NCBI GenBank assembly: GCA_965207885.1
Contig: OZ242311.1
Coordinates: forward strand, 128,001 to 192,000
Length of the DNA: 64,000 bases
From: Candidatus Latescibacterota bacterium
Lineage (GTDB): Bacteria; Latescibacterota; UBA2968
Direction of reading: 5' to 3'
Shown here piece after piece: positions 1 to 64,000 of the stretch. The notes beneath the pieces were generated by a model. The model saw only the letters and a list, made by a program, of their open reading frames with translations, was not told the origin of the DNA and did no database searches. The position numbers and the translations under genes were made by a program. How positions within the stretch are numbered: position 1 is the first letter of the stretch; each line of letters starts with the position of its first letter.

Positions 1-1205
1 GCAACACAGGCAGACTATACAGGTGTACCTGAGCAGATTGTCTTTGAAAGTGGCGAGACGGTCAAAACATTTGCTCTGCTTGCAACGGACGATAATGTAG
101 ATGATGACGGTGAGACAATAACCCTCAGATTTGGCACATTGCCGGATGGGGTGAACAACGGTGGATCGACATCTGTGGCTCTTGTCGATAACGATGACCC
201 TGTTGTGACTGTTTCGTTTGACCAGTCGCATTACACGGCAACAGAGGGTGAGGATGCGGTGACAATCACAGTATCCCTGAGTGCAGACCCGAAGCGCCGT
301 GTAGAGATTCCACTATTGGTAACACCTGAAAATGGCGCAACACAGGCAGACTATACAGGTGTACCTGAGCAGATTGTCTTTGAAAGTGGCGAGACGGTCA
401 AAACATTTGCTCTGCTTGCAACGGACGATAATGTAGATGATGACGGTGAGACAATAACCCTCAGATTTGGCACATTGCCGGATGGGGTGAACAACGGTGG
501 ATCGACATCTGTGGCTCTTGTCGATAACGATGACCCTGTTGTGACTGTTTCGTTTGACCAGTCGCATTACACGGCAACAGAGGGTGAGGATGCGGTGACA
601 ATCACAGTATCCCTGAGTGCAGACCCGAAGCGCCGTGTAGAGATTCCACTATTGGTAACACCTGAAAATGGCGCAACACAGGCAGACTATACAGGTGTAC
701 CTGAGCAGATTGTCTTTGAAAGTGGCGAGACGGTCAAAACATTTGCTCTGCTTGCAACGGACGATAATGTAGATGATGACGGTGAGACAATAACCCTCAG
801 ATTTGGCACATTGCCGGATGGGGTGAACAACGGTGGATCGACATCTGTGGCTCTTGTCGATAACGATGACCCTGTTGTGACTGTTTCGTTTGACCAGTCG
901 CATTACACGGCAACAGAGGGTGAGGATGCGGTGACAATCACAGTATCCCTGAGTACAGACCCGAAGCGCCGTGTAGAGATTCCACTATTGGTAACACCTG
1001 AAAATGGCGCAACACAGGCAGACTATACAGGTGTACCTGAGCAGATTGTCTTTGAAAGTGGCGAGACGGTCAAAACATTTGCTCTGCTTGCAACGGACGA
1101 TAATGTAGATGATGACGGTGAGACAATAACCCTCAGATTTGGCACATTGCCGGATGGGGTGAACAACGGTGGATCGGCATCTGTGGCTCTTGTCGATAAT
1201 GATGA
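1..1205 (+). repeat. Near-perfect 336-bp (112-codon) tandem repeat, about 3.6 copies visible
   Basis: Base 1 matches 337, 673 and 1009. Differences seen only at 955, 1177 and 1200 before the repeat ends near 1205. Confidence 0.95.
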
Positions 1206-3375
1206 ACGCGGTGTGGCCGTGTCTGTAGCAGCGTTGGCGATTGCCGAAGAGAGCACTGGCACTTACACAGTGGTGCTACTTAGCGCGCCGACAGCACCTG
1301 TGACGCTACAAATATCTGGAATGGAAAATACAGATTTGTCAGTTGATATGTCACAGATCACATTCACAGCAGCAAACTGGAATATACCACAGGAAGTGGT
1401 GGTGCGTGCATACGCAGACGATGATGCGATCGTAGATGATGGTGTGACACTGCATCATGCGATAAGCGGTGGAGACTATGACGAAGTGGTCGTAGCCCCT
1501 GTTGCTGTGGCGATCATAGAGAAGGATGTCCCTGTGTTGCGTATTGAGGATCAACGCGTGAGAGAAGATGCAGGAGAGATGGTGTTTACCGCGACGCTCA
1601 ATATGCAAAGTAGCCAAGAAGTGCATGTGTCTTATGCAACTTCAAATCTTACGGCAGATGCGGGCAAAGATTATGAGGCGACGCAGGGCACTTTGAACTT
1701 TGCAGCCCTGCAAACTCATCAGACGTTCAGTGTGCCGATCATTGACGATGATCTGGACGAGGGGGATGAGACATTTACAGTAATTTTAAGCACACCGATG
1801 CATGTGACCATAAGCGAGGGCAAGGCGCGTGTATTTGGCACGATTGAAGAAGACGATACGCTACCTCGGGCAATGGGATTGTTTCTATCGAGTGTTGGGC
1901 GAATAGTGGCGACACAAACGGTAGATAACATCAGTCGGCGGTTTGAGGATCAGCGGTCAGGGATTCGGCCTTCGTTCACGCTGGGTGGACACCCCCTGAT
2001 ACAATATGATAGCACGGAAAAATGGCACGCTGTGGCGGCACTGATACACAATTTTGCAGCAGCACTGGGCGCAGATATATGGATACCATCTCTCACACAG
2101 GGTCAGGGGTCTGCGAAGGCCATAGAGACGATGCCCCTGCTCGGCGAGAGTGGTCAGTTTGATGATATGGAAACTTTATGGGATTCTCCGCTGCGTTTGC
2201 GGCGGGTCACACCGCGAGAAGTATTGTCGCGCAGTGACTTTGAACTGTCGCTAAATCGCTCGGATAACGGCAGCGGTTGGACCCTGTGGGGACAAGGTGC
2301 AGAGAACGAGATTTCAGGTCAGCTGAATACTGCCCGCAGGATAAAGACCAATAGCGTTAGCGGATATCTCGGCATTGATTATCGGTTCCGCGCAAATACG
2401 CTGGTCGGGCTGGCACTCACACACAGTGTGGGCAACTTCTACTACAATAAGGGTGCTAATCCCCCGCTCGTTCTATCCGATTATAGTCTGACGAGTCTGG
2501 TGCCTTATGCCCACTATCAGATGAATCCAAAACTTGGATTTTGGGGGCTGTTGGGCCTGGGGCGAGGCAACGTTGATGTAAAACACGATGAAGAAACCTT
2601 CAACACGCCGCTGACCTTGCTGATGAGCGCAGCCGGTACCCGTCATGATCTGGCTACCTATCGGCATATTGATCTGGCGATCAAAACCGACGCCTTCTTT
2701 GTGACTGTGGCATCTGGGGCACATGCGAGTTTGCCAGAGATGCGGGAGAATGTAGAACGCTTGCGCGTGCTGTTAGAAGGGCGCAAGAGGCATGAGGTTG
2801 GTTCATCGTCTCAGCTTATCCAGAGTGTGGAGTTTGGAGGTCGTTGGGATCAAGGGCGCGTGGTATCCGGCGCAGGCGTGGACATTGGTGGCAGCGTGAA
2901 GTATACACACACACGCGGCTTGAACCTGGAAGCACGCGGGCGATATTTGTTGGTGCATGAGCAGGCCCGCTATAAAGAATGGGGTGCGAGTCTGTCACTG
3001 CGGACCGATCCAGGCTGGGGCAAGCGCGGCCTGCTGTTGTCAGTAGCTCCTGTGTGGGGGGTGTCATCGCAAAGTGCCGGGGCCATGTGGAATAACACAT
3101 CGAATTTGGGTGGTGGAACTGCATACAGGTCATCACAGGCACCGGGGATCAGACCGGACCGCACAGAAGTAAATTTGGGATATCGTTTTGTGAGACGCAC
3201 CAGAGGCGTGCTCATTGAGCCTTATAGTGGTTTGTCGCTTGATCGTCAGGGCTGGCGAAGGTATCACATGGGCTGGCGAATAGAATTGGATGAGCGAGTA
3301 AATATGAATTTTGAAGGCGATCACAGCGCACAGGGACAAACTGCAATCCGACTTCGCGTCCACTTGATTTGGTAA
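1..3375 (+). CDS. Calx-beta repeat surface protein with C-terminal autotransporter-like beta-barrel (5' partial)
   Basis: Frame is open from base 1 (ATQADY...). Repeated Calx-beta-like units (VSFDQSHYTATEG...DDNVDDDGETITL), then a barrel-like C-terminus (WTLWGQG, YLGIDY, LGFWGLLGLGRG) ending in an aromatic W. Confidence 0.85.
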   Translation, partial: ATQADYTGVPEQIVFESGETVKTFALLATDDNVDDDGETITLRFGTLPDGVNNGGSTSVALVDNDDPVVTVSFDQSHYTATEGEDAVTITVSLSADPKRRVEIPLLVTPENGATQADYTGVPEQIVFESGETVKTFALLATDDNVDDDGETITLRFGTLPDGVNNGGSTSVALVDNDDPVVTVSFDQSHYTATEGEDAVTITVSLSADPKRRVEIPLLVTPENGATQADYTGVPEQIVFESGETVKTFALLATDDNVDDDGETITLRFGTLPDGVNNGGSTSVALVDNDDPVVTVSFDQSHYTATEGEDAVTITVSLSTDPKRRVEIPLLVTPENGATQADYTGVPEQIVFESGETVKTFALLATDDNVDDDGETITLRFGTLPDGVNNGGSASVALVDNDERGVAVSVAALAIAEESTGTYTVVLLSAPTAPVTLQISGMENTDLSVDMSQITFTAANWNIPQEVVVRAYADDDAIVDDGVTLHHAISGGDYDEVVVAPVAVAIIEKDVPVLRIEDQRVREDAGEMVFTATLNMQSSQEVHVSYATSNLTADAGKDYEATQGTLNFAALQTHQTFSVPIIDDDLDEGDETFTVILSTPMHVTISEGKARVFGTIEEDDTLPRAMGLFLSSVGRIVATQTVDNISRRFEDQRSGIRPSFTLGGHPLIQYDSTEKWHAVAALIHNFAAALGADIWIPSLTQGQGSAKAIETMPLLGESGQFDDMETLWDSPLRLRRVTPREVLSRSDFELSLNRSDNGSGWTLWGQGAENEISGQLNTARRIKTNSVSGYLGIDYRFRANTLVGLALTHSVGNFYYNKGANPPLVLSDYSLTSLVPYAHYQMNPKLGFWGLLGLGRGNVDVKHDEETFNTPLTLLMSAAGTRHDLATYRHIDLAIKTDAFFVTVASGAHASLPEMRENVERLRVLLEGRKRHEVGSSSQLIQSVEFGGRWDQGRVVSGAGVDIGGSVKYTHTRGLNLEARGRYLLVHEQARYKEWGASLSLRTDPGWGKRGLLLSVAPVWGVSSQSAGAMWNNTSNLGGGTAYRSSQAPGIRPDRTEVNLGYRFVRRTRGVLIEPYSGLSLDRQGWRRYHMGWRIELDERVNMNFEGDHSAQGQTAIRLRVHLIW

Positions 3376-3415
3376 GACATTGCTCAGAGGAGTACCTTAC
3401 CAGTTTCTCAGCACA

Positions 3416-4390
3416 CTACGCGCGGGACGCGCCCAGGGTTTCGAGAACTTGCTTGGGAATTTTGCAAACAAAAGTATAAGCGGGATCATACATATTGCCC
3501 ATATCGTATTCAACGGCCTCGCCCAACAACACATGCACGGTGCGCTCATCCAGCCCAAAATCCGACACAAGCCAGCGGATCATTTCAGTAGTCGCGTGCT
3601 CCACGCACTGATCGAGCGGACGAGCGTTACCCACTGTAAAAATATGCGTATCGTTTTCACCCCGCGGCCACTCAATGGTCTTGCCCTTGTGCAGATGAAC
3701 CGTAAAACGGACATCAAAAGAAATTTCAACACCCGTACCTACAATTTCACCATCGCCCTGAAGCGCGTGCCCATCGCCAATGTGAAAAAGCGCGCCCTCG
3801 ACAAAAACCGGCAAATAAACCGTCGTGCCCTCGTTGAAACGCTTGTAATCCATATTCCCACCGTGCGTGGATGACGTCGCAGTCGAAATCGCCTGCCCCC
3901 GCGGCGGCGCAACCCCAAAACATCCGGGATGCGGATTGAGCGGCAAAATCAGATCCCTCAATGGACGAGTAGCGGGACTGCCATAACCGGGCGTGGTATG
4001 GTCGCGATTGTGAGAAACCTCTACCGGGCGTGCCGTGCGATTTTCAAAATCGATCTCCCATAAAACCCGCGCAATATCATCCTCAAATTTGGGCACATAA
4101 CCCGGATCGAGCACATTGGGCGCAACGCACGCAGACGTATAGCCATGGGACCGATTGGGCATCAAATAATCAAACACAACCGAAATCGAATCCCCCGGCT
4201 CAGCACCCTCAATATAAAAAGGACCCGTCTGGGGATTACCGCCCTCCGTCACCTGCTCGCCCGTCATATCCCTCCCACCCGCACAAACCGTAGTCGTCGA
4301 AAGCGTATCGCCACTTTCAATGGTAAGAACCGGATCGTGGGATCCTATAGTCGTGTGATAATGCGTGGGGCTAAAATTGTGATGTGCCAT
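3416..4390 (-). CDS. Acetamidase/formamidase family protein
   Basis: Motifs NPQTGPFYIEGAEPGD, HGGNMD and GDGHALQGDGEIVGTGVE. Start chosen at the ATG after AGGAG. Confidence 0.9.
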   Translation of the reverse strand: MAHHNFSPTHYHTTIGSHDPVLTIESGDTLSTTTVCAGGRDMTGEQVTEGGNPQTGPFYIEGAEPGDSISVVFDYLMPNRSHGYTSACVAPNVLDPGYVPKFEDDIARVLWEIDFENRTARPVEVSHNRDHTTPGYGSPATRPLRDLILPLNPHPGCFGVAPPRGQAISTATSSTHGGNMDYKRFNEGTTVYLPVFVEGALFHIGDGHALQGDGEIVGTGVEISFDVRFTVHLHKGKTIEWPRGENDTHIFTVGNARPLDQCVEHATTEMIRWLVSDFGLDERTVHVLLGEAVEYDMGNMYDPAYTFVCKIPKQVLETLGASRA

Positions 4391-4406
4391 AAATGCTCCT
4401 GTGTTT

Positions 4407-5318
4407 TTACGCAATCATCCGTATCTTCTCCTGCGCCTCCCATACACTTTCCCATGACTTGCCGCGATCCTCACTCGTATAAAGCGTCTTACCAACAGCC
4501 GCCCATGCACACCCATCCTTTGAAAACGCGATATGGAACGTATCGATATTGTGCGGAACCGTACCTGGAAAACCCTCTGTAACGTGTTCCCATGTACCAC
4601 CTGCATCATCCGAGCGGTAAAGCTGCCCTGAAGCCTCTCCGTGTGGCCCCTTGCTCACCGTAGCCAGCACACAATCCGGATCATCGGGATGCACGGCAAT
4701 AGCGCGACCGTAATAATAGGGAAAACCCTCAGACCGATGGGACCACGACCTCCCGCGGTCATCGCTCACAAACACCGCACGCGCCGTATTCGCATACACG
4801 CGGTCGTCATCCCGGGGCGAAGTAGCCACCTGGTGAACATCATCGTGTAAATCCGGCGTCACGGGTTCCCAGGTCTCACCGCAATCTGCCGAACGCATAA
4901 TACTACCCACGTGAATATCGGCATAAACCCAGCCATCCGTTGTCCTGGCAAAACTGCGCACATCTGGCGGACCACCCCAGGGCGTGTACCACTTATCGCG
5001 CACCGAAAGCTGGTCAAAAGACTCAACCCGATGCGTCTTCCCATCATCATAACAATAAATACGAGATTCTCCCGTACCGATCAGCAAGCGCAGGGGCTCT
5101 TCATCAACAATAATCAAACACTCGATATCCTCTTCAATACCCGTGGCAACTGTCTGGGACTCCGTTTCGGTACATATAAACAAATCGCCACTCTTGAGCG
5201 CAACAACGCGATAAACCTCGCCTTTGGCAAGTGCGGCAACATCGCCTTCCAAAATCTGCACAGGAGCGTCCTGCTCCTCAAAACCCGCATGTACTGTTCG
5301 CGACGTAGCAATCAACAT
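4407..5318 (-). CDS. BNR/Asp-box repeat beta-propeller protein (glycosyl hydrolase/Ycf48-like)
   Basis: Four SxDxGxTW-type Asp boxes (SADCGETW, SDDRGRSW, SDDAGGTW, SEDRGKSW); GGAGG RBS. Confidence 0.75.
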   Translation of the reverse strand: MLIATSRTVHAGFEEQDAPVQILEGDVAALAKGEVYRVVALKSGDLFICTETESQTVATGIEEDIECLIIVDEEPLRLLIGTGESRIYCYDDGKTHRVESFDQLSVRDKWYTPWGGPPDVRSFARTTDGWVYADIHVGSIMRSADCGETWEPVTPDLHDDVHQVATSPRDDDRVYANTARAVFVSDDRGRSWSHRSEGFPYYYGRAIAVHPDDPDCVLATVSKGPHGEASGQLYRSDDAGGTWEHVTEGFPGTVPHNIDTFHIAFSKDGCAWAAVGKTLYTSEDRGKSWESVWEAQEKIRMIA

Positions 5319-5463
5319 AACGCACCTCCATGTTTAAGTTTAAAAGCAATTTAACGGATCACCCCACCCCTGTAAACCCCAAAATCCATAGCCTGACAAT
5401 TCTAAAAACTTGACAAACACAGAAATGTCGGATTATTTGTATTCTACATAAAGGAGATCTATA

Positions 5464-6312
5464 ATGAATAATTGGAAACCCACCGACGAACAAAAACACC
5501 AATGGGAAGAAAAGGGATTCTTTATCGAGCGCAACGTCGTACCAGAAGACACTGCTTTTGACATGCGCGGCGTCATAAAAAACGAACTGCTCAAACCCGA
5601 GCCAAGTGGCAACCCCAATGCAGATCCCATGGACCCCATGGGCGACACCCCCGAAGCGCGCGCCTTGAGATTTCGAAAATTGGGCAACTTCTGCGTCGAA
5701 TCCCCCCTCATCTGGCATACATTTCACACCGGACGAGAAATGCTCGCCATGGCGCGATATTTTTTGGACAACGACATCATCGTCAAATTCAACAGCGTAT
5801 TTGTAAAACCCGCCAAAACGGGCAGTGCAACACCCTGGCACCAGGACAACGGCCTCTGGCGCGACGGAGAAACCGAACCCTTTAATGCCTGGATGGCACT
5901 CGACCCGGCAACCCGCGAAAATGGGTGTATGCAATTTGTCCCGGGCAGTCACAAAGGTGAGATAGTACAACACGTCATGTACGAAGACAGCATTCACGGT
6001 GAACTGCCCCGCGACCTCGTAAAAACGCGCATAGAACAATGCGGCACAGAACACATCGAACTCAACCCGGGCGATGTGGTCTGCTGGCACAGCAGCCTGT
6101 GGCATTACAGCCCGCCAAACCCCAGTCCAAACAGCCGCATAGCCATTGCGGGCGTGTGGACAAACCCGAAAATCAACGCCGGGCGCATGCGTCCGCTACA
6201 CCGCTGGGGCATGAAAAGCGGCCAAATCTGCACCGCATTTCCCCCCGAATTCGTCCAGAACGAAAACGGTAAATTCCACCAGCCAGGAGACTTTCCCAAA
6301 GCCTCACAATAA
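5464..6312 (+). CDS. Phytanoyl-CoA dioxygenase (PhyH) family Fe/2OG oxygenase
   Basis: PWHQD HxD motif, ENGCMQFVPGSH, distal H in LWHYSPPNPSPNSR; AAGGAG RBS. Confidence 0.9.
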   Translation: MNNWKPTDEQKHQWEEKGFFIERNVVPEDTAFDMRGVIKNELLKPEPSGNPNADPMDPMGDTPEARALRFRKLGNFCVESPLIWHTFHTGREMLAMARYFLDNDIIVKFNSVFVKPAKTGSATPWHQDNGLWRDGETEPFNAWMALDPATRENGCMQFVPGSHKGEIVQHVMYEDSIHGELPRDLVKTRIEQCGTEHIELNPGDVVCWHSSLWHYSPPNPSPNSRIAIAGVWTNPKINAGRMRPLHRWGMKSGQICTAFPPEFVQNENGKFHQPGDFPKASQ

Positions 6313-6316
6313 AACA

Positions 6317-8533
6317 ATGAACAAACAGGGAACCATAGAACGTTCCATAGGTCTGGCAGGTGCTACGGGCGTGGGCATTGGCGCCATCGTCGGAGGCGGC
6401 ATACTCGCACTTGCAGGCGTGGCCTATGCGACCACCGGACCGGCGACACTACTCGTCTTTGCAGCCAATGGTGTAATTGCCGTACTCACAGCATTGAGCT
6501 TTGCCGAGATGTCAACCGCATTCCCTCAGTCCGGCGGCACCTATACATTTGCCAAAAACGTATTATCCGTACGCGCGGCTTTCGCTTTTGGATGGGTGGG
6601 CTGGTTTGCATCCATCGTCGCTGGCGTACTCTACGCAATGGGGTTTGCATCCTATGCTGCCATAGCACTGCAAGAATGTGTGCGGCTTCTCTTTGGCGTC
6701 GCACCAGAATGGCTTCTTGGACAGGCGATGGTCGCAACACTGGCCATAGGCGCAACCGCCTATTATACCTTTGGCCTCATTCGCACGAGCGGAGGCGGAG
6801 ACAACTGGATCAACTTTGCAAAAATGATCGTCTTTGCGGTGCTTATCGGCGGCGGTCTATGGGCGCTCACGGGCCGCAGCCTGGGGGCCATACACGCCAG
6901 CTTGACGCCATTTCTCACCCATGGAACAACGGGATTTTTTCAAGCCATGGGATACACCTTTATCGCCCTCCAGGGTTTTGATCTCATCGCCGCCGTTGCC
7001 GGCGAAGTACGCACCCCCGAACGCACATTGCCGCGGGCCATGCTCTTGTCTCTCGCAGCGGCTCTGGGCGTCTATCTGCCCCTGCTCTTTGTTATCGCGA
7101 CTGTGGGTGTCCCACCTGGACAGACCATAGGTGGCCTGAGTGCCAACCATCCCGAAGTGGTAGTGGCTCTCGCGGCGCGACATTTCCTGGGTGAAACGGG
7201 TTTCTGGCTCGTACTGGTCGCCGCCATCTTGTCCATGCTATCGGCACTACAGGCCAATCTGCTGGCCGCCTCTCGCGTGGCCCTCACCATGGCGCAAGAC
7301 CGCACCCTTCCCGCACCCATTGGCGAAGTACATATTCGCCATAAAACGCCCATAACCGCAATCTGTGTCAGTGCCCTGACAATGGCAACCCTGCTGATGG
7401 TCGTACCAGATGTAGCGGCTGCTGGCGCTGCGGCCAGTTTGATTTTTCTCATCTCTTTTGCCATGACGCACTGGACCAGCATCCTGGCCCGAACGCGACG
7501 GCGAACACCCGCACCATTCCACACGCCATTATTTCCGCTCATTCCCGTTACAGGCGGTCTGTGCTGCGCTGGATTGGCACTCTTTCAGGCCATATCCGTG
7601 CCAACCGCCGGTTTGATCTCGGCGGTATGGCTGGGACTGGGCGGATTATTGTACTGGGCATTATTGGCGCGCCGCGCACGCGTTGTCGATGCCTCTGCCG
7701 AAGCCCTCGACCCACAACTGCTCCAAATGCGCGGTCGCAGCCCTCTGGTCCTCGTACCCGTGGCCAATCCTCAAAATGCCTCTGCCATGGTCGCAGTTGC
7801 CCACGCGCTCGCACCGCCAGGCGTAGGGCGCGTATTGTTATTATCAGTAGTGGCTACCCCAGAAGAGGGATGGCGCGAGGAAAAACCACCTCATACCTTG
7901 CGCGACACACAGACAGTACTCAGAGAAGCCGTAACAGCCTCGTTTGCCGCTGGAATGGCACCCGAAGCACTGATGACCATCGCACCACAACCCTGGCCCG
8001 AAATTGTGCGGGTCTCCCGCGTACACCGCTGTGAGAGCTTATTATTGGGTTTGAGCGACGTCAACAGTGTCCACCTGGAAGAACTCATCAGTTCTGTATC
8101 ATGTGATGTCGTGGTATTGCACGCGCTACCGGGTTGGCACTTAAAGAACGTGCATCGCGTACTGGTGCCCACGCGTGGACTTGGTGCCCACGACAAATTT
8201 CGCGCCCGCTTACTGGGCAGTCTGTGTCGCACGGGCAACCGCGAAGTCACATTTTTGCAGGTATTGCCCGAACACATCAGTGATTTTCAGTGTGACCGCG
8301 CACAGCGCAGACTGACGCAATATGCAAATGAAGAAGTCCCCACCAGAGCCGATGCCCTGGTGGTGCGCCACAACAAACCCCTCGAAGCAATTACAGATCT
8401 GGCAAATAACTACGACCTAACGATTTTGGGGCTGGAGCGCATTGACAAAAACCGCAGACAATTTGGTCAACTCGCACCGGTTCTCGCACAAAATATCACC
8501 TGTGCCACCATCATGATCAGCAGACGAGGGTGA
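6317..8533 (+). CDS. APC-family amino acid permease with C-terminal universal-stress-protein-like domains
   Basis: GAIVGGGI, SFAEMSTAFPQSGGTY and AGEVRTPERTLPRA motifs, about 12 TM segments, then VLVPVANP and VLVPTRG USP-like starts. Confidence 0.85.
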   Translation: MNKQGTIERSIGLAGATGVGIGAIVGGGILALAGVAYATTGPATLLVFAANGVIAVLTALSFAEMSTAFPQSGGTYTFAKNVLSVRAAFAFGWVGWFASIVAGVLYAMGFASYAAIALQECVRLLFGVAPEWLLGQAMVATLAIGATAYYTFGLIRTSGGGDNWINFAKMIVFAVLIGGGLWALTGRSLGAIHASLTPFLTHGTTGFFQAMGYTFIALQGFDLIAAVAGEVRTPERTLPRAMLLSLAAALGVYLPLLFVIATVGVPPGQTIGGLSANHPEVVVALAARHFLGETGFWLVLVAAILSMLSALQANLLAASRVALTMAQDRTLPAPIGEVHIRHKTPITAICVSALTMATLLMVVPDVAAAGAAASLIFLISFAMTHWTSILARTRRRTPAPFHTPLFPLIPVTGGLCCAGLALFQAISVPTAGLISAVWLGLGGLLYWALLARRARVVDASAEALDPQLLQMRGRSPLVLVPVANPQNASAMVAVAHALAPPGVGRVLLLSVVATPEEGWREEKPPHTLRDTQTVLREAVTASFAAGMAPEALMTIAPQPWPEIVRVSRVHRCESLLLGLSDVNSVHLEELISSVSCDVVVLHALPGWHLKNVHRVLVPTRGLGAHDKFRARLLGSLCRTGNREVTFLQVLPEHISDFQCDRAQRRLTQYANEEVPTRADALVVRHNKPLEAITDLANNYDLTILGLERIDKNRRQFGQLAPVLAQNITCATIMISRRG

Positions 8534-8572
8534 TCCGCAGATGAACGCAGATAAACTTCGCCCCCATCCATC

Positions 8573-8598
8573 GTAGGGGCAACCCTCGTGGTTGCCCT
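8573..8598 (+). repeat. GTAG-type REP-like palindrome
   Basis: GTAG followed by the GGGCAACC-ctcgt-GGTTGCCC hairpin, in an intergenic position. Confidence 0.65.
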
Positions 8599-8615
8599 GT
8601 GAAAAGGAGAACACC

Positions 8616-9446
8616 ATGGACGCGAAAAAATGGTTGCAACACTGCGCCACAGAAGCGCAACTCAGGCAATTTAATGACGAGGGATATTTGATCGTCGAAG
8701 ACGCCCTATCACCCGACCTGCTCGCGCGATTGAATGACGCCGTCGATCGGGTAGAAGCGCGGGAACGCGAGGCAAAAGGACTGAAACCAGATGCATTATT
8801 GAAAAAATTCCGAACTGTTGTGGAAGACGATGTCTTTCTGGAATTACTCGATAATCCCAAAACATTCCCGCTATTATGGGATATTTTGGGATGGAATATC
8901 CAGCTCTATATCTCCCATCTGATCGTATATCCCCCCGAGGAAAAGAAACGCGAGATACACCAGGGCGGCTGGCATCAAGACGGCGGGCGCCCTGTACCCG
9001 AGATGGAACGCCCCCACCCGCGTCTATCCCTGAAAATCAGCTACTGGTTAAGCGATGTGGACACGCCGGAACACGGCGCAATGCAAATTGTGCCGCGCAG
9101 TCACAAACTGGACACAAAACCCGAAGAATACGATGTGATGCCCGTATGTGTCAAAGCGGGAACAGCCGTCCTCTTTGACCGCAGAATGTGGCACCGGCGG
9201 GGGATTAACACATCCGACGTCACGCGCCGCGTGCTATTCTTTGGCTACAGCTATCGCTGGCTGCGGGGGCTGGATTACAACCTCATGCCCGAAAACATAC
9301 TCAGCAAATGCGACCCCATCCGCCGCCAGCTACTCGGCGATGGCATAGACGTCAAAGGATGGTGGCAACCCACAGAAGCCGACGTCCCCCTCAAAAGTTG
9401 GCTGCGCGAACACCGGGGCGAAGAATATCTCGAAGCACTGGGATAG
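8616..9446 (+). CDS. Phytanoyl-CoA dioxygenase (PhyH) family protein
   Basis: GWHQDG, GAMQIVPRSH and FDRRMWHRRGIN motifs; AAGGAG before ATG 8616. Confidence 0.9.
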   Translation: MDAKKWLQHCATEAQLRQFNDEGYLIVEDALSPDLLARLNDAVDRVEAREREAKGLKPDALLKKFRTVVEDDVFLELLDNPKTFPLLWDILGWNIQLYISHLIVYPPEEKKREIHQGGWHQDGGRPVPEMERPHPRLSLKISYWLSDVDTPEHGAMQIVPRSHKLDTKPEEYDVMPVCVKAGTAVLFDRRMWHRRGINTSDVTRRVLFFGYSYRWLRGLDYNLMPENILSKCDPIRRQLLGDGIDVKGWWQPTEADVPLKSWLREHRGEEYLEALG

Positions 9447-9465
9447 CGATTGACCAGAAAAACAG

Positions 9466-9504
9466 AAAGAGCCATAACAGATAAATGTTATGGCTCTTTG
9501 TTTT
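9466..9504. terminator. Bidirectional intrinsic terminator
   Basis: AAAGAGCCATAACA-gataaa-TGTTATGGCTCTTT, a perfect 14-bp stem between convergent genes. Confidence 0.85.
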
Positions 9505-9534
9505 ATACTCAGAGGGAAAAATCCCATCAGATTC

Positions 9535-10359
9535 TCATCCTCCTTCACCAAAAGACCACAGCTTGAGAATCGTCTTACACAAAATCCATTCGAGATCGTC
9601 ATCATTAAAGAACATGTGGTCGCGTATCAAATCCAGAGACCCTCTGTACCCACAACTCCTGAACACATGGGGAAAATCCGTACCCCACATCAAACGCTCG
9701 GGACCGTACACATCGTAAATGCGCTTGATCATATCGTGCGTATCGCGATGCGGATAGGGCATATTGGATCGCTGTCCCACATTTGAAATCTTAACATGAA
9801 CATTGGGATATTGTCCCCAATTGAGCAAATTGGTCAGCAGTGGTTTGGGATCCGGCTCACCCACGGGAATACCGGCAATGTGATCAACCACAACATTGAC
9901 CTCGGGAAAACGGGCAATAATGGGTTCAACAGGCGCGTGATCCTCAGCCCCACCAAACAGATTGAAACACAGGCCCAGATCCCGGGCACGCGCCCACAGC
10001 GGATCCTTGTCAGATGCAGCCAAACCTGCAGGATCTCCATAACGCGACAAATGAATGCGCATCCCGCCAAAACCCTCTTCCCTGTGCAAACGCTCCAGCT
10101 CATCTGCAGCATCGGGCGACGTGGGATCCACAAGCGCCTGCGCCGCCAGCTTATCCGGATACTGCTTGAGACAATCGGCAACATACCGATTATCAAAAAG
10201 ATAGTGAATCGGCTGAACAATAACCGCTTTATCCACCCCTGCGTCCGCCATCGTCTCAAACAAAAGCTCGACCGAACCCGCCTCATGCGGTCGGCTGGGA
10301 CCGTAGGGATAAGTTTCTTCGTCATCGCTCCACACGTGGAGATGGGGATCAATAATCAT
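9535..10359 (-). CDS. Amidohydrolase (amidohydro_2 / lactonase-like)
   Basis: IIDPHLHVW, VVVDHIAG and RLMWGTDFP motifs; GGAGG RBS before ATG 10359. Confidence 0.85.
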   Translation of the reverse strand: MIIDPHLHVWSDDEETYPYGPSRPHEAGSVELLFETMADAGVDKAVIVQPIHYLFDNRYVADCLKQYPDKLAAQALVDPTSPDAADELERLHREEGFGGMRIHLSRYGDPAGLAASDKDPLWARARDLGLCFNLFGGAEDHAPVEPIIARFPEVNVVVDHIAGIPVGEPDPKPLLTNLLNWGQYPNVHVKISNVGQRSNMPYPHRDTHDMIKRIYDVYGPERLMWGTDFPHVFRSCGYRGSLDLIRDHMFFNDDDLEWILCKTILKLWSFGEGG

Positions 10360-10369
10360 AATAAACCTC

Positions 10370-11281
10370 CTAAAAGCCACTCGGCGTATCTTGCAAAATT
10401 TTTTCAATACGTTCCAATTCATCATCCGAAAAATCGACATCTGCCGCGCCGACGTGTTCTTTGACCTGATCGGGATTTTTCGCACCAACGAGCACACATG
10501 TTACCTCCTCGCGGCGAAGAAGCCAGGCAATGGCGAGTTGGACCATAGTCATATTCTTGTCTGCGGCGACAGACTGTAACTCATCTGCCACTGCGAGATA
10601 ACGGGCAAATAAATCGCCTTGAAAGCGAGATGAATTCGCGCGCTCGTCGTCTTCGTCGAAGATGTGGTCGGGCGTATATTTGCCCGTAAGCAAACCTTTT
10701 CCCAGGGGACTGTGCGCGAGAATGCCAATACCCGTTTGTCTGCAAAAATCCAGGTCCTCGGCTTCAATATTTCGGTCAAACATATTGTAGCGAGGCTGAT
10801 TTGAATGAAATGGGGCAATATCGTACGCTTGTTGCATCTGTGCCGCATTGAAATTGGAAACCCCGATAAAGCGCGTCTTGCCCTGTTCTTGCAGCCGGGC
10901 CATAGTTTCCATACTCTCTTCAATGGGATATTGCGGATTCCAACTGTGGATTTGATACAAATCTACGTAATCGACATCGAGATTCCGCAGGCTATTTTCA
11001 ATGGCGTTTTCAATATCCCCTCGAGAATATTGACGACTGACTTTCGTTGCCAGAAAGCACCGCTCGCGATAGCCATCTTTGAGCGCTCTGCCCAGTGTGG
11101 CCTCGCTGGTGCGATATGCCTGTGCAGTATCGAGCAGGGTAATACCGCTGTCAATAGCAGTACGCACAGTATCAATACTATCCCTATCGCCCATATTGCC
11201 CATACCGCCGCCAATGGGCCAGGCACCCAGGCCAATAACCGGGATGTCGGCACCGTCTTTGCCTAATTGTCGATGGTTCAT
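10370..11281 (-). CDS. Aldo/keto reductase
   Basis: IGLGAWPIGG, LDTAQAY, DYVDLYQIH, IGVSNF and HSPLGKGLLTGK motifs; AGGAG RBS. Confidence 0.9.
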   Translation of the reverse strand: MNHRQLGKDGADIPVIGLGAWPIGGGMGNMGDRDSIDTVRTAIDSGITLLDTAQAYRTSEATLGRALKDGYRERCFLATKVSRQYSRGDIENAIENSLRNLDVDYVDLYQIHSWNPQYPIEESMETMARLQEQGKTRFIGVSNFNAAQMQQAYDIAPFHSNQPRYNMFDRNIEAEDLDFCRQTGIGILAHSPLGKGLLTGKYTPDHIFDEDDERANSSRFQGDLFARYLAVADELQSVAADKNMTMVQLAIAWLLRREEVTCVLVGAKNPDQVKEHVGAADVDFSDDELERIEKILQDTPSGF

Positions 11282-11380
11282 ATAGACTCCTTTATAATAA
11301 TAAGGTGCAGGTTCTGTGCTTGATATTAAGCGCGTGATATGATACCTTGATCTCAACACATTAACCAGAACGGTCTTTTC

Positions 11381-12550
11381 ATGCCACTAATCAATACACC
11401 CAACGAACTCGAAACCCTTGTCAACCGCGCCCTGGACGCGCCCTGTGTAGGCATTGATACAGAATTTGTCTGGGAACAAACCTATTATCCGCGCCTGGGC
11501 ATTATACAGGTGGGACTTTCAGAAAATGATTGCCACCTGATAGATGCCGTCACATTATCGGATCTATCGCCTCTGGGAACCTTATTATCAGACCCCCACA
11601 CCGTGAAAATTTTGCACGATGCACAGCAAGACCTCTGGATTTTAAGACGAATAACAGATGCCATCCCCTGCAATATATTCGATACGCGCTGTGCAGCGGG
11701 CTTCGCGGGTTTGAGTTCAAACCTATCGCTGGGCAATCTATTGCGCATGCGTCTCAATATACAATTACCCAAAACAGAAACGCGCACAGACTGGTTGAGG
11801 CGACCATTATCGAACAAACAACTCGAATATGCCCTGGATGACGTGCGCTTTTTGCCCGCCCTTCGCGAACATATCCTGACCGACATACAGCGACGAGGCC
11901 GAGAAAACTGGCTGGCAGAAGAACTCCGTCAGTACGATATCGCCAAATTGTACGATGACCGCGCCCCCGAAGAACAATATACGCGCATAAAAGGCACGGG
12001 ACGACTATCGAGACGCGATATGGCCATCGTGCGCGAACTGGCCGCCTGGCGCGAAAAAAAAGCGCGACAGGTAGATCGCCCCAGAAATCGCGTGATAAGC
12101 GACGACGCCATCGTGCAAATTGCCCGGCGCAAGCCGCAATCAATTCAGTCGTTAAAACGAGTGCGGGGCATTGCGAGGGCAACCATAAATCAGTACGGCA
12201 ATAGCCTCCTCAACACTGTACAGCGCGGATTGGCAATCGACGAAAAAAATTGCCCGCCCATATCGCTACCTGTGCGACCCGATCCCTTTGAGGATGCGCG
12301 TCTCGACCTCGCCATGGCATTTATGCGCGGACAATGTCTATCAGAAGGAATCGACATCGCAATGGTGGCATCGCGATCAGAAGTCAAAGAATTCATTTCC
12401 TCCCAAAAAAATGCGACAGATAATCCGTTGCACACAGGTTGGCGACGCGAATTTCTGGGCGCAGACCTCACTGCGCTCTTAACTGGCAAACACGCCATCG
12501 GCATCAATCCCAACACCCGCTTGCCAAACTTGCTCCGCGATAAACCATAA
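11381..12550 (+). CDS. rnd: Ribonuclease D (DEDDy exonuclease plus HRDC domain)
   Basis: GIDTEFVWEQTYYPRLGIIQ, FDT and TDWLRRPLSNKQLEYALDDV motifs; HRDC segment LAAWREKKARQVDRPR. Confidence 0.9.
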   Translation: MPLINTPNELETLVNRALDAPCVGIDTEFVWEQTYYPRLGIIQVGLSENDCHLIDAVTLSDLSPLGTLLSDPHTVKILHDAQQDLWILRRITDAIPCNIFDTRCAAGFAGLSSNLSLGNLLRMRLNIQLPKTETRTDWLRRPLSNKQLEYALDDVRFLPALREHILTDIQRRGRENWLAEELRQYDIAKLYDDRAPEEQYTRIKGTGRLSRRDMAIVRELAAWREKKARQVDRPRNRVISDDAIVQIARRKPQSIQSLKRVRGIARATINQYGNSLLNTVQRGLAIDEKNCPPISLPVRPDPFEDARLDLAMAFMRGQCLSEGIDIAMVASRSEVKEFISSQKNATDNPLHTGWRREFLGADLTALLTGKHAIGINPNTRLPNLLRDKP

Positions 12551-12558
12551 TGCGCGCC

Positions 12559-13170
12559 TCACACCTCTTCAACCTGCGCCTGTCCTCTCGTGAGATTCCC
12601 CACTGCCTGCTTGAAAGGGCCAACCTGTTCTTCAGGCATAGCCAGTTCACATGTAATATCGGCCCCAAAATCTTCAGCGACAATACGTGCTTCAAAATCC
12701 GGAAGCAACCACTTGAAAGATTCATAAGCCGCATAGTCAATCGTCGCCAAAACAGCGACGCGCGTCACGCGCTCCGTACACTGAACCTTCTCAAGCGCGT
12801 GTTGAACGCCACCTGAATAAGCCCGCACAAGCCCGCCCTTGCCCAACTTTGTCCCGCCAAAATAGCGCGTCACCACCACTACCACGTCGCCGAGACCCGA
12901 ATGCGCGAGCACAGTCAGCATAGGACGACCAGCCGTACCGTGCGGCTCTCCATCATCGCTCATCCCCACATTGCCAGTCGTGCCTGGCGGCCCGATCAGA
13001 AATGCCCAGCAATTGTGTGAAGCGTCTGGAAATTCGGCGCGAATTTGATCGATAAATATTCGAGCCTCTTCTCGTGCCGGTGTATGCGCCAACGTCGTAA
13101 TAAAGCGACTACGCTTAATTTCGTCTTCCACGCGGCATATCTCGGCGGGAATGGGATAGCGATTAGGCAT
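12559..13170 (-). CDS. yigZ: YigZ/IMPACT family protein
   Basis: EIKRSRF, ASHNCWAF, SDDGEPHGTAGRP and VTRYFGGTKLGKGGLVRAY motifs. Confidence 0.9.
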   Translation of the reverse strand: MPNRYPIPAEICRVEDEIKRSRFITTLAHTPAREEARIFIDQIRAEFPDASHNCWAFLIGPPGTTGNVGMSDDGEPHGTAGRPMLTVLAHSGLGDVVVVVTRYFGGTKLGKGGLVRAYSGGVQHALEKVQCTERVTRVAVLATIDYAAYESFKWLLPDFEARIVAEDFGADITCELAMPEEQVGPFKQAVGNLTRGQAQVEEV

Positions 13171-13175
13171 AAGAG

Positions 13176-15152
13176 CTACCACCCGTGAACAGAATGCCCT
13201 TCTTCCGGGAAAAAGGTAAAATCGACAATAGAAGACACACCAACGCCGACGACATAACCGATCACAAGGCCAAAAAACAAAGGAATACAGCGCCGATAGA
13301 GCGAAATGCCACCAATGCGCAGAATAATGAGCTTGGACGCCCAGGTCAGAAAAATACTGAAAGCATAGACCCGAGATCCCGACATCTTCTGAAAAGCCAG
13401 ACCCAGGGGATGCAAGGGCCACCACGGAATGCGATTGCGAAGAAGCATAAGCAGACCCGCTTGCCCAAACCCAAAAATCCAGACCGCTATCTTCCCCGGA
13501 TCAAAAACCGTTTTATCTGCGCCAACAATAGCGGAAACCATGCGATCGTACGTGCGAATATTGGACCCGCTAAAACCCGACAGCCCTAAATTTTGACCCG
13601 CGTAATTATATCCCAAATGCACAATAAAAAGACACGACCCGAAGAAACCCGAGGCAAAAGCCAACAGAACAATCCAGAAAACCCAGCGACGGCGGACATC
13701 ATTCCCCAAAAGTTTGAGATGATGAGGCAGCGCGGGCCATGCGGGAATGCGCGAATTGCCAAAAAATGCACTCGAATTAATCACGCCCAATGCAACGGTA
13801 TTTTGTTGCGTGAGCGTTGCAGTCCCCGTAAAAATCTCGACAATTTGCCCCCCCTTGCCCCCAACCGGAAAAAGATAAGAAAAACCGCTCGCCGCGGTGT
13901 ATTTCGCCACAGTAAAATACGCTGCATAAAGCAGTAAAAGGTGAAAAAGAGCGAGAAAAGGAGACAAACCCACCGCGATGAACCAGCCAAAAACAAAAAT
14001 AGTCGCCGCAATAAACCCGACCAATGCCAGACGATAAGATACCAGACCGTCATCTGCCTCTCCCGTCACGGCTGCGCGAAGAACATGTCGCAAATGGCCT
14101 CGCGCGACCCATACTGCCCACACCGCCAGAAAGATGAAAGCACCGTGAGATTCCAAAATCAGAATCTCGCTCGCTTCCGCCTGTTGCCCGGAAAGGCCCA
14201 CATTAAATCCAGTCCGAGCCATCACCCCTTCTTTGACAATAGCGATAAGGCGAAAAGCCCAGAAACTGAAGAGAATATCCAGATTACACATATAAGTAAG
14301 GCCCAAAACAGGAGGCAGAATACGCAAATAGAACGATGGAAAATTGCGCGCAATGGGCACCTCTTTGGTCAGATAACCGTCGTAAATGCCAATTCGGGGC
14401 AAGCTAATGGCAAAATAACCGAGAATATTCCAGACAAAAACACCGAAAACAATAAAAAACCCCACCCAGAAGAGTTTATTCCGAAAAATACCGGGTATAA
14501 CGCGACCGGGTTCATCAAAGCCCTCGGTCAATGCAATCGGAAAAGCCGCGAGAGGAAAAGTGAGACGCTCGTTCTCCTCCCATTGCTTTTGAAAAATGAC
14601 CGCAAGGCACAACCCAGCAACAACAAGGGCAATAGACACGGCGAACCACCAGTGCAGTGACGCCAACCAGCCGCGCCAGGGAATACTCGCACCATCGGGA
14701 AGGCCCTCGTAATACGTGCGAATAATCTCAGGCGCTGCCTGCGGCAAACACCACCACGGCAAAATGTCAAAAAGGACCTCCTCCCATCGATTCTCGGGCG
14801 AAGCGTAATAAAACGGCGTACTCACAATACCGCCCCAGTAGGTCGTCCATCCACTTGCCGAAACCGTACCCACAATCCACGACATACTGTAAATAACCAG
14901 AAGCTCTGTACCGCGCAAAGCCATGCGCGGCCATGCGAGCTTTAGAATGAGATTGATCACGAGCCACGCGACAAAGGGCAAGAGCATAGCCATGGACAAC
15001 TGCGACTTGACCAGCGAAGCAGACCCCAAAATCATGCCCGTGTAATCGCTGTAAATATTGAGCAATGCCGCAGTAGCCGCACCCAGGACAACAGATCGGA
15101 CGGTAATGCGCCGCGGGCGCGCAGGTTCGGGTTGTGATTGTGCAAGTGCCAT
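13176..15152 (-). CDS. DUF6785/DUF6784-type polytopic membrane protein (putative transporter)
   Basis: YYASPENRW, QWEENERLTFPL and WWPLHPLG motifs, many TM helices; clear paralog of 45853..47838. Confidence 0.75.
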   Translation of the reverse strand: MALAQSQPEPARPRRITVRSVVLGAATAALLNIYSDYTGMILGSASLVKSQLSMAMLLPFVAWLVINLILKLAWPRMALRGTELLVIYSMSWIVGTVSASGWTTYWGGIVSTPFYYASPENRWEEVLFDILPWWCLPQAAPEIIRTYYEGLPDGASIPWRGWLASLHWWFAVSIALVVAGLCLAVIFQKQWEENERLTFPLAAFPIALTEGFDEPGRVIPGIFRNKLFWVGFFIVFGVFVWNILGYFAISLPRIGIYDGYLTKEVPIARNFPSFYLRILPPVLGLTYMCNLDILFSFWAFRLIAIVKEGVMARTGFNVGLSGQQAEASEILILESHGAFIFLAVWAVWVARGHLRHVLRAAVTGEADDGLVSYRLALVGFIAATIFVFGWFIAVGLSPFLALFHLLLLYAAYFTVAKYTAASGFSYLFPVGGKGGQIVEIFTGTATLTQQNTVALGVINSSAFFGNSRIPAWPALPHHLKLLGNDVRRRWVFWIVLLAFASGFFGSCLFIVHLGYNYAGQNLGLSGFSGSNIRTYDRMVSAIVGADKTVFDPGKIAVWIFGFGQAGLLMLLRNRIPWWPLHPLGLAFQKMSGSRVYAFSIFLTWASKLIILRIGGISLYRRCIPLFFGLVIGYVVGVGVSSIVDFTFFPEEGHSVHGW

Positions 15153-15551
15153 AAGATTGTGATAAGGTGGCGTTCAAGTATCCAGTGATATGATATTTTG
15201 GGTAATGATATATCGCGCACTTGTCAAGAATGTATTGTATCGGGTTATTATAGATATGATCACTTTTTTTTGTGCTTGTAAAACCTGTATTTTTTTCTTC
15301 CCTAAAAACGCAACATGTTCTACATTATCAGTCCATTGCTTCATTTCCCCGCAATATCTTGTATATCCCCTATATCCCCTCTCATAGTTTTTATTTCGAC
15401 CATTGGTCTGCATATCGGCCCTTGGTCATAAAAATTAGACGCTATATCGTCTAATAGTAAAAACTCCTCTGCCTGATTTTTTCTTTTTTTGTCATTATAT
15501 ATTAAATAAAAACAATTATTTGTGAATGTGAGCGCCCGAACAGCCTCACAT

Positions 15552-15567
15552 TGGCATAGATATTGCA
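15552..15567 (+). promoter_or_regulatory. Sigma-54 (-24/-12) promoter
   Basis: TGGCATAGATATTGCA has GG-N10-GC spacing and closely matches TGGCAC-N5-TTGCA; an AT-rich tract and palindromes lie upstream. Confidence 0.7.
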
Positions 15568-15748
15568 GATAAGTACTTATGTAGCAAGAAATCCCTCTTG
15601 AAAAGCGTGAAGGGGCGACCTCAAACTTGCAGCGCATAACTGTCTTTCTAACAGAACTCTTTGTGTCTCGCTGCACCTGATAATGGCATAACATCGGTAA
15701 ATTACGACAATCTGTAAAAAAAATATAATGTTCAAAAGGACAAAATAG

Positions 15749-17173
15749 ATGAGCACACACAGCTTAATAGCCGTGGTTAAACAGGACTGCCCGACCTGCA
15801 CCCTCATTGCACCAGTGCTTAGACAAATTGGAAAGCGGGACGATTCACTCGCGGTTTACACCCAGGACAATCCCGATTTTCCCACGGGAATTGCAAACCT
15901 TATTGACGACACCGGTCTGGAACACTCGTATCGACTCAATATCGAAACCGTACCGACCCTGCTCCGTTTTGAAAACGGGCGAGAAGTGGCGCGGACTGTT
16001 GGATGGCATCGCGGCGATTGGGAAACCGTATCGGGACTCAGCCCCCTCGGCGCAGACCTGCCCGAATCGCGCCCGGGATGCGGATCAAAAAGCATCGAAC
16101 CGGGCATAGCTGAAAAACTCGCCGTCCAATTTGGCGAAACCGTACTCGCCGCCCGGCGCATTGAAGTCGGCGCTCTCGAAGACGAAATAGAAACCTGTTT
16201 TGAGCGCGGCTGGAGCGACGGCCTGCCCGTTGTGCCACCCACCGAAGAACGCATCATGCGCATGCTATCGGGAACGACCCGCTCCCCCGACGAATTGGTG
16301 GGCATCGTCCCCCCCAATTACAACAAATGCACCGTAGAAAAAGTCGCCATCAACGCTGTCCTCGCCGGATGCAAACCCGAATACTTGCCCGTCGTACTCG
16401 CAGCGGTTGAAACCGCACTCACAGAGGCCTTTTGCATGCACGGACTGCTCGCCACCACATTCTTTGCAGGCCCCATGATCGTCGTCAACGGACCGATCAC
16501 ACGCGAAATCGGCATGAACGCGCGGGTCAACGCGCTCGGGCAGGGCAACCGCGCCAACGCGACCATCGGACGCGCCCTTCAACTCGTCATCCGCAACATC
16601 GGCGGCGGCGTCCCCGGAGGCATTGATCGCGCCACGCTCGGCAACCCGGGCAAATACACCTTCTGCTTTGCCGAACGCGAAGACGATTCCCCCTGGGAAT
16701 CCCTCGCCGTCGAAAGGGGATTCTCACCCGACGCATCCACAGTCTCGCTCTTTGCAGCCAGCGGCGTCACCCCCATCATGGATCAGGCATCCCGAGATCC
16801 CGACGCCCTGTGCCGATCCTTCGCCGCCTGCCTCAAAGCCGATGGCCATCCCAAACACGCAAATAGCCCGCTCCCCGTACTGGTCATATCGCCAGAACAC
16901 ACCCGTCGCTATGCAGACGCAGGCTGGTCAAAAATCCGATTCCGCGACACACTAAATCAGTATCTCCAACTCCCCGTCGCAGAACTGCTCTCAGGCGCGG
17001 GCGGCATCCCTGAAGGCATTTCAAAACAACGGACAAAAGACAACGAAACAATACCCAAATTTCGCAACAACACCTTGCACATCGTCCGCGCAGGCGGAGA
17101 CGCGGGCTTATTCTCTGCCCTCATCAGCAGTTGGGGAGGCAGCCAATCCATCACAAAGGAGATCACACCATGA
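15749..17173 (+). CDS. Thioredoxin-like (CPTC) domain fused to UGSC-partner domain
   Basis: N-terminal DCPTC and ETVPTL (Trx fold), RPGCGS linker, then GWSDGLPVVPPT, EKVAINAVLAGCKPEYLPVV and NRANATIGRALQL. Confidence 0.75.
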   Translation: MSTHSLIAVVKQDCPTCTLIAPVLRQIGKRDDSLAVYTQDNPDFPTGIANLIDDTGLEHSYRLNIETVPTLLRFENGREVARTVGWHRGDWETVSGLSPLGADLPESRPGCGSKSIEPGIAEKLAVQFGETVLAARRIEVGALEDEIETCFERGWSDGLPVVPPTEERIMRMLSGTTRSPDELVGIVPPNYNKCTVEKVAINAVLAGCKPEYLPVVLAAVETALTEAFCMHGLLATTFFAGPMIVVNGPITREIGMNARVNALGQGNRANATIGRALQLVIRNIGGGVPGGIDRATLGNPGKYTFCFAEREDDSPWESLAVERGFSPDASTVSLFAASGVTPIMDQASRDPDALCRSFAACLKADGHPKHANSPLPVLVISPEHTRRYADAGWSKIRFRDTLNQYLQLPVAELLSGAGGIPEGISKQRTKDNETIPKFRNNTLHIVRAGGDAGLFSALISSWGGSQSITKEITP

Positions 17174-17679
17174 AATTGCTCGACCCCACATCCGAACAAA
17201 AACCAGCACAGAGAGAACGGGTAAAACGCCCGCAATCACTCGACGGACTGACCATCGGGCTTCTCGACATATCCAAAAGCCGGGGCGACGTATTCCTCGA
17301 CCGCATCGAAACGCATCTCACACAGCGCAACCTCAAAGTCAACCGCTACATCAAACCCACATTCACGCGCCCGGCACCCATCGAACTCCAGCAACAAATC
17401 GTCACCGAGTGCGATGTCGTCGTCGAAGGCCTGGCGGATTGAGGGTCCTGCACAACGTGCAGTGTGCACGACACGACCAACCTGGAAACGCGCGGCATAC
17501 CCACCGTCTTTGTCGCATCCGAGCCGTTCCGAGAAGCAGCCGATGCCCAATCCACCGCCCTGGGATTTAATCCCGCTCGCGTCTTTGTCGCCCATCCCAT
17601 CCAGGATCGCACCGACGAAGAAATGCAGGCACTTGCCGATGGCGCTATCGAACGCATCTTGAAAAGAATTAGTAGATAA
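17170..17679 (+). CDS. UGSC-family selenoprotein (Sec at TGA 17440-17442, codon 91)
   Basis: ORFs 17131..17442 and 17464..17679 share a frame; readthrough gives EGLAD-U-GSCTTCSVHD. A hairpin follows the TGA. The ATG at 17170 overlaps the upstream stop (ATGA) after AAGGAG. Confidence 0.85.
17443..17470 (+). promoter_or_regulatory. Candidate bacterial SECIS element
   Basis: CGTGCA-GTG-TGCACG stem-loop (17456-17470) with an apical G about 20 nt after the UGA; an alternative CTGCAC-AAC-GTGCAG stem is also possible. Confidence 0.55.
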
Positions 17680-17697
17680 AAAAGGATCTACCCCCCA

Positions 17698-18105
17698 ATG
17701 AACGACGAAAAAATCACCAAAACAGACCGAGAATGGCGGGAACAACTCACGCCCGAACAATACTACGTCTGTCGTCAAAAAGGCACGGAACGCGCCTTCA
17801 CCGGCATGTACTGGGACTGCCGTGAAGAAGGCGTATATCGCTGTGCATGTTGCAATGCCGAACTCTTCCGCTCAGAACAGAAATTCGACTCCCACTGCGG
17901 ATGGCCCAGCTTTTTTGACGCCATTGGCCCCGAACGCATCAACCAGCACGAAGACTTGAGCTTTGGCATGCGCCGCATCGAAGTCACCTGCGCCCGCTGC
18001 GACGCCCACCTGGGCCACATCTTCGACGACGGACCCGCCCCCACGGGCCTGCGCTATTGCATCAACTCCGTCGCCATTGATCTGGACCGCGATGAAGAAT
18101 CGTGA
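17698..18105 (+). CDS. msrB: Peptide-methionine (R)-S-oxide reductase MsrB (Zn type)
   Basis: [12 protein letters not shown] and CARC zinc pairs, [16 protein letters not shown] and RYCINS. Confidence 0.95.
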
Positions 18106-18144
18106 AACATAGTTTCCTCATGAGAACCTCACGGACCGAAAAAA

Positions 18145-21100
18145 ATGTTCTCACAGATTGAACAAATCTTCTCGCACATCATCCGCACCCGCCTGACAGC
18201 CATCATCCTCATGCTGGCACTGCCAATCGCGGCAGACGCTCAGGAAGTGACAATTAAGTCAAGCCCTACCAGCATCATGGAAGGCAAAAGCACCACATTT
18301 ATCATATCGGTGACACCAGCCCCAACCAGCAACCTGAGAGTAAACATAGAAGTGACGGGTAATACCATCCCCTCCAGCTACACCCGCCCTACAACAATCA
18401 CCGTCGGCACCTCTGGCCAATACACACTGACAGTGCCAACCGAAGATTTTGACGAGAATCCGGACGACGAAAACTGGGGCAACGTACACGTGAAGATAAA
18501 AGAAGGAACTGGCTACACGATCGGTGAAAATGGAAGCGCGTCCGTGCAGGTAATTGACAGTGACAAGAAGGATGAAGTTACGCTTCCGCCGCTTGAAAAC
18601 CCACCCCCTTCGCTTCCGGTAGTAACGCTTCACACAGACCAAACGCGGGTCGCAATAGGCGACAGGGTGACGCTCACAATGAAGCGCACCGAACCTCACG
18701 ACTACAGACATCGGGTGGATTTCCGGGTGGGCGGACACTTGCCGGATATTACCGACTGGGAACCGATGGTGGAAATCCTTCATCCGCAGTCGGCAAACAG
18801 GCATCCGCCAGGCGAGAGATCGTATTCTTTCCGCGTGCAGGAAGAGACCTGTGGGCACACGCAGGGACGCAAAATTGAAGCCTTTCTCTTTGATGCCTAC
18901 TACTATGGAGACAACATTCCACAGGCATCACGTACTGGGGATTCGGCTTACAAAGTGGGCGATCCATCTTCGGTGACCATAGAGGTTTATAAGCCCACAA
19001 ATTGGCAACCGGCAGGAGCCCCAACCATCAACGGTACGCCCGAGGTGGGTCAAACATTAACAGTCTCCCATGGCCTCAGCGGTGTGACAGGCTATCAATG
19101 GTACCGGGGTTCAAATTCCATCTCCGGTGAGATGGGCAGTACGTACACAGTGCAAACAGCCGATAATGGTCACCGACTGAAAGTTCGGGTAACCTTCAAT
19201 AACGGCACGTGCTATTTGGAAAGCGCATTGACAGCAGTCGTGGGTGGAATGCCAATCGGGACAATTGACACAAATCCTCCAACCATCATCGAAGGTCAGA
19301 CCAAGAGATTCAGAATCACAATGGACCCTGTCCCGAAGGCTCCACTAATTGCAGAAGTGCGCGTCAGCCAGACCGGCGATTTCATCACCGGCTCACCGGG
19401 CGTGGGCATTCACACAGTCAACTTCGGCGCCAACCAGGCCACCGCCACAATAACAGTCAATACTGAAGATGATCAAGTAGAGGAACCGAATGGCGAGATA
19501 AGCGCGGAACTGTTGAAGAGAACAGGCTATGAAGTAGGCGCCCCATCCATCGCAACCGTCATCGTTGAGGACAACGACGAGGGATCTCCGCCACCACCGC
19601 CACCACCACCGCCGCCAACCCCTTCGGTGAGCATCTCTGCCAATCCCACAACCATCACTGAAGGCGGAACCACAACCGTTACGGTCACAGCGAATCCTGC
19701 TCCAACAACCTCAATAAACGTGAACGTGAACGTCAGCCAAAACGGCAATTTCATCAGCGGCTCACCACCATCAAGTGTCACCTTCAATGCCAACAATACC
19801 ACCGCCACATTCACAATCAATACTGTAAACGATAATATAGATGAGCCTAATGGCTCGATAACAGCCCAAGTACAAGGTGGATCAGGCTACACTGTAGGCT
19901 CACCATCATCAGCAACCGTTAATGTCAATGACAACGACAATCCGCCGCCAAATACGCCACAGGTGACCATCTCGGCAGGGACCTCACCCATCACCGAAGG
20001 CACGGATGCAACTTTCACGCTCACAGCGTCTCCTGCACCAACAACCTCAATAAACGTGAGCGTGAACGTCAGCCAGAGCGGCAATTTCATCAGTTCACCG
20101 GGCATCCGCACAGTCAGCATCGGTACCAACGGCACCGCCACACTGATAGTCGCAACAGTCAATGATAATACAGATGAATCAAATGGCTCGATAACAGCTC
20201 AGGTGCAAGGTGGACCAGGCTATTCGGTGGGCTCTCCATCATTGGCAACTGTCACTGTGAATGACAACGACGGGGGATCTCCGCCACCACCGCCAACCCC
20301 ATCGGTGACCATCACAGCGGGGACCTCACCCATCACTGAAGGCACATCTGCAACTTTCACACTCACAGCGTCCCCGGCTCCGACAACCTCAATAAACGTG
20401 AACGTGAATGTCAGCCAAAATGGCAATTTCATCAGTTCACCGGGCATCCGCACAGTCAGCATCGGTACCAACGGCACCGCCACACTGACAGTCGCAACGG
20501 ACAACGATAATACAGATGAGCCTAATGGCTCGATAACAGCCCAAGTGCAGACCGGCGCAGGTTACACAGTAGGCTCACCATCATCGGCTACCGTCAACGT
20601 CAACGATAACGACGCAGCGCCAAGGGGTCCACCGCAGCCAAAAGTGACAATCACAGCGAATCCTACAACCATCACCGAAGGCCAGTCTGCAACTTTCACA
20701 CTCACAGCGTCCCCTGCACCGACGACCTCAATAACCGTGAGCGTGAACGTCAGCCAAAACGGCAATTTCATCAGTTCAACAGGCACGCGATCGGCCACCA
20801 TCAACGCCAACAATACCACCGCCACATTCACAATCAATACCGTAAATGATAATATAGATGAGCCTAATGGCTCGGTAACAGCGCAAGTGCAAGCCGGAAC
20901 GGACTATACTGTAGGCGCTCCATCATCAGCAACCGTTAATGTCAATGACAACGACGTATCTGGAGGAGGAGGTCAACCGCCCATAGGAGTGACCCCACCG
21001 CCGCAACCACCGCAACCACCACCGCAGCCACCTCCTCAACCACCTCCTCCGACCCCATCTGTGACCATCTCAGCCAATCCCACAACCATCACTGAAGGCG

Positions 21101-24100
21101 GAACCACAACCGTTACGGTCACAGCGTCCCCTGCGCCAACGACCTCAATAAACGTGAGCGTAAACGTCACGCAAAACGGCAATTTCATCAGTGGTTCACC
21201 ACCATCAAGTGTCACCATCAATGCCAACAATACCACCGCCACATTCACAATCAATACCGTAAATGATAATATAGATGAGCCTAATGGCTCGATAACAGCG
21301 CAAGTGCAAGGTGGATCAGGCTATTCAGTAGGCTCTCCATCTTCAGTGACCATCACTGTCAATGACAATGACACCTCGCCACCTGGAACTCCAGCGGTGA
21401 CCATCTCGGCAGGCACCTCACCCATCACCGAAGGCACGGATGCAACTTTCACACTCACAGCAACCCCTGCACCTACAACCTCAATAAACGTGAGTGTGAA
21501 CGTCACGCAAAGCGGCAATTTCATCAGCGGCTCAACAGGCGCGCGCACAGTCAGCATAGGTACCTCTGGCACCGCCACACTGACAGTCAATACTGTAAAT
21601 GATAATACAGACGAGTCAAATGGCTCGGTAACAGCACAAGTGCAGGGCGGAACAGGCTATACTGTAGGCTCTCCATCATCGGCTACCGTCAACGTCAACG
21701 ACAACGACGTATCTGGAGGAGGGGGTCAAACGCCGATAGGAGTGACCCCACCACCACAACCGCCACCACAGCCACCACCTCAACCACCACCTCAACCACC
21801 ACAACCACCGCAGCCGCCACCACAGCCGCCACCACAGCCTGGAACCACCCCACAGGTGACCATCTCGGCAGGGACTTCACCTGTCACCGAAGGCACGGAT
21901 GCGACATTTACGCTCACAGCGTCCCCCGCGCCTACAACCTCATTAAACGTGATGGTGGATGTCTCTCAGACCGGCAATTTCATCAGTGGCTCACCAGGCA
22001 GACGTCTGGTCAGCATCGGCACCTCTGGCACCGCAACACTGACAGTAGCAACGGACAACGATAATACAGATGAGCCTAATGGCTCGATAACAGCGCAAGT
22101 GCAGACCGGAGCAGGCTACACAGTAGGCTCCCCTTCCTCAGCAACCGTCACTGTCAATGACAACGACGCAGCGCCAAGGGGTCCACCGCAGCCAAGAGTG
22201 ACAATCACAGCGAATCCTACAACCATCACCGAAGGCACGGATGCCACATTCACACTCACAGCGAATCCCAGACCGACAACCGCGCTGAAAGTACGGATAA
22301 ACGTCACCCAGACGGGTAGTGTCCTCAGAGGCACACCCCCCTCAACCGTCACCTTCCGCGCCAACCAGACCACCGCTACACTCACAGTAGCAACGCACGA
22401 CGACAATGTAGATGAAATCGCCAGCGAAGTAACCGCACAAATACAGACCGGAACGGGCTACACAGTAGGCTCCCCATCCTCGGCAACCGTCACTGTCAAC
22501 GACAACGACATTCCGCAGATGACAATCACGGCGAATCGCGCGAGCGTCACTGAAGGCACGGATGCGACATTCACAATCACAGCAGATCCCAGACCGGCAA
22601 CCGCACTAACCGTGAACGTGAACGTCACCCAAACCGGCGATGTCATCAGCGGCACACCGCCTTCGACAGTCACATTCAACGCCAATCAGACCACCGCCAC
22701 GCTAAGGGTAGCAACACACGACGACAATGTACGCGAATCCGCTGGTACTGTAATGGCGCAAATAACGTCAGGTGTGGGCTACACAGTGGGCACCCCATCC
22801 TCGGCGAGCGTAACCGTCAAAGACAACGACACACCTCCGAACTCACCAGCAACAGGTGCCCCAATAATCATCGGCAAACCCGAATTGGGAGAAACACTAA
22901 AAACAGATGTCTCTAACATCCGGGATGCCAATGGCCTCACCAATGTGTCATACGCCTATCAGTGGATCCGCGTAATCGGCAGTATGGAGACCGAGATTCC
23001 CGGAGCCACGGGTTCGATGTACACAGTGGTAACAGCCGATAGTGGTTACCGGCTAAAAGTTCGGGTGAACTTCAACGACGATTTGGGCTATCCCGAAGAA
23101 CTGGAAAGCGCATTGACAGCGATGGTGGTCATACCGGGCGTGACACCGGTAATAACACTCACACCGGACCCCCCAAGTGTCACCGAAGGCACGGCTGCGA
23201 CATTCACAATCACAGCGACCCCTGCACCCACAATCACACTGACCGTGAACATAAGCATCACCGAAACCGCCAATACCCTCAGCGGCACACCGCCATCAAC
23301 CGTCACCATCAGCGCCGGCCAGACCACACTGACAGTAGCAACAGACGACGATAAAAAGGACGAACACGCCAGTGTAATAACCGCGCAAGTGCAAGCCGGA
23401 ATGGGCTACACAGTAGGCTCTCCATCCTCAGCCAGAGTGCTCGTGATGGATAACGACTTGCCGCCAGCGATAGACGCAACGCTGAGCAACCTGACAATCA
23501 ACCCCGGCATAATGACCCCCACATTCGCTCCGGCCACATTGTCCTACACCGCCCTGGTGCCCCACGATGCCTCATCCGTAACAGTTACAGCAACACCCAA
23601 TAACCCGGACGCAACCGTAGCTATCGACGACCAGAACACCACCTCATTGAACATACCATTTACCGGTGACACAATGGACGTCACAGTAACAGTTATAGCC
23701 GTAGATGGCGTCACCCAATTGACCTACACCATCACAGTCAACCGTGCGCCAGCAGGGTTTCCACAAGTGACCATCACAGCGAATCCCACAACCGTCACCG
23801 AAGGCACGGCTGCGACATTCACAATCACAGCAAACCAACCATCAGTAACCGATCTGACCGTGAACGTAAGCGTCACCGAAACCGCCAAAATGCTCAGCGG
23901 CACACCGCCCTCGACCGTCATCATCAGTGCTGGCTACACCACCGCCACATTGACAGTCGCAACACATGACGACGACGTAGATGAACACGCCAGTGTCGTA
24001 ACCGCACAAATAAAAGTCGGAACAGGCTACACAGTAAGCGACCCATCCTCGGCCAAAGTATTCGTACTGGACGACGAAGTGGTGTTATCGACAGACGCAA

Positions 24101-27100
24101 CCCTGAGCAGCCTGACCATCAACCCCGGTACACTGAATCCAGCATTCGATCCCGACACATACACCTACACAGCCACAGTGCCGTACGCGACCTCAACAGT
24201 AACAGTCACAGCAACACCCAATGACACAGACGCAACCGTAACCCTCAACGGACAGACCGCGACCACATCGAACGTGCCATTTACCGGCGACACGATGGAC
24301 ATCGCAGTAACAGTCACCGCCGAAGACGGCACCACCCAAGTAACCTACACCATCACAGTCAACCGTGGTGCCCCATCGACAGACGCAGCCCTGAGCGACC
24401 TGACAATCAACCCCGGCACACTGAACCCGGCATTCGATCCGGCAACATTGGACTACACCGTCTCAGTGGAAAACGGGGTCTCGACAATAACGATTACAGC
24501 CACAGCCAATAACCCGGGTGCAACCATAACCATCAACGGACAGACCGCGACCACATTGGACGTATCACTTGTCGAAGGCACGAACACCATCACAGTAGTA
24601 GTCACAGCCGAAGACGGCACCACCCAGGTGACCTATACCATTACAATTACCCGCGAAGCACCGATCCCACAGGTGACCATCTCGGCAGGCACCTCACCCA
24701 TCACCGAAGGCACGGCTGCGACATTCACAATCACAGCAACCCCTGCGCCCACAACCGAACTGACCGTAAGCGTGAACATAACAGAGACGAAAGATGTCCT
24801 CAGCGACACACCGCCCTCAATCGTCACCATCGACGCCAACCAGACCACCGCTACCCTCACAGTTGCAACAGACGACGACAATGTAGATGAAGAAGCCAGC
24901 ACAATAACCGCACAACTACAAGCTGGAACAGACTACACCGTGGGCACCCCATCCTCTGCGAGCGTCACCGTGAACGACAACGACGCTGCCCCCAACAATC
25001 CAGCCACAGGCGCCCCAACAATCATCGGCACACCCGAAGTGGGAGAAACACTAACTGCCGATGTCTCTAACATCCGGGATGCCGACGGCCTTGAAAATGT
25101 CACCTATATCTATCAGTGGATCCGCGTAATAGGCGGTGTGGAAACCGAAATCTCAGGTGCCACAGGCACTACATACGAAGTCGCAACAGCCGACATTGGT
25201 TCCCAGATAAAAGTCCGGGTAAACTTCACCGATGATCTGGGCAACGCCGAAGAATTGGAAAGCGACTTGACAGCAATCGTCGTTGCCCCAGTAGTGCCAG
25301 TCTTGACAATCACAGCAAGTACCACAACCATCACCGAAGGCACGGCTGCAACCTTCACAATCACAGCGACCTCTGCACCCACAGCCGAACTGACCATCAA
25401 CGTGAACATCAGTGAAACCGGCAACGTCATCAGCGGCACACTGCCCTCAACCATCACCATCAGCACCAACCAGACCACTCTAACCATCGCAACAGCCGAC
25501 GACAATACAGATGAAGAAGCCAGCGCAATAACCGCAACACTACAAGCCGGAACAGACTACACGTTGGGCACACCCTCATCTGCGAGCATAACCGTAAACG
25601 ACAACGACCTGCCCCCGAACTCACCAGCCACAGGCGCCCCAACAATCACCGGCACACCGCAAGTAGGGCAAACACTAACCGCGGACGTCTCTAACATCCA
25701 GGATGCCAATGGCCTCACCAATGTATCGTACACCTATCAGTGGATCCGTCTGGTAGGCAGTGTGGAAACCGAAATCATCGGCGCCACTGGTGGGACATAC
25801 GAAGTCACAATAACCGACACAGATCGCCAGCTAAAAGTTCGGGTCAACTTCACCGACGACCTGGGCTATGACGAAGAATTGGAAAGCGCATGGACAGCAG
25901 TTATTACACCAGAGGAACCTCGCGTGGTAAAATTAGACGGATGGCTGGCGCGATTTGGGCGAACCGCATCGAATCACGTAATCGAAACCGTGCGCGAACG
26001 CGTGAGGGGGCACGTGGGCACCAACCACGTGGTGATTGGCGGATACAACCTGCATGAGACGAATTATAACGGACTATCCTACAATCCGGCATTGATACCG
26101 AGCGATTCCCCAATGAGATTTAGCATTGAGGCCGCGCAGAGTGCTCACGACAAAGAGATATTGAAGCAAATCATATCGAGTACATCATTTGCCCTGTCTG
26201 GCACAATGGGACCGTACAGCGAACCTCGATGGGCAGTGTGGGGCCGGGGTGCAACAACGCGCTTTAGCGGCACCGACGACGATCAGACAGTAGAAGGCGA
26301 CGTAACATCGGTCATGCTGGGCATCGACTATGGGGATAACAGTTTCCAGGGCGGGCTTGTCCTATCCTACACCATGGGCGATGGCATACTGGGCACCATC
26401 GCCAATACCCGCGACGAATGGTCAGTAGAGACAACGCTGACGGGTATCTATCCCTGGGCGCGCCTCGCATTGACAAACCGATTCTCTGTATGGGGAATGC
26501 TGGGCTATGGCGGAGGCGATCTGCCCCTATCGCTCGAAGGCATCAAGAAATTAGAGACAGACGCAAACATGGTCATGGGAGCAATTGGGACCCGCACCGA
26601 TTTGGTCGGATCGACCTATCATGACGGATTTACACTGACCCTGGCATCAGATGCAGTGCTATCGCGTGCGAATGCGGATGATCTGAGGGATTTGTTGGAG
26701 AACAAGGGCACGGCGAGCCGCGTACGCGTATTATTAGAAGGATCACACGTACTCTGGGTCGCCGGGGGTTCACTGCAACCATTGGCCGAGGTGGGAATGC
26801 GGTATGATGGCGGCGATGCAGACACGGGCATGGGGATAGAAATTGGTGCCGGGATGCGCTATGTACTGACCTCGCTGGGCCTGATGATTGAGGGTCGGGT
26901 GCGCGGCCTCATAGCACACCAGGAAGGCAATTATGAAGAATGGGGCGGCTCGGGCACAATCCGCCTGTCTCCAAATCCATCAGGCGAAGGACTATCGCTT
27001 CGGGTATCGCCAACATGGGGCGACGCATCTGGCAGCGCGCGTGCCCTGTGGTCGAGGCCCGACATGGGCGACATCGCATCTGGTCGCAACTCGGAAGTCT

Positions 27101-27387
27101 ATGCATCTAACCACGTATCCGCCGAAATAGCCTATGGCGTACCGCTACTGGGCGATAAATTAATTGCAACGCCATTTGTCGGGCTACAAGACCGGCACAA
27201 ACGGCTCGGCGTCGGCTTGCACAGGGGTTCGTTATTCGGCCTTGCGGTCGAGGGCATGCAACACAACCAGGACCTTGCCCTGAGGGTTCGCGCGGGCATG
27301 CACACGCAACACATCATCCTCCGCCTTGAAGGCAGCCTCGATAAATATGGTCACCACGCCTACTTCAGGCTACACCACGATATGTGA
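18145..27387 (+). CDS. Giant (3080 aa) repetitive adhesin: signal peptide, Calx-beta/Ig-like repeats, cadherin-like beta-sandwiches, Pro/Gln linkers, autotransporter-like barrel
   Basis: Signal peptide ending ADA-Q; many ITEG...YTVGSPSSATVxVNDND units; APTIxGxPxxGxTL...YQW units; DATLSxLTINPG units; C-terminal WLARFGRT...WGRG...LGIDY barrel. Confidence 0.85.
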   Translation: MFSQIEQIFSHIIRTRLTAIILMLALPIAADAQEVTIKSSPTSIMEGKSTTFIISVTPAPTSNLRVNIEVTGNTIPSSYTRPTTITVGTSGQYTLTVPTEDFDENPDDENWGNVHVKIKEGTGYTIGENGSASVQVIDSDKKDEVTLPPLENPPPSLPVVTLHTDQTRVAIGDRVTLTMKRTEPHDYRHRVDFRVGGHLPDITDWEPMVEILHPQSANRHPPGERSYSFRVQEETCGHTQGRKIEAFLFDAYYYGDNIPQASRTGDSAYKVGDPSSVTIEVYKPTNWQPAGAPTINGTPEVGQTLTVSHGLSGVTGYQWYRGSNSISGEMGSTYTVQTADNGHRLKVRVTFNNGTCYLESALTAVVGGMPIGTIDTNPPTIIEGQTKRFRITMDPVPKAPLIAEVRVSQTGDFITGSPGVGIHTVNFGANQATATITVNTEDDQVEEPNGEISAELLKRTGYEVGAPSIATVIVEDNDEGSPPPPPPPPPPTPSVSISANPTTITEGGTTTVTVTANPAPTTSINVNVNVSQNGNFISGSPPSSVTFNANNTTATFTINTVNDNIDEPNGSITAQVQGGSGYTVGSPSSATVNVNDNDNPPPNTPQVTISAGTSPITEGTDATFTLTASPAPTTSINVSVNVSQSGNFISSPGIRTVSIGTNGTATLIVATVNDNTDESNGSITAQVQGGPGYSVGSPSLATVTVNDNDGGSPPPPPTPSVTITAGTSPITEGTSATFTLTASPAPTTSINVNVNVSQNGNFISSPGIRTVSIGTNGTATLTVATDNDNTDEPNGSITAQVQTGAGYTVGSPSSATVNVNDNDAAPRGPPQPKVTITANPTTITEGQSATFTLTASPAPTTSITVSVNVSQNGNFISSTGTRSATINANNTTATFTINTVNDNIDEPNGSVTAQVQAGTDYTVGAPSSATVNVNDNDVSGGGGQPPIGVTPPPQPPQPPPQPPPQPPPPTPSVTISANPTTITEGGTTTVTVTASPAPTTSINVSVNVTQNGNFISGSPPSSVTINANNTTATFTINTVNDNIDEPNGSITAQVQGGSGYSVGSPSSVTITVNDNDTSPPGTPAVTISAGTSPITEGTDATFTLTATPAPTTSINVSVNVTQSGNFISGSTGARTVSIGTSGTATLTVNTVNDNTDESNGSVTAQVQGGTGYTVGSPSSATVNVNDNDVSGGGGQTPIGVTPPPQPPPQPPPQPPPQPPQPPQPPPQPPPQPGTTPQVTISAGTSPVTEGTDATFTLTASPAPTTSLNVMVDVSQTGNFISGSPGRRLVSIGTSGTATLTVATDNDNTDEPNGSITAQVQTGAGYTVGSPSSATVTVNDNDAAPRGPPQPRVTITANPTTITEGTDATFTLTANPRPTTALKVRINVTQTGSVLRGTPPSTVTFRANQTTATLTVATHDDNVDEIASEVTAQIQTGTGYTVGSPSSATVTVNDNDIPQMTITANRASVTEGTDATFTITADPRPATALTVNVNVTQTGDVISGTPPSTVTFNANQTTATLRVATHDDNVRESAGTVMAQITSGVGYTVGTPSSASVTVKDNDTPPNSPATGAPIIIGKPELGETLKTDVSNIRDANGLTNVSYAYQWIRVIGSMETEIPGATGSMYTVVTADSGYRLKVRVNFNDDLGYPEELESALTAMVVIPGVTPVITLTPDPPSVTEGTAATFTITATPAPTITLTVNISITETANTLSGTPPSTVTISAGQTTLTVATDDDKKDEHASVITAQVQAGMGYTVGSPSSARVLVMDNDLPPAIDATLSNLTINPGIMTPTFAPATLSYTALVPHDASSVTVTATPNNPDATVAIDDQNTTSLNIPFTGDTMDVTVTVIAVDGVTQLTYTITVNRAPAGFPQVTITANPTTVTEGTAATFTITANQPSVTDLTVNVSVTETAKMLSGTPPSTVIISAGYTTATLTVATHDDDVDEHASVVTAQIKVGTGYTVSDPSSAKVFVLDDEVVLSTDATLSSLTINPGTLNPAFDPDTYTYTATVPYATSTVTVTATPNDTDATVTLNGQTATTSNVPFTGDTMDIAVTVTAEDGTTQVTYTITVNRGAPSTDAALSDLTINPGTLNPAFDPATLDYTVSVENGVSTITITATANNPGATITINGQTATTLDVSLVEGTNTITVVVTAEDGTTQVTYTITITREAPIPQVTISAGTSPITEGTAATFTITATPAPTTELTVSVNITETKDVLSDTPPSIVTIDANQTTATLTVATDDDNVDEEASTITAQLQAGTDYTVGTPSSASVTVNDNDAAPNNPATGAPTIIGTPEVGETLTADVSNIRDADGLENVTYIYQWIRVIGGVETEISGATGTTYEVATADIGSQIKVRVNFTDDLGNAEELESDLTAIVVAPVVPVLTITASTTTITEGTAATFTITATSAPTAELTINVNISETGNVISGTLPSTITISTNQTTLTIATADDNTDEEASAITATLQAGTDYTLGTPSSASITVNDNDLPPNSPATGAPTITGTPQVGQTLTADVSNIQDANGLTNVSYTYQWIRLVGSVETEIIGATGGTYEVTITDTDRQLKVRVNFTDDLGYDEELESAWTAVITPEEPRVVKLDGWLARFGRTASNHVIETVRERVRGHVGTNHVVIGGYNLHETNYNGLSYNPALIPSDSPMRFSIEAAQSAHDKEILKQIISSTSFALSGTMGPYSEPRWAVWGRGATTRFSGTDDDQTVEGDVTSVMLGIDYGDNSFQGGLVLSYTMGDGILGTIANTRDEWSVETTLTGIYPWARLALTNRFSVWGMLGYGGGDLPLSLEGIKKLETDANMVMGAIGTRTDLVGSTYHDGFTLTLASDAVLSRANADDLRDLLENKGTASRVRVLLEGSHVLWVAGGSLQPLAEVGMRYDGGDADTGMGIEIGAGMRYVLTSLGLMIEGRVRGLIAHQEGNYEEWGGSGTIRLSPNPSGEGLSLRVSPTWGDASGSARALWSRPDMGDIASGRNSEVYASNHVSAEIAYGVPLLGDKLIATPFVGLQDRHKRLGVGLHRGSLFGLAVEGMQHNQDLALRVRAGMHTQHIILRLEGSLDKYGHHAYFRLHHDM

Positions 27388-27405
27388 TTCCCAGCCCCTT
27401 TTTCC

Positions 27406-28401
27406 ATGACCCTCAAAACCCTGAACCACACCCTCTCCAAATTCCGCAACCTCACCATCCTCGTTATCGGCGACTACTTCCTCGACCGCTATCTCATCAC
27501 GGACCCCGACCTCGCCGAAACATCCATCGAAACCGGCCTTGAAGCGCGCCAAATCGTCGCCATTCGCAACCAGCCCGGCGCAGCCGGCACCATCACCTCC
27601 AACCTCTGCGCCCTCGGCATTGGACACATCTATGCCCTGGGCATAATCGGTCGCGACGGTCAGGGCTATGACCTCAAACAGGGATTGCGCGCCACGGGTG
27701 TAGATATCACCCACCTCATCGAAACACCCGACCGCTTTACCCCGACTTATACCAAACCCATAAACAAAAAAACAGGCGCTGAAATGGAACGCCTGGACAT
27801 AAAAAATCGAACGCCTTTACCCCTCGACCTCGAAAACCAACTCATTAAAACCCTGCGCCATCTCCTCCCCCTGGTAGATGGCGTCATAGCCCTCGACCAG
27901 GTACAGGAACCCAACTGCGGTGTACTCACAGATCGCGTCGTCGCCGAACTCGCAAACCTCGCCAAAATCCATCCCAACACCGTCTGCTTTGCCGACTCCC
28001 GCACCCGCATCACCAACTTCAAAAATGTCATCCTCAAAGCCAACCGCGACGAAGCCATACACGCCATTGGAGAACGCGACCTCAACCAATGTGCCCGCAC
28101 CTTTTCCCAGCGCACCGGCAAACCCGTCTTCATCACCCTTGGGCCCGACGGCATTCTCGTTGCCAACAACGAAAACCTCACGCATATTCCCGGTATAAAA
28201 ATTCCGCCGCCCATCGACATCGTGGGTGCAGGTGACAGCGTCTCGGCATCTGTGGTCTCCGCCCTTTGTGCCAGCGCATCACTATCCGACGCCGCCCAAA
28301 TAGGCGTATTGGCCTCATCCATCACCATACAACAAATCGGCACAACCGGCACAGCCTCACCCGAACAAATCGTAAAAACAGCGCAACGCGAACTCAATTG
28401 A
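27406..28401 (+). CDS. PfkB-family carbohydrate kinase (RfaE/HldE kinase-like)
   Basis: ILVIGDYFLDRY, PGAAGT, ITLGPDG and DIVGAGD motifs. Confidence 0.85.
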   Translation: MTLKTLNHTLSKFRNLTILVIGDYFLDRYLITDPDLAETSIETGLEARQIVAIRNQPGAAGTITSNLCALGIGHIYALGIIGRDGQGYDLKQGLRATGVDITHLIETPDRFTPTYTKPINKKTGAEMERLDIKNRTPLPLDLENQLIKTLRHLLPLVDGVIALDQVQEPNCGVLTDRVVAELANLAKIHPNTVCFADSRTRITNFKNVILKANRDEAIHAIGERDLNQCARTFSQRTGKPVFITLGPDGILVANNENLTHIPGIKIPPPIDIVGAGDSVSASVVSALCASASLSDAAQIGVLASSITIQQIGTTGTASPEQIVKTAQRELN

Positions 28402-28417
28402 GGATGGAGTCCTATCC

Positions 28418-29374
28418 ATGAACCGCATTATTTCTCTTCTACCCAGCAGCACCGAAATCATCTGTGCCATCGGTGGTGGCGAACGCCTTGTCGGCCGTTC
28501 CCACGAATGCGATTACCCCTCCATCGTCGCCAACTTGCCCATCTGCACAGCTCCCAAATTCGACCCGGACGGCACCTCGTATCAAATTGACCAGCGGGTC
28601 AAAGCCATCTTGCAAGAAGCCACCTCGGTATATCGGGTAGATGCCGACCAGCTCGACGAATTGGCACCGGATTTGTTGGTAACACAATCGCAGTGCGACG
28701 TCTGCGCCGTCAGCCTTAAAGACGTCCAGGAAGCAGCCTGCCAATTGGTGCATTCTCAGCCGACCATTCTATCACTGGAACCCAACGCCTTAACCGATGT
28801 CTGGCACGACATTGAACGGGTGGGAACTGCTCTTGGAATGGAAGATAATAGTGGTACTCTCGTGACTCAACTAAAGAATCGACTACACAAAATTGCAACC
28901 CGCGTCCGCGAGATCAACTACCGTCCACGCGTGGCCTGCATTGAGTGGTTCGAACCGCTCATGGCTGCGGGCAATTGGATCCCCGAACTGGTGGAAATCT
29001 CCGGCGGTCAAAACCTCTTTACCTCGTCAGGAGATCATTCTCCCTATCTATCGTGGGAGGCCATAGAGGAAGCCCAGCCGGATATCATCATCCTGATGCC
29101 CTGCGGTTTTACTATGCCCCGTTCGCGAAACGAATTGCCATCTCTCACCCAACAGCCGGCGTGGTTCCGGCTACGAGCCGTACAGCAGGAGCAGGTATTC
29201 CTCACCGATGGCAACCAGTTTTTCAACCGTCCGGGACCGCGCCTGGTGGAATCGGCTGAAATCCTCGCCGAGATTCTCCATCCCCAGTACTTTGGTTGTA
29301 CACACGAACACATAGGATGGGAGCGATGGAAAACGGATAAAAGCATCTCGCTTGAAAGGAACCCTCATGTCTGA
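28418..29374 (+). CDS. BtuF-like cobalamin/iron-complex binding protein
   Basis: RIISLLPSSTEII, VGRSHECDYP and FNRPGPRLVESAEILA motifs. Confidence 0.8.
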   Translation: MNRIISLLPSSTEIICAIGGGERLVGRSHECDYPSIVANLPICTAPKFDPDGTSYQIDQRVKAILQEATSVYRVDADQLDELAPDLLVTQSQCDVCAVSLKDVQEAACQLVHSQPTILSLEPNALTDVWHDIERVGTALGMEDNSGTLVTQLKNRLHKIATRVREINYRPRVACIEWFEPLMAAGNWIPELVEISGGQNLFTSSGDHSPYLSWEAIEEAQPDIIILMPCGFTMPRSRNELPSLTQQPAWFRLRAVQQEQVFLTDGNQFFNRPGPRLVESAEILAEILHPQYFGCTHEHIGWERWKTDKSISLERNPHV

Positions 29375-30638
29375 CAAACCCAACTTCATCGTATTTATGA
29401 GTGACGACCAGGGACACCGCGACCTCTCTTGCATGGGCGCGACCGACTTCCAAACCCCCAACTTTGACCGCATCGCATCTCGGGGCGCCAAACTCACCCG
29501 CTGGTATTCCAATGCCCCGATCTGCTCCGCCGGACGCTGCGGCATACTCACCGGGCGCTATCCCATTGCCGCGGGCATCCCCGGCAACGTAGGCGTAACT
29601 GCCGACGGCCTGTCACCGGACTTGCCAACCATACCCAAAGCACTCAAAAAACTGGGCTATCAAACCTTCATGTCGGGCAAATGGCACCTGGGCAACCGCG
29701 AACCCTTCTTGCCGCACAACCACGGCTTTGACCACTGGTTTGGCTTCACCAACGGCTGTATCGACTACTACTCGCACATCTTCTACTGGGCATTATCTTC
29801 AAAAAACCAGGCGCGGCACGACCTCTGGGAAGACGGCCGAGAAGTGTACCGCAACGGCACCTACTTCGTCGATCTCATGCGCGACAAAGCCATTGAATAC
29901 ATCCAAAAAGCCAAAAACGATGGCCGCCCCTTCTTCATGTACATCCCCTTCAACACTCCGCACTATCCCCTGCACGCGCCAGAAGAATACATGGAACGCT
30001 TTGCCCACCTGCCTCGCTCGCGACAACTCATGACCGCCATGCTCACCGTCATGGACGACGCCATCGGCAAAATCCTCGACGAACTCGAACGACTGGATCT
30101 CTTTGACAACACCTGTATCTTCTTTCAACCCGATCACGGACCCTCGCGCGAACCGCGCAACTGGACCGACGGCACAGACCTCCCCTATCCCGGCGGCGAC
30201 ACAGGAGGCCTGCGCGGACACAAAGGCACCCTCTGGGAAGGCGGCATTCGCGTCCCCACCCTCATGAGCTGGCCCGCGCGCGTACAGGGCGGAAAAACCA
30301 TCGACGAAATCGGCATCGGCATGGACATCTTCCCCACCATCCTCACCGCAGCAGGTGGCGACCCCGAACAATACAACCTCGACGGCACGGACATACTCCC
30401 AATGATCGCCGACAATGCCCCTTCACCGCACGGCGACCTCTTCTGGACACAAGGACCCAAAGGCAACACCCGTGTGATTCAAAGCGACCGCTACAAACTC
30501 CTCCTCGACCAAAACGAAATACACCTCGCCAACCTCAACACCGACCCCAACGAAACCACCAACATCGCGGGCGACGAACCCGACCTCACCAACGACCTCC
30601 TCACCCGCCTCAACGAATGGCATGCCTCTGTAACCTAA
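29367..30638 (+). CDS. Cys-type (formylglycine-dependent) sulfatase
   Basis: KPNFIVFMSDDQG, ICSAGRCGILTGRY, GKWHLG, PHYPLH and LRGHKGTLWEGGIRVP motifs. Confidence 0.9.
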   Translation: MSDKPNFIVFMSDDQGHRDLSCMGATDFQTPNFDRIASRGAKLTRWYSNAPICSAGRCGILTGRYPIAAGIPGNVGVTADGLSPDLPTIPKALKKLGYQTFMSGKWHLGNREPFLPHNHGFDHWFGFTNGCIDYYSHIFYWALSSKNQARHDLWEDGREVYRNGTYFVDLMRDKAIEYIQKAKNDGRPFFMYIPFNTPHYPLHAPEEYMERFAHLPRSRQLMTAMLTVMDDAIGKILDELERLDLFDNTCIFFQPDHGPSREPRNWTDGTDLPYPGGDTGGLRGHKGTLWEGGIRVPTLMSWPARVQGGKTIDEIGIGMDIFPTILTAAGGDPEQYNLDGTDILPMIADNAPSPHGDLFWTQGPKGNTRVIQSDRYKLLLDQNEIHLANLNTDPNETTNIAGDEPDLTNDLLTRLNEWHASVT

Positions 30639-31392
30639 CCCCTCCCCCCTTCACACTCCACACCGAACCCGACGTATAAGTATTGCGCTCAGAACACAAG
30701 AACTCAATCACCTCAGCCACCTCCTCCGGATCCGAATACCGCCCCATCGGCTGACCCGGAGGATTGGCAATATACTCGGGCGAAAACCTCGGCACCACCA
30801 TATCCGTCAACGCCCGCCCCGGTTCCACGCCATTGACAAACACACCCTGTTTGCAATACGCATTGCCCAGCGCGCTTACAAATGAATACACAGCCCCCTT
30901 CGACACCGAATACGGCACCTGATTCGGACTGCCATTTCGCGCACCCGAAGTAATCGTCACACAGCGCCCCCAACTCCCTTCCAGCATATGGGGAATTGCA
31001 GCCTGGTGAAAATGATAAACCCCGTACACATTGATACGCATCACCTTATCAAACTGCACCACGGGTTGCTCAAAAAACGGCTTCTCCCATCCCAAAGTAC
31101 CAGCACAACACACCAGAATATCCAATCTCCCAAAACGCGCAACCGCTTGTGCCACACACGCCTGAACAGCAGCCTCATCCGTCACATCAGTCTCCACAAA
31201 CATCGCCTGCTGTCCCAATGCCTCAATCTTTTCAACCATCTCCGCTCCCTCTCTTGCCAGAACATCGGCAATAACAACATCCCGCCCCTCCTCTGCAATC
31301 CGAACCGCCGTTGCCCCACCAATACCCCGCGCGCCCCCTGTAACAAGCGCAACCCGCCGTTCCTTCTCCGCTGCAAAACGCAAATTCGACAT
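30610..31392 (-). CDS. SDR family oxidoreductase
   Basis: TGGARGIG Rossmann motif, YSVSK catalytic motif, VNGVEPG. Confidence 0.9.
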   Translation of the reverse strand: MSNLRFAAEKERRVALVTGGARGIGGATAVRIAEEGRDVVIADVLAREGAEMVEKIEALGQQAMFVETDVTDEAAVQACVAQAVARFGRLDILVCCAGTLGWEKPFFEQPVVQFDKVMRINVYGVYHFHQAAIPHMLEGSWGRCVTITSGARNGSPNQVPYSVSKGAVYSFVSALGNAYCKQGVFVNGVEPGRALTDMVVPRFSPEYIANPPGQPMGRYSDPEEVAEVIEFLCSERNTYTSGSVWSVKGGGVRLQRHAIR

Positions 31393-31487
31393 CTCACCCT
31401 CCTCGTATTCTATTGCCCATTATCGTCTCATCGGTTAATATAACCCAGATTGCGTTCAATTCCATACCTGAATACAAGGAGTGAAAC

Positions 31488-32615
31488 ATGAAAATCGACC
31501 AGGTCGAACACTTCCTGCTCGGCAACAGCTATGTCGTCCGCCTCACCACCGACACCGGCATCTCCGGCATCGGGACCTCTGCTTGCTGGGGCTATCCCGA
31601 AGCCATCCAATCCATCGCCAGAGTCTTCAAAGAATACCTCATCGGACAAAACCCCATGCGCATAGAACACCACTGGCAGCACCTCTACCGCATGGCACCC
31701 TTTCGCGGCACCGCACTTTGCGGCGCAGTCAGCGCAATGGACATCGCCTTGTACGACATCAAAGGCAAACACTTTCAAGTCCCGGTCTGGGAACTCCTCG
31801 GCGGCAACTGCCGCGACAAAATTCGCCTGCACCTGCTCGCGGGCGGACCCACACCCGAACAAATGTATAAAAACGCAAAAGCCGCTGTTGCCGAAGGCTT
31901 CACCGCCATCAAATTTGATCCCATCACAGCCGGGTACCAGAACCAGGCGCAATCGCGCATCATACAAAACGCCGTCGAAATCGTCGCCGCTGCCCGCGAA
32001 GGTGCCGGACCCGATGTGGATCTCATCGTCGAAGTCCACCGCAAACTCACCCCAATGGTCGCCGTAGCCCTGGGCGAAGCCCTCATCCCCTATCACCTCT
32101 ACTTCATGGAAGATCCCATCCAGATAGACACCATCACAACCCAGGCTGAAATCGCCAAACGCATCCCCGTACCCCTGGGCAATGGCGAGCGCTTCACCTC
32201 AATATGGGAATTCCGCGAACTCCTCGAACACGGCGGACCCCAATACGTGCGCCCGGACATAGCCCTGGCAGGAGGCCTGACCCACTGCAAAAAAATCGCC
32301 GCCATAGCCGAATCCTATCACTGCGCGGTCGTCACCCACAACTTTCTCAGCCCCCTGGGCACAGCCGCATCCCTTCACCTCGACGTTAGCATCCCCAACT
32401 TCATCACCCAGGAATACTCCAAAAACGACGAAAGCGAACGCAACGCCGTGTACAAATGCGCGCACAAACGCGAAGGCGGCTATATCCCCCTTCCCGAAGC
32501 CCCTGGCCTTGGCGTTGAACTCGACGACGCCAAAATCCCCGACACGCCCTTTGCCCCCTTAACCAAAGTCAATACACCGAGACGAGAGGACGGATCAATC
32601 GCATATGCGGTGTAA
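31488..32615 (+). CDS. Mandelate racemase/galactonate dehydratase-like enolase superfamily enzyme
   Basis: SAMDIALYDIKGK, FTAIKFDP, FMEDP, NGER and PGLGVELD motifs; AAGGAG RBS. Confidence 0.85.
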   Translation: MKIDQVEHFLLGNSYVVRLTTDTGISGIGTSACWGYPEAIQSIARVFKEYLIGQNPMRIEHHWQHLYRMAPFRGTALCGAVSAMDIALYDIKGKHFQVPVWELLGGNCRDKIRLHLLAGGPTPEQMYKNAKAAVAEGFTAIKFDPITAGYQNQAQSRIIQNAVEIVAAAREGAGPDVDLIVEVHRKLTPMVAVALGEALIPYHLYFMEDPIQIDTITTQAEIAKRIPVPLGNGERFTSIWEFRELLEHGGPQYVRPDIALAGGLTHCKKIAAIAESYHCAVVTHNFLSPLGTAASLHLDVSIPNFITQEYSKNDESERNAVYKCAHKREGGYIPLPEAPGLGVELDDAKIPDTPFAPLTKVNTPRREDGSIAYAV

Positions 32616-32704
32616 TGAGACGTGAGATGTAACCACCGATAACCACAGATTAAAAGTGCATCCAAAATCGTGGAAAATAACCTTTCACTCTTTTGGAGCA
32701 CAAC

Positions 32705-33487
32705 ATGAACAATCCCGAAGAAGTTGAATTTCAATTCAGTACTCAGAAATTTGAAGAAGAATGGGTCGGAAAAGCCCTCAAAAATTTTCAAGAAGACGGC
32801 TGGTTTTCAGGCGTTCTCTATCGCGTCAAAGGTGGCAAAGAAGCGCAGGTCTATTGTTGCAAAGCATCTCCTGGTATGGGGGTGGACCTCATTGCCGCCA
32901 AAATTTATCGTCTCCGCCGCAACCGCGCGATGAAAAATTACGCCCAATACCAGCAAGGCCGACACATCACCTCCGACAAACGCTACCTTCGCGCTCTCAA
33001 AAAGAAAACCCGCACCGGTAAAGCCGTAGAAGATCGCGCCTGGCTCAAACACGAATTTCGCACCATGCAAATGCTCTACCATGCAGGCGCCGATGTGCCG
33101 CAACCCTTCGAACTGTCTGGCAATACCATCCTCATGGAATTCATTGGCAATGCACGAGTAGCTGCTCCCCTGCTTCGGGAAGTGCGGCTCGACCCTACCG
33201 AAGCCAAACCTCTATTTGACCGCTGTATTGAAAATATCGAAATCTTCCTCTCCTGCGATAGCATCCATGGTGACTTATCGGCCTTTAACATCCTCTACTG
33301 GAATGGGGCCATTACCGTCATCGACTTTCCGCAAGCTGTTGACCCCTTCGACAATCCCAGTGCTTTTTCTCTCCTCGTCCGCGATGTCGAACGCGTGTGT
33401 CAATACTTCTCACGCTACGGCATTCAATCCAGACCCGTGGACATCGCCGCCGATCTGTGGCGTCGTTACCTGCAACGAGAGTTATAA
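32705..33487 (+). CDS. RIO1-family atypical Ser/Thr kinase
   Basis: KGGKEAQVY, AAKIY, ILMEFIG, IHGDLSAFNIL, IDFPQAVD and RDVER motifs. Confidence 0.9.
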   Translation: MNNPEEVEFQFSTQKFEEEWVGKALKNFQEDGWFSGVLYRVKGGKEAQVYCCKASPGMGVDLIAAKIYRLRRNRAMKNYAQYQQGRHITSDKRYLRALKKKTRTGKAVEDRAWLKHEFRTMQMLYHAGADVPQPFELSGNTILMEFIGNARVAAPLLREVRLDPTEAKPLFDRCIENIEIFLSCDSIHGDLSAFNILYWNGAITVIDFPQAVDPFDNPSAFSLLVRDVERVCQYFSRYGIQSRPVDIAADLWRRYLQREL

Positions 33488-33640
33488 CCCAATAAGACTT
33501 CCAAAAAGAATGCCACAACGTTTGGGATTACCCACAAGAAATCATCTGGTAAATTCCTCTTCTCTATATATATTTTATATGCTAACTCAAATTGACCCTA
33601 ATCCCTCGCGCAAGCACAACCAATCTACCAACACCACTCT

Positions 33641-34822
33641 ATGTTTACGTCCAAAACCGATTACAAAACCGCCATCCTCAATGCGGTATCAAACCCCGAA
33701 ACCTTTCTCAGGCTTACCCTGAGTCATCCGCGTCGCGGCACAATATGGAACAAAATCACCGTCCGCATGGTCCAGATCAAAAACGCGCCCCACCTCCAGA
33801 TCGCGCGATATAGCCGCACGCAAGACATCACGGAAAACATCCCACTGACCGACGCGAACGCCGCGCTCGACGAACTACTCGCCTTGCCCTTCGCACAAAT
33901 CCACGTACAAAATAGCCACGAAGACCTCCACATTCGCATCACAAAAAAAGGCCGCGCACTATTCAAACGCGCAAAACCCTCGCGTCCAAACATCAAACCC
34001 ACTCTCTCGCACAACCGCGTCAAACACCACCCCCTATCCGACAACCGACCCGACGCCTTCCTCCAGGGCCTCGGCATCATGGATCACAACGGGCGCGTGC
34101 GCGCATCCATGCGCGACAAATTCAAACAAATCAACGCCTTTCTCCACCACTTACAACCCGTCATACCAGCGTCGAAACACCCCCTAACCCTCATAGACTG
34201 TGGCTGCGGCAACGCGTATCTCACATTTGCAGCGTATCACTACCTGAACAACATCTGTAACATCCCTGCACGACTCATCGGCATTGACCACAACCCATCC
34301 CTCATCGCCAAATGTCGAACCCTCGCCAATGACCTCGGCTGGACAGACCTCGCCTTTCACAATTCCAGCATCGCCGACTTCACACCCCAAACACCGCCCG
34401 ACATCGTCTTTAGTCTGCACGCCTGCGACACCGCAACCGACGACGCCATTGCCCGCGCCGTACAGTGGAACAGCCCCGTCATCCTCGCAGCGCCCTGCTG
34501 CCAGCACGAACTGCGCCCACAACTCGACGCATCTGTCTTCGCACCCGTAATGGCGCACGGCATCCTCAAAGGGCGCACCGCCGACATCCTCACCGACGCC
34601 TGCCGCGCACAACTACTGCGCATACTGGGCTATCGCACCGAACTCATAGAATTCATCGACTCCAAACACACGCCCAAAAACATCCTCATCCGCGCAAAAA
34701 AAACCTCCCGAACAAGTGATCCAACCCTCGTTCAGGAGTATTGCACCATGCGCGACTTCTGGCACATCAAACCCAGCCTCGAGCGACTGCTCGCCCGGGA
34801 ACTCGCGCCCCTTTTGTCTTGA
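33641..34822 (+). CDS. SAM-dependent methyltransferase (Methyltransf_32-like)
   Basis: DKFKQINAF, IDCGCGNAYLTF, LHACDTATD, APCCQHE and HTPKNILIRA motifs. Confidence 0.85.
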   Translation: MFTSKTDYKTAILNAVSNPETFLRLTLSHPRRGTIWNKITVRMVQIKNAPHLQIARYSRTQDITENIPLTDANAALDELLALPFAQIHVQNSHEDLHIRITKKGRALFKRAKPSRPNIKPTLSHNRVKHHPLSDNRPDAFLQGLGIMDHNGRVRASMRDKFKQINAFLHHLQPVIPASKHPLTLIDCGCGNAYLTFAAYHYLNNICNIPARLIGIDHNPSLIAKCRTLANDLGWTDLAFHNSSIADFTPQTPPDIVFSLHACDTATDDAIARAVQWNSPVILAAPCCQHELRPQLDASVFAPVMAHGILKGRTADILTDACRAQLLRILGYRTELIEFIDSKHTPKNILIRAKKTSRTSDPTLVQEYCTMRDFWHIKPSLERLLARELAPLLS

Positions 34823-34893
34823 CACACGTACATAAAAATTTTTGTTTTAAAACATAGTTTTTTGGGTTCTCGGCTAATTACTGAGAGTATGCT

Positions 34894-35385
34894 ATGTTAC
34901 AGAAACCAACTCTTTATCTCGAATCAACCATACCGAGCTATCTGGCAGGTCGTCCCAGTAGCGACCTGATCGTAGCCGCGCAGCAAAAAATAACTCATGA
35001 TTGGTGGCAAGAAGCACGAACAAAATTTTCTATTTCAATTTCAGAAGCGGTATTGGAAGAAATTGAGGCGGGCGACCCCGATGCTGCAAATAGACGTCAG
35101 ACTTTTGTTGCGAATTTACCCATCTTAGAATTGAAAGACGATGTGGCAATTCTGGCAGAAGATTATCTGAATAGATTACAATTACCACAAAGTGCACAAT
35201 TGGATGCATTACATATGGCTTACGCAGTTGTGTATGAAATGGATTATTTATTAACTTGGAACTGCAAACACATAGCAAACGGGGTTATCATCCAACGCCT
35301 TCAGACCGCCAATCTTGAATTAACGCGACATACACCAATCATTGTGACACCGCAGGAATTGCTGGAATTTCCAGAAGGAGAATAG
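34894..35385 (+). CDS. PIN-domain (VapC-like) toxin
   Basis: LYLESTIPSYL, ISEAVLEEI, DALHMAYA and DYLLTWNCKHIAN motifs. Confidence 0.85.
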   Translation: MLQKPTLYLESTIPSYLAGRPSSDLIVAAQQKITHDWWQEARTKFSISISEAVLEEIEAGDPDAANRRQTFVANLPILELKDDVAILAEDYLNRLQLPQSAQLDALHMAYAVVYEMDYLLTWNCKHIANGVIIQRLQTANLELTRHTPIIVTPQELLEFPEGE

Positions 35386-35387
35386 CC

Positions 35388-35576
35388 ATGTGGAGAGACC
35401 CAATTGTAGAGGAAATACATTCTGTTCGCCAGAAAATCGCTGAAGACTGCAACTATGACTTCAAACAGATTGTCGAACGCCTCAGACAAAGGGAAAAAAC
35501 CCATAAAGATAGGCTTGTATCTCTGCCACCACACAGCATTGAGGAAAACGCACCAATAAGGAAGGCCGCACATTGA
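35388..35576 (+). CDS. Small putative antitoxin partner of the PIN protein
   Basis: MWRDPIVEEIHSVRQKIAEDCNYD; starts 2 nt after the PIN stop with a GGAG RBS, the usual small partner of this PIN subtype. Confidence 0.7.
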   Translation: MWRDPIVEEIHSVRQKIAEDCNYDFKQIVERLRQREKTHKDRLVSLPPHSIEENAPIRKAAH

Positions 35577-35682
35577 TACTGATTCTGAATCGATCGGACT
35601 TTTCCGCGTGCCTCGCTTACCTTCTCGTAACTCCGCCTTGCGAATCCATAACCCCTTCAACTGCATCTATCCAGAAACATAA

Positions 35683-35718
35683 AAATGGGTAGAGAATATT
35701 GCGATTCTCTACCCATTT
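35683..35718. terminator. Inverted repeat / intrinsic terminator
   Basis: AAATGGGTAGAGAAT-attgcg-ATTCTCTACCCATTT, a perfect 15-bp stem. Confidence 0.75.
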
Positions 35719-35758
35719 CTTGGTGTGTGTTCATGAAATTATCGCGCCTGGATTAAGT

Positions 35759-35899
35759 TCAATAAGCCTCGATTTTCTTTTGCCATTCCTTTTCAACTTC
35801 TCGAAAAGCTACCGCAATTCCCTCGTCGTCTTTCCAAATGCCATGCGTCTGTGCCAGCGCTTCCAACACCTTTTCTTTTTTTTGAGCCTTCAGCTTCAC
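35759..35899 (-). CDS. Small (46 aa) antitoxin-like ORF or remnant
   Basis: GTG start after GAGG; reads KLKAQKKEKVLEALAQTHGIWKDDEGIAVAFREVEKEWQKKIEAY. The GxWkD motif recalls short antitoxin C-termini. Confidence 0.35.
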   Translation of the reverse strand: MKLKAQKKEKVLEALAQTHGIWKDDEGIAVAFREVEKEWQKKIEAY

Positions 35900-36152
35900 A
35901 GGAACCTCACCAACCTCTCCCTCGACAAAACCGGCATTACGGACTTGTCAGATCATTAACCGATTATGAAAACAATGTATCAAAAAGTAATATTTTTCAG
36001 AATATCAGACAATACAAATCTCACATTTATGACATTTTGTCCATATCAGTTGAAATAAGAGAGGCTTCAATGTAAATTGGATATCGCAATCAAAAGTAAA
36101 AATACTGTTTCCTCAACCATTAGGAGAAAACGCCTGAGACATCCAACCCTGC

Positions 36153-36986
36153 TCAGGGGCTTAAAGTCAGTCCTTCGCGGGCCACCACCGCCCCGGCGAA
36201 CAATCGGCGCGCCGCCGCTTCAATTCTACTGAGTGCTTCATCGTCGCGCTTCGGTGCGTGGTGGAAGATGACGTACGTCTTGACGCCAGACACACGGCAT
36301 AGCCGCGCTCCTTCCTCGAAAGTCGAATGACCCCAGCCGCGATGACGGGGAAGCTCAGCATCGGTAAACATCGCGTCATAGATCACGATGTCAGCCCCTT
36401 CAATAAGGCCAATGACGTTCTCATCCTGCATACCCGGCTCGTGCTCGGTGTCTGTAACGTAGCAGATGCTTTGTCCAGCGTATTCGACCCGATAACCTGT
36501 CGCCCCACCGGGATGTCGAAGCGGCGCAGTGCGAATGGCTATTCCGGGCTTCGGATTCAGTGTCTCGCCAGCCTGAAAGTCAAAGAACGCAACGTGGGCG
36601 GGAAAAATTTCGGGCGACACGGGAAAGAGCGGCGCGCTCATAAGGTGGCGAACCGCCCCTTCGGTGGTACCGCCCGCTGACTGATGGCCAGACCATATCC
36701 GGAGCGTGTTACCACGATGGTAGGCGAGCGGGAAGAACGGCAGACCGAGGACATGGTCGATATGACTATGGGAAAGGAACAGATCGACCTCGGTACATCT
36801 TTCCTCGACCAGGGCAGCTCCGAGCCTGCGAATGCCTGAACCGGCATCGAAAACAAACACCGCCTCATCACATCGGACCTCAACACAGGAGGTATTGCCG
36901 CCGTAGCGGATATAATGAGCATCCGAGACGGGGATGCTCCCCCGTACTCCCCAGAACCGGACGTACATGTGATTCGAAGCACTCAT
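36153..36986 (-). CDS. MBL-fold metallohydrolase (putative phosphodiesterase)
   Basis: FWGVRGSIP, YGGNTSCV, FDAGSG, SHSHIDH (HxHxDH), VTDTEH, GWGHST and FHHAP motifs. Confidence 0.85.
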   Translation of the reverse strand: MSASNHMYVRFWGVRGSIPVSDAHYIRYGGNTSCVEVRCDEAVFVFDAGSGIRRLGAALVEERCTEVDLFLSHSHIDHVLGLPFFPLAYHRGNTLRIWSGHQSAGGTTEGAVRHLMSAPLFPVSPEIFPAHVAFFDFQAGETLNPKPGIAIRTAPLRHPGGATGYRVEYAGQSICYVTDTEHEPGMQDENVIGLIEGADIVIYDAMFTDAELPRHRGWGHSTFEEGARLCRVSGVKTYVIFHHAPKRDDEALSRIEAAARRLFAGAVVAREGLTLSP

Positions 36987-37064
36987 CTGAGAAATTGCCG
37001 AAATACTCGGAAATGTACAACGTAAAAGGTCTGCAACGGGCGACGTCTCATGGTTCGACTCCTC

Positions 37065-39257
37065 TTATAGATGGTGCCGGAGCTCCCGCGTAGAACGATC
37101 CAAGCGGGCGGCGATCATCTTGACGATAGCGGCATGAAAACGACCAGCGGCTTCGGGATGCCGCAATTGCAAGTGCTGTAGGCCCTCGGCGTCAAGACGG
37201 TACAGGACACTCGAGGTTTCGATTCGAACGCTCGCCGTACGCGGCCCTTCCATATAGACGGCCATCTCGCCGAGGATCGCACCACTCGTATAAACACACA
37301 CGACGTGTTCACCGCCGTATGCTGCATCGACCACCACCGACACTGTACCCGAATCAACGATATAAAGACTGTCTCCCAGATCCCCGCGCCGAAACAACCA
37401 GTTCCCCTCGGCATGTTCCTGCCTCTGGAAGAAGGGCACTATTCGGCGAGCGGCATCCTCGTCTCTCAGCATCTTGCTGAGCCGGCCTTCGAGTGTGTCA
37501 GTGCCGACGAGCCTCGACGCCTTGCAATCGTCCAAAATCCGGTCCTCGCAATAGGCAATGCCTTCATTGAGTTGAGAAAATTGACAGCGATGGACACGCG
37601 ATGTCGGTTTCGTGAAAAACGCGATACCTTCCAATTGTTTTCCCATCCTTTCGTCATGTCCCGTGATGACCACCGAAACCCCGTAATTTTCCGTCACCTG
37701 GGCCAGTCTCGAAAAGAGCGTGACACCCGACGCATCCATGAAGACGACATGTTTGAGATCCAGAATCAGATACTTTAACTTCAGTTCCTCCGGCGATGTC
37801 AGCTTTTCGCGTATGATGCCCATCAAGTCGCCAGCCGTTCCAAAGAAAAGAGCTCCTTGCACCTCCATAATGAGAATACAGTCGCTCTCGTGGTCGAGAA
37901 TCTCCCGAATCTCCGGATCGCGCTCAATGTGGCTGATGCGATCCCGTCCGGTGTATTCGCTTCTGATGCTGGTGAGCCGACTATAGTTGATTACGAACAG
38001 GATCACCGATATCAACAGCCCAAAAATTATCCCCTCAAGAAGACCCTTCCAGATGCAGACCGTCAGAATCAGCAGTACCACGATATAGTCCGACGACGGC
38101 AGTTCTTTTCGAGCCATCCACACCCATTTCAGCAGAAAATCGATTCCTATATAGACGAGCAGACCGCCTACGATAAAAATCGGAAACATAGAGATGAAAT
38201 TGATCGCGACGAAGACCGCGGTCAGGATGCAGGCAACGAAAACGAACCCCGCCAGGCGACGATCGCCGCCCGACATATAGAATAAGGCCGTATCCGGCAG
38301 ACTCTGAACGCCAGCACAACCGCCGAACAGACCACAGGTCAGGTTCGCGACCCCAGCCACCTTCAGTTCGCGATTTGGATCCAACTCCCTATTGACGATG
38401 ATTTCGATGGCTGTAACGTCAATTAAGAGCAGGATGACGCACAACATCGCAACCGCCCCGATGCTACCAGCCTGCCCCGCGACAGTCAGCCAATGCACAC
38501 GGGACAAGTCACCGAAATCGAAGACCGGAAATAAAGTCGGGAAATCGGAAAGCTCCAGCAACCAGCCCGAGGCCATGGCCACTTCCAGGGCCTGACCGCT
38601 CAACCACAAGAGCGTGTAGAACACCGCAAATCCCAGCAGCAAAAGGATCGGAATAACGAACCACTGATTCCACCGGCGTTTAAAAACGTACAAAAACACG
38701 CCAAAAATCAACGGCGAAGCCCACTGCTGTATAATCTCCGGAGAAAACCATATAGCGAGATCATTCCAGGGGATGGGCTGATGCGTGGCGACCGACAACC
38801 CGCCTGTGAAAAGCGCGAATCCTCCTCCGGCAAAGATCCCTCCGGCGACCGGGTAAGGAAAGTAACGCACGAGTCTGCCCAGACCAAATTGTCCGACCAG
38901 CACCAGGACCAGACCGGTCACAATACTCGTGATCCCGAATGCCGCGATCACCGTCGCTAACACATCAACCTCTCGGCCCTGAGCCGCCATCGTTACTGCA
39001 ATTTTTGCCGCCATCGCGGAAAAAATAGGTATCGTGGCTGATCGAAGCGAGACTATGATGCCGGGATAACCACTTCCCAGCGTCCCACCAAGTGCGATTA
39101 CAACTGTGCTAATCAGAAGCAGGACAATTCCCGTCGAGAGATACTCTACCATAGGGCCGGAGAAAATCAACGCTGCTAAAGCAATCGTTCCAAATATTGC
39201 CAGGATCCCATTGATAATTCCGGCCAAAATATTTTCGATGTTCTTTTGCAACTTCAT
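37065..39257 (-). CDS. SulP/SLC26 anion transporter with STAS and cNMP-binding domains
   Basis: YFPYPVAGGIFAG and DPNRELKVAGVAN (SulP); QGALFFGTA...LILDLKHVVFMDASG (STAS); LFRRGDLGDSLYIVDSG...LGEMA...PRTASV (cNMP phosphate-binding cassette). Confidence 0.9.
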   Translation of the reverse strand: MKLQKNIENILAGIINGILAIFGTIALAALIFSGPMVEYLSTGIVLLLISTVVIALGGTLGSGYPGIIVSLRSATIPIFSAMAAKIAVTMAAQGREVDVLATVIAAFGITSIVTGLVLVLVGQFGLGRLVRYFPYPVAGGIFAGGGFALFTGGLSVATHQPIPWNDLAIWFSPEIIQQWASPLIFGVFLYVFKRRWNQWFVIPILLLLGFAVFYTLLWLSGQALEVAMASGWLLELSDFPTLFPVFDFGDLSRVHWLTVAGQAGSIGAVAMLCVILLLIDVTAIEIIVNRELDPNRELKVAGVANLTCGLFGGCAGVQSLPDTALFYMSGGDRRLAGFVFVACILTAVFVAINFISMFPIFIVGGLLVYIGIDFLLKWVWMARKELPSSDYIVVLLILTVCIWKGLLEGIIFGLLISVILFVINYSRLTSIRSEYTGRDRISHIERDPEIREILDHESDCILIMEVQGALFFGTAGDLMGIIREKLTSPEELKLKYLILDLKHVVFMDASGVTLFSRLAQVTENYGVSVVITGHDERMGKQLEGIAFFTKPTSRVHRCQFSQLNEGIAYCEDRILDDCKASRLVGTDTLEGRLSKMLRDEDAARRIVPFFQRQEHAEGNWLFRRGDLGDSLYIVDSGTVSVVVDAAYGGEHVVCVYTSGAILGEMAVYMEGPRTASVRIETSSVLYRLDAEGLQHLQLRHPEAAGRFHAAIVKMIAARLDRSTRELRHHL

Positions 39258-39294
39258 GGAAATTTGTCTTCTCGAATACCTTTAGAACAGCTTC

Positions 39295-42200
39295 TCAGGT
39301 TTCTGCGTGCCCGGTGCGCACAGCCCCTTCCCGTATCTGTCGCACCGGCTGCGCGTCCAGAAAGGTGTGTCGCCGTTCGGAGTCTTGCAGTTGCGTCGCC
39401 ACCTCGTGAATAATGTCCAGTGCCTCGCGATAAACAGCGCGAGCCCGATCCGTCTCGCCCCGATCTTCATACAGCATCCCCAGTGCCTGGTGCGTCCGCC
39501 AGATCTGCGGCGGATTGCCGAGGTCCCGGCTAATCGCCAGTGCCCGGCGGAGGGCTTGCTCGGCTTCCTCGTCGCGCCCTTGAGCGAGGAGGGCCTGCCC
39601 TTGCAGGCGCCATCCCTTGGCGAGGTTCTTGCGGCTTGCCGTCGGCTCTGCCTCCTTGCAGCACAACTCGGTATATATGAGAGCCTTCGCGCTGTCTCCC
39701 TTAGCCAGCCACAACTCGCCCAGGCTGTGCCACAAATGCTGGGCGTATCGCCATTTCATCCAGTCTTCGCCCCATGTCCCGTGCCGCTGCAGGCTTTCGT
39801 GGACCTCCTCGAGGTGCTTTTCAGCCTCTTCCAACCTGCCGAGCAAGAGGAGAGTATCGCCCTGGTTCAACTGTGCGTTTCTGGTGACTTCGGGATCGCC
39901 GATCTCCTCCGAGGCGTCGAGACACGTCTGGTTGTAATGAAGAGCCGCCTCCAGGTCATAGAGCTCGCCGCACACCCAACCCAGAGTATTGAGAATCCGC
40001 CCTCTGTGGGCGTAGTCACCGAGACGCTCGCTCAGATCCAGGGCTTCTTCGAGGGACGCAAGAGCCTTCTCGTAGTCACCCCTCCCACACAGGATAATCC
40101 CTCTCATCCACAGCACCCCGGAGATGAGAAATGGCAGGTTCTGCGTCCGGCCGATGTGCAGTGCCTGATCCAGAAGCTGGAGTGCCTGTGCGTATTCCCC
40201 CTTCCAGTTCCTGATCTGTCCCAGCACCCACAGGCAGAACCCTTCCTGCTCCTCATCCCTGGCTTCTCGACTTATCTGCAACGCATCATTGCAATGACGC
40301 CTGGCCTCGTCGAGATCACCGAGCACAGCGCGTATCCAGCCAATGACGAAAGTACTCGCCGCGATCGTGGACCCGGCACCGATCTGCTGTGCTAATACCT
40401 TCGCGCTCTCGCTGCATTGCAAAGCCTCCTCAAATTCGTGGGCCCAGTGATAGCCCAAGCCCATCTTATAGAGGGCGAACGCCTCTTGCGCCCGGTCTCC
40501 GTTTCGACGGGCGATCTCGAGCACTTGTCGATAGGCTTCGACAGAAAGCAAGAACTCGCTGCGGAGGAAATGCGCCTCGCCCTTGTGGGCGTAGATCGAC
40601 ATCATCTCCGGATCGACCGCCGAGCCGAGTTGTTCACAGACGTCCAGGGCACGCGCGTGGAAATCAAGTGCTTCCTTTAGAGCCGAGGCCTGCTGTGCCT
40701 TCTGTCCGGCTTGCACGAGATAGGTCAGTGCCTTTTTCCACATTTCCCCCCGCTCGAAATGATGGGCCAACACTTCAGCGTGTTCGACCAGGTGAACCTC
40801 GAATTTCTCGATGGTTTCGCCAATCAGCCGATGCAGATATTGCTGGCTCCTGACCAATAGCGATTGGTACGCCACCTCGCGCGTGAGCGCGTGTTTAAAT
40901 ATATAGCTTATATCTGGCTCCGAATCCATTTCGCGGATCATTTCAATATCCGTCAGGTCCCGCAAATAGGTATCGAGCAGGTCCGGCTGAGCCACCTCCA
41001 GCCGGACGAGTAGCCCGCGTGTAAACTCTCGACCAACCACGGCGGCGAACTGAAGCGTTGTCCTGTGCGCCTCCTCAAGGCGATCAAATCGCGCCGAGAG
41101 AACATCCTGGACGGTCTCGGGAATAGAAATATCCTCAATGGGCCTGGTCAACACACAACGATGCTCAACTCGTCGTATGGCCCCGACTTCCTGGAGCGAT
41201 CTGACCACTTGTTCGATAAAGAACGGATTCCCTTCCGTTTTGCGGTCAATCAGGCTTGCGAGCTCGTCCGGCAAAAAATCGACACCCAGTATGGTCCTGG
41301 CTATCTGTGTGCTATGCTTTGTCGAGAGTGGTTGCAGAGTCAAGTGCGTATGATAGGTTCGCTCACCAAATGGAGAGGCATAACCGGGCCGATAGGTCAA
41401 CAGGAACAAGACATGGCTTGTCGAGATGCTGTCGGCAATGATCTTGAGAAAGTCTTGAGTCGCCTGATCCATCCAGTGGATATCCTCCAGGACGATCACT
41501 CTGGGGGACAACTCCGAGGCGTGGAACAGGACACGCTGGAGCGCGCGGAAAAGCTCGTTCCGGCGCAGTTGAGGGTCCATCCTTCGCACGTTCTCGTCTC
41601 CGGGGTCTAAGGCGAGAAGGTAACGCAGATAGGGCAGATCGGAACGCAAGGCCTCGCTGTGACTTAACAACGTCTGCTCAATCTTTGTGACGACCGTTGT
41701 GTCCGCCTCTGCCTCCTCGATACCTGCGCTTCTCTTGAGCATATCGATTAAAGGATGAAATACTGAGGAACTTCCGAACGAAAGGGCGCGGCCTTCAAGC
41801 CAGGTAGCATCGGTGGCAGCGATCCGCTGACGAAACTCCAGCAGGAGACGCGATTTGCCAATACCTGGATCTCCGACCAGAAAGACCATCTGCCCGTGAC
41901 CCGCCTGTGCCTGTGCAAAGCAGTTCTGCAGTGTCTGCAACTCGCGTTCGCGCCCCATGAAATGCGTCAGACCGCGTTTGATTTCCACGTCGAGTCTATT
42001 CACGGATTCGAACGCGGCAAGCACCTCCCAGGCCAGCGTCGGATCGGCCTTTCCTTTCAGGTCAAAGGTGCCGAGCGAGCGTGTTTGGCAATATCCCTCA
42101 ACCAGACGATAAGTGGACTCTGAGATCACGATCTGGTCGGGGGCAGCCTGCCCTTCCAGGCGAGCCGCCACATTCGTGGTGTCCCCCACGGCGGTGTAAT

Positions 42201-42900
42201 CCATCCGCAAGTTGTCACCGATGGCTCCCACCACCACGGTACCCGTATTTATTCCTATCCGGAGGGTAATCTGGGCATCGCTTTGTCGCGTCCTCGCGTT
42301 GTTCCATGCCTCAATCTGATGGCGAAGCTCCAACGCGGTGAGCACTGCGCGTTGGGCATGATTCTCATGGGCGATAGGGGCACCAAACAACGCCATGAAA
42401 CCATCGCCCAGGAATTGATTGACATTGCCTTCGTAGCGATGGACGGCATCAAGGGCGAGCTTGAAGAACTGGTTCAGGAGGTCGTGCATGGCCTCTGCGC
42501 CGAGTTGCTCGGCAATACTCGTCGAGTTCGCCATATCGCAGAACAGTACCGTGACCTGCTTGCGTTCTCCTTGCAAGGCGGCACGGGACGTGAGTATTTT
42601 CTCGATCAGATGGGGCGGGGTGTACATGTTCGGATCGCGCCCCCAGGCCTCCGACGGAACCGGTATCGGAGACGCCGCAGGTGGTGTGGCATCATCCTGG
42701 TCCGAAGCGGAGCATCCGACCCATACGAGTCCCCGACCATCCTCGTCCTTGGCCTGAGGATGGTCAAAGAGAATAGCCTCTTTGAGGTCCTCGAGCACCT
42801 CGTCATCGAGATCGAACTGGCGTTTAAGAGCGCGATACGAAACCCGGCCACGGCCGCGAAGCAGTTCCAGTATTTGGTCAACCATCTCGTAAAAGTCCAT
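39295..42900 (-). CDS. Class III nucleotide cyclase - STAND NTPase - TPR protein
   Basis: Cyclase motifs TVLFCDMANST, FLGDGFMALFGAP, RIGINTG and GDTTNVAARL; Walker A GDPGIGKS; Walker B VIVLEDIHW; TEGNPFF; long TPR-like C-terminus. Start taken at MDFYEM (42900). Confidence 0.9.
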   Translation of the reverse strand: MDFYEMVDQILELLRGRGRVSYRALKRQFDLDDEVLEDLKEAILFDHPQAKDEDGRGLVWVGCSASDQDDATPPAASPIPVPSEAWGRDPNMYTPPHLIEKILTSRAALQGERKQVTVLFCDMANSTSIAEQLGAEAMHDLLNQFFKLALDAVHRYEGNVNQFLGDGFMALFGAPIAHENHAQRAVLTALELRHQIEAWNNARTRQSDAQITLRIGINTGTVVVGAIGDNLRMDYTAVGDTTNVAARLEGQAAPDQIVISESTYRLVEGYCQTRSLGTFDLKGKADPTLAWEVLAAFESVNRLDVEIKRGLTHFMGRERELQTLQNCFAQAQAGHGQMVFLVGDPGIGKSRLLLEFRQRIAATDATWLEGRALSFGSSSVFHPLIDMLKRSAGIEEAEADTTVVTKIEQTLLSHSEALRSDLPYLRYLLALDPGDENVRRMDPQLRRNELFRALQRVLFHASELSPRVIVLEDIHWMDQATQDFLKIIADSISTSHVLFLLTYRPGYASPFGERTYHTHLTLQPLSTKHSTQIARTILGVDFLPDELASLIDRKTEGNPFFIEQVVRSLQEVGAIRRVEHRCVLTRPIEDISIPETVQDVLSARFDRLEEAHRTTLQFAAVVGREFTRGLLVRLEVAQPDLLDTYLRDLTDIEMIREMDSEPDISYIFKHALTREVAYQSLLVRSQQYLHRLIGETIEKFEVHLVEHAEVLAHHFERGEMWKKALTYLVQAGQKAQQASALKEALDFHARALDVCEQLGSAVDPEMMSIYAHKGEAHFLRSEFLLSVEAYRQVLEIARRNGDRAQEAFALYKMGLGYHWAHEFEEALQCSESAKVLAQQIGAGSTIAASTFVIGWIRAVLGDLDEARRHCNDALQISREARDEEQEGFCLWVLGQIRNWKGEYAQALQLLDQALHIGRTQNLPFLISGVLWMRGIILCGRGDYEKALASLEEALDLSERLGDYAHRGRILNTLGWVCGELYDLEAALHYNQTCLDASEEIGDPEVTRNAQLNQGDTLLLLGRLEEAEKHLEEVHESLQRHGTWGEDWMKWRYAQHLWHSLGELWLAKGDSAKALIYTELCCKEAEPTASRKNLAKGWRLQGQALLAQGRDEEAEQALRRALAISRDLGNPPQIWRTHQALGMLYEDRGETDRARAVYREALDIIHEVATQLQDSERRHTFLDAQPVRQIREGAVRTGHAET

Positions 42901-43115
42901 ATTCTCATCCCTTCGGATACCGCACATCCGGCCTGCTTCCGGATCAGTGGTGCCGGCTTTGAGCCGCAATTTTGGCTTGCCAATCCATCGCGTTCTTACT
43001 TCTATATAGAGCATAACCCAGCAATCAAGATAGACGAAATCTCATGAGCGTCAAGCGCGTTTTGCACGAACCACCCTATGAACCAAACCCATCTCCCAAC
43101 CAACAAAGGAAACGC

Positions 43116-44513
43116 ATGAAACACTTTATCCTAATCTGTATCTCAATCGCATTACATCATCCGGCATTTGCACAGGACGGAAAAGCCCTGTACGCGATAC
43201 ATTGTGCACAGTGTCACGGACCCGACCTGAGAGGGGGCAATGCACCGAGCATGGTCGATGGCGTCTGGAAATACGGAGACGGACGCGGCTATCGCATCCG
43301 CAACATCAAAAACGGACTCACCGAATTGGGCATGCCCGGCTATGAAAAACAGCTCACAAACAGACAAATCGCGATGATCGTAGATTTTATCGAACAACAA
43401 GAAAAAGAAGTGGGCCAACCCAAACCTCCGCCACCCGACTTTGTACAAACACTCGACTACGACATAAATGTCGATATCTGGGTACAGGACCTGAAAATCC
43501 CCTGGGCAATCGACTTCATCGACCCACAAACAGCACTCATTACCGAACGTCCGGGCATGCTGCGAATGGTAAAAAACGGACAACTCCTCAACCCCGTCGC
43601 GGAAACGCCCCAGGTGGTTCACGAAGGACAGGGCGGATTAATGGACGTGGCAATAGACCCCAATTACCCTGAAAACGGCTGGATCTACCTCGCCTACAGC
43701 CATGAAATCGCCCACATTGAAGGGCAGCGCCGATCCCCTGCAATGACCCGCATCGTACGCGGTCACATCAGGGACAACACCTATGTCAACCAACAAGTAA
43801 TCTACGAAGCCCCGCATGAAACCTATCTCACCACCCGGCATCACTACGGCACCCGCATCGTATTCGACGCAAACGGGTACCTCTACTTTGCAATAGGAGA
43901 CCGGGGCGTGCAAAACCAGGCACAGGACCTGACCCGACCAAACGGCAAAGTCCACCGCATCCACACAGACGGACGCATCCCCAAAGACAATCCCTTTGTG
44001 AGCCAGGAAGGCGCCCTCAAAACCATCTATTCCTATGGCCACCGCAATCCCCAGGGCATGGCAGTCAATCCAGTCACCGGAAAAATATGGGACGGCGAAC
44101 ACGGACCAATGGGCGGCGACGAACTCAACGTCGTCGCCAGAGGAAAAAATTACGGATGGCCTGAAATCACCTACGGCCTCAACTACAACGGCACAATCGT
44201 ATCCGACCGCGTCAGCCAACCCGGAATGGAACAACCAACCCTTTATTGGCGACCCTCAATCGCCATCTGCGGCATCAATTTTTACCAGGGCAACATGTTC
44301 CCCAAATGGCAAAACAAATTGCTCGTCGCATCCTTAAAATACGAAGATGTGCGGGTCCTCTCCATTGACGGAGATCGCGTCCTGCACGAAGAAGTCATAC
44401 TCAAAAACGCGGGACGGGTGCGCGAGGCTATATCCGGACCAGACGGCGCAGTGTACGTCGTCCTCAACCAGCCTGATGCGATCTTGCGCTTGACACTGAG
44501 TGAAGAGAGATAA
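43116..44513 (+). CDS. Cytochrome c fused to PQQ-dependent sugar (glucose/sorbosone) dehydrogenase
   Basis: Signal peptide ending AFA-Q; CAQCH heme motif; GQGGLMDVAIDP, YSYGHRNPQG and EHGPMGGDELN...NYGWP. Confidence 0.9.
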   Translation: MKHFILICISIALHHPAFAQDGKALYAIHCAQCHGPDLRGGNAPSMVDGVWKYGDGRGYRIRNIKNGLTELGMPGYEKQLTNRQIAMIVDFIEQQEKEVGQPKPPPPDFVQTLDYDINVDIWVQDLKIPWAIDFIDPQTALITERPGMLRMVKNGQLLNPVAETPQVVHEGQGGLMDVAIDPNYPENGWIYLAYSHEIAHIEGQRRSPAMTRIVRGHIRDNTYVNQQVIYEAPHETYLTTRHHYGTRIVFDANGYLYFAIGDRGVQNQAQDLTRPNGKVHRIHTDGRIPKDNPFVSQEGALKTIYSYGHRNPQGMAVNPVTGKIWDGEHGPMGGDELNVVARGKNYGWPEITYGLNYNGTIVSDRVSQPGMEQPTLYWRPSIAICGINFYQGNMFPKWQNKLLVASLKYEDVRVLSIDGDRVLHEEVILKNAGRVREAISGPDGAVYVVLNQPDAILRLTLSEER

Positions 44514-44523
44514 GGATCATCAA

Positions 44524-44552
44524 CCGCTAAAAAAAATCCCTTTTTTTAGCGG
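44524..44552. terminator. Hairpin/terminator after the dehydrogenase gene
   Basis: CCGCTAAAAAAA...TTTTTTTAGCGG inverted repeat. Confidence 0.55.
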
Positions 44553-44589
44553 CATTCGAGATTGATTTCGGTATATTTAACCAAACAAT

Positions 44590-44715
44590 CTGTTAGAGGT
44601 GGTCTTGACATCTGGCCATCTTCGAATACATTGAAGGGCATTATAATCCGCATTGTAGGCATTCTTCCATCGCCTATGCGCCTTAAAACACACCACCAAA
44701 ATCGGGGGAACTCCA
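44590..44715 (-). mobile_element. Possible IS end remnant
   Basis: Minus strand begins TGGAGTTCCCCCGATTTTGG, resembling IS3-family inverted repeats; no transposase ORF is present. Confidence 0.3.
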
Positions 44716-44719
44716 CGTT

Positions 44720-45313
44720 ATGTCTGACCTCACATCTACTGAGACGTTCATACCGACACTGGAAGTACCTCAATTCAAAGAACAAAAGACGACCCAAGTT
44801 GCTGCGATACTTGCAACATATTGTGGCAGTAAAATTGATGTACATAAACTGGTCAAGTTAATTTATCTTATTGATAGAGAATCTTTGAAACGCAGGGGAA
44901 GCCCAATAACTTATGATCGTCCATATAACATGCCATTAGGCCCAACACCAGGTAATACATATCGCCTTATTAACAATCCGTGGACAGGAGAATATTGGTC
45001 TCAATTTTTTTCTCCTCCTGAATCCCCCCATGTCATTAAGTTACTCAGAGATGATACAGGTGAAGATAAACTATCTCGATTTGAAGTTGATTTGATACGC
45101 GAGGTATTTGAGAAATTTGGAAAAAAATCATCTAATGAATTACAAAAATATATGCATTCTTTACCAGAATTTGATGATCCTGGCAGATCATCTTCTCCAA
45201 TAGATTGGGACACCTTGCTCAAGGCTGTGGGATGGTATGGTGATAATTTGATAGCGATTAAACAAAAACTCAGTGGGAGGACAATGTTTGAACGCAGGAT
45301 TGCGTATAGCTGA
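44720..45313 (+). CDS. Panacea/SocA (DUF4065) domain antitoxin
   Basis: KLVKLIYLIDRESL, ITYD...MPLGP and LSRFEVDLIREVFEKFG...ELQKYMH...PE motifs; AT-rich. Confidence 0.85.
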   Translation: MSDLTSTETFIPTLEVPQFKEQKTTQVAAILATYCGSKIDVHKLVKLIYLIDRESLKRRGSPITYDRPYNMPLGPTPGNTYRLINNPWTGEYWSQFFSPPESPHVIKLLRDDTGEDKLSRFEVDLIREVFEKFGKKSSNELQKYMHSLPEFDDPGRSSSPIDWDTLLKAVGWYGDNLIAIKQKLSGRTMFERRIAYS

Positions 45314-45383
45314 AATTATTTTTTTAATATGCCCAAGAATCTGTAAGATGTTTGAGATTCGGGCTATTGTATATATTCTCGCA

Positions 45384-45423
45384 AAAAGGGGATGCAAACA
45401 ATCTTGCATCCCTTTTCTTTTTT
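45384..45423. terminator. Bidirectional intrinsic terminator
   Basis: AAAAGGGGATGCAA-acaatc-TTGCATCCCTTTT followed by a T-tract, between convergent genes. Confidence 0.8.
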
Positions 45424-45494
45424 GAAGTTACTCCGTTTTATGTGAGCCTTAAAGATGCGGCCAAATTCAAACCAGGCTACGCTATAACTCAATT

Positions 45495-45713
45495 TTAACA
45501 CCCCTCTTTACGCTGGTAAAACAAATCGCGCCATCGCTTCGTCTCCCTGGGGTCGAAGGCACGGGCATTACAAGTATCACACACACCCACAATTGCTTCC
45601 GGGACCACAAAGGGATAGGCTTTGACTTTGATTTTGTAATTCTGAAACCGCACAGGCTCAATAGTTCCCTTGCCACATTCAGGACAGGGAACACCAAACA
45701 TTCTATCATCCAT
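45495..45713 (-). CDS. YgiT/MqsA-type zinc-ribbon protein (no HTH)
   Basis: CPECGKG...VPEAIVGVCDTCNARAF, two CxxC pairs with MqsA-like spacing. Confidence 0.7.
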   Translation of the reverse strand: MDDRMFGVPCPECGKGTIEPVRFQNYKIKVKAYPFVVPEAIVGVCDTCNARAFDPRETKRWRDLFYQRKEGC

Positions 45714-45852
45714 TTTATTGTTTTTTTGCAATGAGTGTTTTAATATCATTGAGGGTGATTCTCTCCCCTTATATTTTCTTATCAAACCATAATATACGTA
45801 AAAACATGGTCTTTTTTAAAGTGTAATTTTCTACACTCTGAAACGACATCTC

Positions 45853-47838
45853 ATGGCACTCGCGCAACCCGTAAACAACACCGAAGTCTTGCCCAATCGC
45901 GACCGCGTAACCGCGCGCTGTGTCTTGCTGGGGTTGGGACTCGTCATAAGCGTGAACACCTGGCCCATCTACGGGCTATATGTCATCCACATCAACCAGA
46001 TGGTATTCAGCTACATGGCGATGGCACTCATGATCCCATTTGTACTGCTATCCCTGGGGCTGAACGTACTCCTGCGAAAATTCTGGCCCCGCGCCGCGTT
46101 TTCCCCCCTCGAAATGGCCGTCGTCTTCTCCATGGGGCTGGTAGGCGCATTATTCCCCCTCATGAACTTCACCGGCCTGATCATGGGGCACCTCGCAACC
46201 CCCTATTATTTTGCCTCGGCGCAAAATCGGTGGTCCGAATTTCTCCATCCCCACTTGCCGCACTGGTTATTCCCCACAGATGAAAACGGCGCCATGCGCC
46301 TCTTCTTCGAAGGCCTGCCGCCCGGCCATGCAATACCATGGGAAGTCTGGATCGTCCCCCTATTCTGGTGGTTTGCATTTGCAGGCGCAATCATCTGGAC
46401 CTGCTTGTGCATCGCCGTAATTTTGCGACGACAGTGGTCCGAACACGAAAAACTACCCTTTCCCGCGGCACAGGTCGCGCTGGAACTCGTACGAGAAGAA
46501 AACAAAAAAATATGGCCCCCCCTCGTAGGACGCCCGGCATTCTGGATCGGCATGGCAATTCCACTCACCGTAATATGCTGGAATATCCTGTCGTATTTCA
46601 TGCCCGACTTCCCCAAAATACCAATCACCCGAGCGGGCGACGGCGTCACATTCTTGCACATCAGCCGATATATTCCAGATCGGTACTTCTATATCGGCAT
46701 ACAATTCTTCATCGCGGGATTTGCCTACTGGACCAGCCTGGAAGTACTATTCTCAATCTGGTTCTTTTACTTACTCGTCGTAGCCGAAGTCTATACCTTT
46801 AACCGGATCGGATACACCATTGGAACACCCGGCTTGTGGTCCTCAACACACGCCGCCAATGCGTGGCAGGCATTTGGCGCACTCGCCTGTATGCTGTGCC
46901 TGGGATTGTGGATGGGACGCGAACACCTCAAAGGCGTCTGGCATGCCATCAGAGGACGAAAAAAATCGGACGACGCCGAAGAACTCATGTCCTACCGCAC
47001 AGCCGGCATAGGTGGCCTGGCCGGATTGTTATTCATCATCGGATGGCTACACACCGCGGGCATGGCCTGGTACGTAATCATACCCTTCTTAATCGGCATG
47101 GGAATCTTATATGTCGGCATAGCCCGGGTCATTGCCGAAAGCGGACTGGTGTATTTGCGCGGCTCCATGATGCCCCCAACCTTCGCCCTCTACACCCTCG
47201 GCTCGGCGAATATCCCGGCGGCGAGCATGGCAAATTTTGCGTTCTCCTTCGCGTATTTTACAGACGCCAAAAGCCTCGCCATGGCCAGCATGGCGCATTG
47301 CTCGTGGATCACAGCAGCCATAAAAGGACGCAAACGCATGGTCGCGATTGCCCTCGTATTAGCCGGCATAGCAGCCGCCATCTCATCAGTCGCATTCACA
47401 CTGTATCTGGGCTATGAAACAGGCGCGTATAACTTCAGAGCATTTGAATTTCGCACGCACCCGCGGATCTTTGACTACTGGATCCGACAGATGCAAACCT
47501 TTAACCCACCCGACTGGAAGCGAATAGGCTTTTTCGGCTTTGGCGCAGCCGGAATGGCGCTATTGACATTCTTGCGGTATCGCGTATCCTGGTGGCCCTT
47601 GCACCCGGTTGGATTCGCCATCATGGAAACCCAGGCCGTGCGGGGAACGATCTTCACCATCTTTCTCGTATGGCTGTGCAAACTGCTCATCCTGCAAATT
47701 GGCGGCATCGCATTATACCGCAAAGGCCAGCCCTTATTTCTCGGTATCCTCGTCGGGTTCATCCTCGGCGTGGCAATCTCGGCAACAGTAGATACAATCT
47801 GGTTCCCGGGCAGCGGACACTCGGTTCACCATTGGTAA
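45853..47838 (+). CDS. DUF6785/DUF6784-type polytopic membrane protein (putative transporter)
   Basis: YYFASAQNRW, RRQWSEHEKLPFP and WWPLHPVGF motifs, C-terminal GHSVHHW; paralog of 13176..15152. Confidence 0.75.
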   Translation: MALAQPVNNTEVLPNRDRVTARCVLLGLGLVISVNTWPIYGLYVIHINQMVFSYMAMALMIPFVLLSLGLNVLLRKFWPRAAFSPLEMAVVFSMGLVGALFPLMNFTGLIMGHLATPYYFASAQNRWSEFLHPHLPHWLFPTDENGAMRLFFEGLPPGHAIPWEVWIVPLFWWFAFAGAIIWTCLCIAVILRRQWSEHEKLPFPAAQVALELVREENKKIWPPLVGRPAFWIGMAIPLTVICWNILSYFMPDFPKIPITRAGDGVTFLHISRYIPDRYFYIGIQFFIAGFAYWTSLEVLFSIWFFYLLVVAEVYTFNRIGYTIGTPGLWSSTHAANAWQAFGALACMLCLGLWMGREHLKGVWHAIRGRKKSDDAEELMSYRTAGIGGLAGLLFIIGWLHTAGMAWYVIIPFLIGMGILYVGIARVIAESGLVYLRGSMMPPTFALYTLGSANIPAASMANFAFSFAYFTDAKSLAMASMAHCSWITAAIKGRKRMVAIALVLAGIAAAISSVAFTLYLGYETGAYNFRAFEFRTHPRIFDYWIRQMQTFNPPDWKRIGFFGFGAAGMALLTFLRYRVSWWPLHPVGFAIMETQAVRGTIFTIFLVWLCKLLILQIGGIALYRKGQPLFLGILVGFILGVAISATVDTIWFPGSGHSVHHW

Positions 47839-47844
47839 AATGAA

Positions 47845-48099
47845 ATGAAAGACCCCAATACTCACAAACCCTCATCCCTCGCCCAGGCCTATCGCAGTGT
47901 AGGCCCCTATTTAACCCTGGGCATACAACTCATCGTCACAATATTGGCATGTGTATTTGCGGGACATTGGGCAGATGGCAAATTTGACACCGCGCCCCTG
48001 TGGACCTTAATCGGTGGTCTGATAGGCATTGCCGCGGGCTTTTACCACTTCTTCAAAGCCGTCTTAAAAATAGACCGCAAATCGGAGGAAGATACGTGA
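47845..48099 (+). CDS. AtpZ/AtpI-family (ATPase gene 1) membrane protein
   Basis: Two TM segments with GHWADGKFDTAPLW; first gene of the atp cluster. Confidence 0.8.
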   Translation: MKDPNTHKPSSLAQAYRSVGPYLTLGIQLIVTILACVFAGHWADGKFDTAPLWTLIGGLIGIAAGFYHFFKAVLKIDRKSEEDT

Positions 48100-48485
48100 G
48101 GTCTTTTGTCAAACAAATTGCCGTCGTCTTGTCGGCATTCTGGATCCTCGGAGGATACCCGCTCTACCTGTGGCAGGGAACAGATGTACTCATTGCCACA
48201 GGGGTTGGTTGTGCGATTTGCACCCTGAATGCACTCGCCGGGGCCTATCTCGCAATATGGGGCATGCGCCGGGATAACCGCACATTTATGACCGTCGTAT
48301 TCGGCGGAATGGGGATTCGCCTAATTATTGTACTCATTTTCTTTTTTGTCGCACTAAAATTAGTTAAACTTCACGTTTTTAGCTTGACTCTTTCACTATT
48401 TTTATTTTACGTAGTATTTCAGATTTTAGAGATTCGGTTCTTCGTCGGGCGCCCGCCCGACAAAGCCAATAATTCAGGAGTCTGA
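48096..48485 (+). CDS. atpI: ATP synthase accessory protein I
   Basis: GTG start overlapping the previous stop (GTGA), four TM segments, FGGMGIRL; lies directly before atpB. Confidence 0.7.
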   Translation: MRSFVKQIAVVLSAFWILGGYPLYLWQGTDVLIATGVGCAICTLNALAGAYLAIWGMRRDNRTFMTVVFGGMGIRLIIVLIFFFVALKLVKLHVFSLTLSLFLFYVVFQILEIRFFVGRPPDKANNSGV

Positions 48486-48488
48486 CGG

Positions 48489-49286
48489 ATGGCAGCACAG
48501 GCAGAGGAGCAAAGCAGCGGCAGTTTCATCCTCGAGCATATCACAGACCATCACGAGCTACACCTCGGTCCACTCCATATCCCTTTACCCCATATTGAGC
48601 TTTTTGGCGTTGATATGTCCATCACCGGCCATCTGGTCATGATGTGGGTCGCCTCGCTATTACTCATTCTCACCCTCATTATTTCCACAAAACGACGCGG
48701 ACTCATACCCTCGGGCTTTGCCAATGCGATTGAAGCCATCGCCATATTTATCCGCGACGACGTCGCCGTGCCCAACCTGGGAGAGCGGGACGGGCCGAAA
48801 TACATGCCGTTTTTAATGACGGTCTTTTTCTTTATCCTCTTCTGCAATCTATTGGGATTAATACCCTTTGGACAAACCGCAACCGGCAATATCAATGTAA
48901 CAGCCACGCTGGCGGGCATCTCGTTTGCAATGATGCTCGGAGCCGGGATCAAACACAACGGCCTATTCGGCTTTTTCAAAGGCTTGATCCCCCCCAATTT
49001 GCCAATTGCACTGTTGCCGCTCATGATCCCGCTGGAATTTCTGGGCCTCTTGACCAAACCATTTGCACTGTGCATTCGTCTCTTTGCCAATATGCTGGCC
49101 GGTCACGTCGTAATATTGTCTCTGATCGGCATCATTTTTATTCTCGGTTATTTTGTCGCCCCCATTGCCATTGCTTTTGCATTGGCAATGTACATGTTGG
49201 AAATTTTCATAGGTTTTCTTCAAGCTTATGTATTCACGCTCCTGACCGCCCTGTTCGTGGGCCTGTGTATTCATCAGGAGCACTGA
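48489..49286 (+). CDS. atpB: ATP synthase Fo subunit a
   Basis: NLLGLIP, TATGNINVT, IRLFANMLAGH and LQAYVFTLL motifs. Confidence 0.97.
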   Translation: MAAQAEEQSSGSFILEHITDHHELHLGPLHIPLPHIELFGVDMSITGHLVMMWVASLLLILTLIISTKRRGLIPSGFANAIEAIAIFIRDDVAVPNLGERDGPKYMPFLMTVFFFILFCNLLGLIPFGQTATGNINVTATLAGISFAMMLGAGIKHNGLFGFFKGLIPPNLPIALLPLMIPLEFLGLLTKPFALCIRLFANMLAGHVVILSLIGIIFILGYFVAPIAIAFALAMYMLEIFIGFLQAYVFTLLTALFVGLCIHQEH

Positions 49287-49550
<264 letters not shown>

Positions 49551-49588
49551 ACCGCGCGAACCAAACGCGGTGAAAGAGAGACATAACA

Positions 49589-50083
49589 ATGGATTTGTTG
49601 AGTCCAAACCCCGGCTTGATCATCTGGACGCTCATCACATTTGTGCTCGTATTGCTCGTCTTGAAAAAATTTGTTTGGGGACCGTTATTATCGGCACTCG
49701 ACCAGCGAGAAACGCGCATCCGCGAAGCACTCGAGCAAGCCGATAAAGCGCGTGCCGAAGCTGAAAGGTCCGCCGAAGAGAACAAACAGGCACTCGTACA
49801 GGCGCAGGCAGAAGCTCAAGCTGCAATTAACAAAGCGCGCGAAGACGCCGAACAGGTCGCTCGAGACGTGCAGGAACGCGCCGAAGCCGACGCCCAACAG
49901 CTTCTCGAACAAGCGCGGCGCACCATACAACAAGAGCGCAATCAGGCCCTCCAGACATTGCGTCAGCAAACAGCCGAACTGGCGATTCTCGCTGCGGGAC
50001 AATTGCTGGAGGAAAATTTGGACGACGAGCACAACAAAAAAATCGTAGATGATTTCATCAACCGCATGCCAGAACATTCCTGA
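49589..50083 (+). CDS. atpF: ATP synthase Fo subunit b
   Basis: [10 protein letters not shown] segment, [12 protein letters not shown], coiled coil. Confidence 0.95.
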
Positions 50084-50097
50084 GTTCGGAGTTTTTT

Positions 50098-50637
50098 GTG
50101 AGCCAATCCGCCGTTTCCATCCGATACACCAGCGCATTGATCGATGCCGCCCAAGACAGCGGGGTCTTGGATCGGGTTGAAGCCGATGTGCAGGCATTAT
50201 TGGACCTATTGCACGCCTCGGAAGACCTGCGGGGATTTGTCGCAGATCCGATGATGCGATCTGAACAAAAGCGCGCGGTATTGAACAATCTGCTCGCCGG
50301 AAAAGTAGAGGACATAACCCTCAGATTTTTGCTGCTGCTCTGCGACAATCGCCGCGAGCGCATATTGCCTGAATTGTTATCGGATTTCCTATCCGTATTG
50401 GAAGACCGGCGCGGTCAGGCCACAGCGCAGGTAACGGTTGCTGCGCCCCTGTCCTCTGAGCAGGAAACGCAATTAATTGCAAAACTCTCGACCTATTCTG
50501 GCAAGCAAGTGCGATTGGAAACCACAATAGACGAACAATTAAAGGCCGGGTTTGTGGTGCGGCTCGGCGACCGTGTATTTGATGGCACACTGGCGACGCA
50601 ACTCAATCGGTTGCGACAACGCCTCGTGTCTGATTAA
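50098..50637 (+). CDS. atpH: ATP synthase F1 subunit delta
   Basis: RYTSAL and [21 protein letters not shown] motifs; operon position. Confidence 0.95.
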
Positions 50638-50654
50638 AAGAAGGCAGGCAAAAC

Positions 50655-52172
50655 ATGGCGACGAATTTGCAGATTCGCCCCGACGAAATTTCGGCACTGC
50701 TCAAACAGCAGATCCTGGATTCCAGGACTGAAATAGACGTCTATGAAAGCGGCACCGTACAGCAGGTGGGCGATGGCGTGGCCCGCGTGCAGGGGCTGGG
50801 CAATGTGCAGACCAGTGAACTGGTCGAATTTCCCAACGGCATTATGGGGATGGCACTCAACCTCGAAGAAGACAACGTGGGCTGTGTATTATTTGGCGAT
50901 GACACATTGATCCGCGAAGGCGACGAAGCCAAACGCACCGGACGCATTGCCGAAGTGCCCGTGGGCGAAGCCCTCCTGGGCCGCGTGGTAAACCCACTCG
51001 GCATGCCAATAGACGGCAAAGGCCCAATCAACCCCGAAGCGACACTACCCATTGAACGCAAGGCACCCGGCGTCATCGAGCGACAGCCCGTAACCGAAGC
51101 CCTGATGACCGGATTAAAAGTAATCGACTCAACCGTGCCAATCGGGCGGGGGCAGCGCGAACTGATCATCGGCGACCGGCAAACGGGCAAAACGGCGATT
51201 GGCGTCGATACCATCATCAACCAGAAAGACAGCGACGTGAAGTGCATCTATGTCGCCATTGGGCAAAAAGCTTCGACAGTCGCCAAAGTCGTGGCCGAAC
51301 TGGAAGCCAATGGCGCAATGGAATACACCATTGTCGTATCGGCCACAGCCAGTGAACCCGCCCCACTTCAATTCCTATCACCCTATTCGGGTTGCTCAAT
51401 GGGCGAGTATTTTCGCGACAAGGGCGAACACGCGCTGATTATTTACGACGATTTGTCCAAACAGGCGTGGGCTTACCGCGAAATGTCCCTGGTATTGCGC
51501 CGCCCGCCGGGCCGCGAAGCCTATCCCGGCGACGTATTTTATTTGCATTCGCGCCTGCTCGAGCGCGCCGCCAAAATGAGCGACGAACAGGGCGCAGGTT
51601 CGCTCACCGCATTGCCCGTCATTGAAATTCTGGAAGGCGATGTCTCTACCTTTGTGCCCACAAATGTGATATCGATTACCGACGGACAAATCCTGCTCAA
51701 ACCCGAGTTGTTCTACGCGGGTATCCGCCCCGCCATGGACGTGGGCGCATCCGTATCGCGCGTGGGCAGTTCGGCACAGACGAGCGCGATGAAAGCCGTT
51801 GCCAGAACCATCAAAGCCGACATCTCGCGCTACAACGAAGTCAAAGCCTTTGCGATGTTCGGCACAGAAGGCCTGGATGCCTCAACTCAAAATTTGCTGA
51901 ACCACGGCGAAAAATTAATCGAAATCCTCAAACAAGATCAGTATTCCCCGATGTCGCTGGAAGAACTCACCGTGGCACTTTTTGCCGCCAATCTGGCCGA
52001 TGATCTGCCCACTGAAGACGTGCGGCGCTTTGAGCGAGAATTGCTGGCGCACATAGGCCACAGTGAGTTGATGGAAGAAATCCGCGAAAGCGAAGACTTG
52101 AGCGACGAAAATGCCGAAAAGCTCACAGAAATAATTGAGAACTTCAAACGCGGCTTCCGCGTATCGGTATAA
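50655..52172 (+). CDS. atpA: ATP synthase F1 subunit alpha
   Basis: [17 protein letters not shown] and [24 protein letters not shown] motifs. Confidence 0.98.
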
Positions 52173-52190
52173 GAGAACAAAGGACCGGAT

Positions 52191-54427
<2,237 letters not shown>

Positions 54428-54432
54428 CAAAA

Positions 54433-54837
54433 ATGGCCACTTTTCAATTAGACATCGTAACACCCGAAAAAACCGTGTACTCCGGTGAAATTGAGCATTT
54501 TCAAGCACCGGGCGTTGACGGCAGCTTTGGCGTACTGGCGCGCCACCAACCCCTGCTGGCTGCACTCGGCATCGGTCGGGTCGGCTTCCGAGAAGCAGAC
54601 GGCACCGAGCGCACCCTTGCCATCAGCGGCGGCTTCGCCAATGTATCCAGTGATGGTGCAACAATCCTCGCAGAAGCCGCCGAATTTGGCGACGAGATCG
54701 ACATAGAACGCGCCCGCGCCGCGCGAGATCGCGCACAAGAGCGATTGGACAATCGCACGCCAGATGTAGATGTAGAACGCGCACAAAATGCACTGGCACG
54801 GTCGTTTATGCGGCTGCGTGTATCTGGAACCGAGTAA
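54433..54837 (+). CDS. atpC: ATP synthase F1 subunit epsilon
   Basis: LDIVTPE, GSFGVLARH, ISGGF and IDIERARAA motifs. Confidence 0.97.
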   Translation: MATFQLDIVTPEKTVYSGEIEHFQAPGVDGSFGVLARHQPLLAALGIGRVGFREADGTERTLAISGGFANVSSDGATILAEAAEFGDEIDIERARAARDRAQERLDNRTPDVDVERAQNALARSFMRLRVSGTE

Positions 54838-54859
54838 TATTTCTATAAATAGGAATAAG

Positions 54860-54892
54860 AAAGCACGCTCTGTTTAGAGCGTGCTTTTTTTT
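54860..54892 (+). terminator. Intrinsic terminator of the atp operon
   Basis: AAAGCACGCTC-tgttta-GAGCGTGCTTT followed by a T run. Confidence 0.9.
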
Positions 54893-54966
54893 CACAGGAT
54901 GATTATTTTTTGACTATAAATCCCAAACCTATACATCCACGGCGATTGAAAGGATAAAAATTAAAC

Positions 54967-55992
54967 ATGCCTGATATTGCGCGACACGTACTCGTAACAG
55001 GTGCTGCGGGATTCATTGGCTTTCATCTCTCCAGACGACTGCTCGAAATGGGGCATTCGGTGGTCGGATTGGACAACGTGAACGACTATTACAACATCCA
55101 GCTCAAAGAAGACCGCCTATCCATTCTAAAACGGGAAAGCGGATTCAAATTTGTTCGCATGCACCTCGAGGACGAAGCGGGAATAGCAAACCTCTTCCGC
55201 GCAGAGAACTTTTCTCATGTCATCAACCTCGCGGGACAGGCGGGTATGCCTTACAGTCTGAAAAATCCCCAAGCATTTGTCAAAAGCAATGTCCTGGGCT
55301 TCCTCAACATCCTGGAAGGATGTCGCCATTGCGGTATCGAACATCTGGTCTATGCATCCTCCAGTTCCGTTTACGGCTTGAACACCACCACACCTCACGG
55401 CGTCCATCAAAATGTCGATCACCCGATCAGCCTGTACGCGGCGACAAAAAAATCAGATGAACTAATGGCGCATGTGTATAGCCATCTATACGGCATCCCG
55501 ACGACGGGATTGCGCTTTTTCTCTGTGTACGGACCCTGGGGACGTCCGGATTTTGTCGCCTACTTGTGGACCAAAGCCATCCTGGAAAATCGACCGATAA
55601 AAGTCTATAATCATGGAAAAATGCGCCGCAGTTTTACATATGTCGGCGACATTGTCGAAGGCGTCACTCGCGTATTGTCAAATCCCGCAGCGCCAGCCCC
55701 CGAATGGACGGGACAATGTCCCGATCCGGGATCGAGTTCCAGCCCTTATCGGATTTACAATATCGGCAATCCGAATGTCATAGAATTGGATTATTTTTTA
55801 TCGCTATTAGAGGACTTGCTGGGCAAAAAAGCTATCCGAAAAGATTTGCCCATGCAGCCTGGAGATGTACAGGATAATGCAGCAGATGTATCGGACCTGA
55901 TGCGAGATGTGGGCTACAATCCCTCAACACCCATAGAAACAGGACTTGCAAATTTTGTCGCGTGGTACAGGGACTATCACAACATCAAATAA
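54967..55992 (+). CDS. UDP-glucuronate 4-epimerase-like NAD-dependent epimerase
   Basis: TGAAGFIG, YASSSSVYG, YAATKK, RFFSVYGPWGRPD and PMQPGDV motifs. Confidence 0.9.
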   Translation: MPDIARHVLVTGAAGFIGFHLSRRLLEMGHSVVGLDNVNDYYNIQLKEDRLSILKRESGFKFVRMHLEDEAGIANLFRAENFSHVINLAGQAGMPYSLKNPQAFVKSNVLGFLNILEGCRHCGIEHLVYASSSSVYGLNTTTPHGVHQNVDHPISLYAATKKSDELMAHVYSHLYGIPTTGLRFFSVYGPWGRPDFVAYLWTKAILENRPIKVYNHGKMRRSFTYVGDIVEGVTRVLSNPAAPAPEWTGQCPDPGSSSSPYRIYNIGNPNVIELDYFLSLLEDLLGKKAIRKDLPMQPGDVQDNAADVSDLMRDVGYNPSTPIETGLANFVAWYRDYHNIK

Positions 55993-56010
55993 ATCGGAGA
56001 AACACAAACG

Positions 56011-56044
56011 AAAAAACACGCTCTGTTCAGGGCGTGCTTTTTTT
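56011..56044. terminator. Terminator, near-copy of the atp terminator
   Basis: CACGCTCTGTTCAGGGCGTGCTTTTTTT is 26/28 identical to 54864..54891. Confidence 0.85.
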
Positions 56045-56059
56045 ATTACTCATGTCCTC

Positions 56060-56248
56060 TTACTTCTCAAACACCTTCAATTCTGCATCCAGATTATAGA
56101 GATGATGTTCGGATTCCGTCAATTTGGTCAACTTGTCGTAGTCTATAGCGGCAACATGATCAATCCTGAACTCCACCAGATTATGACTCAGCTATGCAAT
56201 CTGCTTTCTAAGATTGGCGAGTGTTGCTTGATTTACACGGGTTGCCAT
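56060..56248 (-). pseudogene. Small ORF interrupted by an in-frame TAG
   Basis: GAAGGGA then ATG; reads MATRVNQATLANLRKQIA*LSHNLVEFRIDHVAAIDYDKLTKLTESEHHLYNLDAELKVFEK with TAG at 56192-56194. Confidence 0.45.
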
Positions 56249-56312
56249 GTTGTAATCCCTTCAAATTTTATATACGAAGTTATTTTATTTTGGCTTCGCG
56301 GATAGCCCCGTC

Positions 56313-57359
56313 TTAATTTTTCAAAATATTCTTTTTGTGTTCGAATGCTTTGAGTTGTTTGATCTTCCCATCTACGGGCCAGGGATGTTTTTGATAGACT
56401 GGCAGTGATTTTAAGCCTTCTGTTTCTTCTACTGTACTGCATTTCTTGAGCAATTTATGGAGATTCCAGCGATCTAAGAGTGTCCATGTATCGTTGTATT
56501 TTGCAAACGCATTTTCTAAATCCTCAATACGATGCGGCAATGCCTCCTCCATCCTGCTAAGTCCCCCATCATAACAGTCCATTTGACGGGCAATGGCTGA
56601 TTCAGCAAACATCTGCATCTCTAAATCACCGGGAAATTCCCACATAATGAGTTTTGCAACCGCATCATTACATGCAAAACCGAGTTCAAGTTCAGAGGGA
56701 TCAAAAGCTGGCAACCGAATCCCCCGGGTACGTGAACCTGTGGTATCCCATACAACTTTGTGAAATGTCGCATCTGTAAAATTAGTACCCAATAGGCGTG
56801 CTCTTGACAACGTTGTATTCTCCAAATGGACGCCTATGCAATTTGCTACGGAAAAATTCGAGAAGGCAAAATCGGTCTCAATAATATGACTCTCATCCAG
56901 AATGGCTCCGCAAAAATCTGTATGAGCCAATTTTAGATGTGATAGCTCTGCCCCTCGCAATTTGGCACGATACAGTGTCGCGTATTTCAGATTGGTTTTG
57001 AACAGCTTTGCCCCTCTTAAATCTGCGCCCGTAAGGTCTGCACCCTCTAAATCCTCACCTGAGAAATCCGTCCCTTTCAAATCTGCACCCGCATAATTCT
57101 TATTAGATTCATTGAGCAGGTAGTCAGCTAACACTTCACCATCTGTTTCCTTTTCAATATAGTCTGCCAGGTTCACGGCGGTTCTGTAATAGAGCCTGTT
57201 CGTCTTCCCATTGAGAATTCTGCTCACTGTTTGCCGACTGACGCCTGTTTCGGACTCAATAACCTGTAGTTTCAGCCAGATATTCTTTCCATTTTTGCTC
57301 TTGCTATATAACTGTTTCAGATGTCTGGATATCCTATGCGCCACAAACCCATTCACCAT
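56313..57359 (-). CDS. Cro/CI-type HTH plus pentapeptide-repeat protein
   Basis: IESETGVSRQTVSRILNG (HTH) followed by ADLKG/TDFSG/EDLEG/ADLTG/ADLRG pentapeptides; GAGGTG RBS. Confidence 0.8.
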   Translation of the reverse strand: MVNGFVAHRISRHLKQLYSKSKNGKNIWLKLQVIESETGVSRQTVSRILNGKTNRLYYRTAVNLADYIEKETDGEVLADYLLNESNKNYAGADLKGTDFSGEDLEGADLTGADLRGAKLFKTNLKYATLYRAKLRGAELSHLKLAHTDFCGAILDESHIIETDFAFSNFSVANCIGVHLENTTLSRARLLGTNFTDATFHKVVWDTTGSRTRGIRLPAFDPSELELGFACNDAVAKLIMWEFPGDLEMQMFAESAIARQMDCYDGGLSRMEEALPHRIEDLENAFAKYNDTWTLLDRWNLHKLLKKCSTVEETEGLKSLPVYQKHPWPVDGKIKQLKAFEHKKNILKN

Positions 57360-57681
57360 TATGCACCTCAAGTGTGTGAATTGTGTGAAAAAAAATTCTC
57401 GACAACGAGTAATAAAAAATAGAAATTATTTATCAAGCCAGCTTTCTCACGAGTTGGTGATACGGTCAGAGGCGTACTTTGCTTTGACGGGTGAAGTATG
57501 CCTCTACTGTTATTCCGCAAAATAAGTGTATATGAACCTGATACGTAACTTCAAATCGGTCAGATTTAGATTGTGCTATTAAACACACGTTTGGATTTCA
57601 CATCGTATATGAATGTAATTGTAATGCTCCACAATTCAAGACAAAAATGTACCTGCCCATTAGACCAAAACTCGAGGTGGT

Positions 57682-57843
57682 ATGATGAACGCTCAGGACG
57701 AATCACAGAGTAACAGGCATGTCCCCTTGATTAAATCCTCAAGGGCAGGCTCTGCGGGTGTAAGCAGGGATGGACACAGAGACCAAATCCTCACAGCACT
57801 TGAAGAGGCGGCAAGCCAGATTTACCTTCCCGTAACGGAGTAA
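57682..57843 (+). pseudogene. 53-aa ORF, probable internally deleted sensor kinase
   Basis: GAGGTGG RBS; ends IYLPVTE* (like an HATPase last strand) 5 nt before the response regulator. Confidence 0.45.
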
Positions 57844-57848
57844 AAGAG

Positions 57849-59237
57849 ATGGAAAAAGAGAAAATCCTCGTAATAGATGACGAGCCGGATATGTTGAGCG
57901 GTTGCCAGAAGTTTCTGGAAGCAGCGGGATACACGGTTGTCATAGCAGAGTCGGGTGAAGCAGGTCTCGCGTTATTCGACACAGAAAACCCCGATCTGGT
58001 CATCGTGGATTTGAAAATGCCCGGGATAGACGGTATGGCTGTACTTCAAAGCATTATGGCGCGTGATCAAGAGGCTGTTGTGATCGTCTTTACAGGATAC
58101 GGAACCATTGAAGGTGCCGTAGAAGCGATCAAGGCAGGCGCATTTGACTTTATACAGAAGCTATTTGATCCAGAGGAATTTTTAATCGTCATAGAACGGG
58201 CACTGAAACTGCGGCGTGTGAGGATGGAAAATGTAGCGCTGAAGCAGATGCTGGATACGCGGTTTCGATTCGAAAACATCATCGGGAACAGTGAAGCGAT
58301 CACGCAGGTATTTGATCTAATACGAAAAATCAGCAATACACCTGCCAACGTCCTGATCACAGGGGAGAGTGGAACGGGCAAGGAACTGGTGGCGCAGTGT
58401 ATTCATGCAAATAGCAAGCGGAGCCACAAGCCATTTGTTCCGCTCAACTGCGGGGGCCTACCAGAGAATCTGGTTGAAAGTGAGATATTTGGTCATGCAA
58501 AAGGGGCATTCACAGATGCGAAACAGAACCGCGTCGGGTTAATCGAACACGCGAGGGGCGGGACATTTTTTCTCGATGAAATCGGGGAATTGCCCATGCA
58601 CCTTCAGGTGAAATTCTTGCGCGTTCTGGAGGACCACAAAATTCGCAGGTTGGGAAGCAATGAGGAGATAGAAATCGACATCCGTCTCATCTCGGCGACC
58701 AATCAGAATATCGAGGCGTTGATTGGAGAGGGCAAGTTTAGAGAAGATTTATTTTATCGACTTAACACATTTGAGATTCACTTGCCACCTCTCAGGGAAC
58801 GGCAGGGAGATATTCAACTTCTTACTCATCACTTTTTGAACTACTTTGCCGAGACCTCTGAAAAAGCGGTTCAAGGTATTTCCACTGAGGCGATGGATGT
58901 ATTGTGCGAATATACCTATCCGGGCAATGTACGGGAATTAATGCATGTGATGGAGCGAGCTGTCGCCCTGTCAGATGTGGATACGATCCAGCTTGAGGAT
59001 TTACCTGAAAATTTAATCACCCAGACCGAAGATATCATTGGTTCCGCGCAGACCGATTTGCCTTTCCAGGACGCCAAAGACGCCGTGATTGAGAATTTTG
59101 AGCAGACCTTTATTGACCGCCTCCTCAAAGCACACAATGGCAATGTGTCCCGTGCAGCCAGAAAGAACGGAACAGACCGGCGCACATTGCAACGGTTAAT
59201 CTCAAAATATGCAATAGATGTATCCACTTATAGATAG
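57849..59237 (+). CDS. Sigma-54-dependent response regulator (NtrC/AtoC family)
   Basis: REC domain (LVIDDE, VDLKMPG), GESGTGKE, ESEIFGHAKGAFTDA, FLDEIGE, FREDLFYRL, YPGNVREL and a Fis-type HTH. Confidence 0.95.
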   Translation: MEKEKILVIDDEPDMLSGCQKFLEAAGYTVVIAESGEAGLALFDTENPDLVIVDLKMPGIDGMAVLQSIMARDQEAVVIVFTGYGTIEGAVEAIKAGAFDFIQKLFDPEEFLIVIERALKLRRVRMENVALKQMLDTRFRFENIIGNSEAITQVFDLIRKISNTPANVLITGESGTGKELVAQCIHANSKRSHKPFVPLNCGGLPENLVESEIFGHAKGAFTDAKQNRVGLIEHARGGTFFLDEIGELPMHLQVKFLRVLEDHKIRRLGSNEEIEIDIRLISATNQNIEALIGEGKFREDLFYRLNTFEIHLPPLRERQGDIQLLTHHFLNYFAETSEKAVQGISTEAMDVLCEYTYPGNVRELMHVMERAVALSDVDTIQLEDLPENLITQTEDIIGSAQTDLPFQDAKDAVIENFEQTFIDRLLKAHNGNVSRAARKNGTDRRTLQRLISKYAIDVSTYR

Positions 59238-59515
59238 CGGTCAGTTCGCTCTCCCAATCTCACCCACCCTTAAAACCACTAAAGCCTACCCCACAATACC
59301 TGTACCTGCATGTTTTAAACAGGAGAGTAATACAGGGTAAGGCTCCCCCTACCCTCTAAATCAGCCAAGCCAGCCCCCAAGCGGTGTATAGCTGCTATAG
59401 AAGTTAATCCTCGGTTCCCAAGCGATTAGTTTTCAAAGGTCAACCCCTTCAGCCCCAATCTCCGGTATCCAGCCTCTCGCCTATTAACACTCAGAAGGTC
59501 AACGGATAGTAGCAG

Positions 59516-59692
59516 GTGCGACAGAGATGTCCCAAAAGTGCGACAGAGATGTCTCACTGGCTCCTTTTACTGCGGATTATATTTTTCAGATCAATAAAAA
59601 ATTTTCAGGAATAAATTATTGTAATAAAAATATATATAGAAAAAGTGGAGATATATGTAGCCAATGCAATTTAAAGTGGCACATATTTCGCT
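59516..59692 (+). promoter_or_regulatory. Sigma-54 enhancer (tandem palindromes) plus -24/-12 promoter, copy 1
   Basis: GTGCGACAGAGATGTCCCA at 59516 and GTGCGACAGAGATGTCTCAC at 59538, an AT-rich spacer, then TGGCACATATTTCGCT at 59677-59692. Confidence 0.75.
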
Positions 59693-59761
59693 TTTGAGTT
59701 TCATAGCAAAACAACTGTGAATTAATCGATATAGGAAAACTTAACATTAGAGGATAACATA

Positions 59762-61108
59762 ATGGCTATAACAGAAAGATTACCTTGGAGAATCGCCAAT
59801 CCCAGACAGATGCTGGAGGAAAAAATCGCATCGCACGAAGCGCGGATAGCGGTGATGGGACTGGGGTATGTGGGATTGCCTTTATCCGTGGCATTGGGCA
59901 AGGTGGGATTTTCCGTCACGGGAATCGATACATCGGCGCGCAAAGTAGATCTGGTAGAAGCGGGAAAGTCCGATGTGCAGGGTGTATCGGAATTTGAGGT
60001 GACAAGTCTTAAGGCTGTGGGGAAATTGACAGCAACACGAGAATGCGATGTGCTCGATGAGGCCGATGTGGTCGTGGTATGTGTGCCCACACCCTTGAAT
60101 AAAGCACGCGATCCGGATGTCTCATTTATTGTACAAGCCTGTAATGCAATCAAAGACCATCTGCACAGCGGACAACTGGTGATTTTGGAGAGCACGACGT
60201 ATCCAGGTACGACCCATGAACTGGTATTGCCTCTGCTCGAAGAAAGTGGCTTGAAGGTCGGTCGAGATTTTTTTCTGGTATTTTCCCCAGAGCGCGTCGA
60301 TCCGGGCAACAGGGTTTATACCATCACCAACACGCCCAAAGTCGTGGGGGGTATTACCCCGTCTTGCACAGAAATAGGCACGTATTTTTACCGACAATCG
60401 ATCGGCGAAGTCGTATCGGTCTCATCAACCCAGGCAGCAGAAATGACCAAGTTGCTGGAAAATACTTTTCGCAGTGTAAATATTGGTCTTGTCAATGAAG
60501 TGGCCCTGATGTGTGACCGCCTGGGGGTGGATGTTTGGGAAGTAATCGATGCCGCAACGACCAAGCCGTTTGGGTTTATGCCGTTTTATCCCGGTCCTGG
60601 GTTGGGCGGGCATTGTATCCCGGTTGATCCGCACTTTCTGGCCTGGAAGCTCAAGACCTTGAATTACAATGCGCGCTTTATCGAATTGGCCAGCGAAGTG
60701 ACGCGCAGCATGCCAGGGTATGTGGTCGATAAAATCACCGACGCACTCAACGAACACGAGCGGTGTTTGAAAGGCTCGAACATCCTGATATTGGGCGTGA
60801 CGTACAAACCCGATATGCGCGATATTCGCGAGTCACCAGCATTGGATATTATAGAAATGCTTCAGGAGAAAGGGGCGAAGGTCTCGTATTGCGATCCGTT
60901 TGTGGATCACTTGCAGACAGAAAGTTTGGACTTGAAGAGTATCTCCTTGAACGATAAAAATTTAACTGATGCCCATTGTGTGGTGATTGTGACACATCAC
61001 AGCGATTACGACTACGAATGGATTGTAAAGCGCGCGTGTTGTATTGTCGATACACGCAATGCCACACAGGCTGTATCTGGACAGAAAGATCACGTCTTTA
61101 AACTGTAG
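59762..61108 (+). CDS. Nucleotide-sugar 6-dehydrogenase (UDP-GlcNAc/WbpA-TviB type)
   Basis: GLGYVGLP, CVPTP, ESTTYPGTT, SPERVDPG, KLLENTFR and GGHCIPVDP motifs. Confidence 0.93.
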   Translation: MAITERLPWRIANPRQMLEEKIASHEARIAVMGLGYVGLPLSVALGKVGFSVTGIDTSARKVDLVEAGKSDVQGVSEFEVTSLKAVGKLTATRECDVLDEADVVVVCVPTPLNKARDPDVSFIVQACNAIKDHLHSGQLVILESTTYPGTTHELVLPLLEESGLKVGRDFFLVFSPERVDPGNRVYTITNTPKVVGGITPSCTEIGTYFYRQSIGEVVSVSSTQAAEMTKLLENTFRSVNIGLVNEVALMCDRLGVDVWEVIDAATTKPFGFMPFYPGPGLGGHCIPVDPHFLAWKLKTLNYNARFIELASEVTRSMPGYVVDKITDALNEHERCLKGSNILILGVTYKPDMRDIRESPALDIIEMLQEKGAKVSYCDPFVDHLQTESLDLKSISLNDKNLTDAHCVVIVTHHSDYDYEWIVKRACCIVDTRNATQAVSGQKDHVFKL

Positions 61109-61170
61109 CATTGGAGATCTCTGTGGGCTTCCTGTTAGGGGATCTCATTGGTGGCTTCTCAAGTCCCTTG

Positions 61171-61269
61171 TCGAGTTCTGTTTATGGCTTGAACACCACC
61201 ACGCCTCATGGCGTCCGTCGAAACGTCGATCATCCGATCAGCTTGTACGCGGCGACAAAAAAATCAGAT
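61171..61269 (+). pseudogene. 99-bp remnant of a UDP-glucuronate epimerase gene
   Basis: 89/99 identical to 55360..55458 (SSSVYGLNTTTPHGV..NVDHPISLYAATKKSD). Confidence 0.85.
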
Positions 61270-61285
61270 AGGCAGGTCAAGTCCA

Positions 61286-62476
61286 ATGAAAATTTTTAAA
61301 AACATCATGAATTTTTTTAAAACAAAAAGAAAAACTGCGTATTTATCTGATATAGCTATAAACATAGCCCAACAGGATCGAAAAGGGCTTTCTGATAATG
61401 ATCCAGGAGTCGAAACGGCCATTGAACTTGGAATGAAATGGCTTTGTCTTGCTCAAGATTGTTCAGCTTCACAAGATGGCGGTGTGGCCAGGCATTATAG
61501 CCTTATCAATGGCTGGGCAACTTCCTATCCAGAAACTACGGGTTATATTGTGCCAACACTTTTGGAATTTGCCCAACAAAATGATGACTTAGAGATTCGT
61601 TATAGAGCAAAGCGTATGCTTGATTGGCTCATCTCTATTCAATTTTCCGAAGGGGGATTTCAAGGTGGGAGAATTGATGCGAAACCTCGTTTACCTGTAA
61701 CTTTCAATACTGGACAAATTTTGCTTGGGTTAGCTATAGGTGTTAGGGAGTTTGGAAATACGTATCTCGGCCCGATGCAACGTGCTGCGGATTGGTTAGT
61801 GGATACAATGGATGTGGATGGATGCTGGCGAAATTATCCTTCGCCATTTACAATTATCGGAGAAAAGGCTTATGATACGCATGTTGCCTGGGGCTTATTA
61901 GAAGCAGCACGTATTTTGCCGGACAAGCCTTATAGTAAGGTAGCACTAAAAAATGTAGATTGGGCACTAACACAGCAGAGGAAGAATGGTTGGTTTGAAA
62001 ATTGTTGCCTCAATGATCCATCCAAACCATTAACCCACACATTAGGTTATGTACTTCGGGGAATATTGGAAGCATTCAGATTCACCAAAAAAGAAATTTA
62101 TTTATCAGCAGCTTGCAAAACAGCCCATGGAATATTAGAGGCCATGAGATCAGATGGTTTTATCCCTGGGCGACTTTCCGCAAATTGGCAAGGCGCGGTA
62201 AATTGGGCCTGTTTAACTGGAACAGCTCAAATTGCCTGCTGTTGGCTGATCCTTTATCAATTTACGGGCAACCAACACTATAGAGATGCCGCATATATAG
62301 CTAATCATTTTGTAAGACGCACTATAGAAGATGATGGTCCCCGTGAAATTCAAGGTGCTATAAAAGGCTCTTTTCCTATTGAAGGTGACTATGGCAAATT
62401 TGAGTATCTCAATTGGGCTTGCAAATTTTCCATTGATGCGAATATGCTGGAACATAAAATAAGAATCCAAAAATGA
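61286..62476 (+). CDS. (alpha/alpha)-barrel repeat protein associated with the polysaccharide locus
   Basis: SYPETTGYI and repeated WLxxxQxxxGxF/W units (prenyltransferase/squalene-cyclase-like repeats); AT-rich. Confidence 0.6.
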   Translation: MKIFKNIMNFFKTKRKTAYLSDIAINIAQQDRKGLSDNDPGVETAIELGMKWLCLAQDCSASQDGGVARHYSLINGWATSYPETTGYIVPTLLEFAQQNDDLEIRYRAKRMLDWLISIQFSEGGFQGGRIDAKPRLPVTFNTGQILLGLAIGVREFGNTYLGPMQRAADWLVDTMDVDGCWRNYPSPFTIIGEKAYDTHVAWGLLEAARILPDKPYSKVALKNVDWALTQQRKNGWFENCCLNDPSKPLTHTLGYVLRGILEAFRFTKKEIYLSAACKTAHGILEAMRSDGFIPGRLSANWQGAVNWACLTGTAQIACCWLILYQFTGNQHYRDAAYIANHFVRRTIEDDGPREIQGAIKGSFPIEGDYGKFEYLNWACKFSIDANMLEHKIRIQK

Positions 62477-62499
62477 TTTTCTAATCTTGTGAGGAGAAT

Positions 62500-63582
62500 G
62501 TGAAAATTATCCTTGTTGCAGGCGTAAGACCCAATTTTATGAAAGTTGCCCCACTGTGGAATCAACTAATCGAAGTGCCCGATTTATTTGACCCGATTTT
62601 GGTGCATACGGGACAACACTACGATGATCTTATGTCCGATATTTTCTTTCGAGATTTAAATCTGCCCAGACCGCATTATGAATTGAATGTGGGGTCGGGC
62701 AGTCACGCGTACCAGACAGCGCAGATCATGATGGGTTTTGAGGAGATTTTATTGTTGGAGAAGCCGGACTGGGTCCTTGTCGTTGGTGATGTCAATTCCA
62801 CTTTAGCATGTGCGATGGATGCAGCAAAATTGCAAATCCCCGTTGGGCACATAGAGGCGGGGTTGCGAAGTTGGGATCGGTCAATGCCCGAAGAGATCAA
62901 TCGAATTGTGGTGGATGCTATATCCGATCTTCTGTTTGCACCTTCAATGCAGGCGTGTGAAAATCTGAGGCGCGAAGGCATAGAAGATCGCCGCATTCAT
63001 TTTGTAGGCAATGTAATGATAGATTCTCTGATGTTGTTAGCCCCTAAAGCCGATGAATCCCGTATCCTAAGCATACACGGTTTATCGGTTCGAGAATACG
63101 TTTTTCTAACCCTCCATCGCGCCTCAAATGTCGATTGTCCAGATACGTTGGCTGGCATTGTATCCGCGTTACAAACCCTCAAATGTCCAATCGCGTGGCC
63201 TTTGCATCCAAGAACGCGCAATCGCCTATCCCAATTTGGTTTTTTGCAAGGGCTTGAGATGATGGACAATATTAAACTTATGGATCCCGTTGGCTATCTC
63301 GATTCTTTGAAACTTCAGAAAAATGCAAAATTTGTGATGACAGATTCCGGGGGATTGCAAGAAGAGACGACAGCTTTGGGTGTACCGTGTTTGACGCTTA
63401 GAGAGAATACAGAACGACCAGAGACCATAAATATTGGGACTAACACACTTGTAGGTGTTCGTCCCGAACGCATTGTTGCAGAGGCTGAATCTGTTTTGAA
63501 TGGGCGTTATAAATCCGGCCGCTTGCCCGAGTTGTGGGACGGCAATACAGCTAAGCGAGTTGTTGCTTTATTGAAAAGTTAA
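62500..63582 (+). CDS. wecB: UDP-N-acetylglucosamine 2-epimerase (non-hydrolysing)
   Basis: GVRPNFMK, HTGQHYD, HIEAGLRS, MPEEINR, TDSGGLQEE and RENTERPET motifs. Confidence 0.95.
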   Translation: MKIILVAGVRPNFMKVAPLWNQLIEVPDLFDPILVHTGQHYDDLMSDIFFRDLNLPRPHYELNVGSGSHAYQTAQIMMGFEEILLLEKPDWVLVVGDVNSTLACAMDAAKLQIPVGHIEAGLRSWDRSMPEEINRIVVDAISDLLFAPSMQACENLRREGIEDRRIHFVGNVMIDSLMLLAPKADESRILSIHGLSVREYVFLTLHRASNVDCPDTLAGIVSALQTLKCPIAWPLHPRTRNRLSQFGFLQGLEMMDNIKLMDPVGYLDSLKLQKNAKFVMTDSGGLQEETTALGVPCLTLRENTERPETINIGTNTLVGVRPERIVAEAESVLNGRYKSGRLPELWDGNTAKRVVALLKS

Positions 63583-63777
63583 TCCTAAATGACAATCCTA
63601 AATGACAAGAAACAGTTACTCTTGGCTTCTTCGCAGTTTGGGAATGTACTTAGTTCCCATTTACAGCTTTCAAGGATCAGCCCCTCCCTCCGGCCTACAA
63701 CCTCCAGTAGTCATTCTCTAATCTTACATATCCATTCTCCAATCTTCAGTATCCATCCTATTGCTTCTTAGCAGTAG

Positions 63778-63952
63778 GTGCGACATGGGTGTCCCAAAAG
63801 TGCGGCAGAAGTGTCGCACCTGATCTTTTTTCTGGCGGATCGTATTTTTTAAATTGAAAAAAATTTTAGGAATAAATCATTGTAATAAAACAATATATTT
63901 AAAAAACAAAAAATATATCGCTAATTTAACTTAAAGTGGCACACATTTCGCT
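63778..63952 (+). promoter_or_regulatory. Sigma-54 enhancer plus promoter, copy 2 (drives a gene beyond the window)
   Basis: GTGCGACATGGGTGTCCCA at 63778 and GTGCGGCAGAAGTGTCGCAC at 63800, then TGGCACACATTTCGCT at 63937-63952. Confidence 0.75.
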
Positions 63953-64000
63953 TTTACGTTTTGCAGCAAGACAGCAGTGACAAACAAGAAAGAGAATAAA

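Follow-up and report, generated by a model that had tools for sequence, protein, structure and literature searches.

The window analyzed here is a 64-kb stretch (64,000 nucleotides) of a Candidatus Latescibacterota contig. The region of interest, on its forward strand, holds two genes that overlap at their ends and a third that follows closely. The features assigned in this region, with the basis of each assignment, are as follows.

15749..17173, + strand: partner gene of 474 amino acids (aa), thioredoxin domain plus Unknown_1 domain, with stop codon TGA 17171-17173 (open reading frame [ORF], AF2 and Foldseek, synteny, GOS alignment)
Partner residues ~1-100, + strand: N-terminal thioredoxin domain, with CPTC (C14/C17) at 15788-15799 (Foldseek)
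16079-16081, + strand: partner linker Cys111 in PGCGS (sequence)
Partner C-terminal domain of ~340 aa, + strand: the "Unknown_1" of the 2008 GOS paper (residues 200-258 match its Fig. S1A)
17156..17161, + strand: Shine-Dalgarno-like AAGGAG, 8 nt upstream of the UGSC ATG (direct reading of the sequence)
17170..17679, + strand: gene assigned to the UGSC selenoprotein family, 169 aa, with U91-G-S-C94-T-T-C97 (frame, HMMs, alignments of homologues and loci)
17440..17442, + strand: in-frame TGA, with selenocysteine at residue 91 indicated by TGA in relatives, Cys homologues, and coding-type substitutions downstream
17444..17478, + strand: possible lower stem around the hairpin, GGUC 17444-17447 with GACC 17475-17478 (41-nt fold)
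17456..17470, + strand: bSECIS-type hairpin, 6-bp stem CGUGCA/UGCACG and loop G-U-G at 17462-17464 (folding, conservation, published model)
17698..18105, + strand: msrB, methionine-R-sulfoxide reductase, Cys form, 18 nt past the UGSC gene (TIGR00357 at 184.4 bits, and PF01641)

The UGSC frame extends from ATG 17170 to TAA 17677-17679 with a single internal stop, TGA 17440-17442, and its ATG overlaps the TGA of the upstream gene as ATGA (17170-17173). With the internal TGA translated as U, the joined product has 169 aa and carries VVEGLAD-U-GSCTTCSVHD (U91, C94, and C97). The first-pass annotation had joined two ORF fragments through this codon into one protein with a UGSCTTC motif, and the single frame was confirmed. 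Its remark that standard gene callers split such a gene also held, both in the database stubs described below and at the locus itself, where table-11 ORF calling yields two pieces (17131/17170-17442 and the GTG-started 17464-17679). The joined protein scored 157.3 bits against NCBIfam NF041046 (cutoff, 125; residues 25-167) and 152.6 bits against Pfam PF24696 (cutoff, 25), the latter spanning it end to end (model positions 2-170 of 172; residues 3-167). The AD-U-GSC motif lies at residues 89-94 of 169, and family members are expected to be ~170 aa long; across 45 sequences, with U counted as C, positions C91, G92, S93, and C94 were invariant.

These matches agree with the earlier statement that UGSC proteins are a recognized family, which NF041046 exists to name and which reviews list. 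UGSC was first noted in Hyphomonas neptunium and an Olavius symbiont (PMC1976440) and was then counted among the major selenoprotein families of the GOS metagenomes, with 255 Sec and 21 Cys forms (PMC2398784). The locus is the Latescibacterota orthologue, a further member of this already catalogued family, which has been known since 2007-2008. UGSC function is termed uncharacterized or unknown in the 2007 paper and in a 2026 review, and the examined passages of the UGSC selenoprotein literature report no function.

Comparison with relatives bears directly on how the TGA is read. The first-pass annotation had proposed aligning homologues at this codon, and the outcome favored Sec: Cys was aligned to it in six full-length database homologues, and TGA itself occupied the position in all 80 related loci examined, from several phyla, with the frame beyond it open for 78 to 96 codons in the 80 loci kept. 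Two database homologues (P0002 and P0003) have W at this position, probably a TGA called as Trp by the gene caller. Against five Latescibacterota loci (L001 to L005; 86 to 97% identity), differences after the TGA at codon positions 1/2/3 numbered 1/0/5, 1/1/10, 0/0/10, 1/2/9, and 9/4/23, a distribution that matches the one before the TGA. Since post-TGA substitutions in the window's own lineage fall mostly at third positions, the stretch after the TGA is translated. TGA also serves as a terminator, both of the partner gene, 267 nt upstream of the Sec codon, and of 35 of the 80 UGSC genes, so the code here is standard. Stubs of 92 to 150 aa, covering 51 to 53% of the query, made up 112 of the 120 best database matches, and five aligned stubs terminate at ...LAD; public gene calls for the UGSC family and its fusions are routinely truncated at the TGA. 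Within the 64-kb window, a tRNA scan returned no tRNA, and selA, selB, and selD had no match among the 39 large and 3 other ORFs scanned. When the window was crudely scanned for other genes with an in-frame TGA, nothing but gene ends and out-of-frame noise emerged, and no second selenoprotein was evident; a literature search found nothing on Sec use in Latescibacteria. Taken as a whole, 17170-17679 is very probably one gene that encodes a UGSC family selenoprotein and is decoded with Sec.

The hairpin begins 13 nt past the UGA; 19 nt separate the UGA from the loop, whose first G is the 20th nucleotide after the A of the TGA. This geometry falls within the published bSECIS model, which specifies a loop of 3 to 9 nt that opens with G[G|U], a stem of 4 to 16 bp, a spacing of 16 to 37 nt, and a free-energy limit of -7.5 kcal/mol (PMC13188914). 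The window shares with the model its loop size (3 nt, GUG), stem length (6 bp, and 8 bp in most relatives), G-then-U loop start, and UGA spacing; relative to the energy limit, the minimal 19-nt hairpin falls just short at -7.4 kcal/mol, and only with the lower stem included, in the 41-nt fold (-12.1 kcal/mol), would the limit be reached. The shuffle scores for the window folds are weak (z, -1.89 for the 19-nt hairpin, matched by 11 of 200 shuffles; -0.25 for the 41-nt fold; -0.61 for a 71-nt fold), so that the window sequence by itself does not set the hairpin apart from chance. The lower stem is lineage specific and not conserved in the family, and RNAalifold retained the upper stem alone. 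No Rfam match was found across 15500-18300.

The case for a hairpin above chance is a comparative one. In most other lineages the stem has 8 bp (GUCGUGCA/UGCACGAC), and the 19-nt hairpins of relatives fold at -9.3 to -10.9 kcal/mol. Stem cells were paired in 94.0% of 616 cases, compared with 1 to 58% when the 3' partner was slid. Compensatory variants were present at three pairs: 18-30 (GC 53, GU 15, AU 8), 21-27 (CG 76, UA 1), and 15-33 (GC 69, AU 1). This covariation is modest: it involves 3 pairs, and double changes occur in 10 cells. Its score was reached by none of 500 shuffles, a control that overstates significance because the sequences are related. Loop positions G23 and U24 were invariant in 81 sequences. 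Synonymous sites were frozen only at codons +4 to +10 (ACG in 72/81, TGC in 80/81, AGT in 75/75, GTG in 64/65, and GAC in 80/81); the Ser at +2 is encoded by six different codons. In a distant Sec form, carried by an Acidovorax plasmid, the hairpin is retained and pair 21-27 is reversed to G-C. Among five Cys-form plasmid homologues, a 6- to 7-bp hairpin in the same register could be folded in four, all haloarchaeal; it could not be folded in the fifth, from Arthrobacter (C-S-S-C-S-V), which has TCC/GTA where Sec forms have AGT/GTG. The stem is partly a consequence of the amino acid motif with GC-rich codons. The CGTGCA-GTG-TGCACG hairpin with an apical G about 20 nt downstream, as first described, is borne out as a conserved element with compensatory changes and a fit to bSECIS constraints.

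The AF2 model of the UGSC protein (pLDDT, 92.3; pTM, 0.86) has five parallel beta-alpha units, with U91 between strand E83-89 and helix H92-107. Foldseek matched it to generic flavodoxin-like and TIR-type alpha/beta domains (TM, 0.39 to 0.52; identity, 9 to 18%). A thioredoxin fold was considered and rejected, with no thioredoxin among the PDB Foldseek matches listed, as was membership in Pfam GRDB (PF07355), since only PF24696 was reported at E values up to 10. A PDB sequence search with the UGSC protein returned nothing useful.

For the partner, matches in Pfam, NCBIfam, and PDB sequences were limited to weak thioredoxin ones, with the sequence models below their cutoffs. Its AF2 model (pLDDT, 90.2) gave Foldseek thioredoxin matches confined to the N terminus (TM to target, 0.5 to 0.6; 81 to 106 columns), where a thioredoxin fold carries an invariant CxxC, C14-P-T-C17. 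The Unknown_1 domain had no Pfam or NCBIfam model match in the scans run and no convincing structural relative by Foldseek of the partner model; class I fumarate hydratase, suggested by Foldseek, was discarded at a TM of ~0.2 and an rmsd of 10 to 16 Å, and ESM Atlas matches to partner residues 100-474, all below 0.9, serve as leads only. The Unknown_1 family is very large, with 7,134 cluster representatives at E <= 0.001. In 79 of 80 loci, the gene immediately preceding UGSC encodes a thioredoxin plus Unknown_1 protein, and Unknown_1 adjoins UGSC in all seven distant plasmid loci. The UGSC gene of L013, a Sec form, has no such partner within 4 kb. In two loci the cysteine of the partner's PG-C-GS is replaced by a TGA.

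Fusions link the two families further. The GOS study reported a UGSC/Unknown_1 fusion (PMC2398784, text and Fig. S1). We surveyed 34 Unknown_1 proteins, chosen by length among 150 matches listed: four contain a whole UGSC domain, 13 more carry the post-TGA part of UGSC at their N terminus (two of these under the Pfam cutoff), and three carry the pre-TGA part at their C terminus. The fusions occur in both orders, and P0245 is a Cys-form UGSC/Unknown_1 fusion. Among five longer UGSC matches, four (P0242, P0243, P0244, and P0246) were set aside as fusions; they contain Arg-rich out-of-frame stretches and look like frameshifted or merged gene calls. Redox partners also occur in these contexts: an FTR catalytic domain is fused in P0302, the Arthrobacter operon reads trxB-trxA-Unknown_1-UGSC, and Variovorax has trxB three genes upstream. 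In Arthrobacter sp. ERGS1:01 and Variovorax sp. SRS16, the pair lies in clusters of catabolic appearance together with trxB, transporters, CoA-transferase, and phosphosulfolactate synthase.

Of the 80 loci, just five have msrB downstream, and each of these belongs to Latescibacterota. Clustering of 412 flank ORFs in search of a conserved third gene gave as its best candidate an opposite-strand HhH-GPD gene in 23 of 80 loci, which was rejected, and the remaining clusters were lineage-specific housekeeping genes. A scan for promoters and terminators found them about as often as in shuffled sequence.

A complex was predicted from the window partner and P0004, a Cys-form metagenome stand-in 59% identical to the window UGSC protein, with an alignment eight rows deep. 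Its ipSAE of 0.81, which is the model's own confidence, compares with 0.00 for the best of three controls and passes a mark attained by 116 of 157 solved complexes and by 2 of 215 mismatched pairs. Contacts agreed by at least 83% between runs, and partner pLDDT was at least 87. The predicted interface includes stand-in residues 8-18, 99-105, and 108, equivalent to window residues 1-10, U91-C97, and H100. In this stand-in complex, the Sec position lies inside the interface, as do nearly all invariant UGSC residues; the thioredoxin CxxC and Cys111 are absent from the residues named there.

Other readings of the locus were weighed against a Sec-decoded gene. Were the TGA a true stop, the locus would be a pseudogene or two genes (90 aa plus a GTG-started 71 aa) with an incidental hairpin. 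Table-11 ORF calls do yield exactly these two pieces, public gene calls give stubs of 92 to 94 aa, the window scans show no Sec machinery match, and the hairpin lacks significance from the window alone. Such a stop is nevertheless highly improbable when TGA stands in 80 of 80 loci across phyla with an open and conserved frame beyond it, third-position-biased substitutions persist past it, one HMM covers both halves, a single compact AF2 domain (pLDDT, 92.3) crosses it, and the Cys-form homologues are uninterrupted. Translation of the UGA as something other than Sec—through a reassigned code (TGA as Trp or Gly), suppression, or Cys decoding—could draw on the W in P0002 and P0003 and on the sel genes not seen in the window scans. 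We consider it very improbable: the code is standard, with TGA terminating the partner gene and 35 of 80 UGSC genes; the position aligns with Cys, the usual counterpart of Sec; a conserved hairpin of bSECIS geometry with an invariant G-U follows the codon; and the GOS survey catalogues the family with 255 Sec against 21 Cys forms (PMC2398784, Table 2).

A further alternative accepts the selenoprotein but takes it as a free-standing thioredoxin-like thiol-disulfide oxidoreductase, with the upstream gene a mere neighbor or substrate. The literature tentatively groups UGSC with thioredoxin-fold selenoproteins, the L013 gene has no partner nearby, and the complex score is a prediction rather than a measurement. 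This alternative is unlikely, since the UGSC model is not a thioredoxin fold but resembles flavodoxin-like and TIR-type domains by Foldseek, the partner is adjacent in 79 of 80 loci and in all 7 plasmid loci, the two domains are found fused in either order, and the invariant UGSC residues fall nearly all in the predicted interface. That the UGSC protein and the upstream protein form a physical and functional pair is, in our judgment, probable. The best explanation overall, which we hold with considerable confidence, is a Sec-decoded UGSC gene whose product is the small subunit that accompanies an upstream large subunit.

Under this two-subunit explanation, UGA-91 would be read as selenocysteine and the hairpin at 17456-17470 would serve as the bacterial SECIS, presumably recruiting SelB and Sec-tRNA(Sec) to the paused ribosome. 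The UGSC protein is modeled as a small alpha/beta domain of the flavodoxin/Rossmann type, with Sec91 predicted right behind strand 3 at a helix N terminus and Cys94 and Cys97 one and two turns on, a placement that would be typical for a redox-active selenol forming a selenenylsulfide. Rather than acting alone, it would be the smaller of two subunits in one enzyme; the larger would be the upstream thioredoxin plus Unknown_1 protein, encoded with an overlapping stop and start. In the predicted complex, the face of Unknown_1 that is most conserved may be the docking site for Sec91 and the cysteines, together with His100 and the invariant LLDPT peptide at the N terminus. After each turnover, re-reduction of the Se-S or S-S bond most likely falls to the fused thioredoxin domain together with linker Cys111, a role that an FTR-like domain or separate trxA/trxB could fill in other organisms. 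By analogy with the Stickland selenoprotein reductases, the chemistry would most likely be thioredoxin-driven reduction of a small molecule; we lean toward the prediction that the UGSC/partner enzyme is a thioredoxin-driven reductase. A broader reading makes UGSC the selenol-bearing small subunit of the very large Unknown_1 family rather than a free-standing redox protein. The enzyme would be a reductase driven by thioredoxin or FTR, its active site composite, occurring in split, fused (in both orders), and thioredoxin-fused forms from bacteria to haloarchaea, with a second Sec in the large-subunit PG-U-GS linker of some Acidimicrobiia. On this proposition our confidence and our doubt are evenly balanced.

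In aquatic metagenomes, UGSC ranks with the most abundant selenoprotein families, yet it is an orphan in function. The analysis points to a testable unit, a putative enzyme encoded by two genes or by a fusion in which the Sec position falls at a predicted interface between subunits, and thioredoxin-type electron input is seen in three architectures. Cultured hosts suited to experiments include, for the Sec form, Halopseudomonas oceani DSM 100277 (L059) and H. pachastrellae JCM 12285 (L073) and, for the Cys form, Arthrobacter and haloarchaea. If the reading as an Unknown_1 subunit is true, it would add, beyond the Stickland enzymes, a novel class of reductase that depends on Sec and give a function-finding handle on an abundant orphan selenoprotein of aquatic metagenomes.

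Compared with the UGSC family as defined by NF041046 and PF24696, the window protein shares the U-G-S-C motif, a length of ~170 aa, the pairing of Sec and Cys forms, and a putative SECIS right after the UGA. It departs from other members in no essential respect; its peculiarities are a 6-bp rather than the usual 8-bp stem and the downstream msrB of the Latescibacterota lineage. In comparison with the GOS UGSC/Unknown_1 fusions, partner residues 200-258 match the published alignment, including its conserved C208, but the window has separate, translationally coupled genes, and its Unknown_1 carries an N-terminal thioredoxin domain, whereas the fused forms are without one.

The glycine, sarcosine, and betaine reductases and D-proline reductase (GrdA/GrdB, PrdB) are thioredoxin-dependent selenoprotein reductases. 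The PrdB motif is UxxC (PMC2398784, Table 2). No sequence relationship between these reductases and UGSC was detected, a pyruvoyl group is not in evidence, and the organisms that carry UGSC belong largely to aerobic or marine lineages rather than to Stickland fermenters. The likeness is one of working arrangement only: the Sec, in a UxxC context, is borne by a small or separate subunit, the handling of substrate would fall to a larger partner, and electrons would come from a thioredoxin system whose genes share the operon.

Read through its in-frame TGA, the protein scored 157.3 bits against the NCBIfam model NF041046, "UGSC family (seleno)protein" (cutoff, 125), and 152.6 bits against Pfam PF24696 (cutoff, 25), with the match spanning both halves. 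Passing both curated models bears out the UGSC identity proposed in the first-pass annotation. Since the family has been described since 2007, as a selenoprotein of unknown function (available text of PMC1976440), the window gene is a correctly detected further member of a known family. In the available portions of two later sources, UGSC is among the most abundant families in the GOS metagenome selenoprotein study (PMC2398784), and a 2026 review includes it, as NF041046, with families whose functions it describes as largely uncharacterized (PMC13188914).

Features of the window
15749 to 17173, + strand: 474-aa partner gene (N-terminal thioredoxin domain, linker, C-terminal domain called Unknown_1 in the GOS study)
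16079 to 16081, + strand: partner linker Cys111 (PG-C-GS)
17170 to 17679, + strand: UGSC gene, from ATG 17170 to TAA 17677 to 17679
17440 to 17442, + strand: TGA, Sec position (U91), followed by C94 and C97
17456 to 17470: inverted repeat CGTGCA/TGCACG with loop GTG
18145 to 27387, + strand: 3,080-aa open reading frame (ORF)

The TGA is the single interruption of the UGSC frame, and the read-through product has 169 residues, including ...VVEGLAD-U-GSCTTCSVHD...; the sequence is thus as first described, two ORF fragments joined into a protein carrying D-U-G-S-C-T-T-C. AAGGAG lies 8 nt 5′ of the ATG, and the ATG overlaps the preceding gene's TGA stop (ATGA), an arrangement that suggests translational coupling to that gene. 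Standard ORF callers divide the frame into a 5′ piece stopping at the TGA and a 3′ piece with a GTG start. The same splitting, also anticipated in the first-pass annotation, is evident in the databases: a protein search returned 1,513 relatives, and 112 of the best 120 were stubs of 92 to 150 aa covering 51 to 53% of the query, five of which, when aligned, terminated at ...LAD, immediately before the TGA. The other eight of these 120 were full length, with Cys opposite the TGA in six, as the proposed alignment with Cys homologues had called for, and Trp in two (P0002 and P0003). The simplest explanation for the Trp is that the gene caller used by the source translated TGA with a different code; this would be a second route to misannotation of the family.

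A genome scan (one genome per species) gave 574 relatives, and the best 80 were kept for comparison. These loci came from Latescibacterota, Acidimicrobiia and other Actinomycetota, Chloroflexota, several proteobacterial classes, Myxococcota, and Acidobacteria, and included two cultured Halopseudomonas species; five of them (L001 to L005) encode proteins 86 to 97% identical to the window's, which places the window in Latescibacterota. TGA occupied the Sec position in 80/80, and the frame stayed open for 78 to 96 codons beyond it. Within the window's lineage, differences after the TGA fell mostly at third codon positions, the pattern also seen before it (first/second/third positions, 0/0/10 against L003, all synonymous, and 9/4/23 against L005). 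Translation thus continues into the 3′ part in this lineage, and the comparison shows an in-frame UGA that is both conserved and translated through. A reassigned genetic code is ruled out because TGA is otherwise an ordinary stop, terminating the partner gene, which ends 267 nt upstream, as well as 35 of the 80 UGSC genes themselves. No tRNA gene was found in the window, and neither the 39 large ORFs scanned there nor the 3 ORFs of a separate scan matched selA, selB, or selD.

Judged on its own sequence, the window hairpin is unremarkable (−7.4 kcal/mol and z = −1.89 over 19 nt; z = −0.25 over 41 nt and −0.61 over 71 nt). The evidence for the element comes from a gap-free alignment of 81 sequences over 60 nt from the TGA. 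RNAalifold retained one stem (columns 17 to 21 with 27 to 31), and the designated 8-bp stem (columns 15 to 22 with 26 to 33) was paired in 94.0% of 616 cells, falling to 1 to 58% when the 3′ partner was slid by 1 to 3 columns. Pair types varied at 18-30 (GC 53, GU 15, AU 8), 21-27 (CG 76, UA 1), and 15-33 (GC 69, AU 1). The covariation score was reached by 0/500 shuffles, a control that ignores relatedness and so overstates significance. The first two loop bases, G23 and U24, were invariant. Codon usage gave the strongest evidence on the hairpin: from codon +4 through +10, synonymous variation was nearly nil (ACG 72/81, TCG or TCA only, TGC 80/81, AGT 75/75, GTG 64/65, GAC 80/81), whereas six codons were used for Ser at +2 and flanking sites varied freely. 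This constraint coincides exactly with the hairpin, pointing to selection at the RNA level on a conserved element of bacterial SECIS (bSECIS) geometry. The SECIS-like hairpin noticed at first pass fits the published bSECIS model, in the available text a stem of 4 to 16 bp, a loop of 3 to 9 nt starting with G[G|U], and a distance of 16 to 37 nt from the UGA (PMC13188914), and is conserved, with the window's 6-bp version borderline on energy (−7.4 versus a limit of −7.5 kcal/mol in that source).

An Acidovorax plasmid encodes a distant Sec form that retains this hairpin but with pair 21-27 inverted to G-C. A stem of 6 to 7 bp in the same register could also be folded in four of five Cys-form plasmid homologues, all four haloarchaeal, so the S-[CW]-x-x-H-D motif, encoded with GC-rich codons, accounts for part of the stem. 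The fifth Cys form (Arthrobacter, C-S-S-C-S-V) lacks the hairpin, with TCC and GTA replacing the AGT and GTG of the Sec forms.

AlphaFold2 with a 45-row alignment gave a confident single domain (pLDDT, 92.3; pTM, 0.86) of five parallel beta-alpha units. In this model, U91 lies at a helix N terminus, between strand 83-89 and helix 92-107, with C94 and C97 on the following turns. The GOS study proposed a "likely Trx-like fold" (PMC2398784, available text); the model does not support this, since Foldseek against the PDB returned solely generic flavodoxin-like, TIR, and related alpha/beta domains (TM, 0.39 to 0.52; 9 to 18% identity).

The partner gene lies directly upstream in 79/80 loci. The exception, L013 (3143 to 4495), is a Sec-form gene with no partner within 4 kb and a PNP_UDP_1 phosphorylase gene upstream instead. 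No conserved third gene was found in the flanks of the 80 loci; msrB was 3′ of the UGSC gene in five Latescibacterota loci only. In the window, the ORF directly 3′ of msrB consists of many near-identical ~100-aa repeats separated by proline-rich linkers, with a distinct C-terminal region. Across most of the window, from 4000 to 48000, GC skew on the + strand stays negative and AT skew stays positive, in agreement with the location of most long genes on that strand.

Beyond subthreshold thioredoxin hits, the partner matched no Pfam or NCBIfam family; it has at least 8,000 database relatives, named, where named at all, "thioredoxin family protein" or "thioredoxin." Its model (pLDDT, 90.2) comprises the thioredoxin domain and a ~370-aa domain for which no convincing PDB relative was found. 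Residues 200 to 258 match the Unknown_1 sequences aligned by the GOS study in its Fig. S1A; in its available text, that study reported UGSC/Unknown_1 fusions (PMC2398784). Among 1.84 billion representatives, a profile search recovered 7,134 Unknown_1 proteins at E ≤ 0.001, and 34 were scanned in Pfam, a nonrandom sample picked by length and match offset from 150 listed.

Pfam scan of 34 Unknown_1 proteins
Complete N-terminal UGSC domain: 4/34
Start is the post-TGA part of UGSC: 13/34 (two under the Pfam cutoff)
End is the pre-TGA part of UGSC, halting at ...GD: 3/34
Ferredoxin:thioredoxin reductase (FTR) catalytic domain replacing thioredoxin: 1/34 (P0302)
Weak AhpC/TSA match: 1/34
No Pfam match: 12/34

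By these matches, UGSC and Unknown_1 are fused in either order, often apparently as selenoproteins cut at the TGA by gene callers. Unknown_1 also adjoined the UGSC gene in 7/7 distant plasmid loci, making the pairing near universal among the genomes compared. A thioredoxin-type module recurs beside the pair: Arthrobacter has a trxB-trxA-Unknown_1-UGSC operon, and Variovorax has trxB three genes upstream. The N-terminal module of P0302 (470 aa) is PF02943 (76.3 bits), which hints at iron-sulfur electron input in some lineages. Two haloarchaeal loci (in Halorientalis and Halalkalicoccus) carry Unknown_1 paralogues to either side of the UGSC gene, amid CoA-transferase and TRAP-transporter genes.

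Distant Cys-form pairs (L081, L082, L084, L086, and L087) lie within catabolic-looking clusters, with phosphosulfolactate synthase nearby in Arthrobacter and Natrinema zhouii. In Halorientalis, Halalkalicoccus, and Variovorax, the clusters include CoA transferase, CoA ester lyase, and TRAP or TTT transporters. Such clusters are possible clues to substrate class. The IncP plasmid p2-T1 of Acidovorax sp. T1 carries an in-frame UGSC(Sec)-Unknown_1 fusion (L083, 2905 to 4500; TGA at 3193) with the family hairpin, annotated in the plasmid table merely as a 97-aa hypothetical protein. Past about residue 530 its frame alters in character and the Unknown_1 match is lost, so the gene may be disrupted.

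A second candidate Sec site lies in the partner. The codon for the linker Cys is TGA in two Acidimicrobiia-type loci (L014, 2854 to 2856; L067, 2892 to 2894) and TGC or TGT in the other 74 sequences with the motif. In both, an 8-bp hairpin with loop CGGGC follows 12 nt past the TGA, with one compensatory change between them (C-G to U-A) and an energy not unusual relative to Cys forms. From the TGA and this hairpin, the large subunit itself seems to be a selenoprotein in some lineages.

A complex was predicted from the window's partner (46-row alignment) and P0004, a Cys-form stand-in sharing 59% identity with the UGSC protein of the window (8-row alignment). Its ipSAE, the model's own confidence, was 0.81, compared to 0.00 for the best of three controls; the ipSAE mark is reached by 116/157 solved complexes and 2/215 mismatched pairs, counts that are rough with user-supplied alignments. 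Runs shared at least 83% of contacts, with partner pLDDT of at least 87.

Predicted interface (P0004 numbering minus 8 gives window numbering)
P0004 8-18: invariant N-terminal LLDPT peptide
P0004 72-76
P0004 99-105: Sec position, C94, C97
P0004 108: H100
P0004 127-139
Partner 133-166, 189-205, 229-237, 279-294: its most conserved stretches

The predicted small-subunit surface takes in nearly all invariant residues of the UGSC family; the named partner contacts exclude the thioredoxin CxxC and Cys111. In the available portions of published UGSC selenoprotein accounts, we did not find described the near-universal split-gene pairing with a thioredoxin-Unknown_1 protein, the non-Trx fold, the predicted interface, the FTR-type variant, or the partner's second Sec site.

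We propose that SelB would bind the hairpin and bring Sec-tRNA(Sec) to the UGA. Sec91 might then alternate between a selenol and a selenenylsulfide with C94 or C97 in a composite active site with Unknown_1, and the thioredoxin domain, perhaps via Cys111, could re-reduce it. The UGSC protein gave no match to the Pfam GRDB family, and we claim no family membership; as an analogy, the thioredoxin-dependent Stickland selenoprotein reductases are the nearest working comparison for UGSC and its partner.
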